A stretch of DNA of 45,276 nucleotides, taken from the NCBI GenBank assembly GCA_947624455.1, contig CANQKL010000001.1:1-45276 (forward strand), read 5' to 3'. Under the pieces are notes generated by a model. The model saw only the letters and a program-made list of their open reading frames with translations, ran no database searches and was not told the origin of the DNA. Both the position numbers and the translations under genes were made by a program. Numbering within the stretch: position 1 is the first letter of the stretch; each line of letters starts with the position of its first letter. The DNA comes from an uncultured Clostridia bacterium (GTDB lineage Bacteria > Bacillota > Clostridia > UMGS1883). Shown here one piece after another: positions 1-45,276 of this stretch.

Positions 1-341
1 AGGGCATAAAAACCGCGCTCTGCACCAGCTCCCCCGAGAGCTACTTCCGCCCCGCCCTGGAGCGGCTGGGGGTCTATGACCTCTTTGACGCTTTCGCCAC
101 CACCGGCGAGGCCGGAGTCAGCAAGGCCGAGGCCGACGTTTTCCTCCTGGCCGCCCGCCGGGTGGGCGCGGCGGCGGCGGACTGCGCCGCCTTCGACGAC
201 ATTCCCGCCGCTATCCTTGGGGCGAAAAAGGCCGGCATGGAAACCGTCGGCGTTTTCGACCCCCGCAGCGCGGCCGACGAAGAGCTTATGCGGGGCATTT
301 GCGACCGCTACATCATGAACCTTAAAGAGTATTTTGAATAG
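1..341 (+). CDS. HAD-superfamily hydrolase (beta-phosphoglucomutase-like), C-terminal fragment; 5' end lies outside the window
   Basis: Frame 3 is open from the window edge to TAG 339-341. Translation GIKTALCTSSPRSYF...DCAAFDDIPAAILGAKKAGMETVGVF has the HAD motif-III-like FDD-x6-GAKKAGM. Confidence 0.6.
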   Translation, partial: GIKTALCTSSPESYFRPALERLGVYDLFDAFATTGEAGVSKAEADVFLLAARRVGAAAADCAAFDDIPAAILGAKKAGMETVGVFDPRSAADEELMRGICDRYIMNLKEYFE

Positions 342-357
342 TTTAGGAGTTGAACCT

Positions 358-2115
358 ATGAGAGCAATTACCGACGTCCTCACCGGCCTTGTCAGCGCCG
401 CCTTTGAAAAACAGGGCTACAGCCCCGAACTGGGGGCGGTGTCCGTTTCCGACCGCATGGATCTGTGTCAGTTCCAGTGCAACGGGGCTTTCGCCGCCGC
501 CAAGCTCTACCACAAGGCCCCCTTTATCGTGGCCGGGGAGGTTGCGGCTGTTCTGGCCGAAAATCCCGTCTTTGCCAAGGCCGAGGTGGTGAAGCCCGGC
601 TTCCTGAACCTGACCTTGGCCGACGACTTCCTCCTCTCCCTGATGAGGGACATCGCCGCCGACGAAAATCTTGGCGTTCCCCAGGCCGAAAAGCCCGAGA
701 CCATCATCATCGACTACGGCGGCCCCAACGTGGCCAAGCCCTTGCACATCGGTCATCTGCGCTCCGCCATAATCGGCGAGTCCATCAAGCGGCTGGCCCG
801 GGCCACCGGCAGAAGGGTTTACGGCGACATCCACATGGGCGACTGGGGCCTCCAGATCGGTCTGGTAATTGCCGAGCTGGCGAGTCGCCACCCTGACTGG
901 CCCTGCTTCGACCCCGATTTTCCCCAGGGCGGGGAGGTTCCCGAGCTGAACGTTGACCTTCTGAGCGAGGTTTACCCCGCCGCCTCCAAGCGCAGTAAGG
1001 AGGAGCCGGAGTTCAAGGCCGCCGCCCAGGCCGCCACCTTTGAGCTTCAGCGGGGGCGTTCCGGCTATATGGCCCTTTGGCGGGAGATAATGCGGGTCAG
1101 CGTGGCCGACCTCAAGGCCAACTATGCCCGGCTGGGCGTGGATTTTGACCTGTGGTACGGGGAGAGCGACGCCGACCGCTATGAGCCGAAGCTCCTTGAC
1201 ATACTCACCTCAAAGGGGCTTCTGGTGGAGAGCGAGGGCGCGAAGGTGGTGGAGGTGACCCAGGACGACGACAAGGCCCCCATGCCGCCGGTCATCATCA
1301 AAAAAAGCGACAATTCCAGCATTTACGCCACTACCGACCTGTCCACCATCATCCAGCGGCAGGAGGATTTCGACCCCGACCGAATCTGGTACGTGGTGGA
1401 TAAGCGCCAGAGCCTCCACTTCACCCAGGTGTTCCGCTGCGCCCGCAAGGCCGGACTGGTTCGGGAGGAGTGCGAGCTGGAGTTTTTGGGCTTCGGCACC
1501 ATGAACGGCTCTGACGGCCACGCCTATAAGACCCGGGACGGGGGAGTTATGCGTCTGAGCGACCTGCTGGACGCGGCTGAGTCCGCCGCCGCCGAAAAGC
1601 TTGCCGCCTCGGAGTTCACCCAGGGCGCGAACCTGAGCGATACCGCCCGCAAGGTGGGCATAGCCGCCGTCAAGTTTGGCGACCTCATCAACCACCGGAG
1701 CAAGGACTATGTCTTTGACATGGACAAATTCCTGTCCTTCGAGGGCAAGACCGGCACTTACCTGCTTTACAGCGTGACCCGCATCAACTCCATTCTCCGC
1801 CGGGCCGGTCTGGACGACGGCGCGCCCATGGCGGCTCAGCGCGTCTACACCGACGCGGAGCGGGAGCTGATGCTCACCATCCTCCTGTCCGGCGAGGCTT
1901 TCGTTCGGGCCTTTGACGAAAAGGCCCCCAACTATATATGCGAGAGCGCCTACGACTTGGCCGTGGCCTTCTCTCGGTTCTACCATGACAACCATATTCT
2001 CAGCGAGACAGACGGGGCCAAGCGTTCCGCCTGGCTGGGGCTTTGCGCCCTCACAAGGCGGCTCTTGATAAAGCATTTGGATGTGCTTGGTATCGAAGCC
2101 GTGGAAAGTATGTAG
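358..2115 (+). CDS. argS: Arginine--tRNA ligase
   Basis: The ORF runs 334-2115; start set at ATG 358 (AGGAG at 344-348). Class I HIGH motif (PLHIGHLRSA) and ArgRS-typical length and C-terminal domain. Confidence 0.93.
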   Translation: MRAITDVLTGLVSAAFEKQGYSPELGAVSVSDRMDLCQFQCNGAFAAAKLYHKAPFIVAGEVAAVLAENPVFAKAEVVKPGFLNLTLADDFLLSLMRDIAADENLGVPQAEKPETIIIDYGGPNVAKPLHIGHLRSAIIGESIKRLARATGRRVYGDIHMGDWGLQIGLVIAELASRHPDWPCFDPDFPQGGEVPELNVDLLSEVYPAASKRSKEEPEFKAAAQAATFELQRGRSGYMALWREIMRVSVADLKANYARLGVDFDLWYGESDADRYEPKLLDILTSKGLLVESEGAKVVEVTQDDDKAPMPPVIIKKSDNSSIYATTDLSTIIQRQEDFDPDRIWYVVDKRQSLHFTQVFRCARKAGLVREECELEFLGFGTMNGSDGHAYKTRDGGVMRLSDLLDAAESAAAEKLAASEFTQGANLSDTARKVGIAAVKFGDLINHRSKDYVFDMDKFLSFEGKTGTYLLYSVTRINSILRRAGLDDGAPMAAQRVYTDAERELMLTILLSGEAFVRAFDEKAPNYICESAYDLAVAFSRFYHDNHILSETDGAKRSAWLGLCALTRRLLIKHLDVLGIEAVESM

Positions 2116-2162
2116 AAAAATAGAGTAAAAACACCTTAAAAACAAAGAAAAACAAAACTTAA

Positions 2163-2203
2163 AAATATTCCGGCAAGCCGAGCGCTTTCCGGGATATTTT
2201 TTT
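2163..2203 (+). terminator. Intrinsic terminator after argS
   Basis: Stem aaatattccgg / ccgggatattt around a 15-nt loop, followed by a T run (2197-2203). Confidence 0.6.
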
Positions 2204-2236
2204 GCAAAAAAAATTTGTGAATTTTTAAAAAAACAC

Positions 2237-2265
2237 TTGCAATTTCTGCAAGTAGGGTGTAAAAT
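2237..2265 (+). promoter_or_regulatory. SigA-type promoter of the mraZ/dcw operon
   Basis: TTGCAA (2237-2242), 17-nt spacer, TAAAAT (2260-2265), with TG immediately upstream of the -10. Confidence 0.6.
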
Positions 2266-2275
2266 ATAAGCAAAG

Positions 2276-2300
2276 GTGCAACTAAGTGCATAATTGTGCA
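2276..2300 (+). promoter_or_regulatory. Three phased GTGCA direct repeats in the mraZ 5' UTR (candidate MraZ operator)
   Basis: GTGCA occurs at 2276, 2286 and 2296, exactly 10 nt apart, between the -10 and the mraZ start. Confidence 0.4.
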
Positions 2301-2320
2301 ACAGAAGGCGGTGAGAGTCT

Positions 2321-2923
2321 GTGGATAACGAGGATATGAACAGCCGCGCCAACGGGGCGGCTGACTTTGGCGTTCCCGCCGGAAACGCTCCGGCCAACGG
2401 CGCCTTGGCCGACGGCGGAAAGCCCGCCCAGCCGGCCCCTTTGACGACCCCGGACTCTGGCCCCAAAGGCGCGGATACCGGCGAGGAAAAGGAGTTTTTG
2501 GGCAGATACTTCTTCAACATGGACTCCAAGGGCCGCGTGACCTTGCCCGCCAAGCTTCGGGAGGAGCTGGGCGAGGGCTTCTACGTCACCAACGGCTACG
2601 AGGGCTGCCTAAACATCTATGACCGCCGGGGCTGGGCCGAGTTCAGCGGCAAGATCAGGCGGCTCCCCTCCACAAACAAGGCCGCCCGCTTTATGCAGCG
2701 CACTTTCCTTTCCGGCGCGGACAGGCCCGAGCCGGACAAGCAGGGCAAAATACTTATCACCCCGCCCCACCGCCAGTACGCCGGCCTCGTCAAGGAGGTC
2801 GTGATTTTGGGCGTGGGCGACCACATCGAGATCTGGGATCTCCAACGGTGGAACGATTACAACAGCGACAACATGAGCCTTGAGGAGGCCGCCGAGGAGC
2901 TGGACAAGCTCATGTGGGAATGA
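2321..2923 (+). CDS. mraZ: Transcriptional regulator MraZ (start uncertain: GTG 2321 or TTG 2498)
   Basis: Two SpoVT/AbrB-like halves, each with the (D/S)KGR(V/I) motif (NMDSKGRVTLPAKLREEL and PDKQGKILITPP). First gene of the dcw cluster. Confidence 0.88.
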   Translation: MDNEDMNSRANGAADFGVPAGNAPANGALADGGKPAQPAPLTTPDSGPKGADTGEEKEFLGRYFFNMDSKGRVTLPAKLREELGEGFYVTNGYEGCLNIYDRRGWAEFSGKIRRLPSTNKAARFMQRTFLSGADRPEPDKQGKILITPPHRQYAGLVKEVVILGVGDHIEIWDLQRWNDYNSDNMSLEEAAEELDKLMWE

Positions 2924-2997
2924 GCGGCCCGGCGGGGGCATGATATTTATCCGCCTAAGTACTTTTGTGGCAAAAAAATCGAAGCGAGGTGCGGCCC

Positions 2998-3930
2998 GTG
3001 ACCGACGATTTTGAACACTTGACAGTGCTTGCCCAGGAAACAGTCGATCAGCTCCAGGTTCGGCCCGGCGGGCTTTACGTGGACTTCACCCTTGGGGGCG
3101 GGGGCCACAGCGCGATCATATTGGAGCGGGGCGGCAGAGTCGTGGGCATAGACCGGGATCAAAGCGCCATAGACCACTGTAAAGAGCGGTTTTCGGAGCT
3201 GGGGGACAGGTTCACGCCCGTCCATGACAACTTGAGGAACGTGAAAAATATACTGGCGGGCCTGGGGCTGGACAGCCCCGACGGTATTGTGGCCGACCTG
3301 GGCGTTTCCTCGCCTCAGTTGGACAAGCCCGAGCGGGGGTTCTCCTACATGAGCGACGCTCCGCTGGATATGCGGATGGATCCCTCACAGAGCTTGACCG
3401 CCAGGGACGTGGTGAACGGCTACTCCGAGGCGGAGCTGTTCAGGGTCATCAGCCAGTTCGGCGAGGAACGCTGGGCCTCCCGAATAGCGAGATTTATCGA
3501 CGAAAGACGAAAGCAGGAGCCTGTGGAAACGACGGGCCAGCTTGTGGAAATAATCAAGGCCGCCATACCGGCGTCCGCCCGCAAAGACGGGCCGCATCCG
3601 GCAAAGCGGACTTTTCAGGCCATCAGGATAGAGGTCAACGGCGAATTGGATATTTTGGAGGGGGCCGTGCGCTCCGGCGTGGACGCCTTGAAAAAAGGGG
3701 GCCGGATAGCGGTGATCACCTTCCACAGCCTTGAGGACAGGATAGTTAAAAACACCTTCGCCGCCCTGGAAAGGGGCTGCGAGTGTCCGAAGGATTTTCC
3801 GGTCTGCGTCTGCGGGAAAAAGCCGGAGGTGCGCGTCCTCACCCGGCGGCCGATAACCCCTTCCGCCGCAGAGCTGGAAAGCAACCCCCGCGCCAGGAGC
3901 AGCAAGCTCAGGGCCGCTGAAAAAATATAG
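2998..3930 (+). CDS. rsmH: 16S rRNA (cytosine1402-N4)-methyltransferase RsmH
   Basis: SAM motif DFTLGGGGHS and the conserved ITFHSLEDR block. Start set at GTG 2998 (GAGGTG at 2985-2990); the ORF is open from 2965. Confidence 0.9.
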   Translation: MTDDFEHLTVLAQETVDQLQVRPGGLYVDFTLGGGGHSAIILERGGRVVGIDRDQSAIDHCKERFSELGDRFTPVHDNLRNVKNILAGLGLDSPDGIVADLGVSSPQLDKPERGFSYMSDAPLDMRMDPSQSLTARDVVNGYSEAELFRVISQFGEERWASRIARFIDERRKQEPVETTGQLVEIIKAAIPASARKDGPHPAKRTFQAIRIEVNGELDILEGAVRSGVDALKKGGRIAVITFHSLEDRIVKNTFAALERGCECPKDFPVCVCGKKPEVRVLTRRPITPSAAELESNPRARSSKLRAAEKI

Positions 3931-4009
3931 CGGGCCAGACCCGCGCCGAGACCCTTTCGCCCGAGTCGGGCGGAGGGAGAGGTTATTTTCTATGATTCAT
4001 TGATTGGGG

Positions 4010-4513
4010 ATGAGCGTATTGTACGCGGTTCAGGGTTCCAACGCCCTTCAGGAAGCTTATGTGCCGGAGGAGCTGGTCGAGGAATCGGTCGTCCAAACTC
4101 CTAAAAAGAAGCCCTCGGCCCGCCGCGTTCCCCGGAAACGGGGCCTTACGGGCCAGAAAAAGGCGGCGATCATGGGCGTTGTGCTTGCCCTGTCGGTCAT
4201 GGCCTTTATCGTGCAGGTGCTCATGGCGAATTTGAATACGAATTACAGGATTCTCAGCCAGAAAAAGAAGGAGCTGAGCGGGCTTGAGGCCCAGGTCGAG
4301 CAGCTTGCCTCGGAGACCGAGGGCGCGGCGGTAGTGACCGTCACCGAGGAACAGGCGGCGGAGCTGGGACTGTACAAGGCGGACAAGGACAGGGTGGTAT
4401 ATATCTCCCTGGACGACACAGACTCGGGCCAGGTGCTGGCCGAGGACGACAGCAACGTGGGGCTGCACGCCTTCTTTAACAAAGTTGCGGCCATCATGGA
4501 ATATTTTTATTGA
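4010..4513 (+). CDS. ftsL: FtsL-like cell-division protein (single TM followed by a coiled coil)
   Basis: Position between rsmH and the PBP gene. Basic N-terminus, TM helix AAIMGVVLALSVMAFIVQVLM, then a heptad-like segment. Weak RBS; TTG 4004 is an alternative start. Confidence 0.6.
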   Translation: MSVLYAVQGSNALQEAYVPEELVEESVVQTPKKKPSARRVPRKRGLTGQKKAAIMGVVLALSVMAFIVQVLMANLNTNYRILSQKKKELSGLEAQVEQLASETEGAAVVTVTEEQAAELGLYKADKDRVVYISLDDTDSGQVLAEDDSNVGLHAFFNKVAAIMEYFY

Positions 4514-4735
4514 CGATGAAGTAAGATGTAGAGAACGAACACGGCGGCCCGGCAAAGCCCGTCTCAAAACGGCCGAAGGGCCGGAGCAAGAGCGTGAGGC
4601 CCCGGGCGCGTAGAGTAGATCTCATACCCTGGCCGATAGGGAAAACCGTTAGTTTTCCCCAAGGCGAGCCGCCCGACTGGGAAAGGGCGCCGCCCAGGCC
4701 GTTGGCAAGGACGCCGAAGAGTTCGACACGCTCGT

Positions 4736-4765
4736 GGGGAGTGAAACTTCACTCCCCGTTTGTCG
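4736..4765 (+). promoter_or_regulatory. Terminator-like hairpin 20 nt upstream of the PBP RBS
   Basis: ggggagtgaa-ac-ttcactcccc is a perfect 10+10 palindrome (4736-4757), followed by GTTTGTCGT. Confidence 0.45.
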
Positions 4766-4784
4766 TATGTGGAAGGGAGTTCGC

Positions 4785-6998
4785 ATGAATAAGGGAAAAC
4801 TGGCAATTAAAGGCCGAATACACGTTATCACGATGCTGATGGCCCTGGCCTTCGCCTTTTTGGCGGGGGTGCTGGCCTGGAGGCAGTTCGTTCAGGGGGC
4901 GGAGCTTAAGGCCGGAGCAGCCGCGCTCCAGACCCGGGATCAGAAGATAGCCTCCAAGCGGGGGAATATTTACGACCGGAACATGAACATTCTCGCCACC
5001 AGCGGCACAGCCGAGAGGATATACCTTAACCCCAAGCTCGTCTCCCAGACTGAGGAGGCCGCCCGGAAGAAAAAGGCCGAGGACGAGGCTAAGGCCGCCA
5101 AGGACGGGGGCAAAGTGGGGGAGTATCCGGACGTGAATCTCAGCGAAAAGATAGTCAACGTCCTGACCACTAACCTGGGAGTGACCGAGGAGTGGGTCAG
5201 GGAGCAGCTTGCAAAGACGGACAGAGTTTCCATCGAGGTCAAGGCCAACGTGGAGAAATCCGTGGCCGACAAGGTTCGCGAGGCCGATCTGACGGGCATT
5301 GAATTTGTGGGCGACACCAAGCGGTACTATCCCAACGGCAATTTGGCCTCCCACGTTTTGGGCTTCTGCGGCAAGGACGGTCAGGGCCTGGAGGGCCTGG
5401 AAAACATATTGGAGGATCAGCTCAGCGGCACAGCCGGGCGAGTCCGCTCCGCCAAGAGCGCGGGCAACGGGGATATGCCGTTCCAGTACGAGACTTACGA
5501 GGCCGCCCAGGACGGCAACAACGTTATCCTCACCATCGACAAGACCATTCAGCAGATAGTGGAGAACCACCTCCAAACCGCCTATGAGGAAAACAAGCTG
5601 GGCAACGGCGCAGCCTCCATCGTCATGAACCCCAAGAACGGGGAGATATACGCCATGGCGGTGGCCCCCAGCTATGACCTGGGCAATTACAGCGTGATCG
5701 AGGATCCCACCCTGCTTGCCCAGGTGGATAAGTTACTGAACGAGCATAACGCCGAGTATCAGGAGGCCCGTCGGCGCATCGAGAACGGCGAGGCCGAAAA
5801 GGGCGACGAGGACATAAAGGAAATGACCTACGACGAGGCCTACGGTCAGATATTGATGAAAATGCGCCGGAACAAGGCCGTGGTGGATTCCTACGAGCCA
5901 GGCTCCACCTTTAAGACGGTGACGGCCTCCGCCGCCCTTGAGGAGGACGTTGTGAAGCTGGACGACACCTTCGTCTGCACCGGCTCCAAGACAGTCAAGG
6001 ACAGGGTGATCCACTGCTCCAAGCGGGAGGGCCACGGCCCCGAGACCTTTGTGGACGGCATAAAGAACTCCTGTAACCCCGTGTTTATGGAGGTGGGGGC
6101 CAGGCTGGGCGCGGAGAAGTTCAACAAGTACTTTCAAGCCTTCGGCCTCACTGAAAAGACGGGCTTCCTGATCCCCGGCGAGACGGCGGGCATCCATTAC
6201 GACCTGGATCAGCTTGGGCCGGTGGAGCTGGCCACCAGCTCCTTCGGTCAGGGCTTCACGGTGACGCCCTTACAGATGGTGCGGGCCGTCAGCGCGGTGG
6301 TCAACGGCGGTTATCTGATGGAACCCCACATCGTCAAGGCCTACACCGACAGCGAGGGGAATATCACCGAAACCGTGGATCCCGTTGTGGTGCGCCAGGT
6401 CATATCCGAACAGACCAGCGCCACCATGCGCGACGTGCTTGAAAGGGTAGTTTCCGAGGGCGGCGGCAGCCAGGCCTATGTGAAGGGCTACCGCATCGGC
6501 GGCAAGACCGGCACCAGCGAAAAGCAGCCCCGTAACAACAACCTGTACGTGGCCTCCTTCGTGGGCTTTGCCCCCGCCGACGACCCGGAAATAGTCTGCC
6601 TGGTCATTCTTGACGAGCCGATGAACGGCGTGCATTACGGCGGCACCATCGCCGCCCCCGTGGCCGGAGCCATAATCGCCGAGACTCTCCAATACCTGGG
6701 CTATGAGCCTCAGTACAGCGACGAGGATGAGGAAGCCGTTCGCATATCCGTTCCCGATATAACCGGCGACGGCTTGGATTCCGCCGCCGCCCGGCTGGAG
6801 GAGCTGGGACTCAGGCTCACGGTCAAGGGCGACGGAAGCTCGGTTCTGCGGCAGATACCTGCCCCCGGCGCTTCCCTCAGAAGCGGCAGCATAGTTATCG
6901 CCTACACCGACGAGGAGGCCGCCGAGGACGCCGACTCGGGCGGAGACTTGGAGGACATAGAGAATTCGGAGGACTCCGGGGAAGAGACAGAGCAATAA
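4785..6998 (+). CDS. Class B penicillin-binding protein (FtsI/PBP2B/SpoVD-like) with one C-terminal PASTA domain
   Basis: ATG 4785 follows GGAAGGGAG. N-terminal TM helix; transpeptidase motifs STFK, SCN and KTGT; PASTA-like ISVPDITG...IVIAYTD; acidic tail. Confidence 0.9.
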   Translation: MNKGKLAIKGRIHVITMLMALAFAFLAGVLAWRQFVQGAELKAGAAALQTRDQKIASKRGNIYDRNMNILATSGTAERIYLNPKLVSQTEEAARKKKAEDEAKAAKDGGKVGEYPDVNLSEKIVNVLTTNLGVTEEWVREQLAKTDRVSIEVKANVEKSVADKVREADLTGIEFVGDTKRYYPNGNLASHVLGFCGKDGQGLEGLENILEDQLSGTAGRVRSAKSAGNGDMPFQYETYEAAQDGNNVILTIDKTIQQIVENHLQTAYEENKLGNGAASIVMNPKNGEIYAMAVAPSYDLGNYSVIEDPTLLAQVDKLLNEHNAEYQEARRRIENGEAEKGDEDIKEMTYDEAYGQILMKMRRNKAVVDSYEPGSTFKTVTASAALEEDVVKLDDTFVCTGSKTVKDRVIHCSKREGHGPETFVDGIKNSCNPVFMEVGARLGAEKFNKYFQAFGLTEKTGFLIPGETAGIHYDLDQLGPVELATSSFGQGFTVTPLQMVRAVSAVVNGGYLMEPHIVKAYTDSEGNITETVDPVVVRQVISEQTSATMRDVLERVVSEGGGSQAYVKGYRIGGKTGTSEKQPRNNNLYVASFVGFAPADDPEIVCLVILDEPMNGVHYGGTIAAPVAGAIIAETLQYLGYEPQYSDEDEEAVRISVPDITGDGLDSAAARLEELGLRLTVKGDGSSVLRQIPAPGASLRSGSIVIAYTDEEAAEDADSGGDLEDIENSEDSGEETEQ

Positions 6999-7017
6999 AA
7001 TTTAAAGGAGTAATATT

Positions 7018-8433
7018 TTGCGGCTTTCAGAAATGTTGAGGCTGCTGAAGATAAGCGCCGCGCCTGTCGCCGACAGGGAGATAAGCGCGGTGGTATGCTC
7101 CACTGATAAGGTCATAAAGGACAGTCTGTTTTTCGCCATAAAAGGCACGAAAACCGACGGACACAGCTTCGCCGCCGAGGCCCTTAAGAAGGGGGCCGCC
7201 GCCGTGATAGGCCAGGAGGAGCTTAAGCTTGAAGGATATTACAGGACGGAAAACTCCCGCCAGGCCCACGCCCTGGCCCAGAGCGAGTTTTACGGCCGCC
7301 CCCAGAGGGAGCTGAAGCTCTGCGGCGTGACCGGCACCAACGGCAAGACCACGGTGACCGCCATGATACGCTCCGCCGCCGTTTCGGCGGGGGTGGGCTG
7401 CGGCCTTATAGGCACGGTGGACACCGTTGCCGGAGGACGGAGCGCCCCCTCCGGCCGAACCACTCCCGCTCCCGAGGAGCTGTACCCGCTGCTGCGGGAA
7501 ATGGCCGACAGCGGCGACCGCCTTTGCGTGATGGAAACGTCCAGCCACGCCCTGGCGTTAGACAGGGTCTGGGGCTTGGAATTTGAGGCCGGAATATTCA
7601 CGAACCTCACCAGGGATCACCTGGACTACCACCGCACCATGGAGGCCTACGCCGCCGCCAAGGGGAAACTGCTGCGGCAAAGCCGTTTTTCGGCGGTGAA
7701 CGCCGACGACCCCTGGGCGGACTACTTTCTCAGCCAGGCCGCCGGTAAAAAGCTGACCTACGGCGTGGAAAAGGGGGAGTTCAGGGGCTGGGACGTCAGC
7801 CTGAGTCCCGAGGGAGTGGAGTTCGTCTGCGAACTGGGGCAGGTGCGGCTGCCGCCGGGAGGCAGGTTCAGCGTGTACAACGCCTTGGCCGCCGCCTGCG
7901 GAGCGTTGGCTCTGGGTCTGCCGGAGAAAAGCGTCCTTCGGGGGCTGAACCTGTTCAAGAGCGTCCCCGGCAGGATGGAAAAGCTCAAAACAAAGGGAAA
8001 ATACCAGGTCTATATAGATTACGCCCACACTCCTGACGGACTGGAAAAGGTCATCAGGGCCTTGCGGGAGATGGGCGGCGGACGGATAATAACCGTCTTT
8101 GGCTGCGGCGGGGACCGGGATCGGAGCAAGCGTCCCCTCATGGGGGAAATAGCCTCGACCCTGTCCGACCTGTGCGTGATAACCAGCGACAACCCCCGCA
8201 CCGAGGAGCCTGCCGCCATAATCGCCGACATACTCAAGGGAGTCAGGGGCGAACATTTGGTCCAGGCGGACCGCAAGGCGGCTATCAGGCTGGCTCTCAG
8301 GGCCGCCGGGCCGGGGGACAGAGTACTCTTAGCCGGAAAGGGCCACGAGACTTACCAGATAGTGGGCGATCAGACCCTGCACATGGACGAGAGGGAGCTG
8401 GTGGCTGAAATAGAGGACGAGAACAACTTCTGA
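7018..8433 (+). CDS. murE: UDP-N-acetylmuramoyl-L-alanyl-D-glutamate--2,6-diaminopimelate ligase
   Basis: TTG start follows AAAGGAG. P-loop GVTGTNGKTT; DNPR motif (SDNPRTEEP), which is typical of meso-DAP-adding MurE. Confidence 0.9.
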   Translation: MRLSEMLRLLKISAAPVADREISAVVCSTDKVIKDSLFFAIKGTKTDGHSFAAEALKKGAAAVIGQEELKLEGYYRTENSRQAHALAQSEFYGRPQRELKLCGVTGTNGKTTVTAMIRSAAVSAGVGCGLIGTVDTVAGGRSAPSGRTTPAPEELYPLLREMADSGDRLCVMETSSHALALDRVWGLEFEAGIFTNLTRDHLDYHRTMEAYAAAKGKLLRQSRFSAVNADDPWADYFLSQAAGKKLTYGVEKGEFRGWDVSLSPEGVEFVCELGQVRLPPGGRFSVYNALAAACGALALGLPEKSVLRGLNLFKSVPGRMEKLKTKGKYQVYIDYAHTPDGLEKVIRALREMGGGRIITVFGCGGDRDRSKRPLMGEIASTLSDLCVITSDNPRTEEPAAIIADILKGVRGEHLVQADRKAAIRLALRAAGPGDRVLLAGKGHETYQIVGDQTLHMDERELVAEIEDENNF

Positions 8434-8452
8434 AACAGAGGAGGCACACAAG

Positions 8453-9400
8453 ATGGATACAAAAATTCTCGCGGCGGGCATAGCGGGCTTTGTGGTGACG
8501 GCCGCTGTTGTTCCGGCGCTCATACCCTTCCTCCGCAGGCTCAAGTTCGGGCAGAGCATACTGGAGGAAGGCCCTAAATGGCACGCCAAAAAGCAGGGTA
8601 CGCCCACCATGGGCGGCCTGGCCATGATAGCGGCGGCGGCTTTGGGCGGCCTGATAGGCGGCGGAGACCTTAAGTCTCTGGCGGTGGTCGCCGCGGCCGC
8701 GCTGTTCGGCGTGGTCGGCTTTGTGGACGACTACATCAAGGTGGTCAAAAAGCACAACCAGGGCTTTACCCCCATACAAAAATTTGGCTGTCAGATATTG
8801 GTGAGCCTGGCCTTCGCCCTGTTCATCTATTTCGTGGAGGGGCGAAGCTCCACACTGGTGCCCTTCGCGGGGACATACCTGAATATGGGGGCGCTGTACA
8901 TCCCCTTCGCCATGCTGGTGCTGCTGGCTACCACCAACAGCGTCAACCTCACCGACGGCCTTGACGGACTGGCGGCCTCGGTGACTACGGTTGCGGCCAT
9001 GTTCTTTACGGTTGCCTGCGTGATCCGCGACGAGGTTGGCTGCGCCGCCTTCATGTTCGCGGTGGCGGGGGCCTGCCTGGGCTTCCTCATTTACAACTTT
9101 TATCCGGCCCGCATCTTTATGGGGGACACGGGCAGCCTCTTCTTGGGGGGCGCGCTGGGCTGCGCGGCCGTGGCCTCGGGACTGGAGCTTTTCCTGATAA
9201 TAGCGGGCTTTGTGTTCCTGTTCGAGACGCTGAGCGTGATTATCCAGGTGAGCGTGTTCAAGAAAACCGGCAAGCGGGTTTTCAAAATGACCCCCGTCCA
9301 CCATCACTTTGAAATGTGCGGCTGGAAGGAGCCGAAAATCGTGTTCTTATTCTCAGGGGTCACGCTGCTGCTGGCGGCGGTAGCCTATTTGGGACTGTAA
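8453..9400 (+). CDS. mraY: Phospho-N-acetylmuramoyl-pentapeptide transferase
   Basis: Polytopic membrane protein with MraY signatures (GTPTMGG, NLTDGLDGLA, FMGDTGSL, PVHHHFE). Confidence 0.95.
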   Translation: MDTKILAAGIAGFVVTAAVVPALIPFLRRLKFGQSILEEGPKWHAKKQGTPTMGGLAMIAAAALGGLIGGGDLKSLAVVAAAALFGVVGFVDDYIKVVKKHNQGFTPIQKFGCQILVSLAFALFIYFVEGRSSTLVPFAGTYLNMGALYIPFAMLVLLATTNSVNLTDGLDGLAASVTTVAAMFFTVACVIRDEVGCAAFMFAVAGACLGFLIYNFYPARIFMGDTGSLFLGGALGCAAVASGLELFLIIAGFVFLFETLSVIIQVSVFKKTGKRVFKMTPVHHHFEMCGWKEPKIVFLFSGVTLLLAAVAYLGL

Positions 9401-9418
9401 ATATTAGGAGGAGATCTG

Positions 9419-10588
9419 ATGGAAAAATCCCGCCCCGTTAAGGTAAGGGGCCCATTCGCCGGAACAAGGACCTTCTTTTCCCACTTTATGGTGAAAATAA
9501 AGCGGAACGAGCGCGTGGATTTCATGCTGTTCATTCTGGTGATAGTCCTCCTGTGCTTCGGCCTGATAATGCTGTTTTCAGCCAGCCAGAACACCAGCCG
9601 GGAGAACATCTACTCCACCATCGTCCATCAGGTGGTGTTGGCGGCCTTGGGGCTGGTGGTGATGTTTTTGACCTCCAGACTGGACTATCACGCCTACCGC
9701 AAGCCCTCGGGAGCCATCTTTTGGGTGGTAATGGCGTTGATGGTCATTGTGCCGGTGTTCGGCATGGCCTCCCACGGGGCCACCAGACAGATCGACCTGG
9801 GCTTTGTGAGCTTCCAGCCCTCGGAAATATGCAAGTTCGCCCTTGTGATATACTTCGCGGCCCTGCTCTCCAGCAAAAAGCACAGCGACCTGAAGAACTG
9901 GAAAAACGTGGCCCGCTACATCATAATCCTGCTGGCTGTGGCCGGAACCTGCGTGCTGCAAAGCCATCTTTCCGCCATGCTGCTGATTTTGGCTGTGGCC
10001 TTTGTAATGCTTATCGCGGCGGGGCTGCCCTGGGGGTACATAGCCGCCATGGGCGGAGCTATCGCCCTGGGCGGCGGCGCGCTGGCCATACTTGAACCCT
10101 ACCGTATGCGGCGGCTGCTCATCTTCCTGGACCCCTTTTCCGACCTGCGGGGCGACGGCTGGCAGATAGTCAATTCCCTTTACGCCGTGGGCAGCGGCGG
10201 GATGCTGGGGGTAGGCTTCGGTCAGTCCCGCCAGAAGTACGGCTACCTGCCCGAGGCCCTGAACGACTACATCTACGCCATTGTCTGCGAGGAGCTGGGC
10301 TTTGTGGGCGGACTTTTCGTGCTGGCTCTGTTTTTTGCCCTCATACTGCGGGGCGTGCAGATCTCCCTCGCCGCCAGGGATTCCTTCGGCACATATCTGG
10401 GCTTTGGCATAGTGACTATCGTGGCCCTTCAAGTGCTGATAAACGTGGGCGTGGTACTTTCCGTACTGCCCTCCACCGGAATGCAGCTCCCCTTTTTCAG
10501 CTCCGGCGGCACCTCCCTCATAATCATGATGGCGGGGCTGGGAATACTGATGAACATATCCCGGTTCAGCACCCAGAACAAGATCTGA
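9419..10588 (+). CDS. ftsW: SEDS-family peptidoglycan glycosyltransferase FtsW/SpoVE
   Basis: About 10 TM segments; conserved SEDS blocks (QPSEICKF, GQSRQKYGYLPEALNDYIYA, LPFFSSGGTS); sits in the dcw cluster. Confidence 0.85.
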   Translation: MEKSRPVKVRGPFAGTRTFFSHFMVKIKRNERVDFMLFILVIVLLCFGLIMLFSASQNTSRENIYSTIVHQVVLAALGLVVMFLTSRLDYHAYRKPSGAIFWVVMALMVIVPVFGMASHGATRQIDLGFVSFQPSEICKFALVIYFAALLSSKKHSDLKNWKNVARYIIILLAVAGTCVLQSHLSAMLLILAVAFVMLIAAGLPWGYIAAMGGAIALGGGALAILEPYRMRRLLIFLDPFSDLRGDGWQIVNSLYAVGSGGMLGVGFGQSRQKYGYLPEALNDYIYAIVCEELGFVGGLFVLALFFALILRGVQISLAARDSFGTYLGFGIVTIVALQVLINVGVVLSVLPSTGMQLPFFSSGGTSLIIMMAGLGILMNISRFSTQNKI

Positions 10589-10641
10589 CCGGCGGCAAAA
10601 GTGAAAACCTTGCCGATAAATAAATTGAAAAGGGTGATAAC

Positions 10642-11739
10642 ATGAGAATTTTGCTATCCGGCGGCGGGACCGCCGGTCACATAAACCCCGCCCTCGCCAT
10701 TGCAAGGGTGGTTTTGGCCCACGAGCCTGACAGCCAGATCCTCTTTGTGGGTACGCGAAACGGCATGGAGCGGCGGCTCGTCCCTCGGGAGGGCTTTGAC
10801 ATCGAATATATCGAGGTGATGGGCCTGCGCCGCAAGCTGACGCTGGAAAATGTGAAGGTGGCCGTAAACTACTTTACCTCCATCAGGGACGCGGGGCGCA
10901 TCATCGACCGCTTCCGTCCCGACGCGGTGGTCGGCACGGGAGGCTATGTCTGCGCTCCGGTGATAAAGGCCGCCCTCAAGCGGAACATACCCACCCTTAT
11001 TCACGAGCAGAACGTTTTCCCCGGCCTGGCCATCAAAATGCTGGCGAAAAAGGCCTCGGTCACCGCTATCAGCTTTGACGAGACCCGCTCCATGATGAAG
11101 GCGGGGAATATGGTACTCACCGGCAACCCTCTGCGCCCCGACCTCTTTGAGAGCGTGGACAAGGAAGCCCTTCGCCGGGAGCTGGAGTTGGACTCCCGTC
11201 CCGTGGTTCTGGCCTTTGGGGGGAGCCTTGGGGCCGAACGCCTCAACGACGCCCTTGTGGAGATGATAAAGAACGGCGTAAAGAACTTCAATCTGGTGGC
11301 CGCCACTGGGGAAAAGCACTATAAGGAGGTCACGGACGCTCTGCTTTACGCCAACGTGACCCCTAACGTGAAGCTGCTTCCCTACATATATAACATGAAG
11401 GAAATGTTCGCCGCGGCCGATCTTGTGGTCTGTCGGGCCGGAGCAATAACCGTCAGCGAGCTTTGCGCCCTGGGCAAGGCGTCGGTGCTGATACCCAGCC
11501 CCTACGTGGCCCACAACCATCAGGAGTACAACGCCCGTTACCTGGAAAAGAACGGCGCGGCGAGGGTCTTGCTGGAGAGCGAGCTTAACGGCGAGTCCCT
11601 GCGCCGAACCATCGAGGAGTGCGCGGCCAACTCCGCCGGTCTTGAGGAAATGCGCCGCCGCGCCAAAAGCATCGGCATAGCCGACGGCGGCGAGAAAATT
11701 TACGCCCAACTGAAAAAGCTGACGGACAAGGCCCGCTGA
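10642..11739 (+). CDS. murG: UDP-N-acetylglucosamine--N-acetylmuramyl-(pentapeptide) pyrophosphoryl-undecaprenol GlcNAc transferase
   Basis: N-terminal GGGTAGHINPALA motif and the C-terminal GT28 domain. Confidence 0.93.
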   Translation: MRILLSGGGTAGHINPALAIARVVLAHEPDSQILFVGTRNGMERRLVPREGFDIEYIEVMGLRRKLTLENVKVAVNYFTSIRDAGRIIDRFRPDAVVGTGGYVCAPVIKAALKRNIPTLIHEQNVFPGLAIKMLAKKASVTAISFDETRSMMKAGNMVLTGNPLRPDLFESVDKEALRRELELDSRPVVLAFGGSLGAERLNDALVEMIKNGVKNFNLVAATGEKHYKEVTDALLYANVTPNVKLLPYIYNMKEMFAAADLVVCRAGAITVSELCALGKASVLIPSPYVAHNHQEYNARYLEKNGAARVLLESELNGESLRRTIEECAANSAGLEEMRRRAKSIGIADGGEKIYAQLKKLTDKAR

Positions 11740-11804
11740 GGAGCCTTAACACACTTCCCCGTCCCCGCATAATATAAAGTATAGTTATGCGTGGAGGTGC
11801 GGGA

Positions 11805-13001
11805 ATGGGCGACTACATAGTTGTCGGCAAAAGACCCCTTGACGGAAAATTGAAGGTTTACGGCGCGAAAAACGCCGTCCTGCCCATATTGGCTGGCTGC
11901 GTCCTGTCCAGCGGCGGGGTGCTGCTCGACAACTGCCCCCGTTTGAGCGACGTGAGCTATACCCTTGGCATACTGGAACGCCTTGGGTGCAGGACTGCCT
12001 TTGACGGGGAAAAGATTTTCGTCAACCCGGCGGGGATAGACTCCTGGACGGTGGACACCGGCGGCGGGGATATGCGCAGCTCCGTGAACTTTCTCGGGGC
12101 GTTGGCTGGCCGGTTCGGGGCGGCGGCCCTGCCCCTGCCCGGCGGGTGCAAGCTGGGCAGGCGGCCCATAGACATCCACATTCGGGCCTTGAAGGCCATG
12201 GGGGTGGAGGTGGAGATCGACGGCGGAACGGTGCTGGCCTACGGCCATCCCCGGGGGGCCAGCGTGCAACTTGACTTCCCCAGCGTGGGAGCCACTGAAA
12301 ACGTGATACTGGCCGCCGTCACCGCCCCGGGAATGACCGTTCTCTCCAACGCCGCCCGTGAGCCGGAAATAGGCGATCTGTGCCGCTTCCTTACGGCTAT
12401 GGGAGCCAAAATACACGGGGTGGGCAGCGATATGCTCAGGATAGAGGGCGTCAGCCGCTATATGTGCGCCGTCATGACCGCCGGGGGCAGGCTTGAGATA
12501 GAAAACGCCGTCCGGCCCCATCTCCGGGAGGTAGCCGCCGTCCTGACCCGCTGCGGCGGGGATATAAGCTGGGGCAGGGACAGCGTCTCTCTCCGGGCGC
12601 CAAAGATCCTGGGCGGCTGCGGGACTGTACGAACCGGCGTGTACCCGGGCTTCCCCACCGACTGCCAGTCTCAGGTCATGGCGGTCATGGCCTGTTCCAG
12701 GGAGCCGGGGGTCATGATAGAAAATATTTTTGAAAGCCGCTTTAAGATTGTGCCGGAGCTTCGGCGCATGGGAGCGGACATTTGCTGCCTTGGCCGGGAG
12801 GCCCGGGTCAGGGGCGGCGATCTGCGGGGAGAACGCTTGCAGGCCAGGGACCTGCGGGGCGGAGCGGCTCTGGTAGTGGCGGCCCTTGGGGCCAAGGGCG
12901 AGAGCCGGGTGTCCGGCACGGAGTATATCGCCCGGGGCTACCGCGATCTGGCGGGAGAGCTGGCCTCTGTGGGGGCGGACATAAGGGTGAGCCGGGACTG
13001 A
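11805..13001 (+). CDS. murA: UDP-N-acetylglucosamine 1-carboxyvinyltransferase (divergent MurA paralogue)
   Basis: Start ATG 11805 (GGAGGTG at 11792-11798). GAKNAVLPIL, catalytic-Cys loop LPGGCKLGRRPIDIH, and FPTD all present. The PDRIEAGT segment appears to be missing. Confidence 0.8.
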   Translation: MGDYIVVGKRPLDGKLKVYGAKNAVLPILAGCVLSSGGVLLDNCPRLSDVSYTLGILERLGCRTAFDGEKIFVNPAGIDSWTVDTGGGDMRSSVNFLGALAGRFGAAALPLPGGCKLGRRPIDIHIRALKAMGVEVEIDGGTVLAYGHPRGASVQLDFPSVGATENVILAAVTAPGMTVLSNAAREPEIGDLCRFLTAMGAKIHGVGSDMLRIEGVSRYMCAVMTAGGRLEIENAVRPHLREVAAVLTRCGGDISWGRDSVSLRAPKILGGCGTVRTGVYPGFPTDCQSQVMAVMACSREPGVMIENIFESRFKIVPELRRMGADICCLGREARVRGGDLRGERLQARDLRGGAALVVAALGAKGESRVSGTEYIARGYRDLAGELASVGADIRVSRD

Positions 13002-13020
13002 AAATTAACGAGCTGAAAGG

Positions 13021-13935
13021 ATGAGAGCCGTGAAAAAACGTCGGCGCAGACTGAAAAAACAGATTTCCATTGGGTTGACCGTCTTTTGCCTGCTGGCCGC
13101 GGGCTGCATGGCTCTGCTGCTGACGCCTCTTTTCAATGTGTCCACCGTTACCGTCACCGGCAATACCACCATCGGAACCGAAGCCATCGTCAAGGGCAGC
13201 GGCATCGTCAAGGGGACTAATATATTCAGCGTCAGTCTCAGCGCTGTGACCGACCGGCTGTCCGGCATGAACGGCGTGAGCGCCGTAAAAGTGAAGCGCA
13301 GCCTTCCCTCCACCATACGCATCTCCATAACCGAGGGCGTTCCCATGGTCTATGTGGAAAACGGCGGCAGCTTTGTGGGCATAACCGCCGACGGTAAGGT
13401 GGTGGATGTGGCCGAGGCCGGTTCAGCGGCGGCCGCCGTCATCGCCAACCCCCTTGAGCGGGAGCCTGACGGCGAAGCCGACAGCGAAACCGGCGAAACC
13501 GACGGCGAAACTGACGAGAATACCGACGAGGAGACTGACGGGGAAACCGACGGGGAGACCGGCGAAGCCGACGGGGCCGCCTCCTCTCCCAAGGGGACAG
13601 GCTCCGGCAGGACGGTGGTGTACGGCATGGGGGCTTTCACCTATTCCGTGGGCAAGGAGATAGCGTTCGAGGATCAGGTCAAGGCCCGTAAGCTGGAGCT
13701 TTTGATGAGCGATTTCCTGGGCGACGACATCTGCCGGGGCTTTACCCAGGTGGACATGGCCGCCTATGACAATATAACCATGGTCTATCAGGGCCGACTC
13801 AAGGTGCGTCTTGGGGACGCGGAGGATCTGGATTACAAGCTCCGCTGCTTCAAGACCATAATCACGGAAAATCTGGGCGAGGATCCCGTAGGCTTGCTGG
13901 ATCTGGAACGCTTGACATATAATCCCAAAAAATGA
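13021..13935 (+). CDS. ftsQ: Cell-division protein FtsQ/DivIB (POTRA) with an internal acidic low-complexity insert
   Basis: Basic N-terminus, one TM helix, POTRA-like NVSTVTVTGNT...IRISITE. Located immediately upstream of ftsZ. Confidence 0.75.
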   Translation: MRAVKKRRRRLKKQISIGLTVFCLLAAGCMALLLTPLFNVSTVTVTGNTTIGTEAIVKGSGIVKGTNIFSVSLSAVTDRLSGMNGVSAVKVKRSLPSTIRISITEGVPMVYVENGGSFVGITADGKVVDVAEAGSAAAAVIANPLEREPDGEADSETGETDGETDENTDEETDGETDGETGEADGAASSPKGTGSGRTVVYGMGAFTYSVGKEIAFEDQVKARKLELLMSDFLGDDICRGFTQVDMAAYDNITMVYQGRLKVRLGDAEDLDYKLRCFKTIITENLGEDPVGLLDLERLTYNPKK

Positions 13936-13968
13936 TAAAAAAATTTTAAGAAAATTTAAAATTAGCTA

Positions 13969-13997
13969 TTGAATATATTGAAAATATATTGTATAAT
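13969..13997 (+). promoter_or_regulatory. SigA-type promoter upstream of ftsZ
   Basis: TTGAAT (13969-13974), 17-nt spacer ending in TG, TATAAT (13992-13997), in an AT-rich spacer. Confidence 0.55.
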
Positions 13998-14049
13998 AGA
14001 ATATATTGATGTACGTGCGAAAAAATTACACGGCGAGGAGGACTTTCCA

Positions 14050-15108
<1,059 letters not shown>

Positions 15109-15159
15109 GGTACATAGCGGCAATAGATTCAAAAGGGTATCTGGCCCGGAGCATAAGGA

Positions 15160-15187
15160 GAAAATTCGCTCATGAGGGCGAATTTTC
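15160..15187 (+). terminator. Hairpin after ftsZ (possible terminator; no clean U-tract)
   Basis: gaaaattcgc / gcgaattttc is a 10-bp stem with an 8-nt loop. Confidence 0.4.
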
Positions 15188-15263
15188 TACATTAATACTA
15201 AAAGCGGCGAAGCCCGGCTTGTGACGGAGCTTTTACGGCGGTTATAAAACGAAAAGAGTAATA

Positions 15264-15292
15264 TTGACAATTCCATTTTCGGGTGATATAAT
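15264..15292 (+). promoter_or_regulatory. Consensus SigA promoter of the DUF6291-like gene
   Basis: TTGACA (15264-15269), 17-nt spacer ending in TGa, TATAAT (15287-15292). Confidence 0.65.
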
Positions 15293-15317
15293 GCCCCCAG
15301 AGAAAGAGGGGGATAAA

Positions 15318-15611
15318 ATGGAAAAAGACGTGGAAAAAAAGAGCTTTTTGTTCTACTATGACTACCGTCGGCACTTGTCGCTGCTCACTGACGAGGAGCG
15401 GGGGAAGCTGCTGATGGGGCTGTTGGACTATGGTGAGGACGGCTCCCGTCCCAAGCTGAACGGGGCGGCGGCAATGGCCTTTTCCTTCATTTCGGCCCAG
15501 ATGGACCGTGACGCCGAAAAGTACGCCGAGGTTTGCAAGGCCCGCAGCGAGGCTGGCAAAAAAGGGGCCAAGCAGCGGTGGCGCGGCAAAGATTCGGACA
15601 GCGTCCAATAG
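15318..15611 (+). CDS. DUF6291-like small protein (a family seen in phage/ICE replication modules)
   Basis: ATG 15318 follows AGAGGGGG. FLFYYDY...LTDEERGKLLMGLLDYGEDG...AAMAFSFISAQMDRDAEKY...EAGKKGAKQR matches my memory of the DUF6291 pattern. Not verified by search. Confidence 0.55.
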   Translation: MEKDVEKKSFLFYYDYRRHLSLLTDEERGKLLMGLLDYGEDGSRPKLNGAAAMAFSFISAQMDRDAEKYAEVCKARSEAGKKGAKQRWRGKDSDSVQ

Positions 15612-15744
15612 CAAAAGCCATATTTGCCATGAGGCCTTATGGCAAAAATAGCTGATACGGATAAAGAAAAAGAAACAGAAACAGAAAAAGATACTGATAA
15701 AGTAAAACAAAATGATATAGATATAGTAATAGTAGATGGGCCGC

Positions 15745-15843
15745 TTTTCCACAGCCTCTTTGATTTTCCCCATAATAGCGGGCGTTTACCCTGTGGAAAA
15801 CTCGTGAAAAATTGTGGAAAGCCTGTGGAAAGCCTGTGGAAAA
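15745..15843 (+). repeat. DnaA-box-like / iteron array: one inverted box plus five tandem 10-11 nt units
   Basis: TTTTCCACA at 15745-15753. TGTGGAAAA 15792, cGTGAAAAA 15803, TGTGGAAAG 15813, TGTGGAAAG 15824, TGTGGAAAA 15835. Confidence 0.6.
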
Positions 15844-15892
15844 CCCTTGGCGCGGGCGGAAAAAAATTTTTTAAAAAATTTCTGTTTCCCTA

Positions 15893-15921
15893 TTGCATAA
15901 TTATAAAAAATAGTGTATAAT
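15893..15921 (+). promoter_or_regulatory. SigA-type promoter of argD-argF
   Basis: TTGCAT (15893-15898), 17-nt spacer ending in TG, TATAAT (15916-15921). Confidence 0.6.
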
Positions 15922-15927
15922 GATACA
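15894..15927 (+). promoter_or_regulatory. Two ARG-box-like palindromes overlapping the argD promoter (candidate ArgR/AhrC operator)
   Basis: TGCATAATTATAAA (15894-15907) and TGTATAATGATACA (15914-15927), compared with the TGAAT-w4-ATTCA core. Starts are 20 nt apart. Confidence 0.35.
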
Positions 15928-15953
15928 TATTTTATTCGAGAGGTGGATTTGCC

Positions 15954-17153
15954 ATGACCTTACAGGAAATCATGGATGTAGACGAAAAATATTACATGAA
16001 CACCTTCGGCAAGAGGCTGCCCGTGGCCTTTGACCACGGAAAGGGGATGTACCTCTACACCGAGGCCACCGAGGAGTGTCCCCAGGGCGAAGCCTATATG
16101 GATATGTTCGCCGGTATCGCCGTAACGGCCCTGGGCCACTGTCACGAGGGCTTTACCAAGGCCGTTCAGGAGCAGGTGGGCAAGCTCGTCCACACCTCCA
16201 GCCTGTATTACATAAAGAATCAGGCTTTGCTGGCGAAAAAGATCTGCGACTGCTCCGTGGCCGACCGGGTGTTTTTCTGCAACAGCGGGGCCGAGGCCAA
16301 CGAGGGAGCCATGAAGCTGGCCAAGATATACTTCTACAAGCGGGGCGAGGAAAGGTTCGAGATCATCACCCTCAACAATTCCTTCCACGGCCGGACTCTG
16401 GCCACCGTGGCCGCCACCGGTCAGCCCAAGTATCAAAAGCCCTACAAGCCCCTTGTCCCCGGCATAAAGCACGTTGACATCAACGACTTTGAGGGGCTGG
16501 AGGCCGCCGTCACCGACAAGACCTGCGCCATTATGCTGGAGGCGGTCCAGGGGGAGAGCGGCGTCCACCTTTGCACCGACGAGTACCTGCTCAAGGTGCG
16601 CAGGCTCTGCGATGAAAAGGGCATCCTGCTCATCTTTGACGAGGTTCAAACCGGCATGGGCCGCACCGGCGAGATGTTCGCCTACCAGACCACCCCTGTG
16701 GAGCCGGATATATTTACCCTGGCCAAGGCTTTGGGCGGCGGGGTTCCCATTGGCGCCCTGTGCGCCAAGGAGTTCGTGGCCAGCGCCTTCGAGCCGGGAG
16801 ATCACGGCGGCACCTTCGGCGGCAATCCTTTGGCTACCGCCGCTGGAATGGCCGTGTTCGAGGCCTTTGAAAAGGAAAATATTTTGGACAACGTTCGGAA
16901 AATGGGCGACTATTTTGAGGAGAGGGTAAAGGCCCTGAACTCCCCCGACATTCTGGAAATACGCCGCAAGGGCCTGATGATAGGGCTGCAAATGCCCCAG
17001 GGCCGGGCGGCTCAGGTGCAGAAGCGGCTCTTTGAGGACAAGGTTCTGGTGGGCTGCGTGGGCGGCCACACATTGCGGATACTTCCGCCCCTCGTCATTT
17101 CAAAAATGGATATAGACATTTTTGTGGAAAAGCTTTGGGAGGCAATGGCATGA
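15954..17153 (+). CDS. argD: Acetylornithine aminotransferase (class III PLP aminotransferase)
   Basis: Motifs NSGAEANEGAMKLA, DEVQTGMGRTG and TLAKALGGG (PLP lysine). Start overlap (ATGA) with argF. Confidence 0.88.
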   Translation: MTLQEIMDVDEKYYMNTFGKRLPVAFDHGKGMYLYTEATEECPQGEAYMDMFAGIAVTALGHCHEGFTKAVQEQVGKLVHTSSLYYIKNQALLAKKICDCSVADRVFFCNSGAEANEGAMKLAKIYFYKRGEERFEIITLNNSFHGRTLATVAATGQPKYQKPYKPLVPGIKHVDINDFEGLEAAVTDKTCAIMLEAVQGESGVHLCTDEYLLKVRRLCDEKGILLIFDEVQTGMGRTGEMFAYQTTPVEPDIFTLAKALGGGVPIGALCAKEFVASAFEPGDHGGTFGGNPLATAAGMAVFEAFEKENILDNVRKMGDYFEERVKALNSPDILEIRRKGLMIGLQMPQGRAAQVQKRLFEDKVLVGCVGGHTLRILPPLVISKMDIDIFVEKLWEAMA

Positions 17154-18076
17154 ATCAAAAGCACTTACTTACGCTCCACGACTGGAGCTCCGACGATATT
17201 TTAGAAACTCTCGCCCTGGCGGATAAGCTCAAGAGGGAGCTTAAGGCCGGAACGGCGCGCCCGATTTTGTCGGGCAAGACCCTGGCGATGATCTTTACAA
17301 AGTCCTCCACCCGCACCCGCGTCTCCTTTGAGACGGGGATATATCAGTTGGGCGGGCAGGGGATATTCCTGTCCTCCGCCGACATACAGCTTGGCCGGGG
17401 GGAGACTATCTACGACACCGCCAACGTTCTGGGCCGGTATGTGGACGGCATTATGATACGCACCTTCAAGCAGTCGGACGTTGAGGATCTGGCCCGTTAC
17501 AGCGGCATACCCGTCATCAACGGCCTTACGGATCTGGTACACCCCTGTCAGGTGCTGGCCGATCTCCAGACCGTGGCTGAAAAGAAGGGGAAGCTGGAGG
17601 GCCTTAAGCTGGCCTATGTGGGCGATGGCAACAATATGGCCCACTCCTACCTTTACGGCTGCGTCAAGGTGGGCATGGACGTGGCCATAGCCACTCCCGC
17701 AGGCTACGGCTGCAACGGCGAGGTGGTCGAAAACGCCAAAAACGACGCCCGTGCCACCGGCGTGACCGTAACTGTTACCAACGACCCTGTGGAGGCGGTG
17801 ACCGGAGCCGACGTTGTCTGCACCGACACCTGGTGCTCCATGGGTCAGGAGGCGGAAAAGGCCCGCCGCATAAAGGACTTCGAGGGCTATCAGGTGGACG
17901 GCAAGCTCTTTGCCAAGGCCAGGGAGGACGCGATTTTCCTCCACTGTCTGCCGGCGTACCGGGGCTTCGAGGTGACCGAGGAGGTCATAGACGGCCCACG
18001 CAGCGTCATATTCGACGAGGCCGAGAACCGTCTCCACGCCCAAAAGGCCGTGATGGCGCTGCTGATGGGAAATTAG
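17150..18076 (+). CDS. argF: Ornithine carbamoyltransferase
   Basis: Motifs STRTR, HPCQ and HCLP. ATG 17150 overlaps the argD stop. Confidence 0.92.
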   Translation: MNQKHLLTLHDWSSDDILETLALADKLKRELKAGTARPILSGKTLAMIFTKSSTRTRVSFETGIYQLGGQGIFLSSADIQLGRGETIYDTANVLGRYVDGIMIRTFKQSDVEDLARYSGIPVINGLTDLVHPCQVLADLQTVAEKKGKLEGLKLAYVGDGNNMAHSYLYGCVKVGMDVAIATPAGYGCNGEVVENAKNDARATGVTVTVTNDPVEAVTGADVVCTDTWCSMGQEAEKARRIKDFEGYQVDGKLFAKAREDAIFLHCLPAYRGFEVTEEVIDGPRSVIFDEAENRLHAQKAVMALLMGN

Positions 18077-18077
18077 G

Positions 18078-18170
18078 CCGCGCAAAAGTACGCAAAATAA
18101 AAGTTGTTGCGACAAACAACGCCGAAGGCGTTTACGAAGTTTTGGAAATATGATAAATTGTGTTGTTGCG
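18078..18170 (+). repeat. Dispersed intergenic repeat, family A, copy 1
   Basis: About 93% identical to 40194-40287. Contains hairpins gttgtt..aacaac and aacgcc-gaa-ggcgtt. Confidence 0.85.
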
Positions 18171-18200
18171 ACAATAGCCGAGCCACGGGAGGAACGAACC

Positions 18201-18677
18201 ATGAACGGAGTGTTTCAGATACGCATGGCCACGGAGGCCGACGCCGAGGCCATCTATTCCATAACCCGGGAGGCCTTCCGCAAATACTGCGAAATGGCCG
18301 GACTGAGCGACATCGAGGCCCTTCGCGAGACTGTGGAGGACGTTCGCCGGGACATCGCGGAAAAGACGGTGATCGTGGCTTACCTTGACAATACGGTGGT
18401 GGGGAGCCTGCGAATGACCTTTGACTCCGCCGCCCTGACCGCCTATATCAGCCGCTTCGGGGTCAGCCGTCAGTACCGGAACAACGGCATCGGCAAGGCC
18501 CTGTCCAACGTGGCCGACATGATAGCTCGGGGGCGGGGGATGCGTCAGGCCCGGCTCCACACCGCCGCCAAGCTGGCGGAGATAGTGCGCTTCTATTACT
18601 CCCGGGGCTTTTATATTGAGTCCGTGTCCAAAGATAGGGGCTATCTCAGGGCCGAAATGGTAAAGGACTATACATAA
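18201..18677 (+). CDS. GNAT-family N-acetyltransferase
   Basis: ATG 18201 follows GGGAGGA. Acetyl-CoA motif QYRNNGIGKAL. Confidence 0.8.
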   Translation: MNGVFQIRMATEADAEAIYSITREAFRKYCEMAGLSDIEALRETVEDVRRDIAEKTVIVAYLDNTVVGSLRMTFDSAALTAYISRFGVSRQYRNNGIGKALSNVADMIARGRGMRQARLHTAAKLAEIVRFYYSRGFYIESVSKDRGYLRAEMVKDYT

Positions 18678-19087
18678 TGAGATATTTATCTGTGAATTTT
18701 CGCTCCGCGAATATAATAATGAAGAAACTGCTTTTGCTCGTTTCCTGTCTGACGCTCCTCGCCGCCTGCGGACAGGAGCTTTCCGCCGAGGACGTGGCGG
18801 GCGCGTGGGAAAACGGGTCGGCCCAGGTTTACCTGGGCGAGGACGGGAGCTATGAGATAAAGTACGCCGACCCCAAGGCCGGAGAGCTGGCCTCGGAAAG
18901 CGGGAAGTTCCAGCTTGACGGGGGAAAGATACTGCTGCAAAGGCGGGATAGGTACAGGCTGAACGACCTGGGGGAGACGGAATTTCGCCGCCTTATGGAG
19001 ACTGAGGACCGCAAGCTGGATGTCAGTCTGGACGGGGACGCCCTTACCCTGGACGGGGAGGAATACCAACGCCGTCCGGAAGGGTGA
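18677..19087 (+). CDS. Small lipoprotein (alternative start ATG 18719)
   Basis: Signal peptide MKKLLLLVSCLTLLAAC with lipobox LAAC. TAATG overlap with the GNAT stop at 18675-18679. Confidence 0.6.
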   Translation: MRYLSVNFRSANIIMKKLLLLVSCLTLLAACGQELSAEDVAGAWENGSAQVYLGEDGSYEIKYADPKAGELASESGKFQLDGGKILLQRRDRYRLNDLGETEFRRLMETEDRKLDVSLDGDALTLDGEEYQRRPEG

Positions 19088-19185
19088 AATATTTGTTCGT
19101 TTGTAAGATGGCCCAAAGATTCTATTTGGGCCGCCGGTATCGGCAATAGCTGACCTTTGGTCAAAAAAACAGAAAGGATGATACT

Positions 19186-19815
19186 ATGGAAAAGAAGATC
19201 GCAAAGGCGTTGCTGTCCATCGGGGCGGTATTTCTGCGGCCGGAGCAGCCCTTCACCTGGGCCAGCGGCATTAAAAGTCCCATTTACTGCGACAACCGCC
19301 TGACCCTGACCGCTCCCGAGGTGCGCACACAGGTGGAGGAAGGGCTTGCGGAGGTTATTCGGGCCAACTATCCCGACGTGGAGGTACTGATGGGAACCAG
19401 CACCGCCGGTATCGCCCACGCCGCCATCACAGCCCATCTCATGGGTCTGCCCATGGGCTATGTCCGCAGCGGGGCCAAGGATCACGGCCGGGCCAATCAG
19501 ATAGAGGGCAAGCTGGAGCCAGGGCGGAAGGTAGTCGTGGTGGAAGATCTTATTTCCACCGGCGGCAGCGTGTTAGAGGTGGTAAAGGCCCTTCGTGAGG
19601 CGGGGGCGCAGGTGCTGGGCATCGCCAGCATATTCACCTATGGCATGAAGAAGGGGCTTGAGCGGCTGGCCGAGGCCCAGGTAAAGAACGTCAGCCTTTC
19701 CAATATTGACGCGGTAGTTCAGGTCGCCGCGGAGGACGGCTATATCAAGGCCGAGGACGGGGCGAAGATATTGAAGTTCCGGGATAATCCCAGCGACGAG
19801 AGCTGGATAAAGTAG
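19186..19815 (+). CDS. pyrE: Orotate phosphoribosyltransferase
   Basis: PRPP-binding loop [13 protein letters not shown]; Firmicutes-type PyrE N-terminus and length. Confidence 0.9.
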
Positions 19816-19840
19816 GGATCGCGGGGAATATGGTTCCCTG

Positions 19841-19985
19841 CCATTTACCGTAAATGGAATATTGCGGGCGGCCAATGGCCGCCCCTACGGAATCAAGGCC
19901 ATATTTGCGGCCAATTAGCACATTTACGTTCCATTCCCCCGTAGGGGCGCGCATTGCGCGTCCGCATACACAAATTTACGGTACG
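19841..19985. repeat. REP-like doublet (family B): two GTAG+palindrome units, head to head
   Basis: Reverse unit gcgggcggccaatggccgcccCTAC (19864-19888) and forward unit GTAGgggcgcgcattgcgcgtccgc (19941-19965), flanked by (A)TTTACG motifs. Confidence 0.7.
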
Positions 19986-20009
19986 GTCATGCGGGTTTGG
20001 TTTACCGGC

Positions 20010-20046
20010 ACACGAAAAAAGCGCCCTCGGGGCGCTTTTTTCGTGT
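20010..20046. terminator. Bidirectional intrinsic terminator between pyrE (+) and the toxin operon (-)
   Basis: acacgaaaaaagcgccc-tcg-gggcgcttttttcgtgt, a 17-bp stem with A and T tracts built in. Confidence 0.75.
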
Positions 20047-20055
20047 TAAACAGTT

Positions 20056-20247
20056 TCAATCCCAGTCTATATCGTCCATCGAAACAGTTCCAAACTCAGC
20101 GATGCTTTCGTTTGCGCGGGTTATCGCTTTGACCTCGTCGGGCAGCGGTTCATCTTCGGGAATAAATCTTATCAACAGTTGGAAAATGATATTTATGTCC
20201 TTCTCATCTATAATATCAATCATTTCTTTTAGGGCTTCTCTGCTCAT
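20056..20247 (-). CDS. Acidic 63-aa protein, candidate cognate antitoxin (no recognisable DNA-binding fold)
   Basis: AAGGAGG lies 7 nt upstream of the ATG and 12 nt after the toxin stop. Acidic C-terminus EDEPLPDEVKAITRANESIAEFGTVSMDDIDWD. Confidence 0.5.
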   Translation of the reverse strand: MSREALKEMIDIIDEKDINIIFQLLIRFIPEDEPLPDEVKAITRANESIAEFGTVSMDDIDWD

Positions 20248-20259
20248 AACATTACCTCC

Positions 20260-20499
20260 TTATAAGCGTTTATATGCTTCCCCTCTGGGCAGCACGTCTT
20301 TAACTGTGATAACGTCGTTTTCTATTGAAAACAACACCCGGTAATCCCCGACGCGAAGCCTATAATCCCTTTTAAAACCGGTCAACCTCTTTATATCCCC
20401 CGCTGGCAGCTCATAAATGGCGTCCTTAATTCGCCGCTTCGCGATCCGGTCAAGCGCTTCTATGTGCTTCTTAGCGTCTTTGCTCAAACGTATTTCCAC
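20260..20499 (-). CDS. RelE/ParE-family type II toxin
   Basis: GTG start follows AAGGGGA. The pattern ...GDIKRLTGFKRDYRLRVGDYRVLFSIENDVITVKDVLPRGEAY is the ParE_toxin/RelE signature. Confidence 0.8.
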   Translation of the reverse strand: MEIRLSKDAKKHIEALDRIAKRRIKDAIYELPAGDIKRLTGFKRDYRLRVGDYRVLFSIENDVITVKDVLPRGEAYKRL

Positions 20500-20522
20500 T
20501 TGGATACATCCCCTTTAATTTT

Positions 20523-20550
20523 ATTATACCACTTTCCGCCGGTTTGTCAA
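20523..20550 (-). promoter_or_regulatory. Promoter of the toxin operon
   Basis: On the minus strand: TTGACA, 16-nt spacer, TGgTATAAT (extended -10). Confidence 0.6.
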
Positions 20551-20608
20551 TAGGGAAATCCCGCCCCGAAAAAGGCCGTCCCGTCTTGCCCGACCCTCAA
20601 ATTCGCTC

Positions 20609-20649
20609 AAAACCGCACAAAAACGTTGCCACTTTTTTGTGCGGTTTTT
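20609..20649. terminator. Strong A/T-flanked hairpin with no gene to terminate
   Basis: aaaaccgcacaaaaa / tttttgtgcggtttt, about a 14-bp stem, with A-tract and T-tract arms. Confidence 0.4.
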
Positions 20650-20688
20650 ACAAAATTTTAAAAAGTAAAAAAAATTTTACAAAACCGC

Positions 20689-20717
20689 TTGCAAAATTTT
20701 GGCGGCTGAGGTATAAT
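20689..20717 (+). promoter_or_regulatory. Promoter of the S10 operon
   Basis: TTGCAA (20689-20694), 17-nt spacer, TATAAT (20712-20717), preceded by an AT-rich UP-like tract. Confidence 0.65.
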
Positions 20718-20723
20718 GTTAAA

Positions 20724-21015
20724 GCTGTGACATGACATACTATGAAGCGGGAGGTTGCCGGCAAAAGGCCGGGTTTTTCCGTGGAGAATGTCCGGCTCAC
20801 GAAGCCGGGCGGCAGTCACTGTACAACATGATAAAGCTTTGCGTGCATCGATTCTTCGATGGTGGGACCCCTTGTTCCCGCGCCCATCTTCATGTAGTAC
20901 CCGGAGCTCAGCGTCCGGGTTTTAGTATGGCTAAGGGTGAAACGCCCGGAGCTATGTACAGGCGTCGCATGAGTCACAAATAACTTATTCTATTATTTTA
21001 TTAGGAGGCACATGT
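20724..21015 (+). promoter_or_regulatory. About 290-nt structured leader of the S10 operon (candidate r-protein autoregulatory leader or ncRNA)
   Basis: Several hairpins, including catcga-ttct-tcgatg and two followed by T-runs (20758-20778, 20899-23). No credible coding ORF. Confidence 0.45.
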
Positions 21016-21342
21016 ATGGCAGCAAAGCAAAAAATGAGAATCAGGATCAAGGGTTACGACCACGTTCTTCTCGACCAGTCCGCGGAAAAAATCGTGGAAA
21101 CAGCCAAGAGAACAGGCTCCACAGTCTCCGGTCCCATCCCCCTGCCCACTGAAAAGGAAATCGTTACCATCCTCCGCGCCGTCCACAAGGACAAGGACAG
21201 CCGCGAACAGTTCGAGCAGAGAACCCACAAGAGATTGATCGACATTCTCAACCCCACTCCCAAGACCATGGAGGCTCTCGGCAAGCTGGACGTTCCCGCT
21301 GGCGTGAGCATCGACGTCAAGCTCATCGACAAGAGCAAGTGA
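21016..21342 (+). CDS. rpsJ: 30S ribosomal protein S10
   Basis: [17 protein letters not shown]...; AGGAGG RBS; first gene of the S10 operon. Confidence 0.97.
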
Positions 21343-21408
21343 GTTTTGGACCGTTAAGGTAATGTTGGCCCTAAGGTCAACCAATAACCGTATAAGGAGG
21401 ATAATTTT

Positions 21409-22041
21409 ATGCAGAAGGCAATCATCGGCAAGAAAATCGGTATGACCCAGATTTTTGACGCCACAGGCAAGGTAATTCCCGTTACTGTTATCGAGGCGGG
21501 CCCCTGCCCCGTAGTCCAGAAAAAGACCAGCGAGGTCGACGGATACGAGGCCGTTCAGGTGGGCTTCGGCGATAAAAAGGAAAAGCGCTCCAACAAGGCT
21601 GAGCTGGGCCACTTCAACAAGGCCGGCGTCAGCGTGCGCAAGGTGCTTAAAGAGCTGCGTCTGGCCGACGTGAGCGGCCTCAACGTGGGCGACGAGATCA
21701 AGTGCGACGTTTTCGCCGAGGGCGACAGAGTAGACGTCAGCGGCACCAGCAAGGGTAAGGGCTACGCCGGCGTTATCAAGCGCTTCGGCACTCACCGCCT
21801 TAAGGAAACCCACGGTACCGGCCCCGTACACCGCCATCCCGGCTCTATGGGCGCCTGCTCCACTCCCTCCAGAGTTATGAAGGGCAAGAAGCTCCCCGGC
21901 CACATGGGCGCCGAAAAGGTCACCGTCCAGAACCTGGACGTGGTTCGGGTGGATACCGAGCGCAACCTCATCCTTGTGAGAGGCGCCGTTCCCGGCCCCA
22001 AGGGCGGCATCGTCACAATCAAGAATACAGTGAAGGCTTAA
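21409..22041 (+). CDS. rplC: 50S ribosomal protein L3
   Basis: [12 protein letters not shown]...; conserved gene order. Confidence 0.97.
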
Positions 22042-22067
22042 GTGCCTAACGGAAAGGAGATGCTAAT

Positions 22068-22691
22068 ATGCCTACAGCAGTATTATATAATGTGCATGGC
22101 AGCAAGGTGGGCCAGATCGAGCTGAGCGACAAGCTTTTTGGCGCCGAGGTCAACATGAGCGTCCTTCACGACAGCGTTGTGAACTACCTTGCCAACCAGA
22201 GACAGGGTACCCAGAGTACCAAGACCCGCACGGAGGTCAAGGGCGGCGGCAAAAAGCCTTACCGCCAGAAGGGTACCGGCCGGGCCCGCCAGGGCTCCAC
22301 GAGAGCTCCCCAGTGGACAAAGGGCGGCGTGGCTTTAGGCCCCAAGCCCAGAGATTATTCCTATAACCTCAATAAAAAGGTAAAGAAACTGGCCATGATC
22401 AGCGCTCTCAGCAGCAAGGCTGAGGAAAACAGCATTTACGTTGTGGAGGGCCTTTACTTGGACGAGGCTAAGACAAAGACCATAGCCGCTATGCTCAAAG
22501 AAATGGGCGTCAGCGATAAGACCCTTATCGTTACGGCCGAAATGGAAAAGAACGTGTATCTTTCCGCCAGAAACATCGAGGGCGTGGACGCCTCTTATGT
22601 GGGAATGTTGAACGTTTATTCCGTGCTGGCTCACGATAAGCTGGTTCTCGCTAAGGAAGCCCTTCCCAGACTTGAGGAGGTATATGCGTAA
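22068..22691 (+). CDS. rplD: 50S ribosomal protein L4
   Basis: [15 protein letters not shown] motif. Confidence 0.97.
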
Positions 22692-22981
22692 TGAATTCCT
22701 ACGAAATCGTTAAAAGACCTATAATCACCGAACATTCCATGGACCAGATGGCCGACCGCAAGTACACCTTCGAGGTGGCTAAGGAGGCCAACAAGGTCGA
22801 GATAAAGAAGGCCGTTGAGGAGATCTTCGGCGTTCAGGTCGAAAAGGTCACCACTATGCGGATGCTGGGCAAGGTGAAGCGCATGGGCGCTAACTCCGGC
22901 AAAAGACCCGACTGGAAAAAGGCCGTTGTCAAGCTCACCGAGGGCAGCAAGACCATCGAGTTCTTTGACGGCTTAATGTAA
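22691..22981 (+). CDS. rplW: 50S ribosomal protein L23
   Basis: TAATG overlap with rplD; YTFEV...[16 protein letters not shown]. Confidence 0.96.
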
Positions 22982-23001
22982 TCAGATAGGAGTGAATCAA
23001 A

Positions 23002-23835
23002 ATGGCAATAAAGAAGTATAAGCCTACCTCTCCCGCCCGCAGACAGATGACTGTCTCCACCTTTGAGGAGATCACAAAGACCACTCCCGAGCGGTCCCTC
23101 CTCAAGCCCCTCAAGTCCAAGGCCGGCAGGAACTCTTACGGCAGGATCACCGTTCGTCATCGGGGCGGCGGAGTAAAGAGAAAATACAGAGTTATCGACT
23201 TCAAACGCGATAAGGTGGGCATGACCGCCAACGTTATCGCCATAGAATACGACCCCAACCGCAGCGCCAACATCGCTCTCGTTCAGTACGAGGACGGGGA
23301 GAAGAGATACATCGTGGCTCCCAACGGCGTGGGCGTGGGCGACGTTCTGGAGACCGGCGAACACGCGGACATCCGTCCCGGCAACGCCCTTCCCCTGGCG
23401 TCTATCCCCGTGGGTACCGTTATCCACAACATCGAGCTTCAGCCCGGCAAGGGCGCCCAGCTCGTGCGGGCCGCCGGAGCCAGCGCTCAGCTTATGGCTA
23501 AGGAGAACGGCTACGCTCAGGTGCGCCTCCCCAGCGGCGAGGTGCGCATGATAAGCCTGGTTTGCAAGGCTACTATCGGCCAGGTGGGCAACCTGGACCA
23601 TGAAAATATTTCCCTCGGCAGCGCCGGCAGAAAGCGCCATATGGGCTGGAGACCCACGGTCCGCGGCGTGGTTATGAACCCCAACGACCACCCTCACGGC
23701 GGCGGCGAAGGCAAATCCCCCGTTGGTATGCCCTCTCCCGTTACCCCCTGGGGCAAGCCCGCCCTCGGTCTTAAGACCCGCAAGCACAAGAAGGCTTCCA
23801 ACAAGTTCATTGTTAAGAGCCGCAAGCAAAAGTAA
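23002..23835 (+). CDS. rplB: 50S ribosomal protein L2
   Basis: [25 protein letters not shown]. Confidence 0.98.
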
Positions 23836-23866
23836 GCCGACGGCCCAATAAGAAAGGAATGAAAGT

Positions 23867-24139
23867 ATGAGCAGATCTTTGAAAAAGGGTCCCTTCGTGG
23901 AACCCAAGCTTTTGGCAAGAGTAGAAGCCATGAACGAAGCGGGCGAAAAGAGAGTCCTTAAGACCTGGTCCCGCAGCTCCACTATATTCCCTGAATTCGT
24001 CGGCCACACTATAGCCGTACACGACGGACGCAAGCACGTTCCCGTATATGTGACCGAGGACATGGTCGGACACAAGCTCGGCGAGTTTGCTCCCACCAGG
24101 ACCTACAAGGGCCATCAGGGCGCTAAGAGCTCCAAGTAG
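23867..24139 (+). CDS. rpsS: 30S ribosomal protein S19
   Basis: [10 protein letters not shown]...[23 protein letters not shown]. Confidence 0.98.
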
Positions 24140-24168
24140 AGCAATTAAAGTAAGGAGGACAAACACAA

Positions 24169-24516
24169 ATGGAGGCTAAGAAAGAAGCCAGGGCTGTGCT
24201 GCGCTACGCTCGCATATCCCCCAGAAAAGTCAAGATTGTAAATGACCTCATCAGGAACAAGCCTGTGGGCGAGGCTATGGGTATCCTCAACAATACCCCC
24301 AAGGCCGCCAGCGAGCTCCTGATAAAGCTCCTTGGCAGCGCTGTGGCAAACGCCGAGAATAACTTCTCCATGAGCAGGGACAACCTCTATATCTCCGAGA
24401 TATACGCCAACGAGGGTCCCACCCTCAAGCGCATCCGTCCCCGGGCCCAGGGCAGAGCGTTCCGGATCATGAAACGGACCAGTCACATTACAATCGTCGT
24501 AAAAGAGAAAGAGTAA
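24169..24516 (+). CDS. rplV: 50S ribosomal protein L22
   Basis: [11 protein letters not shown]...[25 protein letters not shown]. Confidence 0.97.
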
Positions 24517-24529
24517 GGGAGGCGCAGTT

Positions 24530-25195
24530 ATGGGTCAGAAAGTTAATCCCCACGGCATAAGAATAGGCATTATCAAGGATTGGGACTCCAGATGGTACGC
24601 CGCCGACGGCGCGTTCGGAGACAACCTTGTAGAGGACTACAGGATCCGTGAATATCTTAAGAAAAAGCTTTACAGCGTAGGTGTTTCCCGCATCGAGATC
24701 GAGAAAAAGGCCAACACTCTGCGCATTACGGTTCACACCGCCAAGCCCGGCCTGGTCATCGGACCCAAGGGCGAAAATATCGAAAAGCTGAAGGCCGAGG
24801 TCTCCAAGCTCACCGATAAGCAGGTGTATATCAATATCGCCGAGATCAAGCAGCCGGAGCTGAACGCTCAGCTCGTGGCCGAGGGCATCGCCGCCCAGCT
24901 TGAGAAGCGCGTATCCTTCCGCCGCGCCATGAAGGGCGCCATGCGCGGAAGCATGAGATTCGGCGCCAAGGGCATCAAGACCATGTGCTCCGGCCGTCTG
25001 GGCGGCGCCGAAATCGCCAGAACTGAACAGTACCACGAAGGAACAATTCCCCTTCAGACCCTCCGCGCGGATATCGACTACGGCTTTGCCGAGGCCAATA
25101 CCACTTATGGCAAAATAGGCTGCAAGGTTTGGATCTACAAGGGCGAAATACTTCCCGAGAGCAAAAAAAGACCTCAGGAAGGGGGACGCAAATAA
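24530..25195 (+). CDS. rpsC: 30S ribosomal protein S3
   Basis: [13 protein letters not shown]...; KH domain; RLGGAEIAR. Confidence 0.98.
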
Positions 25196-25626
25196 TGTTA
25201 ATGCCCAAAAGAGTTAAGCACAGAAAGCAGTTCCGCGGCCGCCTCACCGGCACGGCCCAGCGGGGCAATAAGGTGACTTACGGCGACTTCGGCCTTCAGG
25301 CCCTGGAACCCGCCTGGATCACCAGCAACCAGATAGAAGCCGCCCGTATCGCCATGACCCGTTATACCAAGCGCGGCGGTCAGGTGTGGATCAAGATATT
25401 CCCCGACAAGCCCATCACTGAGAAGCCCGCCGAGACCCGAATGGGTAGCGGTAAAGGCTCTCCCGAGTACTGGGTAGCCGTGGTAAAGCCCGGCAGAGTA
25501 ATGTTTGAGATCGGCGGCGTAGCCGAGGACGTGGCCAAGGAGGCCCTTCGTCTGGCTATGCACAAGCTTCCCATCAAGTGCAAGTTCGTCGCCCGTGAAG
25601 CAGAGGAAACGGAGGCTGAAGGCTAA
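25195..25626 (+). CDS. rplP: 50S ribosomal protein L16
   Basis: Start ATG 25195 (TAATG overlap with rpsC); [15 protein letters not shown]. Confidence 0.96.
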
Positions 25627-25820
25627 TGAAAATCAACGAGATCCGTGAAATGAGTCCCGAAGAATTACAGGCAAAGCTTGCAGACCTTAAAAAGGAGCTT
25701 TTCAACCTGAGATTCCAGCACGCGACTAATCAGCTTGACAACCCCATGCGAATTTCCGCCACTAAAAAGGATATCGCCAAGGTCAACACGATCATTCGCG
25801 AAAAAGAAATGGGCCGGTAA
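25626..25820 (+). CDS. rpmC: 50S ribosomal protein L29
   Basis: TAATG overlap; [14 protein letters not shown]. Confidence 0.95.
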
Positions 25821-25841
25821 GCATAGGAAGGAGGATATAAA

Positions 25842-26099
25842 ATGTCTGAAAGAAATTATCGTAAGGTAAGAGTAGGCAGAGTGGTCAGCGACAAGATGGA
25901 TAAGACCGTGGTCGTAGCCATTCAAGACAGCGTAAAGCACCCTCTCTATGGTAAGGTTGTCAAGAGAACCGTTAGGATAAAGGCTCACGACGAGGAAAAC
26001 ACCTGCAAGGTCGGCGACCGGGTAAGGATAATGGAAACCCGTCCTCTCAGCCACGACAAGAGATGGAGATTAGTGGAGATCGTAGAGAAGGCGAAGTAA
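25842..26099 (+). CDS. rpsQ: 30S ribosomal protein S17
   Basis: [14 protein letters not shown]...[22 protein letters not shown]. Confidence 0.97.
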
Positions 26100-26132
26100 T
26101 CCTTTTCTAAGGAAAGAAGGAGTGAATAATAC

Positions 26133-26501
26133 ATGATCCAACAGCAGACTCTGTTAAAGGTTGCCGACAACACGGGCGCCAAGGAGCTTATGTGCATCCG
26201 GGTGCTGGGCGGCTCCCTCAGAAGATATGGCAATATTGGTGATGTTGTGGTCGCTTCCGTCAAGAAGGCGGCGCCGGGCGGCATGGTCAAGAAGGGCGAC
26301 GTGGTTAAGGCCGTTATCGTCCGCAGCCGCAAGGGCGTGCGCCGGGCCGACGGCACCTATATCAAGTTCGACGAAAACGCCGCCGTCATCATCAAGGAAG
26401 ATAAAAACCCCAGAGGCACCCGTATATTTGGACCGGTAGCGAGAGAGTTGAGAGACCATGACTACATGAAGATCCTCTCCCTTGCCCCCGAGGTCCTCTA
26501 A
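26133..26501 (+). CDS. rplN: 50S ribosomal protein L14
   Basis: [18 protein letters not shown]... Confidence 0.98.
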
Positions 26502-26515
26502 TGGGAGGTAAGGCA

Positions 26516-26839
26516 ATGAACACTATGCACATCAAAAAGAACGATACCGTTGTCGTTATCAGCGGTGAGGATAAGGGCAAAAAGGGCAAGGTACTCAAGG
26601 TGGATAACGACAAAAAGCGCGTTATCATCGAGGGCATAAACATGGCTACCAAGCATAAGAAGCCCCGCAGACAGGGCGAGATCGGCGGCATTATCCATCA
26701 GGAGGCCTCCGTCAGCGCCGCCAGCGTAATGCACGTCTGCGACAAGTGCCATCAGGCTACCAGAATAGGCTATACCGTCCTCGGCGACGGCACAAAGGTC
26801 CGCGTCTGCAAGAAGTGCGGCGAGACCTTTGAGAAGTGA
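26516..26839 (+). CDS. rplX: 50S ribosomal protein L24 (Cys4-containing C-terminus)
   Basis: Start ATG 26516 follows GGAGGT. KOW motif KKNDTVVVISGEDKGKKGKV; CDKC...CKKC. Confidence 0.93.
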   Translation: MNTMHIKKNDTVVVISGEDKGKKGKVLKVDNDKKRVIIEGINMATKHKKPRRQGEIGGIIHQEASVSAASVMHVCDKCHQATRIGYTVLGDGTKVRVCKKCGETFEK

Positions 26840-26858
26840 TTGAAAGGAGGTAGCAGCC

Positions 26859-27401
26859 ATGTCTAATATCAAAACACTTTATCAGAATGAAGTCGCTCCC
26901 GCTCTCTTTAAGAAGTTTGAGTACAAGAGCGTTATGCAGATACCCAAGCTGGAGAAGGTCGTTGTGAACATCGGTCTGGGCGAGGCCAAGGACAATCCCA
27001 AGGTCATCGACGCCGCCGCTAACGACCTGGCCACTATAACCGGTCAGAAGCCCGTTGTCACCAAGGCCAAGAAGAGCGTGGCCAACTTCAAGATCCGCCA
27101 GGGCATGAACATCGGCGTAAAGGTGACGCTCCGCGGCGAGAAAATGTATGAGTTCGTAGACCGCCTTTTCAATGTGGCGCTCCCCCGCGTAAGAGACTTC
27201 CGCGGCATAAACCCCAACGCCTTCGACGGCCGGGGCAATTACTCCCTGGGCGTTAAGGAACAGCTTATTTTCCCCGAGATCGAGTATGACAAGATCGACA
27301 AGATCAGGGGCATGGACATCATATTTGTTACCACGGCTAAGACAGACGAAGAAGGCCGCGAGCTGCTTACGCTCCTCGGCGCGCCCTTTACCAGAAGCTA
27401 A
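26859..27401 (+). CDS. rplE: 50S ribosomal protein L5
   Basis: [15 protein letters not shown]...RGMDI. Confidence 0.98.
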
Positions 27402-27415
27402 GGAGGTAAGAGATA

Positions 27416-27601
27416 ATGGCTAAAACATCTATGAAACTCAAGCAGCAGAGAAGGCCCAAGTACAGCACTCGGGCTTACAACCGCTGCAAGATCTGCGGCC
27501 GCCCCCACGCATACCTGCGCAATTACGGCATCTGCCGTATCTGCTTCAGAGAGCTGGCTTACAAGGGCCAGATCCCCGGCGTCAAGAAGGCAAGCTGGTA
27601 A
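27416..27601 (+). CDS. rpsN: 30S ribosomal protein S14, type Z (zinc-binding, 61 aa)
   Basis: [20 protein letters not shown]. Confidence 0.96.
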
Positions 27602-27631
27602 AATAAAGCTTTTGGAAAAGGAGGTTTACTC

Positions 27632-28030
27632 ATGCAAATCACAGATCCTATCGCGGATATGCTCACCCGCATCCGGAACGCTTGCTCCGCGAAGCATAAA
27701 GCAGTCGATGTTCCCGCTTCCAACATGAAGAAGGCCATCGCTCAGATCCTTCTTGACGAAGGCTATATCAAGAGCTTTGACGTTATTGACGACGGAAACC
27801 AGGGGATCATCCATATAGTTCTCAAGTACGGCAAGAATAACGAAAAGGTCATCTCCGGCCTTAAAAGGATATCCAAGCCCGGCCTGCGCGTGTACGCCGG
27901 TAAGGAGGAGATCCCTTATGTACTCAAGGGCCTGGGCGTAGCTATTGTTTCAACGTCCAAGGGCGTTATGACGGATAAGAAAGCAAGAGCGGAGAAGGTC
28001 GGCGGTGAAGTTCTTGCTATCGTATGGTAG
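27632..28030 (+). CDS. rpsH: 30S ribosomal protein S8
   Basis: [14 protein letters not shown]... Confidence 0.98.
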
Positions 28031-28054
28031 TGGAAGGAATCAGGTGATGATATT

Positions 28055-28603
28055 ATGTCAAGAATAGGAAGAATGCCTATCACCGTACCGGCCGGAGTTA
28101 CCGTTGACATTGCCGAGGGCAATGTGGTAACCGTTAAGGGCCCCAAGGGTACCCTCACCAAGCAGCTCCACGGTGATATGATAATAAAGCAGGAGTCCGG
28201 CGTAGTGACCGTGGCCCGTCCCAGCGAGGACAAGGCTCACAAGAGCCTCCACGGCCTTACCCGCAGCCTGCTGCACAATATGGTTGTCGGCGTGACCGAC
28301 GGCTTCTCCAAGGAACTGGAGATAAACGGCGTGGGCTACCGCGCCCAGATGCAGGGCAAGACCCTGGTTCTCAACCTGGGCTATTCTCACCCTGTTGAGT
28401 ATTCGCCCGTAGAGGGCATTACCATCGAGTGTCCCTCTCAGACGAGCATTATCGTCAAGGGCGCCGATAAACAGACAGTCGGCCAGGTCGCCGCGGAGAT
28501 CAGGGAGAAGAGAGGCCCCGAGCCTTATAAGGGCAAGGGCATCAAGTATGTCTCCGAGCATATCATCCGCAAGGAAGGCAAGGCCGGTAAGGCTAAGAAA
28601 TAA
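28055..28603 (+). CDS. rplF: 50S ribosomal protein L6
   Basis: [15 protein letters not shown]...GYSHPV. Confidence 0.97.
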
Positions 28604-28620
28604 GAGAGGAGATTGGCGAG

Positions 28621-28977
28621 ATGATTAGTAAGCCCAACAGTAATAAGGCGCGGCTCAAGAGACATCGCCGTATTCGTAATAAAATTGTCGGTACAGCTCA
28701 GCGTCCCCGTCTCAACGTATTCCGTAGCCTTAACAATATGTACGCCCAGCTCATCGACGATGAAAAGGGCGTGACCCTGGTTTCCGCTTCCAGCCTTGAA
28801 TTCAAAGAGGAGTACGGCGGAAATGTGGAGGCTGCCAAAAAGGTCGGTCAGGCAGTTGCCGAAAAGGCCAAGGCGGCAGGCATCACATCGGTTGTATTCG
28901 ACCGCAGCGGCTACATCTATCACGGCAGAGTAGCGGCTCTGGCCCAGGGCGCCCGTGAGGGCGGCCTTGAGTTCTAA
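28621..28977 (+). CDS. rplR: 50S ribosomal protein L18
   Basis: [22 protein letters not shown]...[18 protein letters not shown]. Confidence 0.97.
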
Positions 28978-28996
28978 GGAAGGAGGAAGAAGTCAA

Positions 28997-29629
28997 ATGG
29001 CAGAACAGATAAACGAGCAGAACACCGAGCAGAAAACCGAACAGAGAACCGAGCAAAAGAGCGAGCAGAGAGCCGAGCGGCCCGAGAGAGGCAGCCGCGG
29101 CGACAGACGCTCTGACAGACCCCGCAGAGATCGCAGGGATCGGGATCGGGACGCTGGACCGGAGCTTATAGAAAAGGTCGTAAGACTTAACCGCGTAGCC
29201 AAGACCGTCAAGGGCGGCCGTACCATGCGCTTCAGCGCTCTGGTGGTAGTCGGCGACGGCAAGGGCAAGGTAGGCTGCGGCATGGGTAAGGCGGCGGAAG
29301 TTCCCGACGCTATCCGCAAGGGCATTGAGGACGCCAAGAAGAACATGATTTCCGTCCCCCTTTCGGAGGATACCATTCCTCACGAGATCACCGGCGTGTT
29401 CGGCGCGGGCAGGGTACTCATCATGCCCGCTAAGGAAGGTACCGGTATCATCGCCGGCGGCAGCGTCCGCGCGGTGATGGAGGCCGCGGGTATCAAGAAT
29501 ATCCGGACAAAGTGCCTTCGCAGCAACAACCCCACCAACGTGGTCCGCGCTACTATGCAGGGCCTGGCCTCTTTGAAGAACGCCGAGGAAGTGGCGCGGC
29601 TCAGGGGCAAGGACGCCAAAGAGCTGTAA
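28997..29629 (+). CDS. rpsE: 30S ribosomal protein S5 with an N-terminal low-complexity extension of about 45 aa
   Basis: Start ATG 28997 follows AAGGAGGAAG. Core [30 protein letters not shown]. Confidence 0.93.
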
Positions 29630-29643
29630 GGAGGAGAACGAAC

Positions 29644-29823
29644 GTGGCACAGCTTAAAATAACGCTTGTCAAAAGCACAATCGGCCGCAAGGCCGACCAG
29701 ATCGCCACTGTGGAGGCTCTGGGTTTGAAGAAGATACGTGACGTTGTACTCAAGGCCGATACCCCTCAGATGAGAGGCATGGTCAACAGGGTAAGTCACC
29801 TTGTAACAGTTGAAGAAGTCTAA
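29644..29823 (+). CDS. rpmD: 50S ribosomal protein L30
   Basis: GTG 29644 follows AAGGAGG; [27 protein letters not shown]. Confidence 0.9.
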
Positions 29824-29837
29824 GGGAGGTGTGGCAA

Positions 29838-30278
29838 ATGAAACTTTACGAGCTTAGTCCCGTACCCGGCAGCAAAACCGAGCCCAAGAGAAAGGGCCGC
29901 GGCGCCGGTTCCGGCAACGGCAAAACGGCCGGCCGCGGCCATAAGGGCCAGAACGCCCGCAGCGGCGGCGGCGTAAGGCCCGGCTTTGAAGGCGGCCAGA
30001 TGCCTTTGTACAGACGTTTGCCCAAGAGAGGCTTTAACAACGTCTTTGCCAAGTCCTATATGGAGGTGAACGTTTCCGAGCTGAACAAGTTCGAGAACGG
30101 CGCCGTTGTTGACGCCGCCGCCCTCAAGGAGGCTGGCGTTATATCCAAGATCATGGACGGCGTAGTGATCCTCGGCAGGGGTGAACTCACCAAAAGCCTG
30201 ACTGTAAAGGCTGTAAGATTTACAAAAGGAGCGGCTGAAAAGATAGCCGCGGCCGGCGGTAAGGTGGAGGTGATCTGA
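29838..30278 (+). CDS. rplO: 50S ribosomal protein L15
   Basis: ATG 29838 follows GGGAGGTG; [13 protein letters not shown]...[14 protein letters not shown]. Confidence 0.95.
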
Positions 30279-30279
30279 C

Positions 30280-31611
30280 GTGCTCGATACGATTCGCAAC
30301 GCATGGAGGATCCCCGATTTAAGAAAGAAAATACTCTATACCTTCCTTATGCTGGTAATTTTCCGTTTGGGCAGCGTTATCCCCGTTCCGTGGCTGGACG
30401 CCGACGTGGTGTCCGCCTGGATCGCGGGCAACGGCACCGGCAGCACCCTGTTCAACCTTTTGGACACCTTCTCCGGCGGCAACCTGTCCAACGCCACCAT
30501 ATTTGCCATGTCCATCACCCCCTATATCAACAGCTCCATCATTATGCAGCTCCTCTGCGTGGCTATCCCCGCCCTGGAGCGCATGAGCAAGGAGGGTGAA
30601 GAGGGCAGAAAAAAGATAACCAAGATCACCCGTTACGTGACGGTAGCCCTGGCGGCCCTTCAGGCCTGGGGCTTAGGCATCACTCTTGACCGTCAGGGAG
30701 CCGTCGCCACCGTAAGCGGCATCCCCCACTGGCTGGTAATGCTCACCATTATCGTGTCCTTTACAGCCGGTACGGCCTTCCTAATGTGGCTGGGCGAGGA
30801 GATCACGGGCAAGGGCATCGGCAACGGCATTTCCATGCTGATCTTCGCCGGTATCGTCTGCCGTGTTCCCAACATGGCCGTTTCCGCCTGGAACTCCTTC
30901 ATGACCGGCGGCCAGAACAAGTGGTGGATGCTTGTGCTGCTGCTTGTATATATCATCGCCTCCATCGCTTTCGTCGTTCTTGTCAACGAGGCTGAGCGGA
31001 GGATCCCCGTCCAGTACGCCAAGCGCGTGGTTGGCCGGAAAATGTACGGCGGTCAGTCCACCTTCATTCCCATCAAGGTGGCCATGGCGGGCGTTATCCC
31101 CATCATCTTCGCCATGAGCATCATCACCTTCCCCGCCACGCTGGCGCAGCTTTTCAGCCGCAGCCAGAGCGGCATACTCTACAAGATCGCTTCCTTCATC
31201 ATAGGCAACGGTCAGGGAATGGCAAGGATACCCAGCATGATATTCTATCCCGTTGTATACTTCCTTTTGATCGTGGGCTTCACGTATTTCTATACGTCCA
31301 TCACCTTCAACCCCATCGAGGTATCCAACAACATCAAGCATAACAACGGCATGGTACCCGGCCTGCGCCCCGGTAAGCCCACTAGCGACTATATCTCTAA
31401 GGTGCTTTCCAGAATAACCCTTGTGGGCGCCTGCTTCCTGGGCATCGTGGCCGTACTGCCCATCATTATCAGCGAGATATTCCTGTCCAACCTCAGCTCT
31501 CTCGCCCTCACCGGCACCAGCTTGCTCATCGTCGTGGGCGTTGCCCTGGAGACTGTTAAGCAGTTGGAGAGCCAGATGCTGATGCGCCATTACAAGGGCT
31601 TCCTTGAGTAA
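30280..31611 (+). CDS. secY: Preprotein translocase subunit SecY
   Basis: GTG start; 10-TM protein with SecY blocks (IFAMSITPYINSSIIMQLL, GEEITGKGIGNGISMLIFAGI). Confidence 0.96.
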   Translation: MLDTIRNAWRIPDLRKKILYTFLMLVIFRLGSVIPVPWLDADVVSAWIAGNGTGSTLFNLLDTFSGGNLSNATIFAMSITPYINSSIIMQLLCVAIPALERMSKEGEEGRKKITKITRYVTVALAALQAWGLGITLDRQGAVATVSGIPHWLVMLTIIVSFTAGTAFLMWLGEEITGKGIGNGISMLIFAGIVCRVPNMAVSAWNSFMTGGQNKWWMLVLLLVYIIASIAFVVLVNEAERRIPVQYAKRVVGRKMYGGQSTFIPIKVAMAGVIPIIFAMSIITFPATLAQLFSRSQSGILYKIASFIIGNGQGMARIPSMIFYPVVYFLLIVGFTYFYTSITFNPIEVSNNIKHNNGMVPGLRPGKPTSDYISKVLSRITLVGACFLGIVAVLPIIISEIFLSNLSSLALTGTSLLIVVGVALETVKQLESQMLMRHYKGFLE

Positions 31612-31633
31612 TTGGCTGGCGGAGGTTGTCAGC

Positions 31634-32269
31634 ATGAAAATTACAATTATGGGACCTCCCGGCGGCGGAAAGGGAACTCAGGCGGAAATGCTGGAAAAGC
31701 GCTTCGCCATTCCCCACATCTCCACCGGTGCGATAATCAGAAAAGCTATAAGCGAGCGGACTCCGCTGGGACTGGCGGCCCAGGACTATATAGCCAAGGG
31801 CGACCTGGTTCCCGACGACGTGGTCATTTCTATGGTAAAGGAACGCCTGGCCGAGCCTGACTGCGAGGCCGGATATATCTTGGACGGCTTTCCCCGCACC
31901 ATCCCCCAGGCCGAGGCCATGGAGAGCATGGGGATAAACTTGGACTGCGCCCTTGAGATAAGGGTGGACGACGAGGACATCGTACAGCGGCTCGGCGGAC
32001 GGCGGGAATGCAGCGTCTGCGCGGCGCCCTACCATGTGCGCTATAACCCGCCTAAAACGGAGGGCAAGTGCGACAAGTGCGGCGGCGAGCTGATAAGGCG
32101 GGCCGACGACGCGGCGGAAACCGTTCGGGAACGGCTCAGCGTTTACCACGCTCAGACGGAACCCCTCAGAAGGTTTTACCAGGAGCGCAGCCTCCTGCGC
32201 ACGGCTAAGGGCTGCGAGGAGCTTGCCGACACCACGAAAAACGTGCTTGAGGCTCTTGGAGTAAACTGA
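31634..32269 (+). CDS. adk: Adenylate kinase (Zn-lid type)
   Basis: P-loop GPPGGGKGTQ; lid CSVC...CDKC. Confidence 0.96.
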   Translation: MKITIMGPPGGGKGTQAEMLEKRFAIPHISTGAIIRKAISERTPLGLAAQDYIAKGDLVPDDVVISMVKERLAEPDCEAGYILDGFPRTIPQAEAMESMGINLDCALEIRVDDEDIVQRLGGRRECSVCAAPYHVRYNPPKTEGKCDKCGGELIRRADDAAETVRERLSVYHAQTEPLRRFYQERSLLRTAKGCEELADTTKNVLEALGVN

Positions 32270-33024
32270 TGATCACGATTAAAACAAAATCCGATATCGA
32301 AAAAATGTCCGAAGCTGGCAAAATAGTCGCCGCTGCCCTGGAAAGGGCGGCGGAGGCGGTGCGCCCGGGAATGTCCACGGCGGAGCTTGACGCGGCGGTG
32401 GAAAAGGTAATCCTTTCCCACGGGGCCGTCCCCTCCTTTAAGGGGTATCACGGCTTTCCGGCCTGCTGCTGCATATCCCGCAACGAGGTGGTCGTTCACG
32501 GCATCCCCTCCCGCAGGGAGATACTTCGGGAGGGCGATATCGTCAGCGTGGACGTGGGGGCCTTTTACAAGGGCTACCACGGCGACGCGGCCCGAACCTT
32601 CCCGGTGGGGGAGGTCAGCAACGAGGCCCGGCGGCTCATGGACGTCACCAAGGAGTGTTTCTTCCGGGGAGCGGCCATGGCGGCGGCGGGCAACCGCATC
32701 GGCGACATTGGCAGCGCGGTTCAGACCTTTGCCGAGGAAAACGGCTTCGGCGTGGTCAGGGCTTTGGTGGGCCACGGCGTGGGCAGGGAGCTGCACGAGG
32801 CTCCCGACGTTCCCAACTTTGGGCGGCCGGGCCACGGAGTCCGGCTCGTGAAGAACATGGTCATCGCCATCGAGCCTATGATCACCGCCGGCGGCTACGA
32901 GGTCAATTTTGACCGGCGGGACGGCTGGACTTGCAGGACAAACGACAAAAGTCTTTCAGCTCACTACGAAAATACTGTTGTAGTCACGGACAACGGCCCC
33001 GTCTTTCTCACCCTTGAAGCGTAA
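32269..33024 (+). CDS. map: Type I methionine aminopeptidase
   Basis: TGATG overlap with adk; metal-ligand blocks DIVSVDVG, GYHGD, VGHGVG, IEPM. Confidence 0.95.
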   Translation: MITIKTKSDIEKMSEAGKIVAAALERAAEAVRPGMSTAELDAAVEKVILSHGAVPSFKGYHGFPACCCISRNEVVVHGIPSRREILREGDIVSVDVGAFYKGYHGDAARTFPVGEVSNEARRLMDVTKECFFRGAAMAAAGNRIGDIGSAVQTFAEENGFGVVRALVGHGVGRELHEAPDVPNFGRPGHGVRLVKNMVIAIEPMITAGGYEVNFDRRDGWTCRTNDKSLSAHYENTVVVTDNGPVFLTLEA

Positions 33025-33036
33025 GGCGGTGGGAAC

Positions 33037-33291
33037 GTGAAGGCGGGCGCGTTGGTAGAATCGACGGCGGGCCGCGACCGGGGACGGTTGTACCTGGTTA
33101 TCGGCGTGGAGGCGCCCTTCGCCCTTGTGGCGGACGGAAAGAGCCGCACCCTGGCCTCGCCCAAGAAAAAACGGTTAAAGCATATCGCCCCCCTGGGAGC
33201 GGAAACGGAGCTTTCCGCCCTGGAGTGCGACGCACATATCAGAAAGGCAATAAAACGGCTCAGCGCCGAAGGAGGTTGTCACCATGGCTAA
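33037..33291 (+). CDS. KOW-domain small protein, common between map and infA in Clostridia
   Basis: GTG start; [20 protein letters not shown] is KOW-like; overlaps infA by 8 nt. Confidence 0.6.
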
Positions 33292-33502
33292 GGACGATGC
33301 TATCGAGCTGGAAGGTACCGTACTGGAGGCTCTGCCCAACACGATGTTTCAAGTGGAGCTGCAAGGCGGACACAAGATCCTGGCTCACATTTCAGGCAAG
33401 CTTCGTATGAACTTCATAAGGATACTGCCCGGCGATAAGGTTACGGTGGAGCTTTCGCCCTACGACCTGACCAGGGGCAGGATCACATGGAGAGCAAAAT
33501 AA
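33284..33502 (+). CDS. infA: Translation initiation factor IF-1
   Basis: [38 protein letters not shown]. Confidence 0.98.
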
Positions 33503-33545
33503 GATTCGTCACATTCACGTCAGTGAATTTTAGGAGGTAATTGAG

Positions 33546-33659
33546 ATGAAGGTAAGACCCTCTGTAAAACCTATTTGCGAGAAGTGCAAAATAATAAAGA
33601 GAAAAGGCAGAATCATGGTGATCTGCGAAAACCCTAAGCATAAGCAGAAGCAGGGCTGA
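33546..33659 (+). CDS. rpmJ: 50S ribosomal protein L36 (37 aa, Zn-ribbon form)
   Basis: Not in the ORF track (too short). AGGAGG RBS; [37 protein letters not shown]. Confidence 0.95.
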
Positions 33660-33899
33660 TCATTTCGCTGCGGGCGCGGCTGAAGCCGGCGGTTATCCCG
33701 CTGGCTGCCCAAAACGCGCATCACCCTACCATATAAACTAAGCGCGGACAGTTCTCCGCGCCGAAAAGGAACCTCTGAAAAATCACGCCCGCGCCGCCCA
33801 GGCGGCAAAATGAGGAAAATCGCGTCAGTCCGTGACGCGCCGGATTTGGTCAGAGCTTCCCAAAAAAGTTTTTTAAAATTTTTGGAGGTGTATTAAAGG

Positions 33900-34268
33900 A
33901 TGGCAAGAATAGCCGGTGTAGATTTGCCCCGTGAAAAGCGTGTAGAGATCGGTCTCACATATGTTTACGGCATTGGCAGAAGCAGTGCTAATAAAATCCT
34001 TGCAGAAACCGGTATCAACCCCGATACCCGTGTAAAAGATCTCACGGAGGACGACGTCGCGAAGCTTCGCGAGGCCATCGACAAGGAATACGTTGTCGAG
34101 GGCGACCTTCGCAGAGACGTGGCGCTGAACATTAAGCGCCTCATCGAGATAGGCTCCTACCGTGGATCCCGCCACAGAAAGGGACTTCCCTGCCGTGGCC
34201 AGAGAACAAAAACCAACGCCCGGACCCGCAAGGAACCTAAGCGTTCCATTGCAGATAAGAAGGAGTGA
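33900..34268 (+). CDS. rpsM: 30S ribosomal protein S13
   Basis: [26 protein letters not shown]. Confidence 0.98.
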
Positions 34269-34280
34269 GGAGGAGAGAGT

Positions 34281-34676
34281 ATGGCTAAGACAGTCAAGAG
34301 AACAGTTCGTAAGCGCAGAGAGCGCAAGAATATCGAACGGGGCGCCGCTCATATCAGCAGCACCTTCAACAACACCATCGTCACCATCACCGACGTTAAC
34401 GGCAACGCTCTTTCCTGGGCCAGCGCGGGCGGACTCGGCTTCCGCGGCAGCAAAAAGAGCACTCCCTTCGCGGCGCAGACAGCCGCCGAAACCGCGGCAA
34501 AGGCCGCTATGGAACACGGTCTTAAGGTCGTCGAGGTATTCGTAAAAGGCCCCGGCGCCGGTCGTGAGGCCGCGATCCGTGCCCTCCAGGCCGCGGGTCT
34601 CGAAGTAACTCTTATCAAGGACGTGACTCCCATTCCTCACAATGGCTGCCGTCCCCCCAAGAGAAGAAGAGTCTGA
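34281..34676 (+). CDS. rpsK: 30S ribosomal protein S11
   Basis: [37 protein letters not shown]. Confidence 0.98.
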
Positions 34677-34697
34677 TTTTAGAAGGAGGTTACCGCA

Positions 34698-35291
34698 ATG
34701 GCAAAAAATATGCAGCCCGTTCTCAAGCGGTGCAGAACTTTGGGCATTGAGCCCAGCGTTATGGGCATTGACAAAAAGAGCAGACGCAACCCCGGCCCTC
34801 AGAGAAGAAAGCAGTCTGAGTACGGCCTCCAGCTCAATGAAAAGCAGAAGGCCAAGTTCATTTACGGCGTCATGGAAAAGCAGTTCAGAAAGTATTTTGA
34901 GCTGGCGGAAAAGAGAGAGGGTATCACCGGTGAAAACCTGCTCTCCATCCTTGAAAGCAGACTCGACAACGTTATCTTCCGGCTCGGTCTTGCGGACACC
35001 CGCCGTCAGGCCCGTCAGATAGTTACCCACGGTCACGTGCTGGTAAACGGCAAGCGCGTGAACATCCCTTCTTATCTGGTCAAGACCGGTCAGGTCATCT
35101 CCCTTCGGGAAAAGACCGCTACCGCCGACTGGATGAAGAATATAGTAGAGGCTAATTCCACCCGCAGCGTGCCCAAGTGGCTCAGCATGGATAAGAATAC
35201 TCTCACTGCCACTGTCGCCGATATGCCCAAGAGAGACGATATTGACTTTGAGATCAGCGAAACGCTTATAGTTGAGTTGTACTCCAAGTAA
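34698..35291 (+). CDS. rpsD: 30S ribosomal protein S4
   Basis: S4 domain LESRLDNVIFRLGLADTRRQARQIVTHGHVLVNGKRVNIPSY. Confidence 0.97.
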   Translation: MAKNMQPVLKRCRTLGIEPSVMGIDKKSRRNPGPQRRKQSEYGLQLNEKQKAKFIYGVMEKQFRKYFELAEKREGITGENLLSILESRLDNVIFRLGLADTRRQARQIVTHGHVLVNGKRVNIPSYLVKTGQVISLREKTATADWMKNIVEANSTRSVPKWLSMDKNTLTATVADMPKRDDIDFEISETLIVELYSK

Positions 35292-35347
35292 TAGACTCCC
35301 TCGGTCAAACCTATCAGTATTAGTAATTTGAGTAGGAGGGTATAACT

Positions 35348-36304
35348 ATGACAGATTTGAGATTTGAAAAGCCTCGCGTGGAGCGGGTCACGCTCAGCGA
35401 GGACGGTTCCTACGGTAAGTACACTGTGTCTCCCCTGCAGAGGGGCTACGGTACGACCCTGGGCAATTCCCTTCGCAGAATGATGCTGTCCTCGCTGGAA
35501 GGCGCGGCCTTCACCTCGATAAAAATTGACGGCATCCAGCACGAGTTTTCCACCATCCCCGGCGTCAAGGAGGATGTCAGCGAGATCGTGCTGAACATCA
35601 AGCAGGTGATAATCAAGCTTCACGGCGACGGCCCCAAGACCGTTTACGTTGAGGCAGAGGGCGCCGGCGAACTCTGTGCCCGCGACATCAAGTGCGACAG
35701 CGACATAGAGATAATCAACGGCGACCTGCATATCGCCACCCTCAATGACGACGCAAAGCTCTACATGGAACTCACGGTGAACAAGGGCCGCGGCTATGAC
35801 AGCGCCGAGAGGAACAAGGCGCTCAGTCAGCCCCTCATCGGCCTCATTCCCGTGGACTCCATTTATACCCCTGTCCACAAGGTGAATTACACTGTCGAGA
35901 ACACCCGTGTGGGACAGAGTACCGACTACGACAAGCTCACTGTGGAGGTCTGGACAAACGGCACCAAGACCGCCGACGAGGCTATCAGCCTGGCGGCCAA
36001 GATCATCAACGATCACATGATGCTCTTCATCCAGCTCACCGACGAGGCGATGAACGTAGAAACCATGGTAGAGAAGGAAGAGACTAAGAAGGAAAAGGTT
36101 CTGGAAATGACAATCGAGGAGCTGGATCTTTCGGTTCGTTCCTACAACTGCCTCAAGCGCGCGGGAATCAACACCGTCGAGGATCTGACCCAGCGCAGAG
36201 AAGAAGAAATGATGAAGGTCCGCAACCTGGGCCGCAAGTCCTTGGACGAGGTTTGCAACAAGCTCCAAAATCTGGGCTTGAGCTTTGCGCCCGAAGAGGA
36301 TTGA
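35348..36304 (+). CDS. rpoA: DNA-directed RNA polymerase subunit alpha
   Basis: N-terminal assembly domain plus C-terminal domain ([23 protein letters not shown]). Confidence 0.97.
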
Positions 36305-36367
36305 CCCCGGACCTGATCCGGCAAAATTCAACAGCGGTCTTTTGACCCGTTATAGGAGGAAATATCA

Positions 36368-36712
36368 ATGGCTGGAACAAGAAAGCTCGGTCGCACCACC
36401 GACCACAGAATGGCTATGCTCCGCGGCATGGTAACGGCTCTCCTGGACAACGGCAAAATCGAAACAACTGTGACCCGGGCAAAGGAGGTTCGCACTCTGG
36501 CTGAGAACATGATAACTCTCGGTAAGAGGGGCGACCTTCACGCGCGCCGTCAGGCCCTTGCGTTTATCACCAAGGAGGACGTGGTCAAGAAGGTATTCGA
36601 CGAGCTGGCTCCCAAGTATGGGGAGCGTCAGGGCGGCTACACGCAGATAATCAAGACCGGCGTGCGCCGGGGCGATAACGCTCCCATGGCTATTATCAAG
36701 CTTGTGGACTGA
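36368..36712 (+). CDS. rplQ: 50S ribosomal protein L17
   Basis: [35 protein letters not shown]. Confidence 0.97.
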
Positions 36713-36728
36713 TATAAAAAAACGCTCT

Positions 36729-36769
36729 CGCGGGAACAACCCGAACGGTTTTTCCCGCGGTGCCTTTTT
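36729..36769 (+). terminator. Hairpin/terminator after rplQ
   Basis: cgcgggaacaacc-cgaa-cggtttttcccgcg, a 13-bp stem with one mismatch. The T5 run is offset by 5 nt. Confidence 0.5.
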
Positions 36770-36771
36770 CT

Positions 36772-36928
36772 GCATCGGGCGCTTTCGCTTACGAAATATT
36801 GGTTTTGTCATGACAAAACCAATATTTCTACCCCGATTATAGTATAAAATCCCGGGTACACGCCCCGGGATTTTATGTTTTTATCGAAAGGGAGTTCCCT
36901 TTCGAGCTTTCCCCATCGTGCATAGGGT
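36772..36928 (+). repeat. Composite multi-hairpin repeat, family C, copy 1 (contains a canonical terminator module)
   Basis: Collinear with 44552-44699. Modules: palindrome 36795-36826; aaaatcccggg-tacacgc-cccgggatttt plus T-run (36847-36882); tcgaaaggga-gt-tccctttcga. Confidence 0.85.
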
Positions 36929-36946
36929 TTGCCAGCAGCCTGATAC

Positions 36947-37013
36947 AATCCCGGGTACACGCCCCGGGATTTTATGTTTTTTATCGAAAGGGGGTTCCCT
37001 TTCGAGCTTCCCT
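36947..37013 (+). repeat. Family C partial copy (tandem duplicate of the terminator and third-hairpin modules)
   Basis: aatcccgggtacacgccccgggattttatgttttttatcgaaagggggttccctttcgagcttccc is nearly identical to 36848-36913. Confidence 0.85.
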
Positions 37014-37030
37014 TATTCTAAAAAAAACTC

Positions 37031-37059
37031 TTTACAAACCGTGGAAAATGTGATAGAAT
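37031..37059 (+). promoter_or_regulatory. Promoter of the LRR-gene leader
   Basis: TTTACA (37031-37036), 17-nt spacer, TGa-TAGAAT (37054-37059). Confidence 0.55.
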
Positions 37060-37063
37060 AGTC

Positions 37064-37241
37064 CTGCGAGACAACTGGATATTATTCTGAGATCACGGTA
37101 GGTGTACGTATATGAAAAAAACGTATGCTTTGGTATTCATTTCTTATCGTGTTTTCAGATGGAGTGAAGTTGTCTCGCAGCAATAAGCCTTGGCAGACGT
37201 TTTTTGTGCGCTGCCCCAACAATACGAGCGGCGCATTTTTT
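37064..37241 (+). promoter_or_regulatory. Structured leader: 13-bp long-range stem enclosing a small ORF, then an intrinsic terminator
   Basis: ctgcgagacaact (37064-37076) pairs perfectly with agttgtctcgcag (37168-37180). Terminator tgcgctgc...gcggcgca plus T6 at 37207-37241. Confidence 0.5.
37112..37186 (+). CDS. Candidate 24-codon leader peptide MKKTYALVFISYRVFRWSEVVSQQ
   Basis: AGGTG lies 7 nt upstream of ATG 37112. The last 6 sense codons lie in the right arm of the 13-bp stem. Confidence 0.3.
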   Translation: MKKTYALVFISYRVFRWSEVVSQQ

Positions 37242-37272
37242 ACGCCGTGACAGGACTGAGGAGGACATTCTT

Positions 37273-39294
37273 ATGAAAAAAGCTTTGACAGCGATAGCGG
37301 CCGCGATTTTGGCTGCTCTGGGCCTGTGCGCCGCCGCCTCGGCGGAGCAGTTCACCGAGGGCTTCTACACCTATACCGTCGAAAACGGCGAGGCCACCAT
37401 AACCAGGATCACCGGCGAACATCCGGACGGGGACGGCAATCTGGTCATTCCCTCGGAGCTGGGCGGCTGTCCGGTGACCGCTATCGGCGACAGCGCCTGC
37501 ACCCACAGGGGCCTTGATCAGGCGGTCAAAACTCACTATGTGCTTCCCGAGACCTTGACCACGGTGGAGCCTTACGCCTTTTACTACAACAAAAATATTA
37601 CCGGCCTTACGGTTCAGAGCAATTTGGAAACTGTGGGGACTCAGGCTTTTGCCGGCGTGTCCGTTGAAGAACTGATAATCGGCGACCAGGTGACCGATTT
37701 CAAACTCGGCCTGCCCCACAAACCGTCGAAAAGGGCCGTCATCGGCAAAAATATCACCGAGATACCCGACAAATTTTTTGAGTACAGCGAGTTTGACGAG
37801 ATAACTTTTCGGGGCGCCCCCGTCAGGATCGGCAGCCGGGCCTTTTACGGCTGTACCGCTCTGAGCCGCCTGGAGCTTGGCGATAAGCTTACATATATTG
37901 GGAGCGAGGCCTTTAGCGGCCTGACCGAGACGGAGATAACCCTCGATTCAAGCAACGTGACCGAAATAGGCTACGACGCCTTTAGGAACTGCGCCAAGCT
38001 GAGCGGCGAGCTTGACCTGAGAGGGCTTGAAAAAATAGAAAGCGGAGTTTTCAAGGGCTGCGCGGGCCTGAGCCGCCTGGAGCTTGGCGATAAGCTGACA
38101 TATATTGGGGACGAGGCCTTTAGCGGCCTGACCGAGACGGAGATAACCCTCGATTCAAGCAACGTGACCGAAATAGGCTACGAGGCTTTTAAAGACTGCG
38201 CCGGGCTGAGCGGCGAGCTTGATCTGAGGGGGCTTGAGAAAGTAGAAAACGGGGCTTTCATGGGCTGCATGGGCTTGAGCCGGGCGGAGCTCGGCTACGG
38301 GCTGACGAGCATAGGCGAGAACGCCTTTTACGGCTGCCTTGCGCTGGAGTCCGCCCATATCCCCGACAGCGCGTACAGCGTTGGGGATATGGCCTTCGCC
38401 CTCTGCCCGAGCCTCAGCGACGTGACGTTGCCCAGGGGCCTCGCGGAAATACCCAGCGGCCTGTTTTTGGGCTGCGCATCCCTCACAGAGATACAGATAC
38501 CCAATACCGTCACGAACATACGCTATATGGCCTTTGCCGGTACGGGTCTGGAGCGCGTGACTCTGCCCTCCGCCCTGGAGAGCCTGAGCAATCTGGTGTT
38601 TTACGGCTGCGACTCCCTGGACTATATCGACATAAAGGGGAACCCCTACTACAGCTCCGAGGACGGCGTCATCTACTACACGTCCGGCGGCAGCAAGGTG
38701 CTGGGCGTATATCCTCCCGGGCGGACAGGCAAGTTCACCGTTCCCGCCGGAGTGGGCTACATCTTTAACGGGGCCTTTGCCACATCGTCCCTCACCAGCC
38801 TGACCGTACCCTCCACCGTCATGAGTATTGGGGAGCTGGCCTTTGCGGACAGCGATATGACGGTTTACGTTTACAGCGGCAGCGTGGCCGAAAATTACCT
38901 TTTGACCTATCCTGACGAGGCGGACTATTTTGTGGTCAACGGCGAGCGTCGGGGGCTGTTCCTGAACAGGTTCAGCGCCGGTTCCGCCGGGGTGAGGGTG
39001 TCGGTTATGAACGACACCTCCCGGGCCATGGACTGCGGTACTCTGTACGTGGCTCAGATGTGCGGCGACCGGGTGCTGAGGGTGGATGCCTTTGACTGCG
39101 GCACGGTCTACCGCCAGGGGAAGCAGGTCTTTAGGGTCACGGATATGGAGCCGGAAGCGGATTCCGCCGCCGTGTACCTTTGGGACGACGTGCTGCGGCC
39201 GCTGACCGACTGTTGCAGGGCTTTGCCCTCGGACGCTTCGGCACAGCAGGCGGGCCAAGGGGAACAGACCCTTGACAAATTTGCCGCCCAGTGA
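37273..39294 (+). CDS. Secreted BspA-type leucine-rich-repeat (LRR_5-like) surface protein
   Basis: ATG 37273 follows GAGGAGG. Signal peptide MKKALTAIAAAILAALGLCAAASA. Many repeats of the form ..IP..VT.IG..AF..C..L.. Confidence 0.8.
   Translation: MKKALTAIAAAILAALGLCAAASAEQFTEGFYTYTVENGEATITRITGEHPDGDGNLVIPSELGGCPVTAIGDSACTHRGLDQAVKTHYVLPETLTTVEPYAFYYNKNITGLTVQSNLETVGTQAFAGVSVEELIIGDQVTDFKLGLPHKPSKRAVIGKNITEIPDKFFEYSEFDEITFRGAPVRIGSRAFYGCTALSRLELGDKLTYIGSEAFSGLTETEITLDSSNVTEIGYDAFRNCAKLSGELDLRGLEKIESGVFKGCAGLSRLELGDKLTYIGDEAFSGLTETEITLDSSNVTEIGYEAFKDCAGLSGELDLRGLEKVENGAFMGCMGLSRAELGYGLTSIGENAFYGCLALESAHIPDSAYSVGDMAFALCPSLSDVTLPRGLAEIPSGLFLGCASLTEIQIPNTVTNIRYMAFAGTGLERVTLPSALESLSNLVFYGCDSLDYIDIKGNPYYSSEDGVIYYTSGGSKVLGVYPPGRTGKFTVPAGVGYIFNGAFATSSLTSLTVPSTVMSIGELAFADSDMTVYVYSGSVAENYLLTYPDEADYFVVNGERRGLFLNRFSAGSAGVRVSVMNDTSRAMDCGTLYVAQMCGDRVLRVDAFDCGTVYRQGKQVFRVTDMEPEADSAAVYLWDDVLRPLTDCCRALPSDASAQQAGQGEQTLDKFAAQ
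37861..38274 (+). repeat. In-frame tandem duplication (2 x 207 nt) inside the LRR gene
   Basis: The first 116 nt of each unit differ at only 3 positions; the remaining 91 nt are about 80% identical. Confidence 0.9.
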
Positions 39295-39300
39295 TATAAT
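39272..39300 (+). promoter_or_regulatory. Consensus promoter of rnpB, embedded in the last codons and stop of the LRR gene
   Basis: TTGACA (39272-39277), 17-nt spacer, TGa-TATAAT (39295-39300). The LRR stop TGA is at 39292-39294. Confidence 0.7.
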
Positions 39301-39302
39301 AG

Positions 39303-39641
<339 letters not shown>

Positions 39642-39645
<4 letters not shown>

Positions 39646-39671
39646 TCGGGGCGTTGCCCCGGCGCCTTTTT
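39642..39671 (+). terminator. Intrinsic terminator of rnpB
   Basis: ggcgtcggggc-gtt-gccccggcgcc, an 11-bp stem with one G.U pair, followed by T5. Confidence 0.65.
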
Positions 39672-39813
39672 CGCGGGCAAAGGTATTTGGGATAGTATTT
39701 GCCGTGACGTTTGACGTAAAATTTGCGATAATTAATTTTATAATCGTTACTGTAAACGGAATTGCGGGCAATGAAAACCCCACAAACAACACGTTTATGG
39801 TTCCCCACCCTCC

Positions 39814-39838
39814 GTAGGGGCGGCCATTGGCCGTCCGC
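39814..39838 (+). repeat. REP-like unit (family B)
   Basis: GTAGgggcggccattggccgtccgc. Confidence 0.7.
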
Positions 39839-39928
39839 CATTTAACGTTTACGGTGAAAATTATGAACATTATTATGGGAAACATTTGCGCAAAATGTAT
39901 AAAATTATTAAAATATAGCCTTGATATC

Positions 39929-39953
39929 GTAGGGGAGCGCATTGCGCTCCCGC
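39929..39953 (+). repeat. REP-like unit (family B)
   Basis: GTAGgggagcgcattgcgctcccgc. Confidence 0.7.
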
Positions 39954-40016
39954 GACCCGTAAGCACGGCAAAAATCAAGCCTGCCATCGTATAAGCGACC
40001 AACCCCAGGGGATTTT

Positions 40017-40040
40017 TAAGGGGAACCGCAGTTCCCCTTA
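40017..40040. repeat. GGGGAAC..GTTCCCC hairpin (family D)
   Basis: taaggggaac-cgca-gttcccctta. Related hairpins lie at 44508-44539 and 19823-19838. Confidence 0.55.
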
Positions 40041-40193
40041 AACGCCCTAGGGGGTCCGGGGGAGCGTCGTCGCAAGCTCGGTTCGCTTGTTTCGATTTGG
40101 GAAATCGAAACGTGGCTCACCTCGCTGCTCCTCCTTTTCCCCACAAAATCGGCTTCGCCGTTTTGCGGGGTACCCCTGCTTTTGGTACTTTTG

Positions 40194-40287
40194 CCGCGCA
40201 AAAGTACACAGAAATAAAAGTTATTGCGACAAACAACGCCGAAGGCGTTTACGAAGTTTTGGGAATATGATAAATTGTGTTGTTGCG
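40194..40287 (+). repeat. Dispersed intergenic repeat, family A, copy 2
   Basis: About 93% identical to 18078-18170. Its 5' end lies in the 10-bp hairpin gtacttttgc-cgc-gcaaaagtac (40185-40207). Confidence 0.85.
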
Positions 40288-40327
40288 TCTAATGATTTAG
40301 TCTCAAAATTACTGTAAATCTGTGTAG

Positions 40328-40352
40328 GCGGACGCGCAATGCGCGCCCCTAC
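40328..40352 (-). repeat. REP-like unit (family B), reverse orientation
   Basis: gcggacgcgcaatgcgcgcccCTAC is the reverse complement of the unit at 19941-19965. The downstream spacer is homologous to 19889-19940. Confidence 0.75.
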
Positions 40353-40480
40353 GGAATCCAGGTTACATTTATCGTGGATTACCATATTTACGTTCCCTTT
40401 CCTCCATGGACCATACCGCCCGTGAATCAAATTCCACGCACAAAGGGCCGCCCGGCGGCGGCCCTTTATTACTTATTGCG

Positions 40481-41962
<1,482 letters not shown>

Positions 41963-41976
41963 TTATTATCATTTTT

Positions 41977-42005
41977 ATTATACCAAAAACGTCAATCCTC
42001 GTCAA
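41977..42005 (-). promoter_or_regulatory. Promoter of guaB, overlapping the dus stop region
   Basis: On the minus strand: TTGACG, 17-nt spacer, TATAAT. Confidence 0.5.
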
Positions 42006-42942
42006 TAGCTTTTTTTAATATTTCCCGCATTTTTTCCAGGGTGGAGGCCCGATTTATCTCCTCCCGGAGAGCGGCGGCCCCGTTTACGCCGTGAACGTAC
42101 CAGGCGGCGTGCTTGCGGGCTTCGAGAACGCCGATCCGCTCGCCCTTGAAGCGGACTATCAGCTCGATATGCTCCTGCGCCAGCTCCATTTTCTCCCGCC
42201 GGGAAAGCTCCGGCGCGGAGGTTCCCTCCAAAGCGGCGGATATTTCCCGAAATACCCAGGGCCGCCCCTGAGCGCCCCTGCCCACCATAACGGCCTGGGC
42301 GCCGGTTTCCTCCAAAAGGGAGAGCGCGTCGGCGGCGGAGCGAACGTCGCCGTTGGCGATGAGCGGAATGGAGATTCGCTCCCGAACGGCCCTTATCACC
42401 CGCCTGTCGGACTGGCCGCTGTAAAACTGGGAGCGGGTGCGCCCGTGAACGGCCACGGCGGCGGCCCCGTTTTTCTCGGCAATCTCGGCGATGAGGGGGG
42501 CGTTGATATGCTCCATATCCCAGCCCGCCCGCATTTTCACCGTCACGGGCTTCGAGGCGGCCCCCACGGCGGCGGCCACTATCTCCCCCGCCAAAACGGG
42601 ATCCCGCATGAGGGCGCAGCCCTCGCCGTTGCCGGTGATCTTGGGCGCGGGGCAGCCCATGTTGATGTCTATGAAAAGCCCCATTTTTTCCGCCTGAGCC
42701 GCGGCCCGGGCCACGGACTCGGGTTCGGAGGCAAAGAGCTGTACCGCCGTGGGCAGGCCGCCCGTCTCCATGAGCGCGTGGGTCTTGACGTTGCCAAAGC
42801 CCAGAGCTTTGGCGCTGACCATTTCCGTATAAGACAGCCCCGCGCCCATCTTATGACAGATAATCCGAAAGGGTAGATCGGCCACTCCGGCCATGGGCGC
42901 GAGGATGAGGTTGTTTTTGAGTTCGACGGTTCCGATTTTCAT
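41992..42942 (-). CDS. dus: tRNA-dihydrouridine synthase
   Basis: LAPMAGV.D..FR, DINMGCP, FMN-binding TIM-barrel blocks, and a C-terminal helical domain. Confidence 0.9.
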   Translation of the reverse strand: MKIGTVELKNNLILAPMAGVADLPFRIICHKMGAGLSYTEMVSAKALGFGNVKTHALMETGGLPTAVQLFASEPESVARAAAQAEKMGLFIDINMGCPAPKITGNGEGCALMRDPVLAGEIVAAAVGAASKPVTVKMRAGWDMEHINAPLIAEIAEKNGAAAVAVHGRTRSQFYSGQSDRRVIRAVRERISIPLIANGDVRSAADALSLLEETGAQAVMVGRGAQGRPWVFREISAALEGTSAPELSRREKMELAQEHIELIVRFKGERIGVLEARKHAAWYVHGVNGAAALREEINRASTLEKMREILKKAIDED

Positions 42943-42954
42943 AAGCTTCCTATT

Positions 42955-44043
42955 TTATATATCCAGCTTCATGTCGCCGGGGCGTATCCAGCCGATCTTT
43001 CTCAGCCCCTCGCTGACGGCCAGGCTTATAGCCGCCGGAAGGACAAAGTAGGTCAGCAGTATTATTCCCAGCACGGGCAAAGACCCGGCGGAGGGAGCCA
43101 TAACGGAATAGGTCATTATGGGGCCGACCAGACCGGCCGTACCCATGCCGCTGCCGACGGCGTTGGACTCGATGTGGAAAAGCATGGTCGATACGGGGCC
43201 TAACACGGCGCTGCTGACGATAGCGGGCAGCCAGATCACGGGGCGGCGGATAATGTTGGGGATCTGGAGCATACTCGTACCCAGGCCCTGAGCCACCAGG
43301 CCCCCGGCTTTGTTTTCACGGAAGCTGGCCACGGCGAAGCCTATCATGTTGGCGCAGCAGCCAGCGGTAGCGGCTCCGGCGGCGAGGCCGCTGAGGCCCA
43401 GGGAAACGCCGATAGCCGCCGAGCTGATGGGCAGGGTCAGGAATATGCCCATGAGTACGGACACCACTATGCCCATGAGGAGGGGCTGCTGTTCGGTACC
43501 CCAGTTAACCAGCTGGCCCAGCCAGCCCATGAAGGCGGAGATATAGGGGCCTACCAGCAGGCCCGCCGCGCTGCCAGCCACGGCGCAGCAGACGGGGGTG
43601 AGGAGAATGTCAATTCCGGTCTTTCCGCTGACGAGGCGGCCAACGCCAATAGCCGCCAGCGCGCCCACGAAAGCGCCCAAAGGTTCGCCGGGAGGGGTGA
43701 CGCTGAAGGAGGAACCGGCGAAGAAGGTTCCCGCCAATATGGCCTTGGCGTAAGCTCCCACCAAGCCGCAGAGGGCGGCGCTGATGGTGACCAGTGGAGC
43801 CGTCTGTTTCAGCTTCATAGCCGTGCCGCAGCCGATGCCCGCGCCGGTGAGGAGCTGGGCCGTTTTGCCAAGCACCAGCAGCAGGCCGCCCAAGGTTCCG
43901 GGGATAAAGTCAGCCAGCTGCACGAAGATGGTACCCACGATGAGGGTGGCGAACAGGCCCAGGGCCATACCGCTGAGGCCGTCAATAAACACGGCGTAGA
44001 GGACGCTCTTTTTTTCGCCGCCGTTTTTCGGGACATTCGTCAT
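42955..44043 (-). CDS. Polytopic membrane protein, PTS EIIC-like (PTS_EIIC_2-type) permease
   Basis: Start ATG at 44043 follows GGGAGGA. About 10 TM helices. Gly/Ala-rich blocks and GTSMLQIPNI recalled from the PTS_EIIC_2 family; not verified. Confidence 0.5.
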   Translation of the reverse strand: MTNVPKNGGEKKSVLYAVFIDGLSGMALGLFATLIVGTIFVQLADFIPGTLGGLLLVLGKTAQLLTGAGIGCGTAMKLKQTAPLVTISAALCGLVGAYAKAILAGTFFAGSSFSVTPPGEPLGAFVGALAAIGVGRLVSGKTGIDILLTPVCCAVAGSAAGLLVGPYISAFMGWLGQLVNWGTEQQPLLMGIVVSVLMGIFLTLPISSAAIGVSLGLSGLAAGAATAGCCANMIGFAVASFRENKAGGLVAQGLGTSMLQIPNIIRRPVIWLPAIVSSAVLGPVSTMLFHIESNAVGSGMGTAGLVGPIMTYSVMAPSAGSLPVLGIILLTYFVLPAAISLAVSEGLRKIGWIRPGDMKLDI

Positions 44044-44074
44044 AATTATTCCTCCCAAAAAAGTAATTTTCAAT

Positions 44075-44103
44075 ATTATATACCGGTCATGAAAAAAAAT
44101 CAA
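44075..44103 (-). promoter_or_regulatory. Promoter of the EIIC-like/dus operon
   Basis: On the minus strand: TTGATT, 17-nt spacer, TATAAT. Confidence 0.5.
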
Positions 44104-44240
44104 GAAAAAATTTTCACAAAGTATAAAAAAACTATTGAAAATAATTATAATTTGTGTTAAAGTAGAGTTAGGGATATGCACAGGAGAGTCGAACCCCTGC
44201 TTAAGCAAATCCTAAAACATTATAAGCGAGGTGTATTAAC

Positions 44241-44411
44241 ATGGCATATGTTATCAGCGACGACTGCATCAGCTGCGGCGCTTGTGCCGATGGATGTCCC
44301 GTAAGCTGCATCAGCGAGGGCGACGGCAAGTACGTAATTGACGCGGATCAGTGCATCGAGTGCGGCGCTTGCGCCGACACTTGCCCCGTAGGCGCTCCCT
44401 CTCAGGAGTAA
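44241..44411 (+). CDS. fdx: Clostridial-type 2x[4Fe-4S] ferredoxin (56 aa)
   Basis: Not in the ORF track. MAYVISDDCISCGACADGCPVSCISEGDGKYVIDADQCIECGACADTCPVGAPSQE has two CxxCxxCxxxCP motifs. GAGGTG RBS. Confidence 0.93.
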   Translation: MAYVISDDCISCGACADGCPVSCISEGDGKYVIDADQCIECGACADTCPVGAPSQE

Positions 44412-44459
44412 TAGGTCGCCTACCCGTTTTCATTCTTATTCTATTCCTATTTTCTTTTG

Positions 44460-44494
44460 CCCCCAAACGCCTGTTGTTTGGGGGGATTTTTTTT
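44460..44494 (+). terminator. Intrinsic terminator of the ferredoxin gene
   Basis: cccccaaac-gcctgtt-gtttggggg followed by T8. Confidence 0.8.
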
Positions 44495-44507
44495 GCGCTA
44501 TCGCTAT

Positions 44508-44539
44508 CGTCGGGGGAACCCGCTGCGGTTCCCCCGACG
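44508..44539. repeat. GGGGGAACC..GGTTCCCCC hairpin (family D)
   Basis: cgtcgggggaacccgc-t-gcggttcccccgacg, about a 15-bp stem with one bulge. Confidence 0.55.
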
Positions 44540-44551
44540 TGATCCCCCTCC

Positions 44552-44699
44552 GCATCGGGCGCTTTCGCTTACGAAAATTTGTCTGCGGACAAATTTTCTA
44601 CCCCGATTAAGGTATCAAATCCCGGGTACACGCCCCGGGATTTGATGTTTTCTATCGAAAGGGAGTTCCCTTTCGAGCTTTCCCCCTCGTGCATAGGGG
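44552..44699 (+). repeat. Composite multi-hairpin repeat, family C, copy 2
   Basis: Collinear with 36772-36928. The first hairpin has a different sequence (aaaatttgtc-tgcg-gacaaatttt) but is still a hairpin. Confidence 0.85.
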
Positions 44700-44758
44700 G
44701 TTCAGTAATCTTACACTGGAGTCTTATTTCCCCAGCGACAGCTCACGTCAACTTACAC

Positions 44759-44787
44759 TTGATTTTCAAGCCCGATTGTGCTATAAT
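44759..44787 (+). promoter_or_regulatory. Promoter of the methyltransferase gene
   Basis: TTGATT (44759-44764), 17-nt spacer, TATAAT (44782-44787). Confidence 0.5.
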
Positions 44788-44818
44788 TATACAAACAGCC
44801 GAAAGGGGGCCGCTTCCC

Positions 44819-45276
44819 ATGGAAAAAATCGAGGATCTGGGCATTAAGGGCTACAAGGTCATACAGGACAAGGACGGCTTCTGCTTCGGCAGCGACGCGG
44901 TGCTGCTGTCCAGGTTCGCCAAGGTGAAAAAGGGCAGCCGGGGCCTGGATCTGTGTACCGGCACGGGCATTATACCGGTGCTGACCTACGCCCTTTACGA
45001 GCCGGCTTCCATCGACGCGGTGGAGCTTATACCACGAGTCGCCGCCATGGCCGCCCGAACTATGGCGATTAACGGCCTTTCCCAGGTCATTAGGGTGAAA
45101 AACGCCGACCTCAAGGCCGCGCCGGAAATATACGGCTGCCGGGTCTTCGACTTCGTCACCTGCAATCCCCCCTATATGCCCAGCGGCGGCGGTCTGGTGA
45201 ACCCCAGAGACGAACTGGCCCTCAGCCGCCACGAGATAGCCTGCACCCTGGACGACGTGGTTCGCGTCTCCTCCCG
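44819..45276 (+). CDS. SAM-dependent N6-adenine methyltransferase, tRNA1(Val) m6A37 (YfiC/TrmN6)-like; 3' end outside the window
   Basis: ATG 44819; open to the window end. SAM motif LDLCTGTGIIPV and catalytic NPPY. Confidence 0.7.
   Translation, partial: MEKIEDLGIKGYKVIQDKDGFCFGSDAVLLSRFAKVKKGSRGLDLCTGTGIIPVLTYALYEPASIDAVELIPRVAAMAARTMAINGLSQVIRVKNADLKAAPEIYGCRVFDFVTCNPPYMPSGGGLVNPRDELALSRHEIACTLDDVVRVSS

Follow-up and report, generated by a model that had tools for sequence, protein, structure and literature searches.

Between ftsZ and argD of an uncultured Clostridia bacterium, a tightly phased row of DnaA-box-like repeats runs into a GC-rich and then an AT-rich segment, which raises the question of what such an arrangement is doing among core genes. 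An earlier note on the stretch analysed here (45,276 nucleotides, the window) had read the order of boxes, GC clamp and AT tract as that of a replication origin, and proposed a relic plasmid or phage origin, a DnaA-titrating cluster or an operator of the neighbouring protein. From sequence comparison, we consider it probable that the array is the distal end of a cassette of ~590 bp (~15255-15845), derived from a phage replication module and inserted in the ftsZ-argD spacer, which would be retained in a non-firing state, its boxes being putative DnaA-binding sites. The features referred to are as follows (coordinates, strand, description, basis).

15264-15292, + strand: cassette promoter, TTGACA-17 nt-TATAAT with a TG extension, 12 of 12 consensus positions (sequence)
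15318-15611, + strand: stand-alone 97-aa DUF6291 protein, equivalent to the N-terminal domain of a phage replisome organizer, C-terminal domain missing (Pfam, PHROG and fold matches)
15612-15653, no strand: palindrome and iteron-like block, GCAAA / TTTGCCAT / ATGGCAAAA, directly 3' of the stop codon (self-comparison, alignment)
15654-15735, no strand: former linker, 76% A+T, 77% purine on the + strand, 18-bp periodicity GATAC.GATAAAGAAAAAGAAACAGAAACAG.. (repeat analysis, composition)
15744-15754, - strand: inverted DnaA-box-like site CTTTTCCACAG, a perfect TTWTNCACA (motif match; in all five cassette copies)
15763-15786, no strand: TTTTCCCCA, a one-mismatch box (- strand) inside a small palindrome, TTTCCC-N8-GGGAAA (motif search, alignment)
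15790-15845, + strand: direct array of five 10-11-bp units, (c)CTGTGGAAAAc, one degenerate, converging on the inverted site (repeat and motif searches)
15846-15953, + strand: resident ftsZ-argD spacer, not cassette, with GC cluster, AT tract with palindrome, and argD promoter TTGCAT-N17-TATAAT (aligned with contigs L179 and L183)

The phased array of DnaA-box-like sites

The five head-to-tail units and the inverted copy reported in the earlier note were recovered at coordinates within one base of those given there. The TGTGGAAAA-type units occupy 15792-15843 at successive spacings of 11, 10, 11 and 11 bp, and Tandem Repeats Finder described the array (15790-15845) as 5.2 copies of period 11 with the consensus CCTGTGGAAAA. 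Allowing at most one mismatch, TGTGGAAAA was found on the + strand at 15792, 15813, 15824 and 15835 and on the - strand at 15745 and 15764; the second unit, CGTGAAAAA at 15803, differs from it at two positions. Given the background rate (27 matches in ~90 kb, both strands, cluster excluded), six matches within 100 bp have a Poisson probability of ~6e-11. The 11-mer CTGTGGAAAAC, again with at most one mismatch, occurs eight times in the window (0.6 expected), four times in the cluster and otherwise at isolated single sites, which within the window speaks against a generic repeat scattered between genes.

As had been proposed, the units fit the relaxed DnaA-box consensus TTWTNCACA, and three match it strictly. 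Three perfect TTWTNCACA and four sites with one or two mismatches fall within 100 bp, which qualifies the region as a DnaA-box cluster. The units lie one helical turn apart and all in the same orientation, as in a DnaA-box array; in E. coli oriC, the low-affinity DnaA arrays consist of same-orientation sites 2 bp apart (an 11-bp period). In addition, TTTTCCACA, which fits TTWTNCACA, is a documented cyanobacterial DnaA box (PMC6323995).

The adjoining GC cluster and AT-rich tract

The segments to the right of the array were present as described, with 14% A+T in the GC cluster (15846-15859) and 78% A+T in the AT tract (15860-15953), which contains the palindrome AAATTTTTT/AAAAAATTT. Comparison with relatives assigned them to the host. 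L179 has murA-ftsQ-ftsZ-argD-OTCase synteny and an ArgD 92% identical to that of the window, with no cassette in the spacer; it comes from the same assembly (GCA_947626145.1) as the cassette-bearing contig L012, the two being placed in one genome by metagenome binning. L183 likewise has ftsZ-argD synteny without a cassette. The AT tract and the TTGCAT-N17-TATAAT promoter are shared with L179; L183, the more distant relative, shares the promoter and some of the AT tract and is the only one with a native spacer that the GC cluster (TTGaCGCGGc) resembles. The argD promoter that the earlier note had placed in the AT tract was thus confirmed in both alignments, and by the same alignments the AT tract and GC cluster are the host's predicted argD promoter region and have no part in the cassette. 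In the spacer comparison proposed in that note, and judged against these two relatives, the cassette is an insertion at ftsZ-argD. The supposed origin order of boxes, GC clamp and unwinding tract did not survive, since L179 and L183 keep the AT tract and promoter without boxes or DUF6291, and the clamp and tract do not form a conserved unit with the boxes, as other cassette copies continue into unrelated sequence.

These data bear on whether the boxes belong to the host chromosome itself, as oriC, a secondary origin or a native datA-like titration site. Dense, phased, consensus-fitting boxes in an intergenic region beside an AT-rich tract would suit such an element. However, between 11 and 20 kb the cumulative GC skew climbs monotonically, from 0.50 to 1.21, with none of the switch at the site that an origin would lead one to look for, the neighbours are ftsZ and argD and not dnaA or dnaN, relatives with the same synteny have no boxes, and the adjoining AT tract is the argD promoter. 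We find a host element of any kind scarcely credible, and as oriC it is already largely refuted; skew, neighbour genes and box-free syntenic relatives together led us to reject a chromosomal origin. DnaA-box clusters outside oriC do occur on chromosomes, datA of E. coli being one. In B. subtilis, eight intergenic regions outside oriC stably bind DnaA (PMC2533591). The window resembles these in having an intergenic, consensus-like box cluster away from oriC that could hold DnaA, but differs in that the cassette is not at a fixed position and moves with a phage-derived gene, and its DnaA occupancy is putative.

A cassette found at three chromosomal sites

The cassette was also identified in four contigs from related uncultured Clostridia, at two other chromosomal sites: beside rpsT in L010, and between ispG and dnaE in L011, L012 and L065. 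All copies share one order of elements, namely promoter, short ORF, TAGCAAATGC..TTTGCCAT palindrome, GCTGATACaGAtAAAGA stretch, CTTTTCCACAG and direct TGTGGAAAAC units (the L010 copy of CTTTTCCACAG was misaligned by MAFFT in the tail alignment), and the sequence after the array is unrelated between copies. In the window, this corresponds to the promoter, the 97-aa DUF6291 ORF with its RBS (GAGGGGG) ahead of the ATG at 15318, the GCAAA-type palindrome, the 76% A+T former linker and the converging DnaA-box-like sites. The promoter recurs as TTGAC..CCATTTTCGGGTG.TATAAT in L011, L012 and L065. The number of direct units varies, with one plus two degenerate in L010, two in L012, three in L011, four in L065 and five in the window, and the TTTCCC-N8-GGGAAA palindrome is clearer in L011, L012 and L065 than in the window.

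Both the ORF and the DNA that follows it have been held back from divergence. The ORF is intact in 5/5 copies, and between the window and the other copies its dN/dS is 0.13-0.26 at a dS of 0.9-1.5. Synonymous sites in these comparisons are only ~35-49% identical, near saturation, whereas the non-coding tail is 72-75% identical to L011, L012 and L065 and 58% identical to L010. Within the tail, TAGCAAA.GC.AT.TTTG.CAT and CAAAAAT.GCTGATAC are identical in 5/5 copies, and GCTGATAC.GA.AAAGA.AAA in the linker stretch is kept in all. By these comparative measures the ORF and non-coding tail are under constraint. A relic phage origin was the closest of the three options in the earlier note, in that the array travels with the DUF6291 gene, but because of this constraint "relic" understates the cassette. 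It is very unlikely, on the same evidence, that a decayed prophage left the cassette behind as neutral DNA without present function and the repeats as fossil origin sequence. Such decay would account for the lost C-terminal domain, the out-of-frame linker, several frame changes, the degenerate units and an array copy number ranging from 1 to 5; it would not be expected to leave five intact ORFs at this dN/dS over dS values up to ~1.5, a perfect consensus promoter, or invariant non-coding blocks despite near-saturated synonymous sites, and independent decay would not yield the same truncated form at three sites.

In the window, no convincing terminal repeats or target duplication surround the cassette and no recombinase was found; an 11-nt ATTTGCCATGA repeat at 15622 and 15947 has a chance probability of ~0.1 by a rough estimate. 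The window has no counterpart of the MITE-like elements found on the flanks of the L011, L012 and L065 cassettes. The genes flanking the cassette are housekeeping genes, with no packaging, excision or integration functions nearby. An exact-match look-up of FtsZ from the window gave no record.

Other readings of the non-coding part were tried. A second ORF (15639-15920) was considered, as a gene or as the product of a programmed frameshift, and rejected: nothing in Pfam or PHROG matches it, its frame is lost in L010, L011 and L012, and blastx against the full-length proteins finds nothing. Left of the inverted box, a DnaA-trio/basal unwinding system (TAGTAATAGTAGAT-GGGCCGC-TTTTCCACA) was also rejected, as the TAGTAATAGTAG run there is not conserved in the alignment of cassette copies and the orientation is the opposite of that of a canonical DnaA-trio box. 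For structured RNA, Rfam returned only a sub-threshold rli34 match over the argD start, and RNAalifold on the conserved tail found only the two palindromes, with a covariation penalty of +2.92 and almost no compensatory pairs.

DUF6291 and phage replication modules

The neighbouring gene had been called DUF6291-like, and Pfam supports this (PF19808, E = 4e-28, 97.8 bits against a gathering cut-off of 27.2, profile positions 1-79 of 79). Its match to PHROG 16304 (2e-27) covers only positions 3-88 of a 244-position profile. The PHROG and tblastn matches are phage proteins of 220-270 aa, some annotated "replication protein"; full-length DUF6291 relatives have 220-290 aa, of which the window encodes the N-terminal 97 aa only, so that a two-domain initiator organization, in which an origin-binding N-terminal domain is joined to a C-terminal one that recruits the helicase or its loader, is absent here. 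An AF2 model of the 97-aa protein has three helices (pLDDT 80), and its best fold matches are the N-terminal parts of viral DUF6291, DnaD-domain and replisome-organizer proteins. Searches of the protein against solved structures in the PDB, by fold and by sequence, gave nothing significant and no recognisable DNA-binding fold. PADLOC gave no match at E <= 1, the protein has no NCBIfam membership, and DUF6291 does not occur in the searched literature.

Gene context points the same way as the fold matches. The closest full-length homologue (L013) lies in a Gam-ERF-SSB-DUF6291-DnaC/IstB-like loader module, and L009 has the order ERF-SSB-DUF6291. On profile, fold-model and gene-order grounds, DUF6291 is a predicted phage initiator domain, the N-terminal domain of replisome organizers in Gam-ERF-SSB-organizer-helicase-loader modules. 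Around the window gene the rest of such a module (recombinase, SSB, helicase loader) is missing, and the flanks are ftsZ and argD.

Of 62 DUF6291 loci, 45 have a significant excess of direct and inverted 7-mers in the 90 bp that follow the domain-coding part, with core motifs that are clade-specific. Iterons also follow short, stand-alone DUF6291 ORFs in other Bacillota contigs and in one viral contig. These patterns suggest that DUF6291 genes may generally carry their phage's origin in linker-coding DNA. The corresponding block of the window (15612-15653), not itself significant for 7-mer repeat-richness (p = 0.28), is homologous to the '..KANAFSEKQ..'-coding stretch of full-length genes, and its palindrome has 19-nt arms (15616-15634 and 15635-15653) that are 84% complementary. 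The 15654-15735 stretch is out of the ORF frame, and the same DNA in full-length genes encodes a D/T/E/K linker; it is a candidate for the cassette's own easily melted region. The earlier note had the boxes right but missed this AT-rich stretch to their left as part of the module.

The arrangement has known parallels. Phage lambda ori lies in gene O, and SPP1 oriL lies in gene 38. As in lambda O and SPP1 G38P, repeats or a palindrome and an A+T-rich stretch follow the N-terminal domain in linker-coding DNA, and the full-length DUF6291 gene sits just upstream of a helicase-loader gene. The window differs in that the initiator is cut to its N-terminal domain, the linker is untranslated, the loader gene is absent, and the unit is a solitary one with housekeeping genes on both sides. 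No relationship of DUF6291 to O or G38P was detectable from sequence or PDB fold, and binding of the window's domain to its repeats is an inference. Iteron-type origins such as P1 oriR, pSC101 and RK2 oriV have accessory DnaA boxes, one to four and scattered. The cassette has their order of rep-type gene, palindrome/iteron (putative initiator-site) block, A+T-rich stretch and DnaA-box cluster, but no full Rep, and its boxes form a head-to-tail, one-turn array with a converging copy.

Which protein binds the boxes

The phased 11-mers and the inverted copy might instead be the operator or iterons of the DUF6291 protein, for autoregulation or its own nucleoprotein complex, and not DnaA sites. This is unlikely. 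In its favour, the boxes keep strictly to this gene clade, and most other DUF6291 genes have none nearby. Across all copies every unit is TGTGGAAAA/G with conserved C..C flanks, and the canonical TGTGGATAA never occurs; so uniform a set could also reflect a protein dedicated to these sites. In L065, TGTTGAAAA makes up three of the four direct units; this concerted G-to-T change falls at a position important for DnaA, as if a co-evolving private binder tolerated it. On the other hand, what varies with the protein clade across the family is not a TGTGG motif but the repeats that immediately follow the domain, no DNA-binding fold is recognisable when the three-helix model is compared with the PDB, and in phage contig L102 the boxes and the DUF6291 gene are separated by another repeat set, of AATCTGAAC type.

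Viral contigs also count against a private operator. Arrays of at least three TGTGGAAA units were found in 113 of them, compared with 52 and 21 for scrambled controls, a modest enrichment. A perfect TTATCCACA lies within 150 bp of 12/99 TGTGGAAA arrays but of 0/65 scrambled-control arrays (62-fold local enrichment). Many unrelated phages that lack DUF6291 carry TGTGGAAA arrays, often interspersed with canonical DnaA boxes, and no gene neighbour is common to the arrays (2OG oxygenases, terminases, capsid proteins and others are mixed). Two phage contigs, L102 and L080, do carry a three-unit TGTGGAAAAC array ~165-175 bp upstream of a DUF6291 gene. A general association was not found: most prophage and phage DUF6291 loci are without a nearby cluster, and the DnaA-box-like sites near DUF6291 are therefore specific to the window's clade. 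Taken with the consensus and geometry, the boxes of the window appear to behave as DnaA boxes. T5-like phages have eight paired DnaA boxes in their first-step-transfer region, with a non-origin role (bioRxiv 10.1101/866236). These too are ordered and phage-borne, and their C-to-A variant TTATCAACA parallels TTTTCAACA in L065, but the pairs are 3 bp apart inside inverted repeats, in another host and with another proposed role.

A possible role for the cassette

In the reading we prefer, a retained phage-derived cassette, the parts kept are the promoter, the DUF6291 N-terminal domain, the linker-coding DNA and one inverted plus one to five direct DnaA-box-like sites. The 97-aa protein would bind the GCAAA palindrome adjoining its own gene, and the phased TTTTCCACA boxes that share one orientation would be where host DnaA oligomerises. 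With neither the organizer's C-terminal domain nor the phage helicase-loader gene, the cassette should be unable to fire alone and would thus persist as a constrained, non-firing initiator-DNA complex. It would most plausibly be beneficial by titrating, or interfering with, factors of replication initiation: those that related phages use, DnaA, or both.

Alternatively, the cassette could be a helper-dependent origin, silent alone and firing once it has a full-length organizer and loader from a related phage, in a satellite-like or in-situ-amplifying manner. All cis parts of an iteron-type origin are present (palindrome/iterons, A+T-rich stretch, DnaA boxes), short DUF6291 ORFs with iterons exist in other Bacillota and one viral contig, and the cassette lies at different sites in related genomes. 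We regard this as improbable, considering the housekeeping flanks and the lack of nearby mobility or packaging functions, the cost of firing beside ftsZ, and the search of 2.9 million viral contigs with a 22-base conserved cassette motif, which found no close cassette relative; JGI metagenomes had no match to this motif either.

Once the argD promoter is taken out of the presumed origin, the picture of a cryptic origin amid core genes gives way to a more specific reading, and the DUF6291 family can be placed as a replisome-organizer N-terminal domain next to clade-specific repeats, an arrangement like that of lambda ori. The system is small (~590 bp, a single protein of 97 aa, three types of cis site) and constrained over deep divergence at different sites, and it raises the question of whether a cell keeps part of a phage origin against phage replication or to buffer DnaA. 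A bolder version, which we think doubtful, is that this domesticated, relocatable cassette of origin and initiator domain is a host-kept replication decoy against related phages. If true, constitutively expressed organizer N-terminal domain and cis origin DNA, its phased boxes occupied by DnaA, would poison or titrate the initiation of incoming related phages, and the cassette would represent an unrecognised class of defence or immunity element. Nature would then have its own version of "Per", the origin-based phage resistance that has been engineered in lactococci.

Array and neighbouring genes

The genes around the array in the window are as follows.

Genes surrounding the array
11787-13001, MurA-like protein
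13021-13935, FtsQ
14050-15108, FtsZ (ORF as scanned, 13969-15108)
15318-15611, 97-aa DUF6291 protein (Pfam E = 4e-28)
15954-17153, class-III aminotransferase (ArgD-like)
17135-18076, ornithine carbamoyltransferase (OTCase)

Tandem Repeats Finder placed an array at 15790-15845 (period 11, 5.2 copies, consensus CCTGTGGAAAA). Allowing up to one mismatch, TGTGGAAAA was matched on the + strand at 15792, 15813, 15824 and 15835 and on the - strand at 15745 and 15764, while the unit at 15803 (CGTGAAAAA) carries two mismatches. Elsewhere in the window, 27 matches of this kind occur over about 90 kb (both strands counted), so that finding six inside 100 bp has a Poisson P of about 6e-11, which bears out the phased repeat described in the earlier note; the GC cluster and the palindrome-bearing AT tract reported there were likewise confirmed. 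The possibility that the 11-mer is a dispersed repeat is contradicted, since the full 11-mer has 8 matches in the whole window at up to one mismatch (0.6 expected) and four of these lie in the cluster. Three units of the array and cluster fit TTWTNCACA perfectly. Across the window there are 8 perfect TTWTNCACA sites (1.6 expected), including five outside the cassette (2320, 13353, 17123, 23420 and 43173); TTTTCCACA accounts for three of these, and coding regions contain at least three. This may reflect codon composition, not function.

A chromosomal origin at 15745-15950 was considered and rejected, as the neighbours are an ftsZ/argD block and cumulative GC skew, the check proposed earlier, rises steadily across the site and the region. 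The ftsQ-ftsZ spacer (13927-14009) contains short tandem repeats rich in A+T (AAAAAATTTTA x3 and TATTGAATA x4.7), just 5' of the ftsZ start at 14050.

A conserved cassette inserted upstream of argD

The array belongs to a cassette with further copies in related uncultured Clostridia contigs, one adjoining rpsT (L010, same place as L002) and three between ispG and dnaE (L011, same place as L006; L012; L065). The window resembles these other loci no further than a point upstream of the -35 element on one side and the last unit on the other, which sets the cassette limits at ~15255-15845. A TTGACA-N17-TATAAT promoter lies 5' of the gene and is common to the window, L011, L012 and L065, the window copy being a 12/12 match with a TG extension. 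Proteins closely related to the 97-aa one are short as well (88-160 aa), and every copy has the same non-coding tail 3' of the DUF6291 gene.

Parts of the non-coding tail
Part 1, palindrome TAGCAAATGC.ATTTTTGCCAT..ATGGCAAAAAT.GC
Part 2, purine- and A-rich stretch GCTGATAC.GA.AAAGA.AAAGAAA..
Part 3, CTTTTCCACAG, inverted, in 5/5 copies
Part 4, small palindrome TTTCCC-N8-GGGAAA
Part 5, direct TGTGGAAAAC units, one to five

The cassette is an insertion at this site, as spacer alignment in relatives showed. L179, a contig from the same assembly as L012 (GCA_947626145.1), has the order murA-ftsQ-ftsZ-argD-OTCase and is close to the window (ArgD 92%, FtsZ 93%, OTCase 90% identical), and neither a DUF6291 gene nor an array occurs in its ftsZ-argD spacer of 467 bp. 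Both are likewise missing from the more distant L183 (ArgD 82%). The window is homologous to these two spacers from ~15857 onward, spanning GGAAAAAAATTTT..AAAAAATTT..CCTATTGCATAATTATAAAAAATAGTGTATAATGATACATATTTTATTC, and its GC cluster resembles that of L183 (TTGACGCGGCAAAAAAAA). The AT tract is therefore resident DNA upstream of the argD promoter, in line with the earlier link to that promoter, and the order of boxes, GC and AT, previously taken as origin architecture, is a juxtaposition made by the insertion. Going by metagenome binning, members of one genus-level group have the cassette at different places, the window's genome between ftsZ and argD and the genome that includes L012 and L179 between ispG and dnaE.

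A search around the cassette found no recombinase and no terminal repeats. The 11-nt ATTTGCCATGA is shared by the cassette palindrome (15622-15632) and the argD ribosome-binding-site/start region (15947-15957); this could mark a recombination junction, but with a chance probability of about 0.1 it is probably a coincidence. In related MAGs, copies of a ~200-bp MITE-like element, absent from the window, fill the ispG-dnaE spacers; the element has inverted ends AATATTCCTCATTCCTCAYTCCTAATTCC / GGAATTAGGAATGAGGAATATT and an internal hairpin TACGGCGTTTTGCGTGTATGTGCCGTAAAT. One copy starts directly past a conserved TTGACA-N17-TATAAT promoter located 3' of the box array.

Positions relating to the MITE-like element
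L011: 2890-2920, 3530-3760
L012: 2730-2765, 2900-2930, 3550-3750, 4245-4320
L065: 80-100, 735-1100

DUF6291 as a phage initiator domain

The cassette has phage-replication ancestry. PHROG profile and tblastn matches were to 220-270-aa phage proteins, some annotated 'replication protein', which match only via the first 80-92 profile positions. In most genomic and viral homologues (200-316 aa), a linker rich in D/T/E/K connects the DUF6291 domain to a C-terminal domain of one of two kinds; the full-length proteins carry a GGRPKK motif in the linker, which resembles an AT-hook. Among full-length homologues, L013 is the closest (76% identity across the domain), and its gene neighbourhood reads Gam, ERF, SSB, DUF6291, DnaC/IstB-like loader; that of a second one, L009, reads ERF, SSB, DUF6291. 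This is where replisome organizers sit in Bacillota phage replication modules. An AF2 model of the 97-aa protein (three helices, pLDDT 80) had no PDB match. It superposes on viral proteins bearing the names DUF6291, DnaD-domain protein and replisome organizer, over their N-terminal part. Of four rival explanations for the feature, a native DnaA-titration site carries the least weight.

Across the family, direct and inverted 7-mers are significantly enriched in the 90 bp that follow the domain-coding part in 45/62 DUF6291 loci (L010-L063 and L185-L197; 90 bp against the rest of the same locus, median empirical p = 0.013), whether that DNA is translated or not. Core motifs are clade-specific (AAGCAAA..GCTTTT..AAAAGC; AAACCCA..CCCACTGGGTT; AAACCGAaCGGTTTT; GCGAACG), a GATAC/GATAA-rich stretch comes after the repeats, and several other lineages have short ORFs ending exactly before them. 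The phage origin may accordingly be located where DUF6291 genes code for the linker, resembling lambda, whose ori sits within the portion of gene O that encodes the linker. The homologous stretch of the window consists of the palindrome GCAAA / TTTGCCAT / ATGGCAAAA and a 76% A+T former linker, and is below significance in the 7-mer test (p = 0.28).

Candidate DnaA boxes

The array units fit the DnaA-box consensus. In E. coli oriC, low-affinity DnaA sites are arrayed in one orientation with an 11-bp period, and the window array shares both properties. TTTTCCACA is the accepted cyanobacterial DnaA box (PMC6323995). Arrays of at least three TGTGGAAA units were found in 113 viral contigs and canonical TGTGGATA arrays in at least 120, compared with 52 and 21 for scrambled controls. 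A perfect TTATCCACA lay within 150 bp of 12/99 TGTGGAAA arrays and 0/65 control arrays (62-fold local enrichment), and mixed arrays occur in L073, L078, L109, L126, L127 and L155. In two phage contigs (L102, L080), a three-unit array lies ~165-175 bp upstream of a DUF6291 gene; L102 has a different repeat set between the two, after YqaJ-RecT-DUF1064.

Three observations speak against the DnaA reading or are of uncertain bearing on it: canonical TGTGGATAA is absent from the units of every cassette copy, L065 has three TGTTGAAAA units, and at most DUF6291 loci no box cluster was found near the gene. T5 'DnaA*' boxes, however, often show this C-to-A change (bioRxiv 10.1101/866236). That the boxes are instead the 97-aa protein's own operator is the weightiest of the four rivals.

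Genes neighbouring the viral arrays (contigs L066-L178) are heterogeneous. In several phage contigs, L079, L084, L143 and L152 among them, a TGTGGAAAA array runs directly up to a TATAAT-like element, which a conserved AGGTAACGTTTAAACTTTTACGGAGGTAAAAAA leader follows, and a tgtggaaaACATtgtggaaaAACCtgtggaaaACTAAATGG motif is common to another viral group (L066, L083, L085, L116 and others).

Selection and proposed function

The cassette is under constraint. ORF dN/dS is 0.13-0.26 for all pairs, with dS of 0.9-1.5 between the window and other copies. For the same-site pair L011 and L065, ORF dS (0.36) is close to dnaE dS (0.43, L006 for L011), consistent with vertical inheritance there. Tail identity to the window is 72-75% for L011, L012 and L065 and 58% for L010, figures somewhat inflated by the tail's A-rich composition, while synonymous sites of the ORF differ by 51-65% (pS) between the window and the other copies. 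The tail is conserved in blocks: the palindrome, GCTGATAC and CTTTTCCACAG contain invariant runs. RNAalifold recovered only palindromes in the tail, with no compensatory changes, and Rfam gave nothing for the cassette, so sequence-specific DNA sites are the simpler reading. A neutral relic, third by weight among the rivals, has to be set against this constraint.

Overall, the cassette structure is established, and the feature is a phage initiator with an embedded candidate origin and accessory candidate DnaA boxes, a variant of a known arrangement. Among the options raised earlier, a relic phage origin came closest, although the origin architecture described with it is not supported. We propose that the small 97-aa protein would bind the palindrome and DnaA would fill the phased boxes, in a complex that presumably does not fire with the C-terminal domain and loader gene missing. 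Its selected benefit might be interference with initiation by related phages, DnaA buffering, or both. The second-weightiest rival holds that the cassette is a helper-dependent origin.

Other features of the window

Further features were noted elsewhere in the window. The 696-aa ORF is probably a repeat-domain surface protein.

Additional features
20646-20684, TTTTACAAAA x4 repeat in the AT-rich spacer just 5' of the S10-Clostridia leader
20733-20815 (+), S10-Clostridia ribosomal leader, followed by rpsJ, rplC and rplD (21016-22691)
37204-39294, 696-aa ORF
37861-38282, 207-bp tandem duplication within this ORF (2.0 copies, 90% identity)
39308-39644 (+), RNase P RNA, bacterial class A (265.8 bits)

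Follow-up and report, generated by a model that had tools for sequence, protein, structure and literature searches.

GTAG-tagged palindromes that accompany RAYT genes have been described in detail (PMC3733652, PMC3333891). The transposase TnpA-REP cleaves at CT or CA dinucleotides located 5′ and 3′ of the hairpin, with GTAG serving as the guide. In Stenotrophomonas maltophilia, the REP is a 23-nt unit with a perfect 8-bp stem and a 3-nt loop, and it is cleaved by the organism's own TnpA-REP (PMC8266576). The GTAG is contacted in E. coli TnpA-REP by W94, Q95, E100, H101, and R104, and replacement of the glutamate at the E100 position by an aspartate has been reported for subclasses 2.5 and 2.7 (PMC6006769). 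REPs located inside tnpAREP genes have already been published (Quentin et al. 2018, PMC6006769). Domesticated RAYTs are present as one copy at a fixed locus and descend vertically, and their repeats dwindle after the gene is lost (PMC5581495). REP/RAYT systems have so far been worked out almost wholly in Proteobacteria. RAYT group 1 has been mentioned in Clostridia in passing (Bertels et al. 2017, PMC5581495), and in a limited literature search we found no REP family in Clostridia described in the GTAG-REP survey and phylogenomic work (PMC3733652, PMC6006769). Here we characterize such a family, together with its cognate gene, from gut Clostridia.

The stretch of DNA analyzed (the window) comprises 45,276 nucleotides and represents contig C1 of a Clostridia MAG of 1.83 Mb (251 contigs, 53.6% G+C, 91% complete). 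A first-pass annotation had listed five GTAG units in the window and had called them REP-like, on the basis of a GTAG followed by a palindrome. The pattern GTAGGGGNGNNCATTGNNCNNCCGC matches exactly at these five sites, with the same coordinates and strands as in that list, and finds 0 matches in 100 dinucleotide-preserving shuffles of the window. The units start with GTAG, continue with one arm of an 8-bp G+C-rich stem, an ATT loop of 3 nt, and the second arm, for a total of 23 nt, and are followed by GC. The GTAG abuts the stem in all five window units and in 22 units genome-wide. In a GTAG-tagged REP, GT[AG]G precedes a stem-loop at a distance of 0-2 nt, the basal stem measures 7-20 bp, and the loop has 2-5 nt; the window units conform to this architecture. 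Three stem types are found in the window (GGGCGGCC/GGCCGCCC, GGGCGCGC/GCGCGTCC, and GGGAGCGC/GCGCTCCC), which differ from each other by compensatory changes; in the first type, the return arm of GGGCGGCC reads GGCCG[C/T]CC. A TTTAC[G/A]G motif is conserved 9-10 nt 3′ of most hairpins. We also considered TTTACG as a promoter element and rejected it, the one weak TTTACG-17-TATTAT match being no better than chance.

All five window units lie outside credible genes. Stop-to-stop frames are uninformative for intergenic location at 54% G+C, and we used Pfam matches of the neighboring genes. Two units are flanked by a pyrE-type phosphoribosyltransferase gene (19186-19815) on one side and by the end of a ParE-toxin operon on the other. 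The left unit (19844-19892, core 19864-19888, minus strand) has a CGGCC stem and the right unit (19937-19985, core 19941-19965, plus strand) a CGCGC stem with a G:T wobble. Both match the pattern exactly, score 62.9 and 62.0 bits, respectively, with our covariance model, and carry TTTACGG 9 nt 3′ of the hairpin. Their GTAG tags face inward across a 52-nt spacer, an arrangement known as a 'TT' dimer in Di Nocera's nomenclature. The inverted pair at 19841-19985, earlier described as a REPIN-like doublet, is not the canonical doublet of the family, which has GTAG outside; the GTAG-inside arrangement is found only at this window site. The neighboring segment 19812-19850 has the pyrE stop codon within GTAGGGATCGCGGGGAATATGGTTCCCTGCCATTTACCG, which comprises GTAGGG, a weak 5-bp hairpin, and TTTACCG, and may represent a degenerate unit facing the one at 19864-19888.

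The other three units are found between the RNase P RNA (39308-39644) and the IMP dehydrogenase (IMPDH) gene (40481-41935), and all match the pattern exactly. The first (39810-39858, core 39814-39838, plus strand; CGGCC stem with a G:T wobble, also detected by self-BLAST and the covariance model) and the second (39925-39974, core 39929-39953, plus strand; AGCGC stem, 45.7 bits) form a head-to-tail pair with a spacing of 115 nt. The 25-nt core of the second unit is identical to a unit inside the RAYT-class ORF on contig C63 described below. The third unit (40308-40356, core 40328-40352, minus strand; CGCGC stem, 66.0 bits, also seen by self-BLAST) is inverted with respect to the second, with ~375 nt of other repeat families in between. 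No Rfam family covers the units, the only Rfam matches in the window being the RNase P RNA and an S10 leader.

We analyzed covariation in a set of 25 different 25-mers taken from this and the congeneric genomes, in which all varying positions are free (N) in the search pattern. Stem cells are paired in 97.5% of cases, as opposed to 81.8% after shuffling and 36-55% after sliding of the 3′ partner, and both sides change in three of the eight stem pairs, adding to the 8-bp stem and 3-nt loop in favor of the REP-like character first assigned to the units. The third stem pair is G:C in 13 variants, G:T in 12, and mismatched in none. As these G:T wobbles occur on the GTAG strand, the hairpin forms best on that strand, which may hint at strand-specific recognition by TnpA-REP.

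Genome-wide, the strict pattern finds 17 units, and allowing ≤1 mismatch yields 20. A covariance model built from 18 units detects 22 copies on nine contigs. Together with the strict pattern, it replaced a loose fuzzy search (4 substitutions plus indels), which returned thousands of meaningless matches. The number of 22 is a lower bound because several units sit at contig ends (within a few hundred bases on C50, C81, and C38), and the true copy number is probably higher; units of this kind break short-read assemblies of these MAGs. The copy number is nevertheless low when compared with the hundreds found in E. coli or Pseudomonas. A ~140-nt head-to-tail module (39812-39953 in the window) recurs on C86, C81, and C38 with 83-86% identity over 142-146 nt, and one canonical GTAG-outside doublet is present in this genome (C86:3515-3651). 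In the window, self-BLAST against the genome resolves the segment 39954-40327 into a mosaic of three other hairpin-rich repeat families. The first (40001-40062) has at least eight copies, the second (40064-40184) ~30 copies genome-wide, and the third (40178-40300) is 96% identical to window positions 18077-18170. The block 40064-40177 represents an insertion, since it is missing from an otherwise collinear copy on C50. Elsewhere in the window, a ~60-nt segment (aatcccgggtacacgccccgggattttatg...tcgaaagggagttccctttcgagctt) is present twice, ~100 nt apart, after rplQ (36845-37010).

A Pfam Y1_Tnp search of the genome returned two places, on contigs C112 and C63. The C63 match is weak (18.4 versus a gathering score of 23) and corresponds to a 169-aa ORF, P0001, located between purM and purN. 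Its best NCBIfam model is REP-associated tyrosine transposase (NF047646, E 4.7e-16), with IS200 at E 0.11. The score of 59 bits is below the equivalog cut-off of 80, and by this measure P0001 is a distant member of the class and no equivalog of the proteins modeled by NF047646. Among PDB sequences, only 4ER8, the E. coli TnpA-REP in complex with a REP hairpin, is matched (E 1e-4). The AlphaFold model of P0001, calculated with 54 homologues (pLDDT 86, pTM 0.81), likewise has 4ER8_A as its top Foldseek match (E 3.7e-8, TM 0.56-0.58), with the TnpA enzymes of ISDra2 and IS608 ranking lower. P0001 contains an HUH motif (H86-I-H88) and the class-2 signature Y148-x3-N152-P153; H86, H88, Y148, and N152 are invariant among the 54 homologues and P153 is nearly so. 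Residues W127, Q128, D133, H134, and R137 align with the GTAG-contacting W94, Q95, E100, H101, and R104 of the E. coli enzyme. P0001 has an intragenic REP in common with subclass 2.4; its short REP and its aspartate at the E100 position are features of subclasses 2.5 and 2.7.

The gene is present in a single copy, as judged by tblastn, and is accompanied by units. Three tandem units are located upstream, the nearest 33 nt from the ATG, and one exact unit is found on the antisense strand of the ORF itself, immediately following the HUH motif. In the reading frame of P0001 this unit appears as GGG AGC GCA ATG CGC TCC CCT AC and encodes GSAMRSPT. In that frame, the other two stem types would encode GRAMRAPT and GRPMAAPT, and these peptides are found at that position in homologues. 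The layout with units flanking the gene (REPtron) occurs on C63 and also in the congeneric genomes G003, G004, G009, and G010. We considered whether the units are decayed fragments of the RAYT-class gene and rejected this, as tblastn matches cover only the 8-12 hairpin-encoded residues and the flanks have no match. Between the gene and purN (L002:1205-1458), a hairpin-rich cassette of ~170 nt, which contains tttctaccccgat, has been inserted where purN starts. A direct duplication of 43 nt, comprising the ribosome-binding site and the first 10 purN codons, borders the insert, and the insert is absent in congeners. The cassette looks like a member of the family found at 36772-36928 and 44552-44699 in the window. 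As to the GTAG units, we consider it likely that they are REP-type elements and the recognition sites of the RAYT-class (TnpA-REP) Y1 HUH transposase encoded on C63.

The second Y1_Tnp match, on C112, bears on another origin of the units. The first-pass annotation had likened them to PATEs of the IS200/IS605 family, with TTTAC(G) as a bracketing, IS608-like TTAC target. The units would then be non-autonomous derivatives moved by a classical TnpA via a TTAC-type site, as in IS608, and both the recurrence of TTTAC(G) near the units and the one classical IS200 tnpA on C112 (E 1.4e-42) would be consistent with this. However, the C112 element has unrelated end hairpins and no GTAG units, and is located on a short AT-rich contig. 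The TTTACGG motif is found between the two hairpins of the standard doublet, away from its boundary, and copies diverge at GTAG/CTAC. In addition, the units match the RAYT-class gene and not the IS200 gene. We thus regard a PATE-like origin as extremely unlikely, and neither the likeness nor the proposed target site withstood the comparison. The IS200-type tnpA itself (C112:1289-1765, L001) encodes 158 aa and lies beside a 407-aa ORF on a contig of 3.2 kb, whose composition is unlike the rest of the MAG and which may be a mobile element or a binning contaminant. A search of the genome for the Cas12f1-like_TNB domain of a TnpB/IscB-type partner gave no match above the cut-off.

We compared 11 genomes of the genus, this one and those of 10 other species, counting units with ≤1 mismatch. 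With the RAYT-class gene present, we found 20 units in this genome (G000), 41 in G003, 42 in G009, and 50 in G010. G004, whose gene copy has an in-frame stop, contains eight. The gene was not found in G001 (86% complete, eight units), in G007 (two units), and in G002, G005, G006, and G008 (no units each). A reversed-pattern control returned 0 in every genome. Within the genus, the unit count tracks the RAYT-class gene. In all five genomes having the gene, it is located in the purM-purN gap, and in G000, G010, G003, and G009 its stop codon and the start of purN overlap. The gap was checked in four of the six genomes in which the gene was not found (G001, G002, G006, and G008), and there purM and purN are separated by 0-80 nt, representing the empty site. 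Protein identity among congeners is 80-96% for purM and purN, compared with 57-88% for the transposase. By analogy, the genus pattern is that of domesticated RAYTs. The genus provides a natural experiment, with some genomes having the gene and others not, an empty site between purM and purN, and unit counts that follow the gene.

The units themselves are located at sites that are variable among these species. None was found downstream of pyrE in the 10 congeners, all of which conserve pyrE, and the DNA 3′ of pyrE differs in each of them, leaving no aligned empty site for the window pair. Synteny breaks at the intergenic sites of the other window units as well, and for none of the five did we find an orthologous site that is cleanly filled in one genome and empty in another; two G003 doublets likewise have no alignable empty site. 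These comparisons bear on the three outcomes that, according to the first-pass annotation, would have refuted its reading: only these few copies in the genome, no Y1-transposase or RAYT homologue in the genome or clade, and confinement of the units to one region by local duplication. None of them was obtained, given the 22 covariance-model copies on nine contigs, the RAYT-class gene on C63 with three units upstream and one inside, and the up to 50 units in congeners with counts that follow the gene.

The genomic positions of the units could also be taken to indicate that they are primarily host RNA or DNA elements under selection, such as mRNA-stabilizing or terminator-like hairpins or protein-binding sites, with an incidental likeness to REPs. 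The location of units at the 3′ ends of transcription units, after pyrE and the RNase P RNA, is in line with this, and REPs elsewhere have been put to such use (PMC3733652). Yet the hairpins are not followed by a T-tract, the units occur in both orientations relative to neighboring genes, and they are missing in 4 of the 10 congeners searched despite the same flanking genes. An exact copy within the transposase ORF is also difficult to reconcile with a host element. We therefore find a primary host function very unlikely; as a secondary use, for example in stabilizing or terminating the pyrE or RNase P transcripts, it can coexist with units that would serve as REPs of the RAYT-class enzyme.

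We found more than 900 homologues of P0001 in metagenomes, some of which are named 'REP element-mobilizing transposase RayT' in IMG. Genome records assign them to Oscillospiraceae, Acutalibacteraceae, Ruminococcaceae, Ruminococcus flavefaciens, Gemmiger, Fonticella, Anaerosolibacter, and a few other phyla. Homologues with 33-57% identity contain, at the same place and on the antisense strand, a GTAGG(G) followed by a 7-9-bp hairpin with a quite different stem. The CTAC of this intragenic unit occurs in two reading frames, and the encoded peptides vary (GRAMRAPT, GGDGTPPL, KRAIRESPL, and DHIGSPL). Most such genes contain a second unit at about codon 42, this time in sense orientation, where it is read as V-G-x5-P. 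Both inverted units are present in 62 of 95 near-full-length genes, with starts 146-186 nt apart. The paired units are 92% identical within a gene (25 of the 62 pairs are identical), compared with 50% between genes, and 35 different stem arms are found among the intragenic units. The unit finder used here has a background of 79 matches on reversed and 36 on shuffled sequence, versus 232 on real sequence. Because stems, frames, and peptides differ while the hairpins stay, the intragenic hairpins are conserved at the nucleic-acid level, with the two members of a pair evolving in concert. In the model of P0001, the segment encoded by the second unit along the gene (residues 96-106) forms a loop between the HUH strand and the next helix. 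The report of REPs in tnpAREP genes by Quentin et al. 2018 means that an intragenic hairpin is not new in kind; we found no description of paired, concertedly evolving intragenic hairpins in our limited literature search, and this is a feature that should interest specialists.

Dispersed hairpins match the gene-internal hairpins of the same genome in three lineages. Gemmiger formicilis DFI.6.10 has 43 dispersed copies of GTAGGGCGGGGTGACCYCACCCCGCC, its gene-internal variant (control, 0), and Fonticella tunisiensis has 40 copies of its own GCGAAC variant, mostly around the gene. In the genus analyzed here, the commonest types in G009, CGCCC and CGGCC, are those beside and inside its own gene, and the constant AGCGC arm in G003 is the arm of its own gene. 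Most genomes with a more distant homologue contain the intragenic pair only and few or no dispersed copies. As several homologue genomes have no dispersed copies at all, expansion is occasional. It is possible, and we suggest it only tentatively, that the inverted in-frame pair bracketing the HUH-coding segment is an ancestral master copy rather than an accidental insertion, from which families bud off repeatedly. Enzyme and site would then co-evolve as one unit, which would explain the 92% likeness within genes and why dispersed REPs carry the stems of their own gene. REP families would have arisen separately in this genus, in Gemmiger, and in Fonticella, and the intragenic hairpins might allow the protein to regulate or rearrange its own gene.

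The commonest arrangement in congeners is an inverted doublet of ~137 nt with GTAG at the outer ends, in which two hairpins of different stem types, with starts 112-113 nt apart, enclose an A+T-rich spacer. In four G003 doublets, the flanks diverge directly outside GTAG/CTAC, and these positions thus represent the ends of the repeated unit. Doublets in G003 and G009 are also part of an element of 209-215 nt (211 nt in G003), whose terminal inverted repeats are imperfect (ends GAGCTTGTCGA... and ...TCGACAGTCTG; loci L154-L156 and L032-L048, e.g. L154:1134-1440). Its copies are 90-98% alike, and from this similarity they look like recent insertions. In eight of the nine copies, a complete terminator-like hairpin of the insertion locus is directly duplicated at the flanks (19-29 nt, different at each site), and a target duplication of hairpin length suggests structure-guided staggered cutting or template switching. 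As a Y1 HUH enzyme is unlikely to leave hairpin-sized duplications, part of the spread may have occurred by another route.

These duplications raise the question of whether the hairpins spread mainly by duplication or as passengers of MITE-like cassettes, which another enzyme, for example a DDE transposase, would move, with the RAYT-class protein at most binding the hairpins without mobilizing them. The footprint of eight of nine elements in G003 and G009, unexpected for Y1 HUH transposition, speaks for such a route, as does the presence of window units in mosaics with three other repeat families. It is at odds, however, with the four G003 doublets that lack the outer inverted-repeat flanks and whose own flanks diverge exactly at GTAG/CTAC, and with this genome, from which the outer flanks of the element are wholly absent. 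It also leaves unexplained why the dispersed stems are those inside the genome's own RAYT-class gene and why unit counts track that gene. We thus consider spread mainly by this route unlikely. In a REP/RAYT system, the C63 enzyme would act like its counterparts from E. coli, Stenotrophomonas, and Marinomonas and bind the hairpin on its GTAG strand. GTAG may serve as both tag and guide, with single-stranded DNA being cut and rejoined beside the GTAG hairpin, and over time units and doublets would spread into intergenic sites.

The window units are part of a REP/RAYT system in a Clostridia genome, so that a type of system known mostly from Proteobacteria is now also found in gut Clostridia. Cultured hosts are available (Gemmiger formicilis DFI.6.10, Fonticella tunisiensis DSM 24455, and Ruminococcus flavefaciens), and the ~35 stems, each with its own enzyme variant in the same gene, form a series for studying how TnpA-REP reads stem sequence.

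Among described systems, the REPs of S. maltophilia (RAYT group 3, subclass 2.5) share with our units a GTAG at the foot of an 8-bp stem, a 3-nt loop, and a length of 23 nt. In both systems, the Y1 HUH gene is present once and has its own REPs beside it (REPtron), an aspartate occupies the position equivalent to E100, and single units are found as well as dimers, whose GTAG tags are outside, inside, or in tandem. Unlike in S. maltophilia, the host is no proteobacterium but a Clostridia (Oscillospirales-type) gut MAG, copies number in the tens and not in the hundreds, the left and right hairpins of a doublet differ in their stems, and the gene is located in the pur operon with its stop overlapping the purN start. 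An intragenic REP is shared with subclass 2.4 (Bertels RAYT group 4, Cyanobacteria and Bacteroidetes; PMC6006769). However, the hairpins described here are short and not of the long or 'double foot' type, most family members have two intragenic units, inverted and located at about codons 42 and 105, and both evolve in concert within the gene. With the REPINs of Pseudomonas fluorescens and E. coli (Bertels and Rainey 2011), the family has in common inverted REP doublets with a conserved spacer (~137 nt, in congeners), a vertically inherited, single-copy RAYT gene at a fixed locus, and unit numbers that fall where this gene is missing. It differs from them in that the doublet arms have different stems and hence form no simple long hairpin, and in that the window pair is of the GTAG-inside type with a 52-nt spacer. 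Finally, the Y1 HUH fold of the enzyme is shared with the IS200/IS605 family (IS608, ISDra2, and their PATE derivatives), and so, by analogy, would be hairpin recognition on one strand and a 5′ tetranucleotide guide. In contrast to these, the gene is not located between left-end and right-end hairpins of the same orientation, the element boundary has no TTAC-type flank, and P0001 is closer to TnpA-REP than to IS200 TnpA.

Follow-up and report, generated by a model that had tools for sequence, protein, structure and literature searches.

A predicted terminator-switch leader RNA family upstream of surface-protein genes in gut and rumen Clostridia

The LRR-gene locus and the parts of its leader

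The window, i.e., the whole 45,276-nt stretch of DNA analysed here, which derives from an uncultured Clostridia bacterium, contains in order rpsD-rpoA-rplQ, a 560-nt spacer, an LRR gene, rnpB (39308-39644), and, on the opposite strand, guaB. The LRR gene encodes a secreted protein of the BspA type that matches LRR_5 with an E-value of 4e-78, and it is preceded by a compact series of elements with the layout of a transcribed leader. These elements, together with the gene that they would control, are listed below by position, strand, and nature.

37031..37059, + strand: sigma-A-type promoter with extended -10 (TTTACA at 37031-37036, 17 nt, TG-n-TAGAAT at 37054-59)
37064..37076, + strand: 5' strand of helix P1, CUGCGAGACAACU (family consensus UUGCGACACAAnU)
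37077..37103, + strand: internal loop J12 (GGAUAUU...) and 5' strand of the variable helix P2
37104..37130, + strand: apical hairpin P3 with the A-rich loop AUGAAAAAA
37112..37186, + strand: 24-codon ORF MKKTYALVFISYRVFRWSEVVSQQ, unconserved and apparently incidental
37131..37167, + strand: 3' bulge J32 UUGGUAUUCAUUUCU, 3' strand of P2, and J21
37168..37180, + strand: 3' strand of P1, AGUUGUCUCGCAG, followed by a conserved CAA
37190..37205, + strand: linker segment C with its U-run, UUGGCAGACGUUUUUU, a strand shared by alternative pairings
37206..37241, + strand: predicted intrinsic terminator, GUGCGCUGCC / 10-nt loop / GAGCGGCGCA / U6
37258..37275, + strand: RBS GAGGAGG (37258-64) and ATG of the LRR gene (37273)
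37273..39294, + strand: gene under putative control, coding for a secreted LRR_5 protein of the BspA type (673 aa, signal peptide)

The promoter, which scores 10/12, is the sole promoter-like site within 36300-37600, and transcription is predicted to start at about 37065-37067, that is, on the first bases of P1. The P1 helix, formed by 37064-37076 and 37168-37180, is a perfect one of 13 bp that extends to 18 nt at 89% complementarity, while the terminator arms pair GUGCGCUGCC (37206-15) with GAGCGGCGCA (37226-35) and are followed by U6 at 37236-41. The initial annotation, made from the letters of the window, had proposed the TTTACA-17-TAGAAT promoter, the 13-bp helix, the hairpin with its U6 tract, and the GAGGAGG RBS, and all four are present where it placed them. 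The folding that it recommended gives -73.6 kcal/mol for the 220-nt leader against -54.8 +/- 4.2 kcal/mol for shuffled sequences (z = -4.5), so the leader is more stable than its shuffles.

By BLAST, the leader is single-copy in its own genome, and diverged relatives are found in two other genomes, namely one in G010 (77% identity) and two in G009. The G010 locus is syntenic, with rplQ (96% aa identity), the leader, an LRR gene, and rnpB (94% nt identity) in the same order. In the set formed by the window copy, the G010 copy, and the two G009 copies, P1, P2, and the apical hairpin are kept through compensatory changes, e.g., GAGACA/UGUCUC is replaced by GACACA/UGUGUC. Since these helices are conserved in relatives with compensatory changes, the features of the leader amount to more than chance.

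The possibility that the leader is itself a dispersed repeat or MITE was rejected, because it is single-copy by BLAST and the multi-copy matches obtained belong to a neighbouring repeat at 36723-36943. This neighbour is a dispersed element of ~220 bp, situated after the rplQ terminator and before the promoter of the leader, with at least nine copies in the same genome (84-96% identity) and many in relatives of the genus. A perfect palindrome of 36 nt (36793-36828) lies within it, as do terminator-like hairpins, and a tandem duplication covers its last ~70 nt (36844-36912 and 36943-37012). The syntenic G010 locus is without this element.

The 24-codon open reading frame

The initial annotation interpreted the locus as leader-peptide attenuation or ribosome-stalling control, in which translation of the 24-codon ORF would melt the right arm of P1 and thereby set whether the terminator forms. 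Such an ORF does exist at 37112-37186, AGGUG lies 8 nt upstream of its start, and its final codons overlap the 3' strand of P1. However, what had been taken for a Shine-Dalgarno sequence is merely this AGGUG inside a paired stem, and both the start codon and the supposed ribosome-binding sequence are buried in P2/P3. Moreover, the nearest relatives do not have this ORF: at the corresponding place the leader of the syntenic G010 locus reads ATG AAA AAA ACG TAT GCT TGA and stops after five codons, while both G009 copies are without ATG and have TTG TAA or ACG at that place. Across the wider family described below, an ATG near the apical loop occurs in only 34 of 106 members, in which the resulting ORFs range from 5 to 41 codons and cross the conserved 3' strand of P1 in all three frames; the lengths of the helices vary by non-multiples of three. 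The peptides encoded in relatives are frame-shifted translations of conserved RNA, and inspection of the MKKTYALVFISYRVFRWSEVVSQQ peptide for regulatory codons or a stalling motif found no codon run.

Comparison of related leaders, which had been recommended as a check, thus separates two parts of the original proposal, since the stem is kept via compensatory changes and the ORF is not kept. Likewise, the attenuator logic stands as far as the structured leader, the terminator, and the alternative pairings are concerned, and falls in its ribosome and leader-peptide part. The known leader-peptide attenuators (trp, his, and pheA, as well as the translational ermC/cat systems) also carry overlapping alternative hairpins ahead of a terminator, and in the window copy a short ORF likewise overlaps a helix arm. 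As the ORF is unconserved in presence, length, and frame and has no regulatory codons, control by a leader peptide was ruled out and is regarded as highly improbable. The ORF is most simply read as incidental, playing no part in the function of the leader, which corrects a tempting interpretation of the window copy.

A covarying RNA family and the genes that follow it

The RNA structure was assessed on A6, an alignment of 99 sequences mostly from other genera, in which 95.3% of 3870 cells form standard pairs and changes on both sides are found in 41 of the 43 pairs, figures that the fitting of this alignment to the model tends to favour. As controls, sliding the partner by 1-3 columns lowered the paired fraction to 26-53%, none of 500 shuffles reached the observed scores, and the same outcome was obtained on a set of 32 sequences. 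Within the 99 sequences, P1 is 97% paired with compensatory changes in 11 of 13 pairs, every pair of P2 covaries, as do 8 of 8 pairs in P3, and the terminator helix is 98.8% paired with 10 of 10 pairs covarying. Cognate-specific pairing was detected for J12 with J21, too. Sequence conservation of at least 90% falls mostly within P1 (UGC.ACA.A / UUGUGU.GCA.CA), the U-run of the linker, and the base of the terminator; among junction positions, only the A.A of J12, whose family consensus is GAAUAUU, reaches this level in an alignment that is imperfect in the variable loops.

A variant subtype, represented by L081:2771-2970 (+) and L131:3469-3680 (+), combines a consensus P1 with a different, ACGGGCAUCGG-like apical loop and a likewise different terminator of the form GGCGCCUC...GAGGCGUC. 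In both sequences the linker GGAUAC still matches the 3' strand of P3, GUAUCC, and pairing of the linker segment C with the 5' arm of the terminator was read by eye. A tRNA 3'-end (T-box-like) pairing to a UGGU loop was discarded, as the loop is too variable, and so was a K-turn at J12/J21, for which no consistent GA/GA signature was seen on judging by eye.

Perfect 13-bp inverted repeats that flank ~91 bp between a promoter and a gene, and whose sequence is conserved across genera, might also be the recombinase sites of an invertible DNA switch, in which the 91-bp interior would flip and toggle the terminator. The cwpV switch of Clostridioides difficile is organized in this way, with an inverted-repeat-flanked element that lies between the promoter and a surface-protein gene and decides the fate of a leader terminator. 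However, the interior has the same orientation in 80 of 80 loci selected solely by the P1 arms and a 3-nt tail, i.e., a flipped interior was found in none of them. It is on this strand only that the helices often contain G-U pairs, and the model scores 60-185 bits here versus 25-32 bits on the reverse strand. The frequent G-U pairs and the low reverse-strand scores indicate that the structure is one of RNA on this strand, in contrast to the cwpV case, and the inverton was rejected, its probability being practically negligible.

The extent of the family was explored with two covariance models. R1, built from four sequences including the window copy, matches 51 of 64 genomes of the taxonomic family, with several copies in each, and gives 184.6 bits to the window copy, from which the model was partly built. 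R2, built from A6, finds the leader in 72 of the 87 genomes from the order and in 42 of 150 that were sampled from the class. The matches span at least 16 families, and a single genome carries up to 23 copies; the genome samples are MAG-heavy and incomplete, and all these counts refer to the genomes searched. The window copy is a full-length match to R2 (121.2 bits, E 1e-23). Its own genome contains two solid copies, C1:37061-37247 and C22:12109-12305(-), in addition to two weak candidates. The second of the solid copies (G000:C22:12109-12305 (-), the same as L055:1501-1697) scores 90.8 bits with R2, carries a P1 of the consensus sequence, and is followed after 123 nt by a gene for a signal-peptide protein. 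An exact-pattern scan for the P1 arms (TGCGACACA, 72-100 nt, TGTGTCGCARCA) returned at least 120 matching stretches of DNA; judged by their record titles, the matches listed include Oscillospiraceae, Ruminococcaceae, Acutalibacteraceae, Christensenellaceae, and unclassified Clostridia MAGs, with human, ruminant, rabbit, and horse gut as the sources.

Whole cassettes of promoter, leader, and terminator are duplicated in tandem before one gene in three of the loci, as follows, and further tandem cassettes appear as adjacent R2 matches in the genome searches at the order and class levels.

L037, - strand: tandem cassette, 1501-1667 and 1744-1913
L116, - strand: tandem cassette, 6731-6897 and 7029-7200
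L097, - strand: tandem cassette, 5755-5915 and 5946-6117

Searches of Rfam 15 gave no matching family, either with the window copy (E <= 10) or with ten consensus-like copies (E <= 0.1), and the sub-threshold matches to MIR1509, PyrR, and Termite-leu were dismissed as chance. A literature search by sequence words and topic found no description of this leader family. As delineated from sequence, the family comprises leaders of ~160-185 nt in gut and rumen Clostridia and has no entry in Rfam.

The positions of the copies with respect to promoters and genes are highly regular. In nearly all of 109 copies, the extended -10 ends 4-8 nt before P1, which places P1 at the very 5' end of the predicted transcript. 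In 102 of the 109, an ORF with an RBS follows on the same strand at a median of 19 nt past the model match. The window copy has the same arrangement, its -10 ending at 37059 and P1 starting at 37064, with the U-run ending at 37241 and the RBS at 37258. Of these 102 downstream proteins, 66 begin with a hydrophobic signal or membrane segment. A Pfam search on 95 of the downstream proteins found LRR_5 as the commonest domain (13 proteins), followed by SLH and XRE-type HTH (four each), while other proteins carry GDSL lipase, trypsin-like protease, ChW, dockerin, RHS, and more domains. The genes under putative control encode mostly secreted or membrane proteins, and the association of an attenuator-like leader with BspA-type LRR genes, noticed originally at this single locus, proves to be recurrent, with LRR_5 downstream in 13 of 95 cases.

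A strong promoter and a terminator of its own, as well as the tandem duplication of whole cassettes, would also be expected of an independent sRNA gene producing a stable RNA of ~175 nt that acts in trans, with downstream expression being incidental. Two observations stand against it. With 102 of 109 copies placed a median of 19 nt before an RBS-preceded ORF on the same strand, no room is left for another promoter, and the variable segments, namely C, P3, and the 5' arm of the terminator (B), match each other within a copy and not across copies. This within-copy match, together with the tight coupling to same-strand ORFs, argues for action in cis, and a stand-alone sRNA gene appears very unlikely. 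A dual role, in cis and as a trans-acting sRNA, is possible.

The family extends to viral DNA, since 72 IMG/VR contigs (L180-L251) carry the P1-arm pattern, 69 of them as full-length model matches and two more as matches cut by the contig end. Three families of unknown function recur downstream of the leader here, i.e., a 173-aa protein, a membrane protein of 176-196 aa with a PASTA domain, and a protein of 342-350 aa, which adjoin phage nuclease-like genes (a label that reflects a reading of the translations). Comparison of these downstream families with PHROGs found no family, and with Pfam just the PASTA domain; one of them has a weak PADLOC match to PD-T4-6 (E 0.0015). Examples of these viral leaders are the following.

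L195:1715-1890, - strand: leader on a viral contig
L194:5149-5312, - strand: leader on a viral contig
L191:469-640, + strand: leader on a viral contig

Competing helices and a proposed switch

Between P1 and the terminator, the linker offers two alternative pairings. In the window copy, positions 37193-37205 are 92% complementary over 13 nt to the loop and 3' strand of P3 (37116-37128), with a duplex energy of -12.4 kcal/mol, and GGCAGACG can pair with CGCUGCC in the 5' arm of the terminator at -11.3 kcal/mol; P3 itself has -9.7 and the terminator -16.0 kcal/mol. The search for alternative antiterminator pairings that had been suggested for this leader therefore yielded one, C with the terminator 5' arm, plus a competing pairing with P3. 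Both were examined in 98 non-redundant copies by an alignment-free test in which the duplex energies of segments taken from one sequence are set against those of segments drawn from different sequences. The P3 loop/3' strand with C gave a mean rank of 0.18 (p 8e-17; -9.6 kcal/mol for cognate and -6.2 for non-cognate pairs), and C with B a mean rank of 0.32 (p 9e-8; -8.0 and -6.3 kcal/mol, respectively). The positive controls P1, terminator, and P3 had mean ranks of ~0.13 with p of 1e-16 or below, and unrelated segment pairs ranked at ~0.5 without significance. As judged from these energies, both alternative linker pairings, P3:C and C:B, covary. In each of the 98 copies they share 4 or more linker nucleotides (median 9 nt). 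Complementarity is also present between the 3' strand of P1 and the terminator 3' arm, between the 5' strand of P1 and the terminator 5' arm, and between the tail of the P1 3' strand and the linker; these pairings lack a cognate-specific signal because the segments involved hardly vary.

When the transcript ends before the 3' arm of the terminator (B'), the minimum-free-energy structure has the C:B hairpin in 105 of 106 copies, while at full length the terminator is found in 74 of 106. Mean energies are -9.9 kcal/mol for the P3 hairpin, -10.5 for P3:C, -7.7 for the antiterminator hairpin, and -15.4 for the terminator, which suggests that P3 and its competitor are poised and that the terminator wins at equilibrium. 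With its mutually exclusive hairpins and an intrinsic terminator, the leader has the hallmarks of a transcription attenuator, and it appears built to choose between termination and read-through via competing RNA helices. Taken together, we consider it likely that the segment at 37031-37272 is one member of a family of terminator-switch leader RNAs that is widespread and uncatalogued and in which the ORF has no role.

A mechanism can be proposed along the following lines. The 13-bp P1 closes a rod made of the covarying P2 and the apical P3, with C and the U-run following ~10 nt after P1, then the strong terminator with its arms B and B', and the RBS within a further ~20 nt. Four overlapping pairings would compete on this transcript, namely the 5' with the 3' strand of P3, the P3 loop/3' strand with C and the U-run, C with B, and B with B'. 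The second of them, topologically a pseudoknot, would act as anti-antiterminator, the third as antiterminator, and the last as terminator. The P1-P2-P3 rod would fold first, and the emerging U-run would nucleate on the A-rich apical loop, which may serve as a toehold from which C then displaces the 5' strand of P3. Capture of C by the P3 loop/3' strand would leave B free, so that the terminator forms and transcription stops. On the other hand, should P3 remain closed or its loop be blocked, C would pair locally with the emerging B, the terminator would be delayed, and RNA polymerase could read into the LRR gene. Termination is taken as the default state because the terminator-containing states are much more stable, and read-through would then need a trans-acting effector, which we think is more likely a protein or other macromolecule than a small metabolite. 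What the analysis shows is the family, its structure, the covariation of the four helices, and the placement of the copies with respect to promoters and genes. We infer the switching, its default state, and both the existence and the nature of the effector from this model, and the leader could alternatively be a constitutive dimmer without any effector. A regulon-wide switch answering one specific cellular signal (protein, RNA, or ligand) by loop-toehold strand exchange is advanced as a tentative proposal that could well hold, although we would not rely on it.

If the signal were a small molecule or second messenger, P1-P2-P3 would be the aptamer of a riboswitch whose ligand decides between antiterminator and terminator. 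A covarying multi-helix domain followed by a terminator/antiterminator platform, several copies per genome, and tandem cassettes in some genomes agree with such a riboswitch, and the Firmicutes riboswitches gated by a pseudoknot (S-box/SAM-I, preQ1-I, and fluoride) similarly have a covarying helical domain that P1 closes at the 5' end, a pairing between a loop and downstream sequence that competes with the platform, and a terminator just before the RBS. Unlike them, however, the leader has no apparent conserved ligand pocket, no Rfam match even at E <= 10, and no coherent theme, metabolic or otherwise, among its downstream genes, and its P1 of 13 bp is exceptionally long and has a conserved sequence. 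Its junctions and loops are poorly conserved, the apical loop differing between subtypes, and since the highest conservation resides in P1 and the terminator base rather than in loops or junctions, neither a ligand pocket nor a protein site can be identified. Cyclic di-GMP riboswitches (GEMM-I/II) are disfavoured in particular, with no match to RF01051 or RF01786; searches for GGDEF found none in the own genome (91% complete) or in the leader-rich relatives of high genome quality G012 (14 leaders), G017 (10 leaders), G016, and G018 (4-14 leaders each), and G005 and G006 have GGDEF and no leader. A small-molecule riboswitch is thus unlikely in our judgement.

The switch proposed here, i.e., strand exchange biased by an effector, also resembles the PyrR-dependent pyr attenuators of Bacillus, the TRAP/trp system, and BglG/SacY-RAT, in which a promoter-proximal chain of mutually exclusive hairpins takes the same roles of anti-antiterminator, antiterminator, and terminator and several copies exist per genome. 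In those systems a trans-acting factor biases the choice, whereas for this leader such a factor is only proposed. Moreover, the leader has no PyrR binding-loop, RAT, or (G/U)AG-repeat motif, and the sole PyrR match in the region (24 bits against a cut-off of 54) lies on the other strand within the upstream repeat. It also differs from them in that the anti-antiterminator is a long-range pairing of a hairpin loop and 3' strand with the linker, and in a regulon of surface and accessory genes.

A further likeness concerns lambda PR'-tR', which yields the 6S transcript until Q acts, and the RfaH/LoaP systems, all of which have a constitutive promoter and a short terminated leader (predicted in the present case) upstream of accessory or surface genes; the leader described here is found on prophage-like contigs as well. 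In contrast to these systems, no Q-like factor was identified and the choice would be encoded in competing RNA helices. A specialised NusG factor of the LoaP/RfaH type is disfavoured, since a search of the own genome (91% complete) for NusG-family genes (PF02357) gave one match, in G000:C38, and no LoaP-like paralog.

Oscillospirales-type Clostridia of gut and rumen are abundant and mostly uncultured, and to our knowledge almost nothing is known about the control of their surface proteins. One RNA element placed before up to ~23 genes per genome in many families, and before prophage accessory genes as well, would mark a point of control common to adhesin-like LRR proteins, S-layer-homology proteins, lipoproteins, and small membrane proteins. 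If the switch is real, it would co-ordinate much of the accessory surface proteome and prophage moron genes of these uncultured bacteria, and it would represent a new class of riboregulator rather than a passive attenuator. Identifying what flips the leader would provide a handle on host-interaction phenotypes and a new attenuator design, in which an apical-loop toehold competes with the antiterminator, and it would improve the annotation of MAGs by flagging real promoters, starts, and terminators.

Two other structured RNAs were recognised in the window. An S10-Clostridia ribosomal-protein leader lies at 20733-20815 (RF03136, 53.8 bits), and the RNase P RNA downstream of the LRR gene, at 39308-39644, matches RF00010 with 265.8 bits. 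The promoter of rnpB, TTGACA-17-TGATATAAT, overlaps the final codons of the LRR gene (39272-39644 in the window for promoter and RNA together). The first bases of rnpB, AGTTCTGCGAGA, nearly repeat the start of the leader, AGTCCTGCGAGA, a likeness that may be due to chance because the GCGAGA variant of P1 is genus-specific, the family consensus being GCGACA.
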